This document shows, piece after piece, positions 1 to 64,000 of a stretch of 64,000 nt of DNA. The position numbers and the translations under genes were made by a program. This stretch comes from Mobula hypostoma (Eukaryota): NCBI RefSeq assembly GCF_963921235.1, contig NC_086097.1:151282001-151346000 (forward strand), written 5' to 3'. The notes under the pieces are model-generated. The model was not told the DNA's origin. It ran no database searches and saw nothing but the letters and a program-made list of their open reading frames with translations. Within the stretch, counting starts at the first letter, position 1, and the number at the start of each line of letters is the position of its first letter.

Positions 1-254
1 CCCCTGAGGGCAGGTGGCAGACCAACTGCTGATGTCACTGATGCTAACCCAGGCCAGCAAACATCTTAATTTTATGTGTATTCTCGTCACATAAGAAATT
101 TATTTAAATTTAAAGGAGTATCAATAAAAATAAATAAATTGTGTTTAAACTACTTTGTTAGCTGGAAGTAGCTCCTTCTTGGCAGGGAGGGTGGCCCACC
201 ACTCAAATTGTGGGAATTGGTAGCTAAACTCACCATAGAGGATAAACAGGGAAG

Positions 255-610
255 TGATGGGTATAGATAGAGTGAATGCAAGCAGGCTTGTTCCACTGAG
301 GCAAGGGGAGAAAAAACCAGAGGACATGGGTTAAGGGTTAAGGGTGAGGGGGGAAAAGCTTAAAGGGTACATCGGGGGGGCTTCTTCACACAGAGAGTGG
401 TGGGAGTGTGGAATGAGCTGCCAGACGAGGTGGTAAATGCGGGTTCTTTTTTAACATTTAAGAATAAATTGGACAGATACATGGATGGGAGGTGTATGGA
501 GGGATATGGTCCGTGTGCAGGTCGGTGGGACTAGGCAGAAAATGGTTCGGCACAGCCAAAAAAGGCCAAAAGGCCTGTTTCTGTGCTGTAGTTTCTATGG
601 TTCTATGGTT
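255..610 (+). mobile_element. CR1 LINE 3' fragment (young family)
   Basis: Encodes the ORF2 C-terminus (FFTQRVVGVWNELPDEVV) and ends in a TTCTATGG repeat tail. It is nearly the reverse complement of 26690-27040. Confidence 0.9.
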
Positions 611-1589
611 CAATGATCTAGTCTTAAAGAGCAGGTAGCTATAGTATAACTCCCTTTAGTGAGAGTACCCATAGCTATCTATAACGGATAGGACTTATGA
701 TTTTTGTTTGAGTTTGGAAGATCTTGGTCAGCAAACCCTATAACATCACACTCTGCCTCTACCATGACATTGACAGTGCACTCCATGCATCCACCAATCT
801 CTGGGTAAAAATCCTACCTCTGACCTCCCCCTCTATACTTTCCTCTGAAGCCCCCTAACTGGCTCATATGAAAACTTGGCTTGTTAGCTGACTCTGCTAA
901 CGGCCACTGGACCGCTTATTGTTTCTTAAACAATATACATCTCGGGTCAATATGATTTGGGTCCAATCAAAGAGGAAAATTGGGATGCTTTGATCAATGG
1001 AACCTCTATTTGAGTGAATGTTGTGTAAATACTGCCCCACACAATTATCTATTGGCAAGAAATAATAGATTGTACACTGCATACAATTATAAGGAAAGTG
1101 TATTTACTAATTTCAGCTATATGAACCAGCTCTTAAGAGGAAAAGAAAAAGAGGACCCATTACAACTAATCCAGTCTAAATGTGAATATAGTTAGAGTTC
1201 GTATTGTCCAAGAGCTGTGTGTCACCGTACTTACGCTCTGAATTCTCGTCACCAATCACTGGTAGAACTTCCCATTTTGGAATCCTTCAACTCGCAAGAC
1301 ATTCTTGCAATTGCGTCTTCCCTTTGGATTGAATCCTACGGCTGATTCTCCTGATCTTCTTGTCTCTGTATCTCCTGCCAAAAAGACCATGAACCCCACC
1401 AGCATCCATCGCAAATCTCTCTCCGCACAGCTTTCTCTAGAACCTTCTCCCATTTCACCATTGGCTGACATAACATTCCAAAGGTGAATATCATACCCCC
1501 CTTATCTTCATCTGACACCCAAACATGCTCTCAGACATGCTAACACAAACATTGTTTCTGCAGAAAGCTACTAAATGAAATGAGGTTTG

Positions 1590-2160
1590 CATTCATCTAT
1601 CACGAAGGATAATGGGTGATGATCATCGTCGTCACAAGCCTGGGTGGAAAATATGGAGGTGCCCTTTCGTCAAGATCTCCCTCACCAGTGTAGTCCAAAG
1701 GAAAGCTTATGAAGCAGTACATTTGGCACCAGCTTGGCTGCCGGAAGGATGTTCAATGACGTCCTGCCACGTCAGGGGCTCCACTCTGGATTTGCGGTCT
1801 GGGTTTATTCCCGTCGATTTTGTCACTCCCGAGGCAGATCACAAGGCAGTGGGGCTATTCAGCCATAGTACCAGAGCGTGTCCACACACCGGTGGGCCTG
1901 CGTGCTACGTGTGCAGGGGCCACACTTCCTCCCCGTCCTCTATAGTTCAGCCTGAGTCCGAAAGGAGTTCAGTTTCCGTGCGTTGCCAGCGAGGAGGCAC
2001 TACATAAGGCTTACTGTTGAAGAGGCTGCGTACTGGCAGGGAGAGACTTACACATTCAGCTCTCTGTTTTGCAAGACTGCTAACTAGTGATGGGAGCTGA
2101 AAGTGAGAGTGACAAGTACTTCGCACTCCACTATCACACTCAGTGCATCACAACAACCAT
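1590..2160 (-). mobile_element. Non-autonomous retroposon resembling an RTE-clade 5' UTR
   Basis: GC/CpG-richer ~570 bp block with no LINE ORF. It shares the motif GAATAAACCC..AAAT..AGAG..GGAG..CCT with the element at 22440-23020 and contains an HDV-like ribozyme core. The family assignment is inferred. Confidence 0.55.
1941..2126 (-). ncRNA. HDV-like self-cleaving ribozyme candidate
   Basis: Minus strand in canonical order: P2 UGUAGU, P3 GCC, L3 UCCUCGCU, P3' GGC, P1' AACGCAC, GG (P1.1), P4 hairpin CUGA-AC-UCC-UUUC-GGA-C-UCAG, J4/2 GCUGA, P2' ACUAUA. The P1 5' strand is uncertain (GUGCG at 2126-2122). Confidence 0.7.
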
Positions 2161-2664
2161 TTTGACACAAAATGAAATACCCTACAGCATTCGCAGTAGA
2201 AACCTTAACCAGGGCAATACACCTCCAATATCTTTAAAATTATATCCTTTCATATTAACCACCTTTACCCTGGGAACAAAGCACTTACTGGCCACGCACT
2301 CTATCATTTCTTCTTACTATCTTATACACCTCTATCAAGCAGAGACACTAGGTTTCCAAAAGTTAAATTATTACAACTTTCCACACACCATATACTGTCT
2401 TATACAAATTTGTGCACTCAAATGGCAATATAAGAAATGGTAATTATAATATTAAGCTACAATAAATGTTTGTACAATGCATATATATATGTTTTTGTTT
2501 TATTAATCACTGCTAAAGGACAAAATTGCCCTTTAACTGTGCAAGTATATTCTAATGGTTTTAATAAATTGCTCAAGTTTATGTTTTAGTGGTACAATAA
2601 GGCAAATGATTATCTTCAACCCGGTGAATATTTGGACCAGGACACACAGACTATTTTTATTTAT

Positions 2665-3335
2665 TTAAGGGACGTGTTCTTTATTGCCCATCCCTAACTG
2701 TCATTGAGAAGATGATGATGAGCTGCCATTTCGGACCACTGTGACCTTGAGGTGTGGGTATATGTGAGAGTTCCAGGATCTTGACACGACAATGATAAAG
2801 GAATAGTAGGAACGTATGTGACTTGAAGAACAATTTCCAGATGCTGATATTTTTGCTGCCCTTATCATTCTAGGTGGTAGAGATTGTGGGTCTGGAAGGT
2901 GCCGTAAAGAGTTGTTTCAGTCAAGTGAATTGTGGATGGAATGCCCATCTAAAGGGCTGCTATGTATATGCTGCCTGGTGTTGAACTTCATGAGTGTTTT
3001 TGAAGCTCCATTCAAACAGGCAAGCAGAGGACATTCTATCACATGCTTGACAAGCCTTGTAGATGGTGGGCAGGTTTTGTGAGTATGGATTCAAGTTATT
3101 CACTGCAGGACTCCTGGCCACTGACCTGTTCTTGCAGTCACATTGTGCATATGGCCACTCCAGTTCAGTTTCTAACCTAAGAGCGTTGATAGTGGGGGAT
3201 TCAATGATGGTCATGCCATTGCATGTCTGGGGTGATGGTGGATATTTTCTTGTTGGGTATCATTATTGTCTGGCACTTATATGACCTGAATATTACTTGC
3301 AACCTATCAGCCTGGTGGGTATTGCCCTGGCCATC
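2665..3335 (-). mobile_element. Old CR1-type LINE 3' remnant
   Basis: Decayed copy. TTTATTGCCCATCCCTAA..GATGATGAGCTGCC resembles the start of 38865-39690, and there is a remnant of IYKA(Q)VRS-type coding. Confidence 0.6.
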
Positions 3336-4059
3336 CTGAAGTTAGGTGTTGACATAATTCAATCTCCACCGTAAAGTTGAATTGTGTCCTTATTTTTATG
3401 AGTTAGTTGTAAATTCTTTCCAAAGGAGTCACGTTATATAAATTGTCATGTTGTAATTAAACATTGCTGCCAGTGCCGATGCTGTCATGTTCAGAGGGAG
3501 ATGCAAGAAGCAGCAAGTGTAGTACAAGTATAATGGATGTTTAAGTTTTATATAGCTCCTGAACTTTTGCATGAATGTTGTTAAAAATAGTATTATGGTA
3601 TTCATGACTTTTCTGTTCAAGAAATAAAGTTGTTCTAACCTGAAAAAAAAAAGTTTGGGGACTTGCGTGTGCTTCTGAAATGTCAGCTGTTAATGATGAA
3701 GTATTCGAAGGGACTATACTTGTAAATTATGTGCACAGTCTGGTCATCGAAAACATTTTGCTGTTATAATCACACATAACTAAGAGCTTTCTCAGGACTC
3801 TCTCTCATCAGCTTTCTGCGATACTGTTGCCTCATCTTGCCTGCCTCACTCAGTCTCTAGGGATTCAACTGCTGCTTGTTTCTTTATGCCAAGATATTCA
3901 ATTCCAGATCTTTCAGACAAACAAACTGTGGAAGGTGCAGATGTCACCACACTTTGGAAAATAGCATTAGGAACATACTGGAGGGAGCCTCCTGGAATTA
4001 ATTAAAATTCAAATTGTTGTCTTTAATATAGCATTGTCCTATTTAGTTTTAGTTAGCTA

Positions 4060-4345
4060 GTCATGGTTCAGTGGGTCACATACTCAGCTCTAGGTTAGAA
4101 ACTGTGGGCAAAAGATCCATTTCAGAGATTTGAGTATAAAAAATTAGACTGGCATTCCATTGCTGTGCCGACAGACTGATGCAATTCAGATGAAATCTTA
4201 AACTGAGGTCCCATCTGCTCTTATAAGTAGATGCAGTACTAATGAGAGGATATATCTTGGCTAATATTTATTCCTAAATGCCATAACTAAAAATAAATTA
4301 TCTGGGCATTATCACATTGCTGTTTGTTGGAATGTGCAGAATTTT
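4060..4345 (+). mobile_element. DeuSINE-superfamily SINE (SacSINE1/AmnSINE1-like), decayed
   Basis: Deu-domain-like motifs TCAGATGAAATCTTAAACTGAGGTCCCATCTGCTCT, CTTGGCTAATATTTATTCCT and ATTATCTGGGCATTATCACATTGCTGTTTG. Confidence 0.7.
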
Positions 4346-4559
4346 GATAATTCAATGTACAGGGAGACATAATGATTCATTCATCCTTTCATCATTTAAT
4401 GCCCTTGAACACTATCTATTGTTTGGATTCTTGCAAACTTAGAATATTTAATACTGCAGTGGTAGCAAATGTTGAAGAAAATGACAACCAATGATGTAAA
4501 GAAACATGATAATGGGAAACATACTCAAATTGAAAGGAAATCTTGCATTTATATACAGT

Positions 4560-6055
4560 CAACACACATCAAAGTTGCTGGTGAATGCAGCAGGCCAAGC
4601 AGCATCTGTAGGAAGAGGTGCAGTCGACGTTTCAGTCCGAGACCCTTCGTCAGGACTAACTGAAGGAAGAGTGAGTAAGGGATTTGAAAGTTGGAGGGGG
4701 AGGGGGAGATCCAAAATGATAGGAGAAGACAGGAGGGGGAGGGATAGAGCTGAGAGCTGGACAGGTGATAGGCAAAAGGGGATACGAGAGGATCATGGGA
4801 CAGGAGGTCCGGGAAGAAAGACGGGGGGGGGGACCCAGAGGATGGGCAAGAGGTATATTCAGAGGGACAGAGGGAGAAAAAGGAGAGTGAGAGAAAGAAA
4901 GTGTGCATAAAAATAAGTAACAGATGGGGTACGAGGGGGAGGTGGGGCTTTAGCGGAAGTTAGAGAAGTCGATGTTCATGCCATCAGGTTGGAGGCTACC
5001 CAGACGGAATATAAGGTGTTGTTCCTTCAACCTGAGTGTGGCTTCATCTTTACAGTAGAGGAGGCCGTGGATAGACATGTCAGAATGGGAATGGGATGTG
5101 GAATTAAAATGTGTGGCCACTGGGAGATCCTGCTTTCTCTGGCGGACAGAGCGTAGATGTTCAGCAAAGCGGTCTCCCAGTCTGCGTCGGGTCTCGCCAA
5201 TATATGAAAGGCCACATCGGGACACAGTATATCACCCCAGTCGACTCACAGGTGAAGTGTTGCCTCACCTGCAAGGACTGTTTGGGGCCCTGAATGGTGG
5301 TAAGGGAGGAAGTGTAAGGGCATGTGTAGCATTTGTTCCGCTTACACGGATAAGTGCCAGGAGGGAGATCAGTGGGGAGGGATGGGGGGGGACGAATGGA
5401 CAAGGGAGTTGTGTAGGGAGCGAATGCAGAGAGAGGGGGGGAGGGAAAGATGTGCTTAGTGGTGGGATCCCGTTGGAGGTGGCGGAAGTTACGGAGAATA
5501 ATATGTTGGACCCAGAGGCCGGTGGGGTGGTAGGTGAGGAGCAAGGGAACCCTATTCCTAGTGGGGTGGCGGGAGGATGGAGTGAGAGCAGATGTACGTG
5601 AAATGGGGGAGATGTGTTTAAGAGCAGAGTTGATAGTGGAGGAAGGGAAGCCCCTTTCTTTAAAAAAGGAAGACATCTCCCTCGTCCTGGAATGAAAAGC
5701 TTCATCCTGAGAGCAGATGCAGCGGAGACGGAGGAATTGCGAGAAGGGGATGACGTTTTTGCAAGAGACAGGGTGAGAAGAGGAATAGTCCAGATAGCTG
5801 TGAGAGTCAGTAGGCTTATAGTAGACATCAGTGGATAAGCTGTCTCCAGAGACAGAGACAGAAAGATCTAGAAAGGGGAGGGAGGTGTCAGAAATGGACC
5901 AGGTAAACTTGAGGGCAGGGTGAAAGTCGGAGGCAAAGTTAATAAAGTCAACGAGTTCTGCATGCGTGCAGGAAGCAACGCCAATGCAGTCGTCGATGTA
6001 GCGAAGGAAAAGTGGGGGACAGATACCAGAATAGGCATGGATTGTTTTCATTTAA
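4560..6055 (-). mobile_element. Penelope-like element, 5'-truncated (RT C-terminus + GIY-YIG endonuclease + terminal repeat)
   Basis: ORF 5161-6051 has LRYIDDC and ends in GVIYCV. Frameshifted ORF 4950-5225 has YIGETRRRLGDRFAEH. A 13-bp TSD ATTTATATACAGT lies at 4547-4559 and 6056-6068. Confidence 0.95.
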
Positions 6056-6479
6056 ATTTATATACAGTACTCAGTTTGGTTTGTAACCATCTTTTCCATG
6101 TAGTCTTTGCAATGATATAGGAAATACAGATGCTAACTGTACACGGCCGAATAAATTTGATCCAGTGCCCAAGCACTAAAGCCAGTACTCTAAGAGAAGT
6201 TAATAGCTCCCTATCTGAAAGATTTTGCTCCTGTGTCAGTTGTAATTAATGGGACTGCCCAAATAATTGTGACATTACCTACTTGCATTATACAAGACTG
6301 GCCATCAAATTGATGATCTTGCAAAAGTTCTTTGTTAACACCATACATGAACATGTGACCATGACCTTAGTGGAAGAGGCATTTTGCACCACTGGAAGAA
6401 ATTTTCTCACACACAAAGAAGGAATTTTGAAAGAGACTTCCAGTGAAGAAAGCTTGTGAAATAAATGTAAAATCATGTT

Positions 6480-6835
6480 TAGATTCATAGAGCGATAGAA
6501 CAACAAAGCGCAGATAAAGGCCCTTTAGCCCAGCAAGTCCACGCCGACCATAATGTCCAATCATTTTGTCCCAATATCTTGCATTCAGCCCATATCACTC
6601 TAAGCTTCACACCTACATGTACCTGTCCTAAATGATACTATTGTACTATCTCAACCACTTCACTGCATCTTGCTCCATCTACTCATCACTCTCTGCTTGA
6701 AAAAACTACCCCTCAAGTCCTTTTTAAATCTATGCCCCTAGTTTTGGATTCGATGTCCCTCATGATTTTACATACACTCCAAGGAATAAGTAACTTTCTT
6801 GGCCAACGTCTCCTTATAAGTCATCCTCTTAAATC
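6480..6835 (-). mobile_element. Old CR1 3' fragment
   Basis: Decayed CR1 3' UTR (GGCCCTTTAGCCC) and ORF2 end. Confidence 0.6.
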
Positions 6836-6988
6836 TTAGAACATAGAACATAAAACATTTCTGCCCAGGAACAGGCCATTCAGCCCACAATGTTGTGCTG
6901 TACCAGCTAAAAAGCAAATCAAAAACACCCAAAAACTAATCCCTCTTGCCAACACCATGTCCATATCCCTTCATCTTCCTTACATTCA

Positions 6989-7379
6989 AAGGTTTCAGAG
7001 GTTTCAAATGTACATTTAATGTCAGAGAAGTGTATACAGTATACATCCTGAAATTCTTTTTCTTTGCAACCATCCACGAAAACAGAGGAGTGCCTCAAAG
7101 TATGAACGACAGTTAAATGTTAGAATCCCAAAGTCGTCCCACCCAGCTCCCCTCCTTCCCGCGCGTAAGCCGCAACAAGCAACAACCCCCCTCCCCCCAC
7201 CAGCAAAAAAAAAACATCGGCACCCACCACCAAACACTCAAGCGTGAGCAAGCCAACAGCAAAGGCACAGACTTGCAATACCCCAAAGACTACTCATTCA
7301 CCTGGTATTCAACATACCACAAGCTCTCTCTGTCCCTAATAAGGGAGAAAGTGGTGTTTCCGTTTTACAGCGAGAGGGG
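6989..7379 (-). mobile_element. Rex1/Babar-type LINE 3' UTR fragment inserted in CR1
   Basis: The end at 7010-7070 resembles 47385-47445, which is attached to a Rex1 ORF. It is flanked by ATTCA at 6984-6988 and 7380-7384. Confidence 0.65.
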
Positions 7380-10034
7380 ATTCATGTGCATATCTAAATA
7401 TCTCTTAAAAGCCTCTAATGTATTTGCCTCTGCCACCAGACCAGGCAGCACATTTCAGGCATCCATGATCCTCTGAGTCAAAAAGTTACCCCTCACATCC
7501 CTTTTGAGCCTAGCCCCCTCTCAACTTCAATGTATGTTCTCCAGTATTAGACATTTCCACCCTGGGAAACAGATACTCCCTGCCTACCTTATCTAAGCAT
7601 TTCATAATCTTATAAACCTCTATCTGATCTCCCCTCAGCCTTCACTGCTCCAAAGAAAACAACCTGTTTGTCGAACCTCTCATGGAGGCACATGCCCTCT
7701 AAATCAAGCACGTGCTATGATAAATCTCTTCTTCACCCTCTCCAAAGCATCAACATCGTTCCTATAGAGAGGTGACAGGAAATGTATTCAATTCTCCAGT
7801 TACGGTATAACTAGAGTTTTATAAAGTTGCAACAAAATCTCTTGATTTTTGAACTAAATACCTTAACTAATAAAAGCAAGCTTTCCATAAGCCTTCTTAA
7901 CCACTCTGTTGACCTGCGTAGCCGCTTTCAAGGAGCTGTGAACTTGGATCCCAAGATCTCTCTGCTCAGCAACACTTTTAAGGATCTTGCCCTTAACCGC
8001 GTACCGTCTCCTTGCATTTTCCCTACCAAGGTGCAACACCTCACAGTTATCTGCGTTAGACTCCAACAGCCATTTCTCAGCCCATATCTGCAACTGATCT
8101 ATATCACACTGTATTCTTTGCCAATCTTCTACACTACTCACAACTCCACCAATCTTGGTATCATCTGCAGATTTGTAAATTCCACCCCGCCCCCGATCTA
8201 CATTTTCATCCAGGCCATTTATATACATCACAAACAGCAGCGATCCCAGTACAGATCCCTGCAGAACACCACTAATTACAGACCCCCACTTCAAATAAGT
8301 CCCTTCCATCACTACCCTCTGTCTTCTATACACAAGCCAGTTCTGAATCCAAGCAGCCAATTCGACATGGATCGCATGCATCATAATCATCTGGATTAGA
8401 CCCCATGAGGGACAGTTTTTAAACGCCTTACTAAAATCTACGTAGACAATATCCACTGCCCTATCTTCATCACCTTGTCAAAAAATTCAATCAAGTTAAT
8501 AAGACACAAAATACTGGCTCTCCCTAATTCGACAAAGTGCTTCCAAATGCTCGTATATCTTATCCTTAAGAATTTTTATCCAACAAATTCCTTACAACTG
8601 ACATGAAACTTAACAATTTATTGTTCCCAGGATTTCCCCTTGTTCCCTTCATAAATAGTTCCACCAGGAACTTGTCAGTGGCTAGAAAGGACACAAAGGT
8701 ACTGGTCAAGGCCCCCACATTCTTGTCTCTTGCCTCCTTCAATAACCTGGGGTAAAACCCATCAGGCCCTGGGGATATCCACCTTAATACTCATTTGGAA
8801 GCCCAATATTTCCTACTCTTTGACTTCTAAATGCCCTAACATATTTATATACTCAGCACTGATCTCCTGGGCTTCCATATCCTTTTCCTTGGTAAATACT
8901 GAAGCAAAGTATTCATTAAGTAACTCACTCATATTCTCTGCATCCAAGTAAATGCCCCCCCCCCCTTTATCCTTGAGTGGTTCCACCCTCTCCCTAGTTA
9001 TCCTTTTACTTTTGGTTCATGTATAGAATGCCTTGGGATTCACCTTAATCCTACTTGCCAAGGACTTTTCATGGCCCCTCCTGACTTTCCTAATTCCCTT
9101 CTTTACTTCTGTTCTGGCTTCTTTTTACTCCTTATGTGATCCTAACTTTTGAAGCTTTACGTACTTTTCCTTGTTCTTCTTGATTAAATTCGTCACCTCT
9201 CTGGATATCCAAAATTCACTTATCTTTCTATCCCCATCCTTTCTTCTAACAGGAGCATACTTTTCCTGTATTCTGTGCAATTCATCACTAACCACCCTCC
9301 AGATGTCCGATGTGGACTTGTCCGAATAAAGGTGTTCCAGTTTACTCTTCTTAGTTCCTGCCTAATGCCCTTGTAACTTGCCCTACTCCAATTTAAAACT
9401 CTCCCACAAGGACCATACCTATCCTTACCTATATCTGAAAATTAACGAGTTGTGGTCACTGTTCCCTGACTGCTCATCCACTGAAAGGCAGTCATCTGGA
9501 CAGGCTCATCACCCAACACCAGCTCCAGTCCAGCCCCTGCTCTCATTGGACCATCCAAATATTGATTTAAGAAACCTTCCTGAAAACACTTAACAAATTC
9601 TGCCCATCCAAACCCCTTGCACGTGGAAGCTTCCAATTTATATTAGGGAAGTTGAAATTCCCTAAGCCAACAGCCCTATTATTTTTTCACATTTCCTTAA
9701 TCAGATTACATGCAGTATCTGTTCCTCAGCATCCCAGATGCTATTGGGGACTTGTATAATTGCAATCTTCAATTTCTTGAGTTCTACACAAATAGACTCA
9801 GTGTATGAACCCTCCATCATGTTTCCCCTGAGTGAATCTGTGATATTGACCCTGATTAGTTGTGCAATTCCCCCCCCCCCCTTTTACCCCCTTCTCTATC
9901 TTTTCTAGAACTATAAAAACCTGGTACATTAATCGTGTATTTCTTCCCTTCTCTCAGCAAAGTTTCAGTAATGGCCACATCATAGTCAATGTACTGATCC
10001 ATGCACTAAGTTCTTCACCTTTATCCATAATACT

Positions 10035-11130
10035 CCATAAGACCATAAGGTATAGAAGCAGAATTGGACCATTTGGCCCTTCGAGTTTGCTCCACGATTT
10101 CATCATGGCTGATCCATTTTTCCTCTCGGCCGCAATCTCCTGCCTTCTCCCCGTATCCTTTCATGCCCCGACTAATCAAGAGTTATCAACCTCTGCCTTA
10201 AATATTCATGAAGACTTGGCTTCCACAGCTGCCTGCAGCAAAGAATTCCACAGATTCAGTGCTCTCTGGCCAAAGAAATTTGTCCTCATCTCTATTCTAA
10301 AAGGATGCCACTCTATTTTGAGGCTGTGTCATCTAGTCTTAGACACTCCCACCATAGAAAACATCCTCTCCACATCCACTCTATCAAGGCCTTTCACCAT
10401 TCAATAGGTTTCAATTAGGTCACCCATCATTCATCTAAATTCCAGTGAATACAGGCCCAGAGCCATCAAACACACTTCATATGACAAACCATTCAATCCT
10501 GGAATCATCTTTGTGAGCTTCCTCTGAACCCTTTCCAATTTCAGCGCATCCTTTCTAAGATAAGGGGCCCAAAACTGCTCATAATACTCCAAGTGAGGCT
10601 TCACCAGTGCTGTATAAAGTCTCAACATTATATCCTATTTTTTATATCCTAGTCCTCTTGAAATGAATGCTAATATCACATCTGCCTTCCTCACCACAGA
10701 CTCAATCTACAAATTAGCCTTCAGGGAATCCTGCACAAGGACTCCCAAATCCCTTTGCTCCTCAGATTTTTTGTATTTTTTCTCCATTTAGAAAGTAGTC
10801 AACCCTTTCATTTCTTCTACCAAACTACATGATCATACACTTCCCGACACTGTATTCCATCTGCCACTTCTTTGCCCTTTCTCCTAGTCTGTCTGTTCTT
10901 CTGTAGCCTCCCTATTTCCTCAAAACTACCTGCCCCTCTACCTATCTTCATATTGTCGGCAGACTTTGCAACAAAGTAATCAATTCCATCATCCAAAACA
11001 TTAATATATAACATAACAAGAATCGATCCAATGCAGACCTCTGTGGAATACCACCAGTCACCATCAACCAACCAGAAAAGGCTCTCTTTATTCTCACTCT
11101 GCCTCCTACCCATCAGCCACTGCTTTTTCC
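10035..11130 (-). mobile_element. CR1 3' fragment nested in an older CR1
   Basis: ORF 10431-10628 (LYTALVKPHLEY..QFWAPYLRKD), ORF 10817-11167 (SADNMKIG), and an ATAAGACCATAAG tail. Confidence 0.85.
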
Positions 11131-11489
11131 ATAATCTATAATTTAATACATTAGCATTAAAATACACTTCAAATTATCTGACCCATCATACCTGTTATTT
11201 CGATTTTGCCTTTCAATAGTTCTCTGACATCTACGTTCCGGTCCAGTCCTTCCCCTGCTGACTTGGTGCTCCAGTTTTCAGTCCTCTGCAAAACTAGTTT
11301 AAACTCTCCGGAGTAGCATGGCAGATCTCCTGATCAGGATATGGTTCCCCTCCAGTTCGGGTGCAACCTGTCCCACTTGTACCTCTTCCCTAGAAAAGGT
11401 GCTAAAGATCCAAGACTTTGAAACCCTGTCGCTTGCAACATTTCCTCAGCCATTCATTCATCCGTGCTATCACCCCATCCTCTCTCCAT

Positions 11490-11840
11490 GACACAGAGGC
11501 TGTGAGACAGCCGCAGCTGGTATGTTTAGTGTCTCCAAGCTTCACGGTGATTTGCTTCGCTATTATGATGAACTGAGACCCAGGGTTTGGGCCTACTCTA
11601 GACTGCTCTGGGAATTTGGATCTAGGGACTTTAATTTGGTTTGGAATGTTGTGCTCACTTCTATTGTTTGTATGATCTGTGTGTTCTTTTTATTTTTCTC
11701 TGTGCAGTGGGTGTTGATCTTTATCTTTTTTTTAAATTGGGTTCTTTCTGGTTTCTTGTTTTGTGGTTGCCTGTAAGCAGAAAAATCTCAATGTTCTATA
11801 ATTTATACATTCTTCTGTAATATAGTTACTTGAATCTTGA
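11490..11840 (+). mobile_element. Rex1-type 3' UTR fragment
   Basis: T-rich body and terminal ..AATCTCAA..ATACAT..TACTTGAATCTTGA, similar to 18330-18412. Confidence 0.5.
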
Positions 11841-12089
11841 TTACTACCTTGGCAGTCCTTCTCTCCAGCCTCTTTCCTAACTCTGTATACTCTCTGCATA
11901 AGACTCTTCCCTTTTTCTACCTATATCATTTGTGCCAATATGCAGCATGACCTCTGGCTGTTCATCCTCCCCCTTGAGAAGATCATGCAACCACTCTGAT
12001 ACATCCTGAACCCTTGCACCTGGGAGGCATCACACCATCTTGGTGTCTCTTTTGTGGCCGTAGACTCTCCCCCAAACTGTCGAGTCCCC

Positions 12090-15000
12090 TATAACTACCA
12101 CGTGGCCCTACCATCCATGTACCTATCCAAACTTCTCTTAAATGTTGAAATCGAGCTCGCATGCACCACTTCATTCCACACTCTCACAACCCTGAGTGAA
12201 GAAGTTTCTCCTCATGTTCCCCTTAAACTTTTCACCTTTCACCTTTAACCCATAACCTCTGTTTGTAGTCCCAACTAGCCTCAGTGGAAAAAGGCTGCTT
12301 GCATTTACCCTATATATAACCCTCATAATTTTGTATACCTCTATCAAATCTCCGCTCAATATTTTAAGTACTAAGGAATAACATCCAAACCTATTTAAGC
12401 TTTCCTTATAACTCAGGTCCTCCAGACCCAGCAACATCCTTTTAAATTTTCTCTGTACTTTTTCAATCTTATTTACTTCTTTCCTGTAGGTAGGTGATCA
12501 CAACAGCACACAATACTCCAAATTAAGCCTCACCAGTGTCTAATGCAACTTCAGCATAACATCCCATCTCCCGTACTCAATACATTGATTTATGAAGGCC
12601 AATATGCCAAAAGTCTTTTTTACAACCCTATCTACCTGTGACATGACTTTCAATGAATTATGGATTTGTATTCCCAGATCCCTTTGTTCTATCACACTCA
12701 GTGCTCTACCACTCACTGTGTAAGACCTACTTTGGCTGATCCTACCGAAGTACAACTCCTCGCACTTGTCTGCATTAAATTCCATCTGCTATTTTTCACC
12801 CATTTATCCAATTGATGGAAATCCCTATGCAAGCTATGATAGCCATCCTCACTGTCCACTATAACCCCAGTCGTAGTGTCATCTGCAACGTTGCTGATCC
12901 AGTTAACCATATTATCATCAAGGTCATTGACGTAGATGACAAACAACAATGGACCCAGCATCAGTCCCTGCAGCACACCACTAGTCACAGGCCTCCAGTC
13001 AGAAAGGCAACCGTCTTCTACCATTCTCTGGCTTCTCCCACAAAGCCAGTGTCTAATCCAATTTACCACCTCACTTTGAATACCAAGTGAATGTACCTTC
13101 TTTGCCAACATCCTATGTGGGACCTAGTGATATGCATTGCTAAAACCCATGTAGACAATGTCCACTGCCTTGCCTTCATCCACTTTCCTGGTAACTTCCT
13201 CAAGATACTCTATAAAATTGGCTAGACATGACCTACCACACACAAAGCCATGCTGACCATCTTTAATCATTCCCTGTTTATCCAAATGCTTACGCACCTG
13301 ATCCCTTAGAGTACCTTCCAATGACTTTCCCACAGCTGATGTTAGACTCACTGACCTATAATTTCCTGTCTTGTCTTGTCTTGTCCATACTGCACCGACT
13401 GCTGCCACTGGGCTATAAACGTGCAGTCCCTCATGCATGCAGTTGTAATTTAAATTGCCATATTTAAAAGCAGCAACTTGAAAGTTTTACTAACAGTGGC
13501 AGATTTAATGTGTGGTGGCAGGGAGTTCCAAACTGGAATGGTCCTAGGGTACAGTGAGTAGCGGTAGCTGTCCTTATTGGTCTGAATGGTCTTGTAGTTC
13601 AGGGATTGGTTTTGTCAGGCTGATGGTCTGTTATTCTGGTTGCATAAAAGGTGACTAATGTTGAATGGAGTTAATGAATGAGTTTCCTTGTAAATTGTAG
13701 TAAGCCTGGCTATTGTGCGACGTCTTTGGAGGGTATCCCATTTGAGGTCGAGAAGCATATCTGTAACACTACTGGTCTTTCTATCATCATTGGTTACAAA
13801 CCTGGCAGCTCTTCTCTGGACTTTCTCAAGGTTATTGATATGAATGAATTGGTAGGGATCCCAAATGACATTACAGTTTCAAGTTTTGGACGGACGAGAG
13901 TTTTATAAACAATTTCTTATGTGGTTTTTGAGCAATTCCAGAAGTTACACCGTAGAAGGCCAAGGGTTTTGTTGGAACTTGAAATGGTTTGGTTAGTGTG
14001 TTTTGTCCAGCTAAGGTTATGGGACAGTTCAATGCCCAAGTAGTACTGATGATGGTAAAAATTTTATGCCTGGTTTATGCTTAGAGCCTTTCTTAAACAA
14101 CGGAACACCACTGACTATCCTCCAATCCTCTGGTACCTCTCTGTTACTAAGAATGATTTAAATACCTCTGCTTTCTATACTTGCCTCCCGTAGGGTCCGA
14201 GAGAACACCTTGTCAGGCCCTGGGGATTTATCCACCATGTTTTGCCTCAGGACAGCAAAGACCTCCTCCTCTGTAATCTCTACAGCATCCATGAAGTTGA
14301 TGCTGGTTTGCTTTACTTCTATCAACTCCGTGTCTGTTTACTGAGTAAATACAGATACAAAAGATTTACTTAAGATCTCCCCCATCTTTTCTGACTCTGC
14401 ACATGGATTACCATTTTGATCTTCCAGAGAAACAATTTTGCCCTTTGCAATCCTTCTGCTCCTAACATATCCGGAGGATTCCGTAGAATTCTCCTTAATC
14501 TTGTTTGCTAGAGCAACTTCATGCCTTCTTTTAGTCTTTCTGATTTCTTTCTTAAGTGGTCTCTTGCATTTCTTATACACCATAAGCCCTTCATTTGTTC
14601 CTACCTGCCTGTATCTACTATGCACCTCCTTTTTTTTTAACCAGGCCCTCAATATCTCTTGAAAACCAAAGTTCCCTATATTTATTATCTTTATCTTTTA
14701 TTCTGGCAAGCACATACAAACTGTGTACTCTCAAAATCTTGCTTTTGAAGGCCTCCTATTTACCAAATACACCTTTGCCAGAAAGTAGCACTTGTCAGAT
14801 CATTTCTGATACCATCAAATTGACCTTCCTCCAATTAAGACTTTCACCTCCTGGACCAGACCTATCTCTTTGCATATTTACTTTGGAACTAATGGTATTG
14901 TGGTCACTAGATGCAAAGTGGTCCCCTACACAAACTTCTGTCACCTGCCCTGTTTCATTCCCTAATAGCAAATCAAGTATCACACACTCTCTCACTGGAA

Positions 15001-16670
15001 CGTCTACGTACTGATTAAGCAAACTTTCCTGAACACATTTGACAAACTCTATCCCATTTAGTCCTTTTACATGGAGTCCCAGTCAATATGTGGAAAGTTA
15101 AAATCACCTACTATCACAACCTTATGTTTCTTGCAACATTCTGCAATCTGCCTACAAATTTGTTCCCCTAAATCCCGTGGACTGTTGGGTGGTCTGTAAT
15201 ATAGCCCCATTAATATGGTCATACCATTCTTATTTCTCAGTTCCGTCCATAACACCTTCTAGACAAGTTCTCCAGTCTGTCCTGACTGAGCACTACTGTG
15301 ACATTTTCCCTGACCAGTAACGCACCCCTCCGATCTGTCACATCTAAAACAATGGAACCCTGGAATAGTGGCCTGCCAGTCCTGGCCCTCCTGCCACCAA
15401 GTCTCACTAATGGCACCAATGTCATAATTTCAGGTGTGATCTATGCCCTGAGCTCAACTACCTTTCCTACAATATTTCTTTCATTGAAATATATGCAGCT
15501 GAGTGCACTAGCCGCATCATGCCCAACCTTTTGATTCCTAACTTTGTCAACATCTGTCTCCACTAACTGTTCTGGAACTCTAGTTCCCATCCCCCTGTGC
15601 TTTAGCTTCAACTCCCTGTGCAACATTAGCAAACCTTCCCACTACGATATTAGTCTCCTTCCAGTTCAGGTGCAAACTGTCACTTCTGTAGAAGTTCCAT
15701 CTTCCCTGGAAAAGAGTCCAATGATTCAAAAATCTTATGCCCTCCCTCCGAAACAAACTCCTTTACCATGTGTTAAACTATATAATCCTCCTATTTCTGG
15801 CCTCATTAGCACATGGCATGGGTAGCAATCGAGATCATAACCCTGGAGGTCCTGCCCTTTAACTTAGCACCTACCTGCCTTTACTCCAAATGCAGAAGTT
15901 GGTCGGTCATCTTACCCATGTCATTGGTATCCACATGGATCATGAATCCTGGCCTTTCACCCTCCCACTTAAGAATGCTGGGGACTCAATTCGTGATGTC
16001 CCAGACCTTGGCAGCTGGGAGGCAACATACCATCCGGATATCTCGTTCTTGACCTCTCTATATATCCTATATACCTCTCTAGGTATCCTCTCTATCATGC
16101 TGTCAGTCTCCTGAATGATGCAGAGTTCATCCAGTTCCAGTCCTAACTCCTTCGCACAGTTTGTTAGAAGCTGAGGCTGCATGCACTTCTCTTAGGTGTA
16201 GTATTTAGGGACACTGGAGGTCTCTCTGCCTTCCCATATCCCACAGAAGGAGCATTCCACTATCCTGCCTTCATCTCTACTGTTCTAACAGAGCAAATGT
16301 AAAGAAGGGGGAAAAAAACTCTAATTAGAGCTTCTTGTTTTGTCTTCTCTGACTGATGCCTTGAAGAGCTAAAGCCTCAAAGTATTCACACTCCGACAAT
16401 GGCTGCTCATCTTTCCCCTGCCTTACCTTAATTTGTTCTCGCTAATCAATCCCAAAATCCGATTGGCCACTGCTCAAAGCTTCAAAAACTGTCTTTAATA
16501 CTTAATAAGTGAACCATCTTGTTAAGCTTCTGATCTCTCCAGTTGGTTGCTGCTCAAAGATCCAAAAAAGCTGCAGTGAGTCATTGCTTTTAATACGTGA
16601 TTAACGAACCTGAGTGAATTCCGTCCTCTCAAACATCTGATCTCTCCAACTGGCTGCTGCTCAAAGCTCC
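12090..16670 (-). mobile_element. Near full-length decayed CR1 LINE (5' UTR repeats, ORF1, ORF2)
   Basis: ORF1 zinc-finger/zipper remnant (ECSFCGIW..EKCMQ, 16260-15940), APE (YYRPPNS, GDFNFPHIDW, 15067-15255) and RT (NYRSVSLTS, VADDTT). Confidence 0.9.
13369..14068 (-). mobile_element. Divergent CR1/L2-group LINE 3' fragment nested in CR1
   Basis: Translates to YLGIELSHNLSWTKH, YKTLVRPKLE, LEKVQRRAARFVTND and YSLYPRTIPVWNSLP. It has a (GACAA)n tail and CCTG at both junctions (13365-13368, 14069-14072). Confidence 0.8.
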
Positions 16671-16699
16671 TTTATCTTTTGAGCAACCATGATCTTCCC

Positions 16700-18950
16700 T
16701 CAGCAAACATGAAAGTGAAATATTTGTTATAAATCCCATCCATCTTCTGAAGCTCTGAATATATGGCCCTACTGATCTCTAAGGGGACCTAGTCTCTCCC
16801 TAGCCACCTTTTATTCTTAATGTAGCTATATTGGGGATTTTCTTTAACCTTATCTGCCAGATCTATCTCATACCCTCCCTTGGCCCTTCTGATTTTTCTC
16901 TTAATTTTTTATTAATTAATTCTATTATTTCTCTTAATCTTCTTAATTAATTCTTATTTTTAATATATGTTCATCAAGGGATTCACTCATCCCTGACCTT
17001 CTGAAGCCAACGTATGCTTCCTTTTTTTGTGAGCGGATCCTCTATATCTCTCGTCAGCCAAGGTTCCACATTCTTGCCAAGTTTACTCTTCATCCAGACA
17101 GGAATATGCTGTTGCCAGGCTCACGAAATCACACTCTGAAAAACCTCCCACTTGCCATTCATTCCTTTGCCTTCAAGCAAGCAAACCCATCAACTTCTGT
17201 TAGATCCTGCCGAATTCCTCTCATATTAACCCTGCTCCAGTTTAGTACCCTAAATCAACAACATTCCTTTTCCATCATTATCTTGAAACTCAAGGAATTA
17301 TGGTCACTAGAGCCAAAGCATTCCTTGACTGCCACCTCAGTGCTCGCCTGCCTTGTTTTCTACGAGAAGGTCAGTATTGCACCCTCCTAAGGAGGGCACT
17401 CTATCGATTGATTCAGGAAACAGTCCAGAACACATTTCATTAATTACACCCCATTAAGTCCCTTAACACTCTAGAGAGTCTAATCAGTACTGGGGACATT
17501 AAAATCTTCCACTAATGCATCTTTATTATTCTTAAAACTATGTGCAGTGTTTCTACCTCAAGTTCCCACTGACTATCGGGGATCTATAACACAGTTCTAC
17601 TAGACGGATCTTCCCCTTCTTGTTTCTAAGTTCTAACCATACAGTCCCACTGGATGATCCCCCCAAGAAAGTCATCTTTAAGTACTGCTATATCAAAAAG
17701 GCAACATCCCCTCCTTGCTTATCTGTCTGATCTGGAATACTGAGCTGCCAGTCCTGTCCTTTTCTCAACTATGTTCCTGTTATTGCTATAACATCCCAGT
17801 CCTCAGAGCCAATCCACATTCTGAATTCATCTGCCTGATCCATTAAACCTCCTGCATTGAACTAAAAGCAGTTTAACTTACGAGTCTGTTCCCTGCCTTT
17901 ACAAGAGCAGAGGATGGGTGGTGTTCAGTGCCGTCTGCCTCCATTTTAGCTGATGTTGGAGGAAAGTGCAGGAGCCTTGGGTTCTATGCTGCAAGGATTG
18001 ATTGGTGAGGCTCTGGACTCGTTTTGGGGGACTTTGAGGTTCATATTGCTGGATTCTGGTTACTCTTTTTTTGCTGGTTTTAAGCGGTTTGATCGGGACT
18101 ATTGAAACGGACTGGTGTGCTTCAGTTAAGAATAGCTCCGCACGCAGCCTTCAGCGGGCTAGTGGTGTGCCACTGAACTGAACCAACTGAATACGACTGG
18201 GCTCCTGGTTTGAGGTTTGATGTGCTTTGTGTTGTTTGCTCGCTTTCTGCTGTTTGTGCAAATTTGTTCTTTTTTGGCATGTTGGGCAATTGATGTCCTC
18301 TTGAACCGGTCCCATGGTGTTTCCTTGCTTCGTACCTGCCTTCAGGAGGATGGATCTTGGAGTTGTATACTCGATACATACTTTGATAATAAATGTACTT
18401 TGAATCTTTGAAACGTGCAGTTTACCTCAACAAGCAGCACTGTCAGAGGATGTGCAGGAGGCCGCCCACAAGTGTTGCCAGGCACAGTGTGAAGCCAACA
18501 CAGTACGAGCAAATTTCCCTTCAAGGATGTTGGTCCCTTTCTGGTTCAAGTGCAACACATCAATATTGTACAGGTTTCCTCTATCCCAGAAGAGATCTGC
18601 TAACCTGAATCCCTGAACCCTGCACCAGCTCCTCTGCCATGAATTCATCTGCCCTGTTCTTCTATTTGTGACTTTGCATAGCACCGAAAATAATCCAGAG
18701 AATAATCACTATCCTTGAGGGCCTGCTTCTTAACTTCTAATCTAACTCCCTATACTTTTTCTGCAAAACCTCATCCCTTATTCAATCTACATCATTTGTA
18801 CCAAATGTACATCAACTCTGACTGTTGCGCTCTTGCTCGAGACTGTACTGCAGCTGCTCAGAAGTATCGCTGCCTCTGACACCCAGGAGGCAAGATGCCA
18901 ACAAGGCATTTCTTCTGAGGCCACAGCGTCACAGTCTAACTTATTCAAAA
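16700..18950 (-). mobile_element. Old CR1 remnant (ORF2 N-terminal half and ORF1 esterase region)
   Basis: ORF 18427-18684 contains FWDRGNLYNIDVLHLNQKGTNIL, an SGNH-esterase-like CR1 ORF1 segment. A decayed APE region lies at 17200-17880. Confidence 0.65.
17900..18412 (+). mobile_element. Rex1-type 3' UTR fragment nested in CR1
   Basis: Ends in TACATACTTTGATAATAAATGTACTTTGAATCTTTGA, like the other Rex1-type tails in the window. Confidence 0.55.
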
Positions 18951-20049
18951 AACTCAATTTCTTTACACTTCTAAATTTTAAGGTTTCTGCCAGGTTCAAT
19001 TTAACCAGATCTACTCTGTGGAAAGTTAATGAAACTATATTAAACACTGACTAGTTTTATTTTAAAATTATATGGCCACTTCCATGTTTCTTAATATACA
19101 TTTCTCATCAATAAAGGGTAAGAAATAAATAAGTTCTTACTGGAGTAAAAGCTGCCTTGTTAAGAATAATGCTTCACAGAATAGATACCAGTATGAGCTT
19201 TGGAAATTAGGCTATTTTACCCACCCAGACTGTGCAAGCAACTTTAATTTATAAGGACATAGGTACTAGAAAAATATAATAATGAACCTTAGGTTTTTGT
19301 GAGTAGTTGATTTCCTCATGTAAAATCATGAATAAAATACCAATTCAATTGACAAATTTAATCATCTTATGAATACACAATTGTACTTATTTTTAAAATT
19401 TCATTTAGGTTCTTATTTTTAATACTACATATTTTGGCAACAAAGAAATAGCTGAGAAATGTATTAAAGACTCTGTGTGTGAAAGCGCAATGACCAGAAT
19501 GGATAGAGACAAAACTCCAGAATAAATATAATATCCAATAGAAGATGAACGTCAATAAAATTATAAATTTCAGGAGTGAAATTGTACAGGTAGAAGTGAA
19601 AGCATACCACTTTAATTCTGTTGTTAAGGATAGTAACTTTGAGTTAATCTAGGCTTCTTTAAAAATAAACTAAAAAAACTCAGGTCCACTGTGTTCCCTT
19701 TTAAAATATAATAATAATGTAGTTACATTTTTGGATGATATTGTATGTTGCAGGCACTGTCTTTTACAATACTCTAGTGTGCAGGTGCTGTAGGCAATCT
19801 CTAAGATTTGGCTTTAATTGAGAATTGTTTCCTCAGTGCCTTCCAAGAAAATCATTTGTTGCCTCTCAATATTAGTGTGGAAACTCTCAGATCAGAGATA
19901 CTCTGGAATATTCATTGATGCTGAAGGAAGGTAGACTCAAAATAACTTCTATCTACTCCATTCAGTGTTCACAATATGGCTTCTTCGGGGATGGTGACTT
20001 TGCAGAGCGAAGTAACCAATATTCAATCCACAGGGATAACTCTAAGCAT

Positions 20050-20390
20050 TACGTTTCTTATGATTTTAATTCTTCATTCCATGAGGTAGAGATTAGGCTT
20101 ATGCTGGTTGGTTCAAGAAACAAATGAATGAAGGAAATTAGCTGTTCTTGAACCCTGTATGTGGGACTTTAGGCTTCTGTTCCTCATACCTAATGGTAGC
20201 TGTGAGAAGACAGTATGGCCTGGATAGTGGGGATCTTTGATAATAGATGTTGCCTTATTGAGGCAGTGCCTCCTATAGATACTACTGATGGTAGGGAGGG
20301 ATGTGCCCATGATGTGTCCACTACTCTCTGCATTTTCCTTCACTGCAGCAAATTTGAATTCCTATACAAGACCATAATGCAACCAGTGAG
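20050..20390 (-). mobile_element. Rex1/Babar LINE 3' fragment
   Basis: ORF 20113-20343 (CLNKATSIIKDPHYPGHTVFSQLPLG) matches the C-terminus of ORF 55821-56585. Confidence 0.75.
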
Positions 20391-22439
20391 ATTCACCCCT
20401 CCCTCACCGTCTCTACAACTTAAAACAAAATTATTTCCTTTCTTTCCCAATTCTAATGATGGGGGTTTATTATTAAACAGTAACCCTTGTTCTATGTCCA
20501 TATACACATTTGTCCAGTAGAGTGCTTTCAGCATTCCCACATTTTTTTTATAATTGGCATTTCATCTCAGAAGTGACATAAGACACAAAACAGAAAGTAA
20601 CTGGTCCATCATAACTGAGTTTGAAGGAACTACAAGCAAACTAACTGTCTTAAACATAATACTAAAATTGACATGTAAAATTACCTTTTCAATCATCAAA
20701 TTCACAAGCATTTTAATCAATCATGGAGTGTACTGTTTACTCCTTCATTAAAGGGTTGATTCCCCCCCAAAAAAACCAAACTGTACAATAATCTTATGTG
20801 ATGCAAACCCGTGAATAAAATTGACACAATTTGTTCATCTGTTCACACTTTGTCTTTATCTAGTCATTGCTTTCTCTGTCACAAAATCCACAAGAGCAAT
20901 TTTTTGTTCTGTATATCAAAGCCTTTTCGTGTGATAAGTGAATTTTGTAAAAGGTGAATTTCCATTACCTGAACTGCTGCAACAACAGGTACTCTGTACC
21001 ACAAAACATGCAGCAAAATCTTAGTCAATATTATTCAAAGCTAACAGGCTCTTTTTCGACTTACAAAGAAGTTCTCTGTACTCTGCTGAATCAGGGAACT
21101 TTATTAAATTGAATACAGTTCATTTTCAGTCAAGGGTGCAAACTCAAGAGGAGAGAGAGGAATAAACAGACATCTGAAAAATAAGTAAATCTTTGAAGGT
21201 GCCTCCCATAGTGAACCAGCAGCCTGTAATTTTAAACAGACAACGGTATCTGTTTGATTACTGTAGGAAGGTCACATGTAAACAGATCTTTTTAAGGCTA
21301 TTCCTTGTTTGAATTATCTAGCTGTTTCCCTACTCCATGGCTCCTGACAATGTTCCAAATAATACAGATACTGCAACTAATTAAAGCAGTTACATGACAG
21401 CAATTGCCCAAGGATGGATGAAAAGAGACGTCTAGATGATTTGTTACTGTTCACTATGCACTGTCCCTTTCTAAACTATAGTCATTGTTAGATATTATGG
21501 CCCAATCATGCTCTGACATTACTTACACATGGAAACAATGTCAAAATGAGCTGTTTGAAACAAATTACCATTGTGCAAATTTAAAAAGCCTCTGAGATGT
21601 TGTGAGGAAAGAAAGGGATGCCGTGGTCGGATTGGGGTTGAAGATTGGGGTTGGGGATTGGGGTAAGAGGTCCCCAAAATGACCAAGGACATTAATCAAG
21701 TGTTTTTTTTTTGATTTCACGGCTTATGGTGGGAATTATTTGATTTATGTGAACTGAATATGTTCAAGTACCTGCTGACAATATACTCCTGGGACTGTTA
21801 TCCCTTCTACTGGAAATCCAGGGAGAGAAAAACAAAGATAAATATATGTTCAGCCAGACAGCTTTTAAACACTAAAGGGGATCCTGCGACCTTGAGGTTA
21901 AAGTGAAGATGCAAAAGGTCAAATACTGCAGTCAGGGATTGTCTTTGATAAAGGTATTAGTATCAACAAGAAAGGCGGCCCACAAAAGGAACAGAAAATG
22001 TGTCTTAAAAATTTTAATTCCCTTGGTCTTGCTAAGAAAGTAAATGTAACTGATTAAAGCAAGTGTGCGTCATGGACAACCAGTGCTCTTGCCTGTAGAA
22101 TAAAGTAGTGTACAATGACTCATATTGAAGGTACTTTCCATCTGCTTACTGCAAGATTGTGGAATCATATTTGCAGGCGTAAAATAATGATTTCAAATTA
22201 TAAAGAGATTCCATTGTTGCACCCTCAGTTCTTTTTCAGTTGTAATTAGATATAAGGGAGTAAGAGCAAATGTCAGAAGGTAAAATCTGATTCCTGGCCA
22301 GTGCTGTCATTCTTACTAACTCAGATGAATCAGGAGCATAAACGATACAAAATGATGCAATCCCCCAAAATCATAAAGCATCGAAAATTTAAGGTCTTAC
22401 TTTGCATACTTATGTTCCTAACCTATCGTAAGTTCCTTA

Positions 22440-23020
22440 AGGTTGTTATAGTCAGGTTAGTAGTGGGGTTAAGCCCCCAATTCCTTTTAAGTGCTCTCAG
22501 TGGCCTGTGTTTCACATAGCCTCTGACAACCAAGTTCAGCTCCTGTCCTTCACATATAGTTTAGCTATTAAGCCCAGCTGTACTCTTTCTACTGACAGGA
22601 GAAGAGGCAAAAGCTGGTTACTGGCACGTTAAAACTAGTAGCTTTGGGCAGATGGTGCTCGTCAGACATGGCTGGTCACTCATCTAGAAGAAGAAAAAAC
22701 TTGATCTCAAACCTCTGCAGTTTTGCAACTGTACCCACTCATGGGGAAAGCTTTGTGAATAAACCCCAAGAAAAATTTCAGAGCTGGAGGCCCTAAGGCA
22801 GTTCTACGTTGAGTTCAATGCTGACTGGCAACTCTTGCGATGTCACTGGTCCTAAACTGTGTTGGTCTCTCCCTTGGATTCGTCAGCTGCATAGAGAGGA
22901 GGAGCCTGCTACTTGGGCAATAGTTTGCTCTCCATATCCTACTGCCCTGGTTTGTGTATCACATAGACAGCTGGCGCACTACATCCATGGTTAACCCTGA
23001 CCAAAGGAGAGCCTCAGCCT
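22440..23020 (+). mobile_element. Non-autonomous retroposon resembling an RTE-clade 5' UTR
   Basis: CTCATCTAGAAGAAGAAAAAACTTGATCTCAAACC and GAATAAACCCC..AGAGCTGGAGGCCCTAAGG motifs. The second motif is shared with 1590-2160. Confidence 0.55.
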
Positions 23021-25069
23021 AGCTAATTCTAACTTCTTTGCAGTCCTACACTCACTTAACTTAGAATTGTCTGATTATATAATCAAACAGCACAGGTAGT
23101 CACAGCATAATTAATGCACAAGAAGCTATCAGTTGGCTAATTGAGTCTGTATTAACAATCCCATTCTCTCACTCTGCCCTCATAACAGTCAGTTTATTTC
23201 ATCAAGTTGCTATCAAAATCTATTCGAGATCGTTCATTGTCTCTACTCCTTTCACCCTCATACGTGATGAATTCCAGGTCAAAACCACCCTTGTTTCTCA
23301 CATTTCTCTGTATCTCAAAAGCACAAACCAGCATCTCCTACTCCTCACACCAACAAACTGTGGGGAAAGTTCTGTTTGTCTCCTTGGCTAAATACATCAT
23401 GAACTTGCATGCTCTGATTTTAATCTGCACTTAACTTTCCTCGTTCCAAGGAGAACAATATCCTAGCCTTGTAGCTAAAACTTTTCATTCTTCGCAAATC
23501 TCCCCTGTACTCTTTCAAAGATTTTCATGGCTTCTTAAAATGTGAATAGAAGTGAATGCAGTGTGCTATATGTGGCCTAACTGAGACTAATCAATGTTTA
23601 GCGTCATTTCATCACTTATATGAACAGCATTTCTTCAATAAAGCCTGAGATCCAATACACTTTGCTAATATTTTCCCCTGCCTTCTTCAAAGATCTATAC
23701 ATACGTATCTCTAGTTCTCACTATTTCTGCACATTGGTTAGGTGCAAGCTAATGTCTTTATTTCTGCTTCCCAACCAAACTCTTAAAGTGCATTACCTAA
23801 AAGGTCACTGTATTAACTTCCATCTTCCACTTGCAGTTGATAATTGTCATGTCCACTGTTCACCACAACTCAAATTCAGCATCAACAACAAACTTTGGAA
23901 TTTTCAAATGTATTTCAATATCCAAACTTTATTATTCACATGTATTCTTTCTTTGCATTCCTTGTAACGTCTCCTTTTCTATTCCTATTTTTATGATATT
24001 ATTTCTTTCTCTATTGCTACTCAACATGCTCGCTCATTAATACGCCTTTCAGCTTATTTGACCCATAGCAATTCTTTGAAAGAGGAATAAAATTAGTCGC
24101 AATCACCTATAATTTCCTAATTCCCCTCCAAACATTAACTTAACTTGCAAACTATATATACTTTTCAAAGCTACTATTGAATCTTGTTGTTTCTATTATG
24201 TAAGTGGCACAATCCATTTCATAATAACTTGCTGAGCAAAAATCCCAGCTCTCCTTTGATTCTGGAGGCAGTAGCTTAAAAATCTGTGTCCATTCATTAT
24301 TAACTTTCATACCACTAATTTTAGTTCTAGCTCTAATTCTAACTCTACCGAAGACCATTATCATTTTGAAAATCTAAACAAAATTAACAACATCAGATAA
24401 CTAAAAGTAATTAAAAAAATAGAAGATGCAGGAAGTACCAAGATCCTTTTGTGCTGGTATTAGTGCAAGAATTAATGTTGGTTAAGAATGCAAGTGTTCT
24501 CTGTTATTTCAAATAACTCATCATGATAGGTAACTTCAATTGTAGCTCTATTTTTGTGTTCCCTTAAAAAACAGAGACGAGATTTCTCTCAACAATACAC
24601 TAAAATAACATTCAAGGTTGATGTTGATCAATGGATTTTAATGGTAGCCACTCAGCCAGATTCTATTGTTTTAGTCATAACCATATTTAAGGATCCACAT
24701 GGGTGAGGACTATATGCATTGTTTAAAAAAAAGCATCATCTCCATTATTTACTAAAATATCTATGTAAAATAGGCATTGATAGGCATTCATAAGAATGTA
24801 AATAGGACATCTTGTATGTCTGTGTAAATGATCATAGTCCAAAGAACACAGCAAATGTATATTAACATGCTTCTTCTTTGAATTTTAAAAAGATATTTTT
24901 CTATTCATTTAGTCATCATTTATGCTTATTTGGTATATCATGTATAAGCATCTTTAACAAGAGAAGGTTTTCAATTTTTAATGTAGTTCATACTTTGTCA
25001 TTAAAATCAATCCTTAGACATGGTTAGGAATACGCATGGAGAGACTGTAAATTAAATCTGCGTCCTTTC

Positions 25070-25335
25070 GGAGGTGTGGTAGAGTCGTGGCTAGCATAAT
25101 GCTGCAACAGCGCCAGCAACCGAGGTTCAATTCTGCAGCTGCCTGCAAGGAGTTTGTGCATTCTCCCTGTGACCATGTGGGTTTCCTCCGGGTGCTTCAG
25201 TTTCCTCCCACATTTCAAAGATGTACGGGTTAGTGGGTTCTCTGGTCACATGGGTGTAATTAGGCAGCACGAGCTCAGTTAGCAAGAAGGGCCTGTTACC
25301 TTGCTGCATCTCCAAAAAAAAAATCAAATAAATAA
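25070..25335 (+). mobile_element. V-SINE (HE1-like tRNA-derived SINE)
   Basis: B-box-like GGTTCAATTC, V-domain core GTTTGTGCATTCTCCCTGTG..GGGTTTCCTCCGGGTGCTTCAGTTTCCTCCCAC, and an A-rich tail. Confidence 0.85.
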
Positions 25336-26686
25336 ATAAAGAGGATTTTCAAGGAATTGCAAGTGAAAATATAGGATAAAATAGTTGTTATCTATTACAC
25401 ATGTGGTTGTTGTCTCTGACAAATGCATTTGTAGGAACTTCCACTTTAAAGGCAACAGCATAGACAGCCTGTACTGTGGAGTAGTTTGCTGGGAAAGTTT
25501 GATGCATGAGCTCAAAATTTCAATGAATCTTGTGAGAACTTGCTTATTACAAAACACCACCATCATTTATGAAACGTAATTAATTAACACCCAGATTTTT
25601 ATGTGTATACAGGCACAAATGAGGCTGTATTTCCATGGTATCATTTGAATTATTATATTTCAAACTGGGTATACTTCACCAATGAGAATATGTCAAAATC
25701 AGTTTACAAATATTTCAGTTTGATGAAAATATTTTCCTATTATTCCTACATGTCCAACTGTCACAGATAACTTCTTCAGTCCCAGTACACTGCTTCATCT
25801 GGCCAATTTAGTTTATCGGGAAATCTTCCTGCTTCCTCACATCAGTTACAGCACACTGTCACAAATGTTTCCTGTCAACAAACCAGCTTTGAACATGTGA
25901 GGCAGATGAAGGAGAAAAAAAAATCAATGCTCATCGAGAAATGTCATTGACAGAGTGTCATGCAAAACCTGCAGCTGTTTCAAGATCACAATGTTTAAGT
26001 ATCGTGTTGACAATGTAATTTGTATTGCATTGCATCAAGACAGTGTGTCTATGAGAAAACAAGAGAGATCACTGTTTTGTACATGCTGAATCTTCTCCAT
26101 GAAGAAATTGATAAATCTGATAATGTTAAAGAATGCTATATTTAACCAGGAACTTGGACTGTCTCGAAGGTAGTGTCTGTGATAATGAGAAAATATTAGC
26201 TCATATTTTGGATTAAAGTCACTTCCTTAAGAGCAGGAAATGGTATGAAGCTGAACAAATGCATCCGTCTTATCACACATAATGATCTTATCATTGTATT
26301 GCTTATCTTACCTGCTCAGAAATATAGCTATTTGCAATTTGCCTTGCTCACAGAGGCCAACTTCATTCATTTTTGACTATCTGCCTTATCATTTCACTAC
26401 GTCCTAAGCTTTGATTTTTGTGGGTGACATTCCTAGTAAGGGGAAGATGTGGAGTCATTTGCAATTTTGAAAATCATTATTTCATCTTTTGTATAAATGA
26501 AACAAAATCTCATTGAATAAATCTCATTCCATGGAATATTCTAAAACAGGCTCATCTCGAATGTTTAATTTGGAGTCGTTACTATGTGGAGCTACTAATA
26601 ATCATGCAACATATGTCACATAGTAGACTCAACTGTAGAAAAAAACTACTAATCATCCATATAAATAACACTCCCATCTACAACCC

Positions 26687-29250
26687 ATAGAACTACAGAA
26701 CCATAGAAACTACAGCACAGAAACAGGCCCTTTGGCCCTTCTTGGCTATGCCGAACCATTTTCTGCCTAGTCCCACGGACCTGCACACGGACCATATCCC
26801 TCCATACACCTCCCATCCATGTATCTGTCCAATTTATTCTTAAATGTTAAAAAAGAACCCGCATTTACCACCTCGTCTGGCAGCTCATTCCATACTCCTA
26901 CCACTCTCTGTGTGAAGAAGCCCCCCACAATGTTCCCTTTAAACTTTTCCCCCCTCACCCTTAACCCATGTCCTCTGGTTTTTTCTCCCCTTGCTGCTGT
27001 GGAAAAAGCCTGCTTGCATTCACTCTATCTATACCCATCATAATTTTATATACCTCTATCAAATCTCCCCTCATTCTTCTACGCTCCAGGGAATAAAGTC
27101 CCAACCTATTCAACCTTTCTCTGTAACTGAGTTTCTCAAGTCCCGGCAACATCCTTGTAAACCTTCTCTGCACTCTTTCAACCTTATTTATATCCTTCCT
27201 GTAATTTGGTGACCAAAACTGAACACAATACTCCAGATTTGGCCTCACCAATGACTTATACAACCTCATCATAACATTCCAGCTTTTATACTCAATACAA
27301 CGAATAATAAAGGCCAATGTACCAAAAGCTCTCTTTACGACCCTATCTACCTGTGACGACACTTTTAGGGAATTTTGTATCTGTATTCCCAGATCCCTCT
27401 GTACCACTGCACTCCTCAGTGCCTTACCATTAACCCTGTATGTTCTACGTTGGTTTGTCCTTCCAACGTGCAATACCTCACACTTGTCAGTATTAAACTC
27501 CATCTGCCATTTTTCAGCCCATTTTTCCAGCTGGTCCAAGTCCCTCTGCAGGCTCTGAAAACCTTCCTCACTGTCTACTACACCTCCAATCTTTGTATCA
27601 TCAGCAAACTTGCTGATCCAATTTACCACATTATCATCCAGATCATTGATATAGATGACAAATAACAATGGACCCAGCACTGATCCCTGTGGCACACCAC
27701 TAGTCACAGGCCTCCACTCCGAGAAGCAATTTTCTACCACCACTCTGTGGCTTCTTCCATCGAGCCAATGTCCAATCCAATTTACCACCTCTCCATGTAT
27801 ACCTAGCGACTGAATTTTCCTAACTAACCTCCCATGCGGGACCTTGTCAAAGGCCTTACTGAAGTCCATGTAGACAATATCCACTGCCTTCCCTTCATCC
27901 ACTTTCCTGGTAACCTCCTCGAAAAATTCCAACAGATTGGTCAAACATGACCTACCACACACAAAGCCATGTTGACTCTCCCTAATAAGCCCCTGTCTAT
28001 CCAAATGCTTGTAGATTCTGTCTCTTAGTACTCTCTCCAATAACTTACCTACTACTGACATTAAACTCACTGGCCTATAATTTCCCGGATTACTTTTCGA
28101 TCCTTTTTTAAACAACGGAACAACATGAGCCACTCTCCAATCCTCCAGCACTTCGCCTGTAGACAGCAACATTTTAAATATTTCTGCCAGGGCCCCCGCA
28201 ATTTCAACACTAGTCTCCTTCAAGGTCCAAGGGAACACCCTGTCAGGTCCCGGGGATTTATCCACTTTAATTTTCCTCAAGACAGCAAGCACCTCTTCCT
28301 TTTCAATCTGTACAGTTGCCATGGTCTCACTACTTGATTCCCTCAATTCCATAGATTTCATGCCAGCTTCGTTAGTAAATACAGACGCAAAAAACCTATT
28401 TAAGATCTCCCCCATTTCCTTTGGTTCCGCACAAAGCCAACCACTCTGATCTTCAAGAGGACCAATTTTATCCCTTACAATCCTTTTGCTCTTAATATAC
28501 TTGTAAAAGCTCTTTGGATTATCCTTCACTTTGACTGCCAAGGCAACCTCATGTCTTCTTTTTGCCCTCCTGATTTCTTTCTTAAGTATTTTCTTGCACT
28601 TCTTATACTCCTCAAGCACCTGATTTACCCCCTGTTTCCTATACATTTCATACAACTCCCTCTTCTTCTTTATCAGAGTTGCAATATCCCTTGAGAACCA
28701 ATGTTCCTTATCCCTATTCAATTTGCCTTTAACCCTGACAGGAACATACAAACTCTGCACTCTCAAAATTTCCCCTTTGAAGGGGAATTTCCCCTTCAAA
28801 ATTTCCCCTTTCCCACCTACCAATCACATCTTTGCCAGAGAACAACCTGTCCCAATCCACGCTTTTCAGATCCTTTCTCATTTCTTCAAATTTGGCCTTC
28901 TTCCAGTTCAGAACCTCAACCCTAGGACCAGATCTATCCTTGTCCATGATCAAATTGAAACTAATGGCGTTATGATCACTGGAACCAAAGTGCTCCCCTA
29001 CACAGACTTCCGTCACTTGTCCTAACTCGTTTCCTAACAGGAGATCCAATATTGCATCCCATCTAGTTGGTCCCTCTATATACTGATTTAGAAAACTTTC
29101 CTGAACACATTTTACAAACTCTAAACCATCTAGACCCCTAACAGTATGGGAGCCCCAATCAATGTATGGAAAATTAAAATCCCCTACCCCCACAACTTTA
29201 TGTTTCCTGCAGTTGTCTGCTATCTCTCTGCAGATTTGCTCTTCCAAGTC
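26687..29250 (-). mobile_element. Young 5'-truncated CR1 LINE (ORF2 APE part + RT)
   Basis: 620-aa ORF 26961-28823 (NYRPVSL, YMDFSKAFDKV, GVPQGSVLGP, FADDTK) and APE ORF 28729-29259 (GDFNFP, SDHN). Possible TSD CAACCC at 26681 and 29251. Confidence 0.95.
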
Positions 29251-29289
29251 CAACCCCATTCAAGTCCAAAGAAACAACCTTGCCTTTGG

Positions 29290-30935
29290 AAACAGAAGAA
29301 ATTGCAAATGCTGGAATTAGGAGCTAAAAATACAAGCTGCTAGAGAAACTCAACAGGTTAAGCAACATCTTTGCAGGGAAGGGGTGGCCATTGTTTTGGG
29401 TCAAGAACCTGGTTCAGGACTGAAAATGCAACGGGAAGAAAGCCAGTGTGAAGAGGTGAGAGGGAGGCATGAGATAATGGCTGGTAGGTGACAGGTGGAA
29501 CTGTGCAAGGTGGGAAATGATGGTCAGATGGTGTCAGGTGGAGGAGAGAGAGAAGGAGTTTTGAGATGGAGCTATAAGTGATACGTGGAAACAGATAAAA
29601 AAAAATAAATATAGCATATTAGGCTGGAAGCTGATGTAATATCATATGACCATAAGGTACAGGAGCCCAATTAGGCAATTTAGCCCTTCAATGTGAAACT
29701 GGACAGAGAAGGGATTATGCACGAATAGAACCAATGGGAGAGTGTATCAAATAGGTGATGTGGGTGGTGGGCAGATCAAATCAAGTGGGGACAGTAATAA
29801 ATCTAGTTAATGGGGAGGGGGGAATAGGAAAGATGAACAAAGAGAGAGAGAACCTAGATGGCCCAATATTAATGGAAAGGAACACCGAAGGAACATAGGG
29901 AATGTGAATGACCTGAAACTATAGGCTAGCTATGCAGAATATCACATGCTGTTCTTCTAGTTGGGAGAAGGCTGACAATAGGCAGGTTAGTGTGGGAAAA
30001 AGATGGGGACCTAAAATGACAGGCAAACAGAATTCAAGGAAGCCATTGAGTAGAATGCAGGTTATTTGCAGAACAGTCGCCCAGTCCATGCTTGGGCTCG
30101 CAGATGTAGAGGAGACCCACAATAAAAGAGGTTGAAGGAGGTGCACATGAACCACTGCTACAACCAAAGATGTTCTTTAGTTCCCTGTATGAGATGAAAA
30201 AGGAGGTGTAGGGACAAGTGTTGCACCTCCTACATTTTCAGGGAAAAGTACCAGGAGATGGGTTGGAGTGAGTAGAACGAGATCAGTAGACCTAGGGATG
30301 ATGGGGAAAATGGTCCCTGTGGACAGCAGAAAGTGGGGCACTGATGGTAGGATTCATTTGAGGCTGGTGGAACTGATAAACTGATGAAGGTGAGCACTAG
30401 AGGAAACCTGTTTGCTTTAGAGGAAGGTGGGATGACAGCAGGCATCCGGGGAAATGAACGAAACATAAGTGAGGCCTCCGCCAAATCTGCTAGGGGCAAA
30501 GACATTTTTCCTGAAAAAGGAGGACATCTGATGTGTTCTGGAGTGGAAGACTTTATTTGAAAACAAATGTAGTAGAGACAGAGAAACTAAGAGTAAAGGA
30601 TTATGTCTTTACAGGAGGCTGGGTGGGATGAAGTATAGCTGAGATAGCTAAGTGGGATGGGGTGTTTAGATGAATAGTTAATCTTCTGAGAAGGAAACTG
30701 AGAGATCTACAAAAGGGAAAGGTGTCAGAAATGGTCTATGAATTTGAGGATAAGGTGGAAGTTAGCTGCAAAGGTTACAACATTGACAAGATCTCCACAA
30801 GTGTAGGGAGTGGAACTAATTCAATTGTTGATGTGCCAGAGAAAGATTTGAGGAAGGGTACCAGAATAGGTCTGGAACAAGGGCTGTTCCACATTGCCAA
30901 AGAAAAGACAGGATTGTCTGGTGGCCTATAGGAGT
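29290..30935 (-). mobile_element. Old Penelope-like element remnant
   Basis: Decayed terminal repeat at 29295-29425, purine-rich UTR, and remnants LEEQHVIFC (29919-30167) and RFPLVLTF (30230-30505) that are collinear with 4560-6055. Confidence 0.75.
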
Positions 30936-33900
30936 GCTACTTTTTTGGTTTGTAAGATATAGGAGAAATTGAAAGAGAGAAAGACAATTTGTCTTTCTCT
31001 CTTTGTTGTTAAAAACAGTAAGGGACCAATCGGCTTTGATTGTTCTGGTGTAAAAGAGAGGGATGGGTTTTAGTGGATCTCTGCCCATCAAGTAAATGCA
31101 TTGCAGAAGAAACTTAAAAAGTAGGTGATTTTTCAATACTAGAAAGATTTTCAGAACTATGGATAATATTTTCACAGGTGAGCTGACTTCAGAGGAATCA
31201 AATGTGTGCAAATAAGCACAACTATTACCTAACATTCTCACAACCATTTTTGTGACAGTATTCAAAGATGTTTCTCCCACAGTGGCTTATGATTACCTCT
31301 AGCAAAATGACAATCAAAGTAGAAATTTGAGAAAGAAAAAAGAAATGAGCCTCGCATATTTGCAAATTTCTTTAAAAGTCATAACTAGAGAGACAAGGAT
31401 GATCTATTTGAGGATTTTGACAGAAACTGATAGATGAAAAGAAAGATTTTCTGCAGGCTAAGTGACTTCGGACAAGAAGACAATATCATTTTAGAGAGAA
31501 ATTAGAAATACTTCCTAAGAAAATCAGGGGATGCACATTTAATTAGCTATTTTAAATCTAAAAATTATTGATTTTTACCAACGATGGGTATGGTTAAGGT
31601 TATAAAACTAACACAAGTCATTGTGTTAGATCTTTTGAATGACATACCAGGTTTGAAAGGACTATTTACTTATTTGTCTTACTGCTGGTAATACATTCCT
31701 AAGCAGAGTGTATCTTTTGATGAGAAAAGATTTTCAACACATTTAATTATCATTCCAGAATACTCGGTAAAATTATAATTATTTTTATCAAGTCCAGTTC
31801 CTTGTCTGAACCACTTTAATATTTTCAGTATTCTTCATCCTATATGTATACTTGTTCATTTTTATTAATTGATTTGTTTATTGATTGTAAATTTTACCAG
31901 CAACGTCAACATTTATTGTTCATTCATGGAACTGAGGAATTAGTTAAGTGCTAACCACAGTACTACCAGGAAGTTCTACAATTAAACCCAGCACCCCTGA
32001 ATCCGAAACGGAAGTCAAGAGAAGTGTATGTATTTCCCATCAAATGAGCTTGGTCAAGTCTATTTGTGTTTACTTGAACAAGTGTGGATGGACAAAGCCA
32101 CTTAGCGAAAGCACATAAGGAAAAAAGAAAGATAATTAATTGCTTTCAGAGCGAGGAAGGATATTAAGAGGAAAAGAAAATGGATACATTATTGAGGATA
32201 TGAAAAAAAACATCCACTCCATTAATTTTGATTACTCTATGGTTAAATTGCCATTGACCTTGTCAACAGTTCTCCTGAAGCACTCAGTTTCCCAAACGAG
32301 ATTATCTTAAAATCTTCAAAAAAATGCCGAATTTCTCTAGAAACCAAAATGAAGTGCATTTTATATCTTGATTTGTTTAGACCTAACTATTGTGCAGAAG
32401 GCTTTCTAAAGCATGGGATGTCTTTATGAATTCCATAATCTAATCATTCAATCCAGCAATAAAGAGATGGTTTTCAAATGAAAGTGTCCTTCATAGCGTG
32501 GGAATTCTTTACAGCATGTCACATTGATGACTGACAAAATGTGACTGTCCCAAGGAGTAGCAAGATAAATGTGGAAAGGATTTGCAAATACAGTGGTAGA
32601 GGTCATGGGATGGATCCTCTCACAAGAAGATAATTATTTACTTTGGGCTTCTCAAGCTCTTTCTCCTTTTAGGTTTTAATAGTTGTTGTTAATCTGGATT
32701 TGAAAGACTGACAACATGTCTCATACCATTCTGAAGCTACAGCAACACTGTTAATGCCAAGAGTTACAAATCAATATTGATCTGCAAGTAACAAGCAATC
32801 TGCTAGAAGAACTCAGCAGGTCAAGCAACATCTACAGAAGGAAAGGAATTGTTGATGTTTGAGGTTGAAACTCTGCAACTGTTGATCTAAAAGTATTGTG
32901 CTATATAGAGCACTTGAACAGCCCTGCTTATTCTCATTTTAATTACCAAACCAATTTCCACATTTTATTTTAAGTTGACTTCGTAAATATTTACTACTTA
33001 CATAAAAATGTAAGAAGCCAGAGCCCCTTGAATCTACTCTGTCAGTCAGCCAACAACCGATCCAAACACCACTCTTCTGCCCCTGCCCTCTGTGCATACC
33101 CTTTGAGTCCCTTGAGTTCAAATGTCTGTTGACTTGCACCATGACTGTTCTCAGAGGACAAAGAAGAGTATTCTAATTTCTATTTGAGATTTAATGTTAG
33201 TCCCATGCCATTTCATTCTTTCCTCATAGCCAACGTTAAATGATCTGATTACATCTGCATAATTCATGCCTTTCATCATTGAAGTCCAGTTAATATAAGT
33301 TGACATTGCAGAGAGCAGATCTCATGGTACTTTAGATATAGATAAAATGTTTTTTCTGTTTCTTAGTATTTCAATAAATTCACATCACAAGGTAATGCAA
33401 ATGTTGGATGCATTCTGTGGCCACAATTGGTAAAAATCTGCTTCTTGAGTTACATAAAATGACTTTGAATGCATACAAGTGCTCTCAAATGTAAAACCAC
33501 AAGACTAAATTTAGATTTATTTGATCATAGGCATACTGAATGAAAAAAGTAGTCATATTTCCACAAACTATCAGAAAAAAGAACATAATGATTTTCATAT
33601 GACTCTTATCGCCGTTGCTGTATAGGAAAATACAGCAATCATTTATGCTCATTTAGGTTTTACAAGATTAAATTTTGCTATTTTTCATATCATTCACCAA
33701 GGGAGGAACTTTGGCCAAGGCAGAAGGAAAGTCCATATTTCTCTATGAATAGCTGCATTAGAATCTTTAGGCTGTCAGAGCTAAAAGGCTTCAGTTTAGC
33801 ATTATTTTTAGTTTATTCTCTCTTAGTGTATTCCACTAACAAAAAGGCATTTTTTTAATCTATCCTTAGAAATAGAATGGAATCATATGCCTCTTCAAAT

Positions 33901-34381
33901 CAACTTGTTTAGGCCAAGGCAAGCGTTGAATCTTACAGAACATGATTGAATCAGTTAGATTCTTGCAACAATCCAACATTTTTGTTGTTATTTTAGCAAC
34001 ATGTTTATTTGCATTTTACTTTCAAATATAACTAAAATTCTCAAATTGCCTTGAGAGGATTGAAGTCACACTTACAGTAAGTTAAGCCCGGAGATATGGA
34101 TTATAGGCCCATCTATTACACTACTGTTTAAGCCAATGTTTAGGAGTGTTGACTCCATTCTCTCTACAATGGACCCTTTTCTTAGACCGTAAATCCTGGA
34201 GTAAACAATGGGACATTAGTTTAGGAGTTTTCCAAGGCCTGGATATCCAAGAATTTTCACAATGTTTATTTTACATATCTGATAGAGAAATTACATCGCG
34301 CACTTAAGTGCAACTCACACAGAAAAATTTCTGGTAATTTTTCAAAGGGATAAAATTTGATCCAAAAATAATCCTTATCAC

Positions 34382-35205
34382 CTTACTCAAAGCCGATACA
34401 CCTGGTGACACAACCAGGTGCTACGGTGTCTTGCAGCAGTGCTGGAAAGTCGGCGGATGTGCGTCAACGCTCTCCCTCTCCCTTCATCCCGCTGGCCGTT
34501 AACAGCATTTGTCCGGGAAGGTGAGAGTCAAGCCAGACTCGATACATCGAGACCAGACCGGTACCGGGAGGCTAGGCAGGGCACATGATTGGAAGATGAT
34601 GGCAGACTTAGGCCAGAGGCTCTGCTTCCCAACTGAAATTGTGGAAACCAACCTCAGACCAGACCTTGTGCTATGATCGGCCTCGCTCCATCTGGTTTAC
34701 ATCATTGAGCTGACAGTGCCTGGGAGGATGCAGTGGAGGAGGCCTACGAGCGCAAGAAGCTGAGGTATGCTGAGCTTTCAGCCGATGTGCAACAACATGG
34801 CTGGAGAGCAAGGGTCCAACCCGTCGAATTAGGCTGCAGAGGATTTGTAGCCACATCAACATCAAGGCTACTCCGGGAGTCGAGAGTGTGAGGGAAGACA
34901 CACCGACAAGCAGTCAAAGATCTCTCCAGAGCTGCTGAAAAGGGTAGTCAGTGGCTCTGGATGAAGAGAAAGGATTCCATCTGGGCCCCAAGTGAGTGAA
35001 AGGCATCTAGGGGGTGAGCCCGGGACGCCGGGATTCACTGCTGAACCCTCCGGAGGTGTCGTGGGCCTATCAGCAAAACACTGAGGAAAGAGGGCGCCCA
35101 CTTGATAACCCAGAAGATGCCACCACACAGTTGGCCACCCCACAGAGTCTAGGCAGCATGTCTTAGGAGAGCAAAGAAGGGATATTAACATCTCATCCTA
35201 CATAA
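34382..35205 (+). mobile_element. HERO (R2-group) non-LTR retrotransposon 3' fragment with restriction-like endonuclease
   Basis: Translates (with stops and frameshifts) to RYTW*HNQVLRCLAAVLE..LRPDLVL..IIELTVP..EAYERKKLRYAEL..PVELGCRGF..QWLWMKR. These are the RHN, PD-E and K-x-K-Y motifs of RLE domains. Stop at ~34999, then 3' UTR. Confidence 0.85.
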
Positions 35206-35960
35206 CATACTTTTTCACTTGAGGATGACATGAGATGTTAAAACAAACACTACTGCAGAATCAAATTGCTAAACATCTGTCCTTTTGCAATAATTTTAAA
35301 AAATGTATTCACAGTAGAAGTCAAGATGGATGTTTGTGTGACATTAATCAACATTGTGGTTGTTAAGGAAACAAATTTACTCAATAACTCCAAAATAAAT
35401 GTTATCAAAATGGTCCCAGCTTCTGCTTTATGACACCCCGGGTTATAGAGGAGAGAGTATTAGCACCTGATTTAGGCAGTCACCTGGCAAACAACCTGGA
35501 CATTATTACATACACACATTATCACATACTCTTCGGAAGAATGAAAGGAAGATTGGTGGAAGACAGTGATAAATAGTGCATCTGCCTGCTTCTAAAGAGG
35601 GTCAGTAGTGTCTTATGGGTATATGCGAGAGTGTGCCTAATGGTTCAGCTTTGTTTTGGCCTCAGTTAGCTGTCCAAAACTACCTACTGGAAGTGATTCC
35701 TTATTTCATGGATTCAATTTGCATTTTCAATATCAGAACAAGATATATATCAAAGATCTTGGATCTTTAGGTAACCCTAATCTACCTAAAAAACTCGGTA
35801 CACAATTTTTCAATATATCTAATGCCAGGGCAATTCTCAGCAAGTGCATTGCTTTGTATTCAAATATTCTGTATCCTTCAGAAGCTGGTTTTGGCGAGAA
35901 AAAAAGAAAACAGACTCCATCTATTTGAATTCTGATTTAGCTTATGGTTACTGTCTAGAG

Positions 35961-38400
35961 CAGTGGTTCTTAACCTGGGGTCCATGGACCACTCGGGGGT
36001 CTGTGAATATATTCCAGGGGTCCATGAACATGGATGAGAAAAAAATTACATCTTTGTATTCACTAACCTCGAACTGAAATTGAGCATTTCCATCAATTAT
36101 GAATGTAGGCAACAAACCACAGTAGTATTAGCAGTACCTGGGACTTTACATTACAGTTGTTACAAATATCTCAGAATATTGTTCACAGCACGTTCACCAC
36201 TACTTCAAAATTATGGTAGTTATTAGACCCGCCATTAGATTGAACATGATCTCAGTCTTCCTGTCTGCAGATGCTCATGCGATGCAACTATCAGGCAGCA
36301 CTGCACCTCGTTGTCGTTCAGCCGCCAAACGGTGAGGTCACACGTTCTTACATTTGTGACCCAGATATCTAAGTTGCTCTCCATTATTCCCTATCAATAA
36401 TTGCATGTTGATCAATGCATGGAAGTAGATGAGTTGTTTTGTAAAACTGGACAGATCAAATAAGAATTCTTAATTCTCCATAAGTCTGCGCCCCGTTTTA
36501 TAAGATAGGTGTGCAAACTGCGCGTGTAGACCAGGCAAATTCAAACGCATCTGATAGTTGGTTAACTGTTGGATAACTGTTGAAATGTGTTATTTAAAGT
36601 AGCATCTTATTATTGCCAACAGATTGCGAAGTGAATCAGGTTACACACAGTGTTGAAAGTGATGTGAGTAGCAGAGGTTCATTTTTTTTTGTTTTACTCT
36701 TCATTCTTCCTTTATCTACAATGTATGTCTTATGAAGTAAAGATGTATACAAGCTGTATGTTTTACAAGTGGTGTCCGTGTATTATTATTCCGTGAAAAT
36801 AATGCACATCTTAAAAACAAATATGCAAAAATACTGCGAACTAAATCAGAAATGAGAACCATTACTTCTAGGAAGCTACAGAAAGCCATGCAACTCCATG
36901 TGCATCAATAGCCACATTCCAGGAAGGACATGACACCGTTGCTACTGCTGTAATCCTTGTGTCTATCTCAGCATCTAAAAGCTATTAAAAGTGTTAAAAC
37001 TTTGGATAAAATGTAAAACCTGCCTTAGTTTACTTACTTAGCAGACAAAGATATTGAGTTTCAATAAATGTCAATTGGATCAAATATTTTATTTTAGCTT
37101 TATTTATGTTATATTGTTTTGCAGACCCAATTTAAGTTGAAATGTTGAAGGAAAGGAAGTATGGTGAAAAAGTTGGGACTCTTCCAAGACTTGGATTTGC
37201 CATTTCACAAAAACGTTTTCTTGAAGCATCCTATAAAGTTGCTTACTGGATTGCCAAACAAAAGAAGCCCCACTCAATTGGAGAGACTTTGGTAGAGTCA
37301 TGTGCACTGGAAATGATTGAGCTGGTTTGTGGACTGGAACAGAGGAAAGAACTGAAGGGGTTCCCTTATCAATTAATGTGACAGGTTCTAGAATAGTTGA
37401 TATTTCTTTTAACATTTTGAAGCAGGTCATTGAGGAACTGGCAGCCTCGCAATTCCCAATCAGTATGCAAATGAATGCAACTACAGATATCTCTCAATGT
37501 AGTCAGCTCCTTGTTTTCATTTGTTATGTGTATGCTAATAACATCAAAGAAGAATTTTTATTTTGTGAAACCCTTCTGGAAACTACAAAAGCCATTGATG
37601 TTTTGGAAATAGTAAAATGTTTTTTAGCCAAACAAAACTTTAACTGGAAAGAAAAACTTCATACTCTTTGCACAGATGGAGCTCCAGCAAAGCTTGATAT
37701 TACATCCACTTTAGTGAAAAAGGAAGAGAGTAGTAGTTTGCATCTTTAAAAACTTTCAAATGCTGAAGGAAGTGCTTTACCAAGATGGAGTTGAGATTCA
37801 GAATTCTCTGTCAATTTCTTTGAAGAAAGCCATCTACGAACACCTGGAAACACTTCATAACTCTTTCAAAAGTTATTTCCATCTTGATGGCATTAAAGTT
37901 GAACTATGGATCCACGATCCTTTACTTTCTAATATAAACTCTAACAGAGATGTTGATATAGCCAAATCTGAATTCAATGAAAACTTAGTACAATTGGAGT
38001 TTAGCTCAAAAAGCCTTGGAAAATTCTGGTGTTCTTTGAAAGAAGCCTAACCTCGCCAAGTAAGGTAAGCTATAGAAGCTTTAATTCGATTTGCAGCAAC
38101 ATATCTTTGCGAATCAGGAATTTCAACACTTGTAATCATTAAAACAAAAAATCACAATTGATTGGATGTCCCACATGACAGGTGTGTTGCATTGTTAATG
38201 ACCACCCCACAGTTCAATGATCTTTTTCAAGCTAAGCAATGACAACCTTCATACTGATGTCCCTAAAAATAAAACTAAATTTTAACTTGCCTATATTTTA
38301 AATATATAGTCTTGTTATTTAATGTATTAACGAAGAAGCACACATATTACTATATCACAAATTAGTGTTTTTTTAAATATTTTGATAACTATATTTCAAT
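35961..38400 (+). mobile_element. hAT Charlie/Buster-type DNA transposon, decayed, right end not found
   Basis: TIR CAGTGGTTCTTAACCTGGGGTCC follows GTCTAGAG, a Charlie-type target site. Transposase pieces at 37142-38257: ASYKVAYWIAKQKKPHSIGETLV, TTDISQCSQLLVF, CTDGAPA, TYLCESG. Confidence 0.88.
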
Positions 38401-38406
38401 ATAAAC

Positions 38407-38700
38407 CCATAAGATATAGAAGCAGAATTAGGTCATTTGGCCCATCGAGTCTGTTCTGTCATTTCATCATGGGTTATCCAATTTTCCTCTCAACCCCAAT
38501 CTCCTGCCTTCTCCCTGTATCCCTTCATACCCCGACCAATCATGAATCTATCAACCTCTGCCTAAAATATACATGGATTTGTCCTCCACAGTCGCCTGTG
38601 GCAACAGATTCCACAGATTCACCACTTTCTGTCTAAAGAAATACCTCCAATTTCTGTTCTAAATGGATGCCCCTGTATTCTGAGGCTGTGTCCTCTGGCC
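38407..38700 (-). mobile_element. CR1 3' fragment
   Basis: Closely resembles 10040-10330. Confidence 0.8.
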
Positions 38701-38864
38701 TCTATTAAATACAGAAATTGATTAGATGAGACTAATGAGCTGATGAATGAAAAAGCCAAATATAGAAGCTTCAAATCAAAATGTCTGTTTTGTTGGTAAA
38801 GGAAATGAAGGAGAAATGAAGCATTTTGTCATTTCAGAGATGGAATCGATGATTTTTCAAAATT

Positions 38865-39690
38865 GACTTTTGAGATCACTAACAAGGCCAAAATTTGTTG
38901 CTCTTCCCTAAATACCCCTGATTAAGTGATGGTGGTGAGCTGTCTTCTTCAGCTGCTGCAGGCAATCTTTTCAAGATGTACCAGAGGTGCCGTGGAGTTC
39001 CAGGATGATGGAGACGTATCAAGCCAAGATTCAAGCATCTTAGTGGGGCTCTTGCACTTCATGATGGTTGGGTTTTGCAAGGTGTTGTCAGACTAGCCAG
39101 GGTATAGGTAGTTGATGGGTTGCCAAATCAAATTGGCTGCCCTGTGCTGGATAGTTTTGAAGCTCTTTGACAATGAAAGGTGCTGCATTAATCAGGCGAG
39201 CAAACAGTATTCCATGATATTCCTGACACAGCTTACAGATGGTGAAAAGGACCAGGGTGACAAGAAGCAAGTTATTTCTTTGAGAATAGTCTCTGTGCGA
39301 CACTTGTAGCCACTTTGTGGCTGTTCTAGCAGAGTTTCTGATCAATGGTATTCCCTAGGATGCTGACAGTGGGGAGCCAGCTTTGATGACACCATTGAAT
39401 GTGCTAAGGCTCATCACTTGGAAATGGTCATGGCTTGGCATTTTTGTGCTTAAACAATATTTTTCATTACAGCCCATGCCTGAATATTGTCTGGGTCTTG
39501 TTGCAAGCAGGTAATAGACTGCTTCATTTGCTGAGGAACTGTGCATTGAACCAAATATCATGCATTTATTAGCAACTTTCCCAGACATGAACTACTGATG
39601 GAAGTAAGGCCATTGATGAAACATTTGAAGGTGTGTGTACCTGATCATGGCCCTAATGAACTCCTGTGGTGATTTCCTGGAGCTCCAAAC
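38865..39690 (-). mobile_element. Old CR1-type LINE 3' remnant
   Basis: Same decayed family as 2665-3335. Confidence 0.55.
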
Positions 39691-41289
39691 ATTAACCTTG
39701 AATAATCTTCTGGAACAGCATTACAGACCTTCTCCCCCCCCAAAAAAATACTTCCGTTATAATATTTTCAAACCTACAATATTGTACATCAATGCATTAC
39801 CATTCAGTGTAAAACTCGTAAAGCAATTGGACATATCACTCCAAGAGAGATGTTTGTGGACTTCCAACACGGGTTCCTGTCAGTTGTCCTGCTGTTGTAG
39901 AAGGCTGTAAATTGATACATTTCCCTCTGCAGTTTTTATGCCAGCAACACCAACTCCAGCATGGTTCTCAGCACATTGACATAAATGATGGAATGTGCCA
40001 ATATGCAACTCCTTGCATTGGAAGACCAACACATCTTGGGCAGACCAGAGAGCATCAAGTTGAAAATCTTTCAGTATAAGTTGCAGGTTGCCTCAGAATG
40101 TGTCCCCAGGATAGCCAGCAGTGCAGAGAGTCCGGTGTCATGGCATTGCTTATAATGAATTGACTACCTCCTCTGCTTTGAACGATCACTCATGTTATCT
40201 CCTCAATGGACTTGACAAAAGGCTTGAAGCAGTACACAAACAAGACGTAGGAGAGAGAGAGTAGATTTGCTCAGAAAGCAATTCATTTCTCACTCATTAA
40301 TTAGATCAGTGCTACTGAAGTCTGTGTAATGATATAGCCCCAGAGCCTTCATGATTAGTATGATTTGATTCCCTGATGAATGAGCTTATCTTAATCTTTA
40401 ATAATATAACTTAAATAAATGGAGAGTTATTCAACAGAATAAAATTCAACATACATCATGCACAGAGTAGTTAATTGAAAAAACAAATTATCTCATTTAG
40501 TGGGGCCAGTGTGTCTTGCACTGATCTAGTGATATAATTTTCAATAACTTTTCACTGCTTTCACTCTTTCTCCTTTGATCCCTGACCTTTACTTTCTTAT
40601 TGAATGCTGGAGTCTATCAGAGAAGTTTGGCTTTACCCAGTTATTTCGGTGGAATCTCTGTCAGTGTTACTATTTTAATCTGTTACAGAGCAGTCTGCAT
40701 GTGCTTACAAAATCCTTAAGATAGGAAACATTTTGAAGCAGAGATGTTTCCATTTATTATTCACTGCTTTTTTATTCCATGTTAGAAAGTGCACTTGCTA
40801 TTTAATAATCAATTACACATTAACTGCAAATAATATCACATTACGATTCCAATGATTTTAAGATGCTGTTTTTGATCTGCAGTTTAAAATCTTGTAAAAA
40901 TGCATCAAATACAAAGAAGAATGTTTTGTTTTTTTACTCTGATGTAGGCTCTTATGGGTGCATAAAACATGAATAATAACCAATCTCAGGCAACTTATTA
41001 GTGCACACACTCCCTTGAGTCAGAGCTGACCCTTGGTTACTTGTATAGATTTCCTAGGATGGATTATTACACAGTGACCAGTGTAAGGAGGATTTGGTTA
41101 CTCTTCTCTGCCAAGTTTGGGTGGGTCCTCAACTTTAGTAAAGGACTGATAATACAAGCACAGTTCAAAGTTAAAAGAATAGTAATGGCCTAATTCAATT
41201 ACTACACTGAGCTCCAATAAACTATGAACATACTTTGCAGGTTAATATTTCAGCTGACAGATACTGACCCTTATGAAATCTTATCGATG

Positions 41290-41780
41290 CATTCTGTTCA
41301 GATGCATAATTCTGTGTGCGGTAACTGTACTGCATATGATTTCAAAATCTGCAGAGAGTTGTGGACACAGCTAAACCATATCACAGAAACCAGCCTCCCC
41401 TCTATGGGCTCTATCTATACTTCTTACTGCCTCAGTACAGCAGCCAGCACAAAGGCCCCTCCACTGAAAGCACGTACCACAAGGTTCAAGGACAGTTTCT
41501 ATTCCTCTGTTATCTGACTCTTGAATGGGCCTCTTGTACAATATGATGGACTCTAGAACTCACAGTCCACCTTGTTATGATCATGCACTTTATTGTTTAA
41601 ATTTGCCACACTTTTTCTGTAGCCTTTGCATTTTATTCTGTATTGTTATTAGTTTAACTTATTCTAGCTCAGTGCACTGTGCAATGATTTGATCTGTATA
41701 AACGGTATGCAAGACAAGCTTTTCACTGTACTTTGAAACATGTGGCAAAAATCAACCAAAGTTAATACCAATACCAATAC
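41290..41780 (+). mobile_element. Rex1/Babar 3' fragment
   Basis: LPSMGSIYTSYCL..KARTTRFKDSFY followed by a 3' UTR and an (AATACC)n tail. Confidence 0.75.
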
Positions 41781-42584
41781 CCTGGCAATGTTGGGCTTCT
41801 TTGGTACTGCACAGAACTGACCACCCTCTAACTCTGATGCAATAAATGAACCGTACTTCAGATTTGCAATAAACATTTAATGAAAAATATATGAAAATTC
41901 AGTTTAAATTCAGGGGAGGTAAAGAAAGCCAAACCTCCTTCACATCATCACTGTGTTTACTGCAGATGAACATGTGGAAAGTTTCACTGCGCAATAGAGA
42001 ATACTGCTCTGAAATTAGAGAGTTTAGAAAAACTAAAAATGACAACATATTACTTCTAAGCACAATAACAAACATTAGATTTTCTCCTGGATCTTCCACC
42101 TTATATTCAGAACCTTATGTAAATACATCTCCAAATATATGATTATGTCTCCCATTTCATGGATGATTTACTCAATATCTTTGTATGAATACATAAGACT
42201 GGCCCATCGAGCATTTACTTATTGGGAAGAAACATTGTAAATGCTTTGAACAGTTCAACATAAGTTCAGCAGTTCATGTTTTTAGCCTGAGCATGGATTC
42301 CATGATTGCAGGGCCATAGACGAAAAACTAGATGAACGCCTTTCACGAGTGAAATGCGGAAAAGCATTCAAACATATTCTGTACACCCTTCTGCGAATGG
42401 CAAGTGAGCTTTTATTTCTTCCTCATTTCTGTACTACTTCTTCCTTGCATCATCTAATCTTCCATGAGTTAAACGGTTTTGCACCAAAAGAGAGAGGAGA
42501 CATTCTATTCAAATTAGCAGTATGTAGCTGGTGATGATATACAATGAACTGTTTTTGAACTTTAACTATTCGCTATTTTTGTGA

Positions 42585-43340
42585 GCACACACACATAAAG
42601 TGTTGGAGGAACGCAGCAGATCAGGCAGCATCAATGGTTCCTGTTACAGTTTGTAATTCCAGAAACTAATTGAAAGGTTAACACAGAAGCCAGGACATTT
42701 GTCCACTTAGTTTTTCTTACCCTTTTTTAGTGAGGTGATCATATATTACATGATGGCATAATAATGTATGCCATTCCCATACTTCTTACGTATAACCCAT
42801 AATGAATTATGTAAACAAAAAATAACCCTTAATCAAACAATATATTTACAATATTACTCAAATATCACTGAAATATTAAATACACTACAGTTCCCTCACT
42901 CTGCTGGCTCTCTCATCCCTTCTCTTCCCTTTCCTGGTTTCCTGACCTGCCCATCTCCTCTCTATGGTACTCAACCCCTCTCGCTTTATTCCATAGTCCA
43001 CCATCCTCTCCCTTCAGATTCCTTCTGCTTGAGTCCTTTAACTCTTCCACCTATCATCCTCCAGCTTCTTACATCATTCCTTCCACTACCCCTTCCAGCA
43101 TCCACACACATTTCCCATCACCTGGCCTCATGCATCAGCTGCCGGCTTGTACTACTACCCTCCGCTCACCTTCTTGTTCTGACTACTACCCCTTTCCTTT
43201 CCAATCCTGATAAAGGGTCGCTGCCGGAAATGTTGACTGTTTATTTCCCCCATAGATTCTGCTGGATTTGCTGAGTTCTTCCAGCATTTTGTATGTGTGT
43301 GTGTGTGTTGCTCAAGATTTCCAGCTTCTGCATATTTCCT
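42585..43340. mobile_element. Penelope terminal-repeat-derived element with inverted arms, interrupted by a solo LTR
   Basis: Left arm CACACATAAAGTGTTGGAGGAACGCAGCAGATCAGGCAGCAT pairs with right arm CTGCTGGATTTGCTGAGTTCTTCCAGCATTTTGTATGTG. A decayed hammerhead lies at ~43203-43240. Confidence 0.7.
42642..42889. mobile_element. Solo LTR (248 bp)
   Basis: TGT...ACA termini with a perfect 5-bp TSD GTTCC (42637-42641, 42890-42894). Confidence 0.75.
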
Positions 43341-43649
43341 ACGTCACTATTTTTGTGAACTATGTAGTTGATGAGATAGAAAGTCACCTACTTAAGTTAT
43401 CCAATGTCATAAAAAAATAGGTGAACACTGATGGTAGCATTAAGTGTAAAGGAAATACCCACAGTTTTTGCTAATTGATATCTGTTTGACAACTTTCTGT
43501 CCATACAGGCAAATGTGAAGTCACCCATTTGAAAGAACAGAACACTTTCTGCCTGCTGAAAAGCTAGAAGCTGGAGAAGATCAATGTAATTAAGATTGTT
43601 AAAATAGTAGAGAAAGGACTGAAAATAATCAAAAGAGCTAATGGATTAA

Positions 43650-44260
43650 CAGGAGACACAAGAGACTGCAAATTTTGGGATCCGGAGCAAAACAAGGACT
43701 GTGAGAGAAATTCAAGAGCTCAAGCAGCATTTATGAGGAGAGGGAAACTGTCAGTGTTTTGGGTCAAGGCCCTGGAACTGGACTGAGGATGGAGAGGGTA
43801 TAATAGTATAAAGAGGAGAGGGAACATGTAAGACAAGGACAATGAACTGAGAAGAAGTGAAGTGGAGTGGGCAGATGGATCCAAGTGGGGAGGAGGAATA
43901 GGAGTAAGGAATTGGGAGACAGAGGCATGTGGAAGCAGACAAGGAAAAGAAAAAGACAGATGGAGCCAGCTGATGGAGAAAAGGTTAAACTGGACACAGC
44001 CTGGAGCATGATAAGCTTGGACATGAAGGGTACAGGTGCTGGAAACTGATAAGTGAGAAAGGTGATCATGGGAACCATTAGGAAAAAGAAAGAATAGATG
44101 GAACCAGATGGGCATGGGGATATGGTGAGTGAAGTGTGTGGGTAGTAGGTAGATAGAACCAGGAAAAAGAGAGATGATATGGAAAAAGGGAAGAAAATAG
44201 AAGGATCTCAGCTTGATTGGAGGGACAGAAAAAGGGAAACACAGGAGTTACACACTGTTG
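43650..44260 (-). mobile_element. Old Penelope terminal repeat/UTR remnant
   Basis: Decayed AGACTGCA..CTCAAGCAGCAT..CAGTGTTTTGGGTCAAG..GGACTG followed by a purine-rich tract, as at 29295-29900. Confidence 0.55.
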
Positions 44261-44295
44261 GGTTGTACGCAACTGAAGCAGAATATAAAGTAATA

Positions 44296-46635
44296 CACAC
44301 AAAAGGAACTCAGCAGGCCAGGCAGCATCTATGGAAAAGAGTACAGTCGACGTTTCAGGTTGAGACCCTTCATCAGGACTGAGAAAAAGAGAAGAGGTCA
44401 GAGAAAGAAGGTGGGGGAAGAGGTAGAAGTATAAGATGGTAGGTGATAGGTGAAATCAGGAGAGGGGGAGGGGTGATGTAAAGAGCTGGACGTCAATTGG
44501 TGAAAGAGGTAAAGAGCTGAGAAAGGAGAGGACAGAAGGCCATGGGGGAAAGGGGAGGAGCACAAAAGGGAAGTGATGGGCAAGTAAGGAGATAAGGTGA
44601 GAGAGAGAAATGGGAATGAGAAACAGTGAAGGGAGGGGGAAGCAGCAATTACCAGAAGCTTGAGAAACCCAGATGGAATATAAGGTGTTGCTCCTCCCAC
44701 CTGAATGTGACCTCATCACGGAAGTAGAGGAGGCCATGGACTGACATGTCAGAATGGGAATGGGAAGTAGAATTGAAATAGGTGGTCATCGGGAGATACA
44801 AGCAACACACATCAAAGTTGCTGGTGAACGCAGCAGGCCAGACAGCATCTCTAGGAAGAGGTACAGTTGACGTTTCAGGCCAAGACCCTTCGTCAGGACT
44901 AACTGAAGGAAGAGCTAGTAAGAGATTTGAAAGTGGGAGGGGGAGGGGGAGATCCAAAATGATAGGAGAAGACAGGAGGGGGATGGATGGAGCCAAGAGC
45001 TGGACAGGTGATTGGCAAAAGGGATATGAGAGGATCATGGGACAGGAGGCCCAGGGAGAAAGAAAAGGGGGAGGAGGGGAAAACCTAGAGGATGGGCAAG
45101 GGGTATAGTCAGAGGGACAGAGGGAGAAAAAGGAGAGAGAGAGAGAAAGAATGTGTGTATAAAAATAAATAACAGATGGGGTACAAGGGGGAGGTGGGGC
45201 ATTAGCGGAAGTTAGAGAAGTCAATGTTCATGCCATCAGGTTGGAGGCTATCCAGACAGAATATAAGGTGTTGATCCTCCAACCTGAGAGTGGCTTCATC
45301 TTTACAGTAGAGGAGGCTGTGGATAGACCATCTTTACAGTAGAGGAGATCCTGCTTTTTTTGGCAGACGAAGGGTAGGTGCTTGGCAAAGTGGTTTTACA
45401 ACCTATGTCGGGTCTGGCCAATATACAGGAGGCCACACCGGGAGCACCGGATACGGTAGGTGACCTCAACAGACTGACAGGTGAAGTGTCGTATCACCTG
45501 GAAGGACTGTTTGGGGCCCTGAACAGTAGTGAGGGAGGAGGCGTAGAGGCAGGTGTGGCACTTGTTCCGCTTGCATGGAGAAGCCCCAAGAGGGAGATCA
45601 GCGGGGAGGGACAAGTGGACAAGGGCTTCACGTCGGGAGTAATCATTGCAAAAAGCAGTAAGAGTTGAGTGAGGAAAATATGTGCTTGCTGATGGGATCC
45701 CTTTGGAAATGGTGGAAGTTACGCGAAATGGAAGAGGTGCGGGTGACAGCAGTGCTGATGGTGGAGGAAGGAGACTGCCTTCTTTGAAAAAACAAAGACA
45801 TTTCATTAGCTTTCTTCCCTCCATCATCAATGCTGCCTTCAGCCATATTTCTTCCATTTTGCGCACCTCTGCCCTCACCCCATCCACTCGCCACCTCACC
45901 AGGAATAGGGTTCCTCTTGTCCCCACCTACCAACCAGCCAGCCTGCATGTCCAGCACATAACTCTCAGTAATTCCGCCATCTTCAACAGAATCCCACACT
46001 AAGCACATCTTCCCCTCCCAACACCCCACGTTCCACTTTCTGCAGTAATTGCTTCCTGCACGACTCCCTTGTGCACTCATCCCTCCCCACTGATCTCCCT
46101 CCCGGTATTTATCCTTACAAGCAGAACTGGTGCCACACTTGCTTCTACACCTCCTCCCTCACTACCACTCAAGGCCACAAACAGTCCTTCTAGGTGAGAT
46201 GACACTTCACCTGTGAGTCTATTGGTGTCATCCACTGTATCCGGTGCTCCTGTTGTGGCTTTCGGTATATCAGTGAGACCCAATGTCAAGCACCTATGCT
46301 CCATCCACCAGAAAAAGTGGGATCTCCCGGTGGCCACCCATTTCATTTCTACGTCCCATTCTCAGTCCGACATGTCAGTCCATGGCCTCCTCTACTGTCG
46401 GGATGAGGCCACATTCAGGTTGGAGGAGCAAGGTTTTATATTCTGTATGGATAGTCTCCAACTTGATGTCATGAACATCGATTTCTCGAACTTCCAGTAA
46501 TTGCCCCCGCTTCCTTCACCATTCGCCATTCCCATTTCCCTCTCTCTCCTTATCTCCTTATCTGCCCATCATCTCCTTCTGGCGCTTTTCCCCTTTCCCT
46601 CTCTTTTACGGCCTTCTGTCCTCTCCTATCAGATG
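44296..46635. mobile_element. Composite Penelope locus: minus-strand copy, nested younger copy (44798-45343) and inverted plus-strand arm (~45800-46635)
   Basis: GIY-YIG remnants occur on both strands (CSRCGLLYIGQTRHRL on minus; DLPVATHF..MNIDFSNF on plus). GGAGAT flanks the nested copy (44792-44797, 45344-45349). Confidence 0.88.
44344..44381 (-). ncRNA. Minimal type I hammerhead ribozyme (Penelope-associated)
   Basis: Minus strand CAGUC-CUGAUGA-A-GGGU-CUCA-ACCU-GAAAC-GUC^GACUG: complete core, 5-bp stem I, stem II, and palindromic ACGU in place of stem III. Confidence 0.75.
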
Positions 46636-47379
46636 ACTGAATGCTAATGAGATGTCGGTCTATAGACTCTGGAACACAAGTGAGTAGAAGCTATTCTGCA
46701 GCAAATCAAATCCAATCTAGACTACACATTGTGATCAATTCTGAGAAATACATCTTAAGAGCACACTATGGAAGGCATATATTTACCAAAATAATACATA
46801 GAGTCCAGGAGTTGAATTATAAGAAAGGCCTATGTGATGCAGGTTAGCATTTCCCGGAATTTAAAGGTTGCATAGTGATTTTGATGAAATCTTCAAGTTA
46901 TTATAGGATAAATTTTTAAAAATGCTTTCTGCAACGTATGGATTCCTGGGACAGGGGCTCATGGCATAACATCTGGGACTAGGCCTTTCAAGAATGAAAT
47001 GATGGAATACTTCTGCAGACATGCTCCCTTGTGTAAACTCCTGTTGAAGCGCAGTCAATTATTATTATTTAGCCTGAAATTGATAGTTTGTTAAGAACCA
47101 TGAGATGTACAGCAGGCGTAGTGTGGACACAGAGCAGCCATAATCTGATTGATCAAAGCTGATATCCCTGTAATTCAATATCTATCTTGCATTATAGAAA
47201 AAACCACTTAAGTATGCAACACTGTGTGGCTGATGCAATATAAAGCATCTTCAAGAGAGAAAGGAAGAAAATATCAAGAAATAGAGTTTCACAACATTAA
47301 TGAATATTTGTAAATAGTACTTTAATGCTTTGTCTAATTAACACTACAATAATTATAGCTGCACGAAGATAACATTATC

Positions 47380-48530
47380 TTCAAAGATCAAAGTAAATTT
47401 CTTTACAAAGTACTTACAGTATACAACCCTGAGATTCATTTTCTTGTGGACAACCTCAATAAATCCAATAACCATAACCATAATAGAATCAATGAAAGCC
47501 GCACCAACAGGATGGACAAACAATGTGCAAATACAAAAAGAAAGAAGAAAAAGAAATAATAATAAATAAGCAATAAATATCAAGAACATGAGACGAAGAT
47601 TCCTTGAAAGTGAGTCCGCAGGTTGTGGGAACAGTTCAATAAAGGGGCAACTGAAGTTATCCTTCTGGTTCAAGAGCCTAATAGTTGAGGGGTAATATTC
47701 ATTCCTGAACATGGTGGTGTGAGTCCTGAAGCTCCTTTACCACCTTCCTGATGGCAACAGCAAGAACAGAGCATGACCTGGATGGTGGTGATGGGGGTGT
47801 GGGGTCCCTGATGATGGAAACTGCTTTTCTGTGACAATACTTTATGTAGGTGTGCTCAGTGGTGGGGAAGGCTTTACCCATGAGGGACTGGGCCATATCC
47901 ACCAATTTTTGCAGCATTTTCCATGTACACTTGTGCTTATGGAGATTGTGGAGGAGATGTTGTTGCCAATCCAAACTAACTGGGTTCTGCAAATGAGGAA
48001 ATTGAGGATCCAGCCAAGGTCTTGAAGCTTTTGATTAGTTTTGAGGGGATGTTAATATTGAATGCTGAGCTGTAGACAATAAAGAGCATCCCGATGTACG
48101 CATCTTTGTTGTCCAGATGTTCCAGGGTGGAGTGGCGAGCCAATGAAATGACATCTGCTGTGGACCTGTTGTTGCTAGTAGGAAAATTGGAGCAGATCCA
48201 AGTCTTTGATCAGGCAGGAGTTGATATGTTTCAACAACCTCTCAAAACACTTCATCACTGTGAATGTAACTGCTACTGGATGAAAGTCATTGATACAGGT
48301 TATCATGTTTTTCCTAGGCACTGGTATAATTGAAACCTACTTGAAGCAGGAGGGTACCTCAGACTGCCAAAGGAAGAGGTTAGAGATCTCAGTAAACGCT
48401 CCAGCAAGTTGATCAGCATTGATCTTTGGTATTCGGCCAGACACCCTATCTGGGTCTGATGCTTTCCATAATTTCACCCTCCTGAAGAATGTTCTTAAGT
48501 CAGCCTCAGAGACTGAAATCGCAGGCTGTA
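47380..48530 (-). mobile_element. Rex1/Babar LINE, decayed
   Basis: KASDPDRVSGRIPKINADQLAGAFTEI..VPSCFK (48337-48591) and YCHRKAVSIIRDP (47699-47992). Confidence 0.8.
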
Positions 48531-48615
48531 CTGTCCATGCAATATTACTGACACAGTATATACTACATATGGTACAACTCTTAAAACACAAAAACTAATT
48601 GAGAAAATAGATGTA

Positions 48616-51062
48616 TAATAGGTGCTGAGGAAGTGGATTTCTTGGAATGTATGCGGGATGGTTTTTTGAACCAACATGTCGAGGAACCAACTAGAGAGCA
48701 GGCTATTCTGGACTGGGTTTTGAGCAATGAGGAAGGGTTAATTAGCGATCTTGTCGTGAGAGGCCCCTTGGGTAAGAGTGACCATAATATGGTGGAATTC
48801 TTCATTAAGATGGAGAGTGACATAGTTAATTCAGAAACAAAGGTTCTGAACTTAAAGAGGGGTAACTTTGAAGGTATGAGACGTGAATTAGCTAAGATAG
48901 ACTGGCAAATGACACTTAAAGGATTGACGGTGGATATGCAATGGCAAGCATTTATAGGTTGCATGGATGAACTACAACAATTGTTCATCCCAGTTTGGCA
49001 AAAGAATAAATCAAGGAAGGTAGTGCACCCGTGACTGACAAGAGAAATTAGGGATAGTATCAATTCCAAAGAAGTAGCATACAAATTAGCCAGAGAAAGT
49101 GGCTCACCTGAGGACTGGGAGAAATTCAGAGTTCAGCAGAGGAGGACAAAGGGCTTAATTAGGAAGGGGAAAAAAGATTATGAGAGAAAACTGGCAGAGA
49201 ACATAAAAACGGACTGTAAAAGCTTTTATAGATATGTAAAAAGGAAAAGACTGGTAAAGACAAATGTAGGTCCCCTGCAGACAGAAACAGGTGAATTGAT
49301 TATGGGGAGCAAGGACATGGCAGACCAATTGAATAATTACTTTGGTTCTGTCTTCACTAAGGAGGACATAAATAATCTTCCAGAAATAGTAAGGGACAGA
49401 GGGTCCAGTGAGATGAAGGAACTGAGTGAAATACATGTTAGTAGGGAAGTGGTGTTAGGTAAATTGAAGGGATTGAAGGCAGATAAATCCCCAGGGCCAG
49501 ATGGTCTGCATCCTAGAGTGCTTAAGGAAGTAGCCCAAGAAATAGTGGATGCATTAGTGATAATTTTTCAAAACTCGTTAGATTCTGGACTAGTTCCTGA
49601 GGATTGGAGGGTGGCTAATGTAACCCCAATTTTTAAAAAAGGAGGGAGAGAGAAACCGGGGAATTATAGACCGGTTAGCCTAACGTCGGTGGTGGGGAAA
49701 CTGCTGGAGTCAGTTATCAAGGATGTGATAACAGCACATTTGGAAAGCGGAGAAATGATCGGACAAAGTCAGCATGGGTTTGTGAAAGGAAAATCATGTC
49801 TGACGAATCTCATAGAATTTTTTGAGGATGTAACTAGTAGAATGGATAGGGGAGAACCAGTGGATGTGGTATATTTGGATTTTCAAAAGGCTTTTGACAA
49901 GGTCCCACACAGGAGATTAGTGTGCAAACTTAAAGCACACGGTATTGGGGGTAAAGTATTGGTGTGGGTGGAGAATTGGTTAGCAGACAGGAAGCAAAGA
50001 GTGGGAATAAACGGGACCTTTTCAGAATGGCAGGCGGTGACTAGTGGGGTACCGCAAGGCTCAGTGCTGGGACCCCAGTTGTTTACAATATATATTAATG
50101 ACTTGGATGAGGGAATTAAATGCAGCATCTCCAAGTTTGCGGATGACACGAAGCTGGGCGGCAGTGCTAGCAGTGAGGAGGATGCTAAGAGGATGCAGGG
50201 TGACTTGGATAGGTTGGGTGAGTGGGCAAACTCATGGCAGATGCAATTTAATGTGGATAAATGTGAAGTTATCCACTTTGGTGGCAAAAATAGGAAAACA
50301 GATTATTATCTGAATGGTGGCCGATTAGGAAAAGGGGAGGTGCAACGAGACCTGGGTGTCATTATACACCAGTCATTGAAAGTGGGCATGCAGGTACAGC
50401 AGGCGGTGAAAAAGGCGAATGGTATGCTGGCATTTATAGCGAGAGGATTCGAGTACAGGAGCAGGGAGGTACTACTGCAGTTGTACAAGGCCTTGGTGAG
50501 ACCACACCTGGAGTATTGTGTGCAGTTTTGGTCCCCTAATCTGAGGAAAGACATCTTTGCCATAGAGGGAGTACAAAGAAGGTTCACCAGATTGATTCCT
50601 GGGATGGCAGGACTTTCATATGAAGAAAGACTGGATGAACTGGGCTTGTACTCGTTGGAATTTAGAAGATTGAGGGGGGATCTGATTGAAACGTATAAGA
50701 TCCTAAAGGGATTGGACAGGCTAGATGCAGGAAGATTGTTCCCGGTGTTGGGGAAGTCCAGAACGAGGGGTCACAGTTTGAGGATAGAGGGGAAGCCTTT
50801 TAGGAGCGAGATTAGGAAAAACTTCTTCACACAGAGAGTGGTGAATCTGTGGAATTCTCTGCCACAGCAAACTGTTGAGGCCAGTTCATTGGCTATGTTT
50901 AAGAGGGAGTTAGATATGGCCCTTGTGGCTACAGGGATCAGGGGGTATGGAGGGAAGGCTGGGGCGGGGTTCTGAGTTGGATGATCAGCCATGATCATAA
51001 TAAATGGCGGTGCAGGCTCGAAGGGCCGAATGGCCTACTCCTGCACCTATTTTCTATGTTTC
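48616..51062 (+). mobile_element. Very young 5'-truncated CR1 LINE
   Basis: ORFs 48633-49034 and 49296-50975 are in the same frame, separated only by one TGA (49032-49034). Full RT motifs (YLDFQKAFDKV, GVPQGSVLGP, FADDTK), a TTTCTATG tail, and ATGTA at both ends. Confidence 0.95.
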
Positions 51063-51469
51063 TATGTAATTCCCTTCAGTGTTTTGCAACACTATGCTCT
51101 TTAATTGAGGCAGAAGACTGTTGCTGAAAAGTTTCTAACCAGTGTCAGATGCATACACTTTTGTGCCCATTGGACACTATATCATTCCTAAAGCAAGCAG
51201 TTTTTACATAGCATCAGCTGTATGTGCTTGTGTTAAAAAAACACAGATTTTTGTCAGTGATAGTTGTGGAGAAATAAGCAGAAGCATTCAGGCTTGGAGA
51301 TGCTAGAAATGGCCAGGAGTAAATATTAAATTATTTCACTACTTCAACAAGTTAGGAACTACAATGAATTTGAAGCTATCAACAATCATCTTGAATATTA
51401 TAATAAAAATTAAGATGTGGAAGATGCAGTTGTCAAAAACATTGTATGGAGGCAGTTCATACCTACACT

Positions 51470-51818
51470 TAGAACCATAAAAACATAGAAAATCTACAGC
51501 ACATTACAGGCCCTTCAGCCCACAATGTTGTGCTGACCATGTAACCTACTCTAGAAGCTGCTTAGAATTTCCCGATTGCATATTCCTCTATTTTTCTAAG
51601 CTCCATGTACCTATCTAAGAGTCTCTGAAAAGGCTCTTAAAAGACCCTATTTTATCCACTTCTACCACCTTTGCTGGCAGTGCATTCCACCACTCTTTGT
51701 GTGAAAAACTTACCTCTGACATCCCCCGTGTACCATGCGCCTTAAAACAACGTCCCCTCGTGTTAGCCATTTCAGCTCTGAGAAAAAGCCTTTGGCTATC
51801 CACACAATCAATGCCTCT
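51470..51818 (-). mobile_element. CR1 3' fragment
   Basis: ACCATAAAACATAGAA tail, GGCCCTTCAGCCCACAATGTTGTGC, and ORF2 end (WNALPAKVVE). Confidence 0.8.
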
Positions 51819-52159
51819 TGGTGTCTGCACTGATTTTGTTCGTTTACAGTCAATCAAAAGAACACAGCAGCGTAGACTGGACAAACTATTAGGAGCAAAT
51901 AGACAGTTTTATAGTACTGCAGTAGTATTTGTAGTGTTCTAATTTGTCCTGTGTTTCATTTAAATGCCTAATTTGTTACGCAGTTAAACAGTAGTTTGTC
52001 TTTTTTATACCTTTTTTACAATTTCCATGAAACCAGCTAATTGGGGCAGCTGCTTAATTGAGCCAAAATGCACTGGTCCTGATGTATCCAATTAACTGGA
52101 ATTCACTGCATTGCCGATAATCATTATTACTTGCATATCAATAGGGATGTATGGGGCAC

Positions 52160-55100
52160 CAGGGAGGAGTAGAGTATCTAATGGGGTGGGGACATCGAGT
52201 TCCCTCGGGAGAAACTCATCCACCATTGGTCCCCACCTGGCACTCAGCTTACACCTGTGGCTCCAATCAGCTGTTTGCTCGTGACAGCTGCCACACTCTG
52301 GTAAACTGCTTCGACGGGCAGGCTAACCCAGATGAGGGCAACCAATGGCTCTTAAACCCTTGGGGAGTTTGGGAGTGGCTAGTCAAGCTAGCAAGGACTG
52401 GACCCAGCAGAATGTGCAGCGGTAGCCACTAGTTTGGCTCAATGGGCAAATAGGTAAATGCAACAAGGCGTTGTGGAGCACTTAGAGCATGATGTGGCAC
52501 CAGGGGTGTCACAGTTCTCCTCTACCTCTGTGGGTGCACTGGCAGTCGTAACCACTGGCCTGCAGTCTGGTGGCTCAGGCCATAGGGTTGTTATCCACTG
52601 ACACAGAGCAGTAATGGCTTTCAGCAGCTACCTGAGTGACCAAGCAGCCCTTTACAGGAGTGCACTGCTCACCTCCATGGTTTGAAGAAGGAGCTAGAAC
52701 AAGTGCTCGAAAGATTGCCTGCTCCGTTCTTTCCCTGACCAGTTTACTGCACCCTATCTTAGCGGTCAAAACACATTAAAGAGAAAATTAAGGACTATTC
52801 CTCTCACCCTTGGAGCGTGGCACACTGTTGGACAGAGTTGATACTGGCAGACCTCAGAGCGAACTGTTCTAATAATTAGCCTGACTTAGCATCATTATCA
52901 CAGCCTTGAGTGAGACCCAGCTTGCAGGAGAGGGCGAACTTTGTGAAAGGGGCATGGGATGTACGTTCATTTGCAGTGGAAGAGCGAATTAAGACCAATA
53001 AGAGGCTGGGGTTGGATTTGCAGTGAAGACAGTGATCTCTGGCAAGCTTGCTGGGCCTCCAAAGGGTGCGAATGACAAGTTGATGACTATGAAACTCCCC
53101 CGTCGCATGGTAGGAAGCATGTCACCATTGTCAGTGCTTATGTCACAACTATAACCAACCCAGCTGATATCAAGGACAAGTTCTATGAAGAACTGCACTC
53201 AGTTATTGTCACTGTTCCCAAGGCCTTATCATCCCTGTTCAACACAGAGTAGACTGACTATCCTCCTGGGATGGGGTCATTGGGAAACATGGTGTTGGCC
53301 ATTCCAGCAGCAACGACTTTCTATTACTCCAGATATGTGCCGAACATGAATTGTTGAACACCAGAAGTGTTTTCCACCTTCCCACCTTTGTGGATGCATC
53401 GTCTGGACAATCAAGAGTGTGAAAACTGCTTGGTCAAACCTTTGAAAGCTGATTGACAACACTGCTATAGAGATTCTGGGACCTGTTGCCAGAAAGCACA
53501 AGGACTTGTCCTAATGAAAACTGTGTCAACATCAAACAACTGCTGGGTGAGAAATATTGTCTCCATAAAGCTTTCCTCAGCAACCCGAAGTCCATCTCAT
53601 AGAAGGATGCCTTCAATAAGATATGAAGGACCATACGACACAAACTGTGTCAGACGCAGGATTTCTGGCTGAGCAATAAAGCTGATGAAATCCAGGTGTA
53701 TGCAGAGAGGTACGCACTAAGAGAAGTCCATTGGACCACATCATCAGGAGCATCCCCTCTCCTTAGTACTGATGGGAACATGCTGATCATTGACAAAAAG
53801 AAAATTAATCGGTGGGCTGAGCTCTTTAACAGTTCTGAATTGTCCTTTGACTATAAATGATGAAGCCAACCCCAAATACATGTCAATGAAGTACTGCATG
53901 TTGCACCAACCTTAGCCGTGACCCACAGAGCAATACATCAACTCTCAGCAGCAAAGCACCTGGATCAGATTTAAACCACCTGAGGCCCACAAGGAAGGTG
54001 GTGCAGTGCTAATAGAAAAAACTCTATTAGCTCTTCCAACTCACGTTGCAGCAAGAGACAATTCTACAGGAATTTAAACTGACAGTCCTGTGACAGCTGT
54101 TGGGAAATAATCTTGCTGTTTATCGCAGGCAAGACCTTTGTCAGGTTTCTTCTCAACTGTCTCACATCACACCTTGACCGGGAACACCTACCGGAGAGTC
54201 AGTGTGGATTCCAGAAAGAGCGTGATGATCATCAAAATGGTGTTTTCTACAAGAGAAACATCAGCAGCAAAAAGCTGACCTGTTCTCCTGCTGTGTTGAT
54301 CATACTAAGGCCTTTGGCACTGTTAGCAGATAGGGTCTCTGCAAGATCATGGCAAAGAATGGATGTCCAAGGAAATTCATCAGCATGGTGCAGCTATTCC
54401 ACATTAGCATGCAAGCTAGAGCTCAGGACAATGGTGAGGCATCCAAGCCTTTCCCTGTCTGAAATGGGACAATTAGGGCTGCATCTTGCCACCAAAACTA
54501 TTCAGTCTGCTGTTTTCTTCCGTGTTGACAGATGCCTTCAGAGACAGCGAGGTAGGCACCAGCATCCGATTCGGCACTGATAGGAAACTGTTCAACCTTA
54601 GGAGGCTCCAAGCAAAAATGAAGGTTATGATAGGCATCATCAGAGTCTTCCTTTTTGCTAATGACTGTGCCCTCAATGCTGAATCAAGAGATGATATGTA
54701 GTGCTGTGCTGACAAATTCTCTCATGCATATGCAACTGTGGTCTTACCATCAACACCAAGAAGACTAAATTAATGCTTCAGCCAGTTCCAGGGAAATCAT
54801 ACATTGAGCCAAACATCACAATCAACTGTCAAAGACTCAATCCAGTGAACGGGTTCACGTATCTTGGCAGCATACTGTCCCGGAACATCGTCATTGATGG
54901 TGAAGTAAACAGCAGGATCACCAAAGTAAATGTAGCCTTCAGCAGACTTTATACCAATGTCTGCAACAGAAGAGGCATAAGTTTACAGATGAAACTGCAG
55001 GTGCATGGGGCCATACTACTCCCCACTCTGCTTTACACCTGTGAAACATGGTCAGGGTGCCAACAGCACGCCATGAAACTGGACCATTTCCACACAGTCT

Positions 55101-57215
55101 GCACAGAAATCTCCTTAATATTAAGTTGCAAGATAGAATCCCTGACGCTGAGGTATCTACCAAAGTTGGCATGCCCAGTATCTAGACCATCCTGATGTAA
55201 TCCCAGTTACACTGGGAAGGTCATGTAGTTCTTATACCAGACCACAGGCTGCTGGACCAGACAATATTCCTGGCAGAGTGCTTAGAGGATGTGCAGACCA
55301 GCTAGCAGAGATTCTCACTGAGATCTTCAATATCTCCCTGAGCAACGCCGTCGTTCCTATGTGCTTCAAGGCCGCCACCGTCGTCCCCGTGCCGAAGAAG
55401 TCTTCAGTGTCCTGCCTCAATGAGTACCATCCCATTGCACTCACATCCATCGTCATGAAGTGTTTCGAGAGGCTCGTCATGAGGCACATCAAGACCCTGC
55501 TGCCCCCCTCACTGGACCCCCTGCAGTTCGCGTACCGTCCCAACCGTTCAACAGACGATGCCATTGCCATCAACCTCCACCTGGCCCTAACCCACCTGGA
55601 CAAAAAAGACACGTATGTTCGAATGCTGTTCATAGACTTCAGTTCAGCATTCAACACAATCATTCCTCAGAAACTGATTGGAAAGCTGAGCCTACTGGGC
55701 TTGAACACCTCCCTCTGAAACTGGATCCTCGGCTTCCTGACTGGGAGACCTCAGTCAGTCTGGATTGGAAACAGCATCTCCAACACCATCACACTGAGCA
55801 CGGGGGCCCCCCAGGGCTGTGTGCTCAGTCCACTGCTGTTTACTCTGCTGACCCACGACTGTGCTGCAACACACAGCTCAAACCACATCATCAAGTTCGC
55901 CGATGACATGGTCGTGGTGGGTCTCATCAGCAAGAACGATGAGTCAGCACACAGAGAGGAGGTGCAGCGGCTAACGGACTGGTTCACAGCCAATACCCCG
56001 TCTCTGAATGTAACCAAAATAAAAGAGATGGTTGTTGACTTCAGGAGGACACAGAGAGACCACTCACCACTGAACATCGACGACTCCAACGTAGAGGTTG
56101 TTAAGAGCACCAAATTTCTTGGTGTTCACCTGGTGAAGAATCTCACCTGGTCCTGCAACACCAGCTCCATAGCAAAGAAAGCCCAGCAGTGTCTCTACTT
56201 TCTGCGAAGGCTGAGAAAAGTCCATCTCCCACCCCCCATCCTCACCACATTCTACAGAGGTTGTATTGAGAGCATACTGAGCAGCTGCATCACTGCCTGG
56301 TTCGGAAATTGCATCATCTCGGATCGCAAGACCCTGCAGCAGATAGTGAGGTCAGCTGAGAAGATCATCGAGGTCTCTCTTCCCGCCATTACAGTCATTT
56401 ACACTGCACGCTGCATCCACAAAGCAAACAGCATTATGAAGGACCCCACGCACCCCTCATATAAATTCTTCTCCCTCCTGCCATCTGGCAGAAGACACCG
56501 AAGCATTCGGGCTCTCACGACCAGACTATGTAACAATTTCTTCCTCCAAGCCATCAGACTCCTCAATACCCAGAGCCTGGACTGAAACCAACCTACTGCC
56601 CTCTACTGTGCCTATTGTCTTGTTTATTATTTATTGTAATGCCTGCACTGTTTTGTGCACTTTACGCAGTTCTGGATAGGTCTGTAGTCTAGTGTAGTTT
56701 TTGTGTTTTACGTAGTTCAGTGTAGTTTTTGTATTGTTTCATGTAGCACCATGGTCCTGAAGAACGTTGTCTCGTTTTTACTGTGTACTGTACCAGCAGT
56801 TTATGGTCGAGATGACAATTAAAAATTGACTTGACTTGACAAATGTCTGCTTTAGGGTAAACTACAAAAATGAAACGGTTCCTTTGGAGGCCGAAGGTAA
56901 CACTTAAGACACCCTGAAAACTTCACTAAAAGCCTTCGGCATCAACAAAGACACATGGGAACTGGTTCTGGTTGAGTGGCGGCCCTCCCTCCATTATAAG
57001 GGTGCAGTGACACATGAGGCAGAAGGGACAATTGCAGCGGAGAGGCATAGGCTACCCCGAGGCAGTGAACCCCAGCTCATTATCTTTTGAACACACTACC
57101 AGAGGACTTTTCGAGCGTGGATTGGCTTCTCCAGCCATCTATGTACCCACAGGCCAGTCCAGCCCCAAATCGCGGATGATTAGCGTGGTTCTCATCGTTG
57201 AACGATCGAACGAAC
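52160..57215 (+). mobile_element. RTE/BovB-type LINE, near full-length, decayed, interrupted by Rex1
   Basis: 5' UTR, APE remnant, RT motifs LPESQCGF, LFNLRRLQAK, FLFANDCAL, FTYLGS and LLYTCETW. The C-terminal part resumes at 56841. Confidence 0.9.
55246..56840 (+). mobile_element. Young 5'-truncated Rex1/Babar LINE
   Basis: ORFs 55278-55718 and 55821-56585 are in frame with one TGA between them. Motifs [40 protein letters not shown]; (TTGAC)3 tail. Confidence 0.95.
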
Positions 57216-57624
57216 GTATCAATAAACGTTGTAGTTGATTAGGGAAGCTGTATGTAAGAAATAAACCACAGGGAGGCAGTATTGCCTCTTTCCAGAAAGA
57301 AACTTTATTGAAGTGCTTTATGACTTCTTGCAGTCAATCTGCAGCAAATAATGTCCATCCATCCCTAAACCATTACATTAACTACAACTCATTCTTAGTG
57401 AGATTCACTGTCACCTCATATTCTTCTGCCCCTTTTTTATAAAAAAAATCAATAAAATTCATTGCAATAGAGTCCTGTATATTCCGACTATAAGCAAACA
57501 TCAAATATGTTTTAATAAATTGAATGCATAAAACGAATACAAAGTTACGTTGCATAAAATGTTATAAATATTTTGAAACTATGTTCAAATACGATTTATT
57601 TATTTACAGTTATTGAATTATTTT

Positions 57625-58210
57625 TACTCCGCGGAAATATATGGTGCCCCGCCACTGAGTGAGCGGTGCTACAATCTTGATTGACGGGCACAAAGCCCAT
57701 TCAAGAAAGAAATCAGGACAGGAGGGCGGGGATTAACGAATGATCGACCTTTGACGAAGCTCGGAGCTGGGAAGCACACTTGCCGCCTCAGAAGCTGGCT
57801 CGGCTCTTTCGCAGGGTGCGAAAAATTCGCGCGGCGATAGGTCGAACCACGTTAGCGAGAAGGTGCAGGGGTGTCCAATAGCAACAGGGGCAGACTTTTG
57901 AGTGACTCGAACAAGACCAATCAGTCGGCTGGGGGCGGGCTGCAACGGAGGCAGCGGACGGTTATTTTTGATTTCGTTTCCTCTCTTTATAATCTGCGTT
58001 GTCGCCTGAAGCGGAGAAAGGGGGGAAGGAGAGGGGGAAAATAGAGAGAAAACGAATGAGTGAGTGAGAAAATAAAGTCATAGAGGGGTTCGGGGCAGCG
58101 GTTACCTCACAGTCGTGTCTTCGGGACTGCTTTTCTGTCTTGTATTTTGCGGATTTGTGTTAATTTGAACAGCCGAACCGCGGCATTTCACCGCCCGAGT
58201 TGGACGCTTT
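57625..58210 (+). promoter_or_regulatory. CpG-rich promoter / 5' UTR of the KHDRBS-family gene
   Basis: Sharp CpG enrichment directly upstream of the coding exon. GC boxes at 57724-57729 and 57933-57938, CCAAT at 57875-57879 and 57917-57921, and E2F-like GCGAAAAATTCGCGC at ~57818. Confidence 0.8.
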
Positions 58211-58319
58211 GGCTGATTTTTTTGTATGTGAGGTTGGGGTGGTGGGTGGATTTTAAGTGATTATTCATTACTGTGCTAACACTTTTAAAAAAATGACCCA
58301 AGTCGCCCTTTGCTGCAGG

Positions 58320-58410
58320 ATGGAGGATGAGAAGTATTTACCCGAGCTGATGGCCGAGAAGGACAGTCTGGACCCTTCTTTCGTCCACGCCACCAGGCTA
58401 GTGACAGCAG
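58320..58410 (+). CDS. KHDRBS3: First coding exon of a KHDRBS (Sam68/SLM, STAR family) RNA-binding protein; paralogue uncertain (KHDRBS3 slightly favoured over KHDRBS2)
   Basis: [30 protein letters not shown] is the QUA1 dimerisation region. The 91-nt exon ends in a phase-1 donor CAG|GTACAT, at the position where KHDRBS genes have their first intron. The family call is solid; the paralogue is not. Exon 2 is not in the window. Confidence 0.92.
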
Positions 58411-59469
58411 GTACATTCACTGTATTTATAGACCTGGATAAAACTTTGTGATTATTCTCTTCTGGCCCCAGCTAAACTCTCAACTTGTTATTTATTGCAG
58501 AAAATATTACTTGACTTAAAATAATTTATTTTTTCTGAATACGATTTTTGTTTTATTCGATTCCAATACAAACAAAGTTGCAAACGAAATAGATTTTTGT
58601 TTTTTTAATTCATTTTAATGATGACTGAAGTCATTTTTTGTTTGCATTTCCCCGTCGATTCTATTGTTCTCATTGATTTGTGGACATTACTCATAACCCG
58701 TTACACAGGTTGTCTCTCTGAAATACTCACGGGTTAACGTTTCTTTTTTTTTGGAGGTTATTTTATTCCAGCAGTTCAGGTGATTGCGATTCATGCAATG
58801 CAGTTTTAAAATACTGCAAAACATACTTCAGTAGGAAAGTCCTTCCCTATCACTTGTGTTTTTGGACTCAATGTGCTCCCATTGAATCATTCTTCAGCTC
58901 ATTTGCACTGTTTTCATCTAATGATCGGCGTTTCTATCATCGTCTAAAAGTTTTATTAAACACGTCTGGACGCATATTTCAAAATTCAAATTGTTTAAGG
59001 AAAATAGCTATAAATAGAACTCGGAACAATGTCTAAAGTATAATACATTCCTGCCTAAGTTTCAAATCCGGAAAGAATACAGAATCGATGTTCTAATTAA
59101 AAAATCATTCCGGACATTGCTTCTGCCGCAGGTCTGTCTTGGAAGATACCTTTAAAAATGAATTGATTCATTCTTTGGTGTTTTCAATGAAGGCATCTGA
59201 AGGATGGAAAAAACATCTTGTATGCCAATGTCAAAAATTGTGAAGCAATATAATTAATAATTAATGGGAAACAAATTAATGGAGAAATTCATAACTACAG
59301 ATATTTTAGATGACATTTTTAATATCAGTATTAATATTATACTGACAAATTCACTAATATCCATGCATTTCTAGACTTCACATATCCAATGTTTGTGAAG
59401 TACATGAATTGAGCACTGTTTAGCTTCAAGTTTTCATTGTGCTAAAGTATGCAGTATGATTATAAGCTT

Positions 59470-59690
59470 GAGATTCTACAGATGCTGTAGTTCTTGAGCA
59501 GTACACAGAAAATGCTCAAGAAACTCAGCAAGTCAAGCAGCATCTGTGGAGGGAATATCAGTTGACATTTCATGCCAAGACCCACCTATTCCGATTGTGA
59601 TGAAGTTCTCTTTTGGAAATGTTGACTGTTTTGTCCTCTCCTTAGAGGCTCCCTGACTTGCTGAGTTCCAGCATTTAAGAATGAGTTGCA
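59470..59690. repeat. Penelope-derived short foldback element, decayed
   Basis: AAATGC..AACTCAGCAAGTCA..CAGTTGACATTTC is inverted against GAAATGTTGACTG..TGACTTGCTGAGTTCCAGCATTT. Confidence 0.75.
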
Positions 59691-60671
59691 CCTTGTGATT
59701 ATATAGCTTACTGATGTCATAAAACTATAATTTATTCTTGAAATCTGCAAATTTAGAATAAATACTTTGCTAGCGTGGATAGATTGGCTACACTGTTTGA
59801 GTTTTTTGGGTAGAAAGAAGTATAACTTTTTTCAATATGCATAGAGTCACTTTTTCTGGTAATAGTAATACCCACTGTTTTTTTACACTGCATCATGCAA
59901 AGCCGCCGATCTCCACTTCATGCCATTGCATTGAGGCAGTTTTCAGAAGCAGGAATGCTAAGGAGGTAACTGAACAACTGAATTGTTCAGAAGTTCTGCA
60001 GCTTAAACTTTTTAGTTGATTACTTCAAACACTAGGTATTCTGACCATCTATTCTCTAAAGCAGGAGATTATTGACCTATATGCATTCAATTTTAGATGC
60101 TTTTTGTAAACAGGAAAGTTTGTGGTTAGCAAAAAATCTACTGTAATTTTCTGTTAAAGCAATTTTATAGTATTTTGCACTGCTTTCTCCTAGACTTTAT
60201 TTGGACTATATTGTGAACATGTATCACGGTTAAAATTACTATTTGACAACCTTATTTGCTGATGTTCTTGTGAAACTTGTACATGAATTAATTTTTGAAT
60301 TTATGGGTTTGGTTTGAAACTTTGATATTTGCATTTGAAGTGATGTTGCATTTTGGTACTCTGGCTCCGCAGTGGTGCTGTCTTTATGTTCATGGTGTTG
60401 GGATAAGATAGTTTTTATCTGGGGAAAAGCAGACTTTTTAATTTCAAGGGCATTGTAATGATCAAATGACACATTTGCCATTAACAGTATTCCATCAAAT
60501 TTTTGCAGTGTTGGATTGACAGGAGTAATAAAAAGAATTTTTAAAAATGCAATTATCATTCACATTTCAATTTATTTTGATAACTTCAGTACTTGTTGAC
60601 TTTTCTATGTTGAATGTGTGCTTATCTTAACCCAATTTTTGTAGAAGAAAAGGGAATTGTATCCAATCTAA

Positions 60672-60860
60672 ACTAACACACACAAAATGCTGGAGGAACT
60701 CAGCAGGGCAGCATTTGTGGGAAAGAGTAAACAGTCGACATTTCGGGTCAAGACTCTTCTCCAGTCTTTTTCCGTTGATGCTGCCTGACCTGCTGAGTTC
60801 CTCCAGCATTGTGTGTGCGTTGCTTTGGATTTGCAGCATCTGCAGATTTTCTGGTGTTTA
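60672..60860. repeat. Penelope-derived short foldback element with 12-bp TSD
   Basis: Arms AATGCTGGAGGAACTCAGCAGG / CCTGCTGAGTTCCTCCAGCATT. TSD TATCCAATCTAA at 60660-60671 and 60861-60872. Confidence 0.85.
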
Positions 60861-60999
60861 TATCCAATCTAATTTTGAGCACAGAAATTACTTTTATCTA
60901 TTATTTATGGAGCTGACTGAAATTGATAAGTGGTCCTTCAAGAACATGTATGCTTTCCTGAACAGTAGATGGTATTTTGTAAGTATGTGTCAAATAGTG

Positions 61000-62187
61000 T
61001 ATGTATGTGGATGTTGTCTATATGAACTTCAGTAAGGCCTTTGACAAGGTTCCACGTGGAAGGTTAGTTAGGAAGGTTCAATCGTTAGGCATTAATATGA
61101 AAGTAGTAAAATGGATTCAGCAGTGGCTAGATGGGAGATGCCAGAGAGTAGTGGTGGATAACTGTGTGTCAGATTGGAGGATGGCGTGTAACGATGTGCC
61201 TCAGGGATCTGTACTGGGTCCAGTGTTGTTTGTCATATATATTAATGATCTGGCTGATGGGGTGGTAAATTGGATTAGTAAGTATGCAGATGATACTAAG
61301 ATAGGTGGCGTGGATGATGAGGAAAGTTTTCAAAGCTTGCAGAGAAATTTAAGACAGAAGAGTGGGCTGAAAGATGGCAGATGGAGTTTAATGTTGAAAA
61401 ATGTGAGGTGCTACATTTTGGTTGACTAACCAAAATAGGACATACATGGTAAATGGTAGGGCATTAAGGAATGCAGTAGAACAGAGGGATCTAGGAGTAA
61501 TGGTGCCTAGTTCCCTGAAGGTGGAATCTCATGTGGATAGCGTGGTGAAGAAAGCTTTTGGTATGCTGGCCTTTATAAATCAGAGCATTGAATATAGGAG
61601 TTGGGATGTAATGTTGAAATTATATAGGGCATTGGTGAGGCCAAATTTGGAGTATTGTGTACAGTTCTGGTCACTGAATTATAGGAAAGATGTCAATAAA
61701 ATTGAGAGAGTACAGAGGAGCTTTACTAAACTGTTGCTTGGGTTTCATCTCCTAAGTTACAGAGAAAGGTTGAATAAGTTAGGTCTTTATTCTTTGGAGC
61801 ATAGAAGGTTGAGGGGGAACTTGATAGAGGTGTTTAAAATTATGAGGGGGATTGATCGAGTTGACATGGATAGGCTTTTTCCATTGAGAGTGGGGAAGAT
61901 TCAAACAAGAGGGCATGAGTTGAGAGTTGAAGGACAAAAGTTTAGGGGTAACATGAGGAGGAGCTTCTTTACTCAGAGAGTGGTAGCTGTGTGGAACGAG
62001 CTTCCAGCAGAAGTGGTTGAGGCAGGTTCGATGTTGTCATTTAAAGTTAAATTGGATAGATATATGGACAGGAATGGAGGGTTATGGGCTGAGTGCAGGT
62101 TGGTGGGACTAGGTGAGAGTAAGAGTTCGGCACGGATTAGAAGGGCCGAGATGGCCTGTTTCCGTGCTGTAATTGTTATATGGTTAA
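61000..62187 (+). mobile_element. CR1 3' portion in KHDRBS intron 1
   Basis: ORFs 61001-61429 (FSKAFDKVP, YADDTKIG) and 61422-62279 (RPNLEYCVQFW, FFTQRVVAVWNELP). Confidence 0.92.
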
Positions 62188-62947
62188 TGCTAAGAGGATC
62201 CACAGTATTTGTTTTGTTGACTAATTATACAAATTTTATAGTGATAAGGTATCATGTTTTTGGCAATTGTATATTGTAATTTTGGGAGAGACTAGAAATT
62301 CCCATAAAGTGAAAACCTAACGATAAACTTATGAATGTCATCGTGCAGTCAATTGTTGACAAATGTAGAGTGAGTAATCTCTATCGTGCTTCTGATACGA
62401 ACAGGAATTTTGCATTGGAGCTTGGTGCTTAAATTTGCAGTGATTTAGCACTGATTACTTACTAAATTGTGCTGAATTTAGGTGATGCAAATATGACTTG
62501 ATACTCCTGTTGAGTGACTTGTAATGCTGTTTAAAAGCCTTTATAGTTGAAGTAGCGGTTTCAGATTATTGTTTTTTTTAAAGGCTTCAAATATTTTTTG
62601 TTCAAGAAAAAAATTATCTTCTCAATTGTTAAAAATTTCAAACATTTCATAACCTTCACAGAAATGATTCAGTTCATCCTGATTTTAAGTTAGTTACCCA
62701 CTATTTGAACCTCTTCTAATTTCATTAAACAGTTTCATGTGGCAAATGTGTCAAGTTAAAATTTATTTCCTAAAATACTGTTTTAATTTTTTGCTTTACT
62801 TTTCAACAGATCTTTTGTTCCTTGTGTGCACATATTTTTCAGGATGCAAGTGTACTGTAAGGTTTAACATGATAAGTTGGAATTGGTGCATTTTATGCAA
62901 GAAATAACCTAAATTACTTGGTGACTCATGTAATTGCTACTAAATTG

Positions 62948-63490
62948 AGTCGTAGTCATACTTTATTGATCCTGGGGGAAATTGGTTTTCGTTACAGTTG
63001 CACCATAAATAATAGTAATAGAAATATTAACAGTAATATTACTATTAGTAAATAGTAATAGTCATAGAAATAATAAATAGTAATAGAAAATAGTAATAAA
63101 TGGTTAAATAGTAATATGTAAATTATGTCAGTAAATTATGAAATAAGTCAAGGACCAGCCTATTGGCTCAGAGTGTCTGACCCTCCAAGGGAGGAGTTGT
63201 AAAGTTTGATGGCCACAGGCAGGAATGACTTCCTATGACACTCTGTACTGCATCTCGGAGGAATGAGTTTCTGGCTGAATGTACTCCTGTGCCCACCCAG
63301 TACATTATGTAGTGGATGGGACACATTGTCCAAGATGGCATGCAACTGGGACAGCATCCTCTTTTCAGACACCACCGTCAGAGAGTCCAGTTCCATCCCC
63401 ACAACATCACTGGCCTTACGAATGAGTTTGTTGATTCTGTTGGTGTCTGCTACCCTCAGCCTGCTGCCCCAGCAAACAACAGCAGCAGGC
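62948..63490 (-). mobile_element. Rex1/Babar-type LINE 3' fragment with AT-rich UTR
   Basis: ORF 63160-63507 (VCWGS..LDNVSHPLH..RKSFLPVAIKLYN). Confidence 0.8.
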
Positions 63491-63904
63491 TGAGATTTGA
63501 AATTCAAGTTGAATATTGCTGAAAACTAGGTCTAGTAAAAAAACGACAATGGCAGCAAGGATTGTACTTTCATGAGCAACAAACGCTGGAGGAACTCTTG
63601 TCCTTTCAAGGATTCTATCCCGAATGCAAATAAATTTAATTATCTCTTAAATGAGAAAATGAATATGCAATGTAGGAATATGCATTGCCTTGCTTAATGG
63701 ATCATGGAATGCTTGTGGTCTCACAAAGATTTAATAAATCCTGGAAAGATTTTGTATTTATTAACGAAGTTCTATAACATTAACTGAACTTAGGGTATTT
63801 AATTGCAGACTTTTGTTTTGACTTGAGTGAAGTATTCCTTTTTTGAATTCCACCACAAAATCAAATTGGTTGTTCCATGTAACTGCAAAGGTATCCAAAC
63901 TAAT

Positions 63905-64000
63905 ATAAACACGAGAGATTCCACAGATGTTGGAAATCCAAAGCAATACACACAATGCAGGAGGAACTCAGCAGGTGAGGCAGCATCGATGGAAATGAAT
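63905..64000. repeat. Penelope-derived terminal repeat arm (runs off the window)
   Basis: Close to the reverse complement of 60775-60860. Confidence 0.75.

What the first reader, a model, noticed from the sequence alone, without database searches (positions are those of the whole stretch)
1941..2126. HDV-like ribozyme core inside an ORF-less retroposon
Seen: the minus strand has P2, P3, L3, P3', P1', GG, P4, J4/2 and P2' in double-pseudoknot order. P2 (UGUAGU/ACUAUA) and P3 (GCC/GGC) pair, L3 UCCUCGCU fits the U-Y-C-H-C-G-N-Y pattern, and the CUGA before P2' supplies the catalytic C. Known: HDV-like ribozymes process the 5' ends of R2, RTE and Ingi/L1Tc retrotransposon RNAs. Inference: this ~570-bp element may define its 5' end by self-cleavage and be mobilised by an RTE-type LINE in trans. 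The P1 5' strand is ambiguous (GUGCG at 2126-2122 or AUGUGU at 2055-2050), so this copy may be impaired.
Basis: partly seen in the sequence, partly recalled or inferred. Interest (0 to 1): 0.75.

Follow-up and report, generated by a model that had tools for sequence, protein, structure and literature searches.

The report
Delta-ribozyme-headed mini-RTE, decayed copy
This is a worn copy of a 590-630-base jumping element made of the two ends of a rare 4-kb RTE retrotransposon; its first 230 bases are predicted to fold as a hepatitis-delta-type self-cutting RNA that likely trims the element's front end, a known trick, and this copy has lost the cut-site base and is probably dead.

Summary
The core is real, but P1 was misplaced. 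P2, P3, L3, GG, P4, CUGA and P2' lie at 2004-1941 as described. The P1 5' strand is the element's first bases (2169-2164), about 160 nt upstream, not 2126 or 2055.

The element (2169-1582, 9-bp target duplication) belongs to a family of roughly 2,000 copies. I found its parent, a rare ~4.0-kb RTE LINE starting GUGUGUC, a perfect 7-bp partner of P1'. The short form is the LINE's first ~580 nt plus its last ~30.

This copy lacks G1 and has a P1 mismatch, so it is probably dead. Copies show no covariation. Pairing support comes from a sister family.

Two side results:
- The dominant subfamily starts GGUGUC, a P1 one base short.
- In the older subfamily, 44 of 49 tail-selected copies are internal deletions with clustered but varied junctions, suggesting repeated template jumps. 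Background indels weaken this.

The kind is known (R2 SIDEs, NARTc, bipartite RTEs). The scan noted the sister family before on other DNA. Cleavage is untested.

The parts
2170..2178 (-). 5' copy of the 9-bp target-site duplication (ATTTCATTT)
   Evidence: sequence; found by script
2164..2169 (-). P1 5' strand remnant UGUGUC = positions 2-7 of the parent's GUGUGUC; G1 is missing
2151..2157 (-). 5' strand of the predicted J1/2-closing helix (P1.2-like), GUUGUUG
   Evidence: consensus fold; sister family pairs with other bases
2020..2150 (-). interior of the ~154-nt J1/2 insert; its fold is not significantly stable (z -0.8 here, -1.4 and -1.5 in the two consensuses)
2013..2019 (-). 3' strand of the P1.2-like helix (CAACAGU here, CAACAGC in the family)
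1999..2009 (-). P2 5' strand with extension (10 bp, one bulged A)
1985..1998 (-). P3-L3-P3' (GCC UCCUCGCU GGC), intact, canonical 8-nt loop
1978..1984 (-). P1 3' strand AACGCAC (family GACACAC; two private changes)
1976..1977 (-). GG, predicted P1.1 partner of the L3 CC
   Evidence: sequence; established HDV fold
1952..1972 (-). P4 hairpin
   Evidence: fold (-6.0 kcal/mol)
1947..1951 (-). J4/2 G-CUGA; predicted catalytic C at 1950
   Evidence: sequence; C kept in 55 of 61 copies not selected on the core
1937..1946 (-). P2 3' strand ACUAUA with GAGG extension
1633..1936 (-). rest of the RTE-derived 5' region, with four small deletions in this copy; 1835-1772 corresponds to RTE-12_AMi 134-197
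   Evidence: PMC5786205 supplement passage, compared by eye
1619..1632 (-). 14-nt junction filler (family ATGATGATCATCAT), absent from the parent at either breakpoint; forms a palindrome with its flanks
   Evidence: (L359)
1588..1618 (-). last ~30 nt of the parent LINE: terminal stem-loop, predicted recognition site for the LINE protein
1582..1587 (-). short decayed tail repeat ((CCAA)n in this subfamily)
1573..1581 (-). 3' copy of the target-site duplication

Best explanation
This is a decayed copy of a non-coding element made of the first ~580 and last ~30 bases of a 4-kb RTE LINE, whose first ~230 bases are predicted to fold as an HDV-like ribozyme that likely cuts the element's RNA out of read-through transcripts at its first base. 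Shown: the two-part structure, the parent, the target duplications, the sharp 5' boundary at the base where P1 starts, and a perfect 7-bp P1 in the parent and the older subfamily (B2). Inferred: a master copy is transcribed from a host promoter; a long J1/2 closed by a 7-bp helix and an extended P2 bring P1 and P2 together, as in drz-Agam-2-1; C220 catalyses cleavage 5' of G1; the LINE protein binds the 3' stem-loop and copies the RNA by target-primed reverse transcription. The short forms most likely arose when the reverse transcriptase left the template at the base of the 3' stem-loop and resumed at a hairpin at 575-610. The window copy was probably clipped by one base at insertion and then decayed, so it is likely inactive.
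For: 5' boundary: 58 of 90 core-selected copies align to within 3 nt and 68 of 90 to within 10 nt of the consensus start; 14 of 29 copies selected only by the tail start within 10 nt; 120 of 208 over the sets pooled. B2 copies: 15 of 25 start GTGTGTC; L258 has a perfect 13-bp duplication directly before it; LINE copy L408 has a 9-bp duplication directly before it. In the B2 consensus position 1 is the best and only listed 7/7 partner of P1' among positions 1-160. Parent: B2 consensus 1-601 and 606-640 match the two ends of LINE copies 3.1-4.6 kb long, with an RVT_1 hit at E 8.8e-15. Sister family A uses different bases in P1 (GGUUCC/GGAACU), P2 (6 of 6 pairs changed on both sides) and P1.2 (2 of 7 changed on both sides), and all pair. 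Literature: long J1/2 loops of 216-498 nt in active R2 ribozymes (PMC3774820, passages); activation by P1.2 plus extended P2 (PMC4908430, part 1 of 4).
Against: No cleavage assay. No covariation among 61 copies not selected on the core: 0 double changes in P1.2, P2 and P3, 1 in P4; non-CpG substitution rates in the core (0.06-0.115) are like those in J1/2 (0.097); the core is intact in only 4 of 61. No Rfam hit. The dominant subfamily B1 starts GGUGUC (35 of 59), leaving A36 bulged or G1 mispaired (-6.2 against -9.1 kcal/mol). The A-B comparison of the ribozyme is aligned by structure, not by sequence. The J1/2 fold is not significant against shuffles.
Confidence: 0.82

Rival explanations
1. 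The ribozyme works in the LINE and B2, but the dominant subfamily B1 (the window's) no longer self-cleaves. Its sharp 5' end would come from a Pol II start site, with the first G possibly copied from the cap.
For: B1 starts GGUGUC with P1' unchanged, so the cut-site pair is out of register. In the B1 consensus no position in 1-160 reaches 7/7. A mismatch at the cut-site pair goes with very low cleavage in LmexSIDER2A (PMC4035085, passage). Pr77 of L1Tc is both promoter and ribozyme (PMC3383444, start of abstract in the search listing).
Against: B1 keeps the whole core unchanged in its consensus. G1 can pair with C37 if A36 bulges. About a quarter of R2 P1 stems carry 1-2 mismatches (PMC3774820, passage). 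First-base retention is alike in B1 (39 of 60) and B2 (16 of 26).
Confidence: 0.25
2. This particular copy still cleaves, using a private P1 strand such as GUGCG at 2126 (or GUGUGAU at 2139), and could cut a host transcript.
For: Its catalytic core is intact, which holds for only 4 of 61 other copies. GUGCG pairs 5 bp in the right register and is the strongest of the three partners tested (-7.1 against -4.5 and -4.7).
Against: Such a partner arises in 12-22% of shuffles. It is buried in a J1/2 hairpin in the predicted fold. The family shows no second start peak near +31 (6 of 208 at 26-36). Transcription of this strand is unknown.
Confidence: 0.1
3. The varied B2 junctions are decay of one or a few short masters, or DNA-level deletions after insertion, not repeated reverse-transcriptase jumps.
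For: Background indels are frequent: length differs from the mode in 5-13 of about 41 copies in four 40-nt control windows, and in 24 and 32 in two windows near a length polymorphism, against 30 of 44 at the junction. One junction (607/A/29) is shared by 9 of 44 copies, so at least one short master existed. PMC3414825 (passage) favours recombination over template jumps for R2 SIDEs.
Against: 9 of 44 copies keep 39-228 nt of LINE 3' sequence that the common short form lacks, with 5' breaks from 574 to about 800; decay of a short master cannot add these. 35 of 44 3' breaks lie 27-35 nt from the end, at the base of the terminal stem-loop. Fillers of 4 nt or more are 50% A (48 of 96 bases).
Confidence: 0.4

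Closest known systems
R2 SIDEs and R2/R1 hybrid SIDEs of Drosophila (Eickbush and Eickbush 2012, PMC3414825; abstract and passages seen)
   Same: Non-autonomous element made of a 5' HDV-like ribozyme with long J1/2 and the 3' end of a non-LTR element, by internal deletion.
   Different: Dispersed rather than rDNA-specific; RTE-derived; about 2,000 copies; many junction types; cleavage was shown for SIDEs but not here.
Bipartite non-autonomous RTEs (RTE-N2_Lch, RTESINE2, WALLSI3, Bov-A; Kojima 2018, PMC5786205; parts 1-4 of 5 and supplement passages seen)
   Same: 5' end plus short 3' end of an RTE, no small-RNA head. The paper names the 5' ribozyme as a possible reason such elements keep the LINE's 5' end.
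   Different: Here the ribozyme is mapped base by base, and parent, intermediate junction swarm and dominant subfamily are seen in one genome. The paper says such derivatives arise 'for unknown reasons'.
RTE-12_AMi (alligator RTE, 3,904 nt; table 2 and supplement alignment of PMC5786205)
   Same: Its bases 134-197 match family consensus 355-418 at 57 of 64 positions (counted by eye).
   Different: Only about 100 bases of it were visible to me; whether it carries this ribozyme was not testable.
drz-Agam-2-1 (Webb et al. 2016, PMC4908430; part 1 of 4 and passages seen)
   Same: Large HDV-like ribozyme with a helix-closed J1/2 (P1.2) and an extended P2.
   Different: No sequence comparison made; P2 is 10 bp here against 12 bp; the J1/2 interior here is not significantly structured.
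Sister family A in the same genome (earlier scan notes; L135, L159-L188, LINE copies L311 and L320)
   Same: Ribozyme-headed mini-RTE with its own 4-kb parent; about 70% identical over consensus 370-600; same P1.2 position.
   Different: A has a 6-bp P1, an extra hairpin in L3 and a strong 5'-3' helix at its junction; this family has a canonical L3, a 7-bp P1, a longer J1/2 and no significant 5'-3' helix.

Membership tests
HDV-like ribozyme | Order and pairing of P2, P3, L3, P3', GG, P4, J4/2, P2' | tested here: met
HDV-like ribozyme | 6-7-bp P1 that starts at the cleavage site with a paired G1 | tested here: inconclusive
   Met in the LINE and B2 (7/7); out of register in B1; not met in the window copy, which lacks G1
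HDV-like ribozyme | Catalytic C and downstream A in J4/2 (C-N-R-A pattern, recalled) | tested here: met
   CUGA at 1950-1947; C in 55 of 61 copies
HDV-like ribozyme | Covariation of the helices | tested here: inconclusive
   Absent among copies; present between families A and B in P2 and P1.2 when aligned by structure
HDV-like ribozyme | Match to an Rfam HDV/CPEB3 model | tested here: not met
   a 154-nt J1/2 insert is likely to defeat such compact models (inference)
HDV-like ribozyme | Mg2+-dependent self-cleavage | not testable with these tools
   needs an in vitro assay
Bipartite non-autonomous RTE | 5' part matches the extreme 5' end of a LINE and 3' part its extreme 3' end | tested here: met
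Bipartite non-autonomous RTE | Parent belongs to the RTE clade | tested here: met
   ~4 kb, RVT_1, endonuclease-type start and C-terminal Cys/His motif (motif labels recalled), short repeat tail, 89% local identity to RTE-12_AMi (by eye). No tree was built.
Bipartite non-autonomous RTE | Dispersed copies with target duplications and a short repeat tail, no ORF | tested here: met
   (no ORF of 150 aa or more at this place)
Pol III SINE (tRNA/5S/7SL head) | Small-RNA-derived head | tested here: not met
   ARAGORN finds none, Rfam none; the head is LINE 5' sequence
Family A (L3-hairpin ribozyme mini-RTE of earlier scan notes) | Hairpin inside L3 and strong 5'-3' helix at the junction | tested here: not met
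   L3 is 8 nt; the 5'-3' duplex is matched by 14-33% of background stretches here, against 0-1% for five of six arm choices in A

The most novel reading that the evidence does not exclude
This RTE's reverse transcriptase habitually jumps: after copying the 3' stem-loop (~29 nt) it lands beside a 5' hairpin at 575-610, so ribozyme-headed mini-elements are a routine product and outnumber ordinary LINE ends. One such product, with a filler templated from the tail repeat and a P1 shortened by one base, then took over. That would give a mapped mechanism for why RTEs so often spawn two-ended parasites, and a natural HDV-like ribozyme working with a bulge next to the cut site.
Probability: 0.4. Interest if true: 0.65.

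Novelty: new member of a known kind. Interest (0 to 1): 0.42.

Why it matters
As a ribozyme-headed mini-LINE it repeats a known design, now in a family where parent, intermediate forms and the winning subfamily can all be read. Two things become testable. First, whether RTE mini-elements arise by repeated jumps at fixed RNA structures; Kojima 2018 leaves their origin unexplained. Second, whether an HDV-like ribozyme tolerates a P1 one base short at the cut site, since the most numerous subfamily has that form. It also shows a practical gap: Rfam missed the ribozyme in all four copies scanned, and RTE annotations may hide many such long-J1/2 ribozymes.

Tried and rejected
- Rfam at E up to 5 on the window and on L258, L007 and L408: no ribozyme match over the head. 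A 17-bit CPEB3 match elsewhere in L408, on the other strand, is below threshold.
- The young RTE family with 1,000-1,100-aa ORFs as parent: no DNA similarity.
- Two exclusion patterns on the B1 tail and palindrome to find LINE ends: only short-element variants (one locus of 18, L155, had no match to the element).
- The family-A LINE as parent: its ends match family A, and this family only at about 70%.
- The idea from earlier notes that the small 3' hairpin joins a 5' arm and a 3' arm: not so here. In B2 the hairpin is wholly 5'-derived, and in B1 it is filler.
- A 5'-3' helix in this family: the homologous arms can pair (5 bp, one double change against family A, by eye) but not above background.
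- A second cleavage site at +31: no start peak.
- Selection on the core among copies: none seen.
- RNA evidence: no RNA holder listed on record; contigs of three guessed-RNA runs cover the element but cannot show ends, strand or level.
- Contig loose ends at the B2 junction did not reveal the LINE.
- Supplement searches for family motifs: none in PMC4844689 or in the first try on PMC5786205.
- Not held and not seen: Ruminski et al. 2011, and Webb and Luptak 2011; what I say of them comes from citing papers. A Repbase or Dfam entry for this family could not be checked.

Full report
Observation. A descriptor that demands P2 and P3 pairing, an L3 pattern, GG and C-N-R-A hits once in the window and 0 times in 60 block-shuffled windows; I wrote it knowing the site. 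P3-L3-P3' reads GCC UCCUCGCU GGC, which I recall as identical to the genomic HDV ribozyme (memory, not tested). Rfam gives no ribozyme hit.

The family. A 301-base query found 1,784 first-look candidates in the 3.48-Gb genome, of which 40 were scored. Thirty aligned copies define a 634-bp consensus with sharp ends; the window copy covers it from 2168 to 1584 at 83%. A core pattern has 114 exact matches and its reversed control 0. Four of 70 copies not selected on the core match it exactly, which implies about 2,000 copies, with wide error. Runs under seven coded organism labels share 47-69% of the sampled words. One of them, from another label than the best holder, was laid on the whole element and covers the same span. 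The window copy has a 9-bp target duplication at 2178-2170 and 1581-1573.

Where P1 is. The family's P1' is GACACAC. I fetched 90 of the 114 core matches; 58 align to within 3 nt of the consensus start and 68 to within 10 nt. Of 29 copies picked only by their tail, 14 start within 10 nt. Two subfamilies appeared. B2 starts GTGTGTC in 15 of 25 copies; B1 starts GGTGTC in 35 of 59, xTGTGTC in 5 and GTGTGTC in 2 (subfamily calls by regular expression, with some errors seen). GUGUGUC pairs 7 of 7 with P1' and is the best partner in positions 1-160. L258 has a perfect 13-bp duplication directly before it. So the predicted cut site and the element boundary coincide, with a 154-nt J1/2 between P1 and P2. 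That loop is closed by a predicted 7-bp helix, and P2 extends to 10 bp, the arrangement that speeds drz-Agam-2-1 (PMC4908430, part 1 of 4). The loop's overall fold is not significant (z -1.4 and -1.5).

This copy. It begins UGUGUC at 2169, lacks G1 and has a C.A mismatch at the far end of P1 (-4.5 kcal/mol against -9.1 for B2). The copy is 0.103 diverged from the B1 consensus; the B1 median is 0.082 (n=80), B2 0.105-0.109 (n=10 and 41), LINE heads 0.10-0.13 (n=7). It is probably an early B1 insertion, clipped by one base, and dead.

Covariation. Among 61 copies not selected on the core there is 1 double change in four helices, the core mutates like its surroundings, and 4 of 61 keep an intact core. 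This is neutral decay; it neither supports nor refutes the fold, and it argues against use by the host. Support comes from sister family A, whose P1, P1.2 and P2 use other bases and still pair. That comparison is aligned by structure.

The parent. The young RTE family and the family-A LINE are not the parent. A B2 tail pattern gave 52 matches; among the 49 fetched, L370 carries an RTE-type ORF end before the tail. Searching with it gave 71 candidates. Five of 20 fetched regions hold the 5' head from its start, and four of these also the tail; spans are 3.1-4.6 kb, 4,042 bp for L411. L408 starts GTGTGTC right after a 9-bp duplication. An RT domain is present. Family bases 355-418 match RTE-12_AMi 134-197 at 57 of 64 positions (PMC5786205 supplement, counted by eye). 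B1 is LINE 1-580, a 14-nt filler and the last ~32 nt. The filler looks like the (ATC)n tail and its complement, which suggests templating during a jump (inference).

Junction swarm. Of 49 tail-selected loci, 44 were called internal deletions, with 35 distinct junction calls; one of the 44 (L359) is B1-like. 5' breaks: 12 at 574-580, 28 at 590-609, 4 beyond. 3' breaks: 35 at 27-35 nt from the end, 6 at 39-50, 3 beyond. These sites flank a predicted 5' hairpin (584-600) and the base of the terminal stem-loop. Nine copies keep LINE 3' bases that the common form lacks; one of these calls (L346) is weak. Against: one junction is shared by 9 copies, and control windows show many indels (5-13 of about 41 in four windows, 24 and 32 in two near a length polymorphism, against 30 of 44 at the junction). 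In one search, 7 loci failed or had no tail and were left out; none was in the tail-selected 49. Target duplications were not checked for these copies. I put repeated reverse-transcriptase jumps at about even odds.

The 5'-3' helix of earlier notes. In family A the duplex is strong (0-3 of 296 background stretches match it for five of six arm choices, 42 for the sixth). In this family it is not (32-76 of 227). It is therefore not a general explanation.

Comparison with print. HDV-like ribozymes at RTE, R2 and L1Tc 5' ends and their non-autonomous derivatives are published (PMC6765202, PMC3774820, PMC3414825, PMC4035085: passages; PMC5786205: parts 1-4 of 5). Searches for ribozyme+RTE+shark+retrotransposon ('shark' was only my guess at the kind of host), RTE+internal deletion+template jump+non-LTR, bipartite+RTE+nonautonomous+template switch and RTE+internally deleted+non-autonomous+breakpoint listed no title or abstract start about this family or a junction swarm. 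The library lacks most subscription papers and Repbase, so this is weak.

Verdict. A real feature and a correct general reading, with P1 relocated. It is a new member of a known kind, and this copy is likely dead. The swarm and the short P1 of B1 are the parts worth an experiment. Interest 0.42.

Noticed in passing
L135:2207-2800; L159-L188; LINE copies L311, L320, L003:1-920: Sister family A: ribozyme-headed mini-RTE (about 600 bp) and its 4.0-kb parent, with a hairpin in L3 and a strong 5'-3' helix.
   Followed up: partly
L324:410-980, L415 (minus, 4785-4540), L420:2790-3300, L416:1-170: A third, more diverged ribozyme-headed mini-RTE related to family A (73-77%), with its own 3' tail.
   Followed up: no
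L262:about 560-810: tRNA-like head followed by the family-A RTE 5' segment and tail: a SINE carrying the shared middle region.
   Followed up: no
L007:1195-1340 (consensus about 430-575): Contig depth is several-fold higher here than in the rest of the element, suggesting a further family sharing this segment.
   Followed up: no
L091-L096: Young RTE family with many open frames of 995-1,116 aa, possibly recently active; unrelated in DNA to this element.
   Followed up: partly
L234, L359: Apparent intermediates: B1 palindrome with the B2-type start (L234) or with an ATC tail start (L359).
   Followed up: partly
L262 (element start, consensus 166): A B2 copy begins at P2, directly after GT-rich flank that could stand in as a P1 5' strand.
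   Followed up: no
consensus about 222 versus RTE-12_AMi position 1: The offset (355 versus 134) places the start of RTE-12_AMi near the end of the ribozyme, so that entry may lack its ribozyme.
   Followed up: no
window 26961-28823, 49035-50975, 54083-55195, 5161-6051: Other retroelement ORFs in the window: two long CR1-like frames (620 and 646 aa), a broken RTE, a Penelope-like piece (labels by recall of motifs).
   Followed up: no
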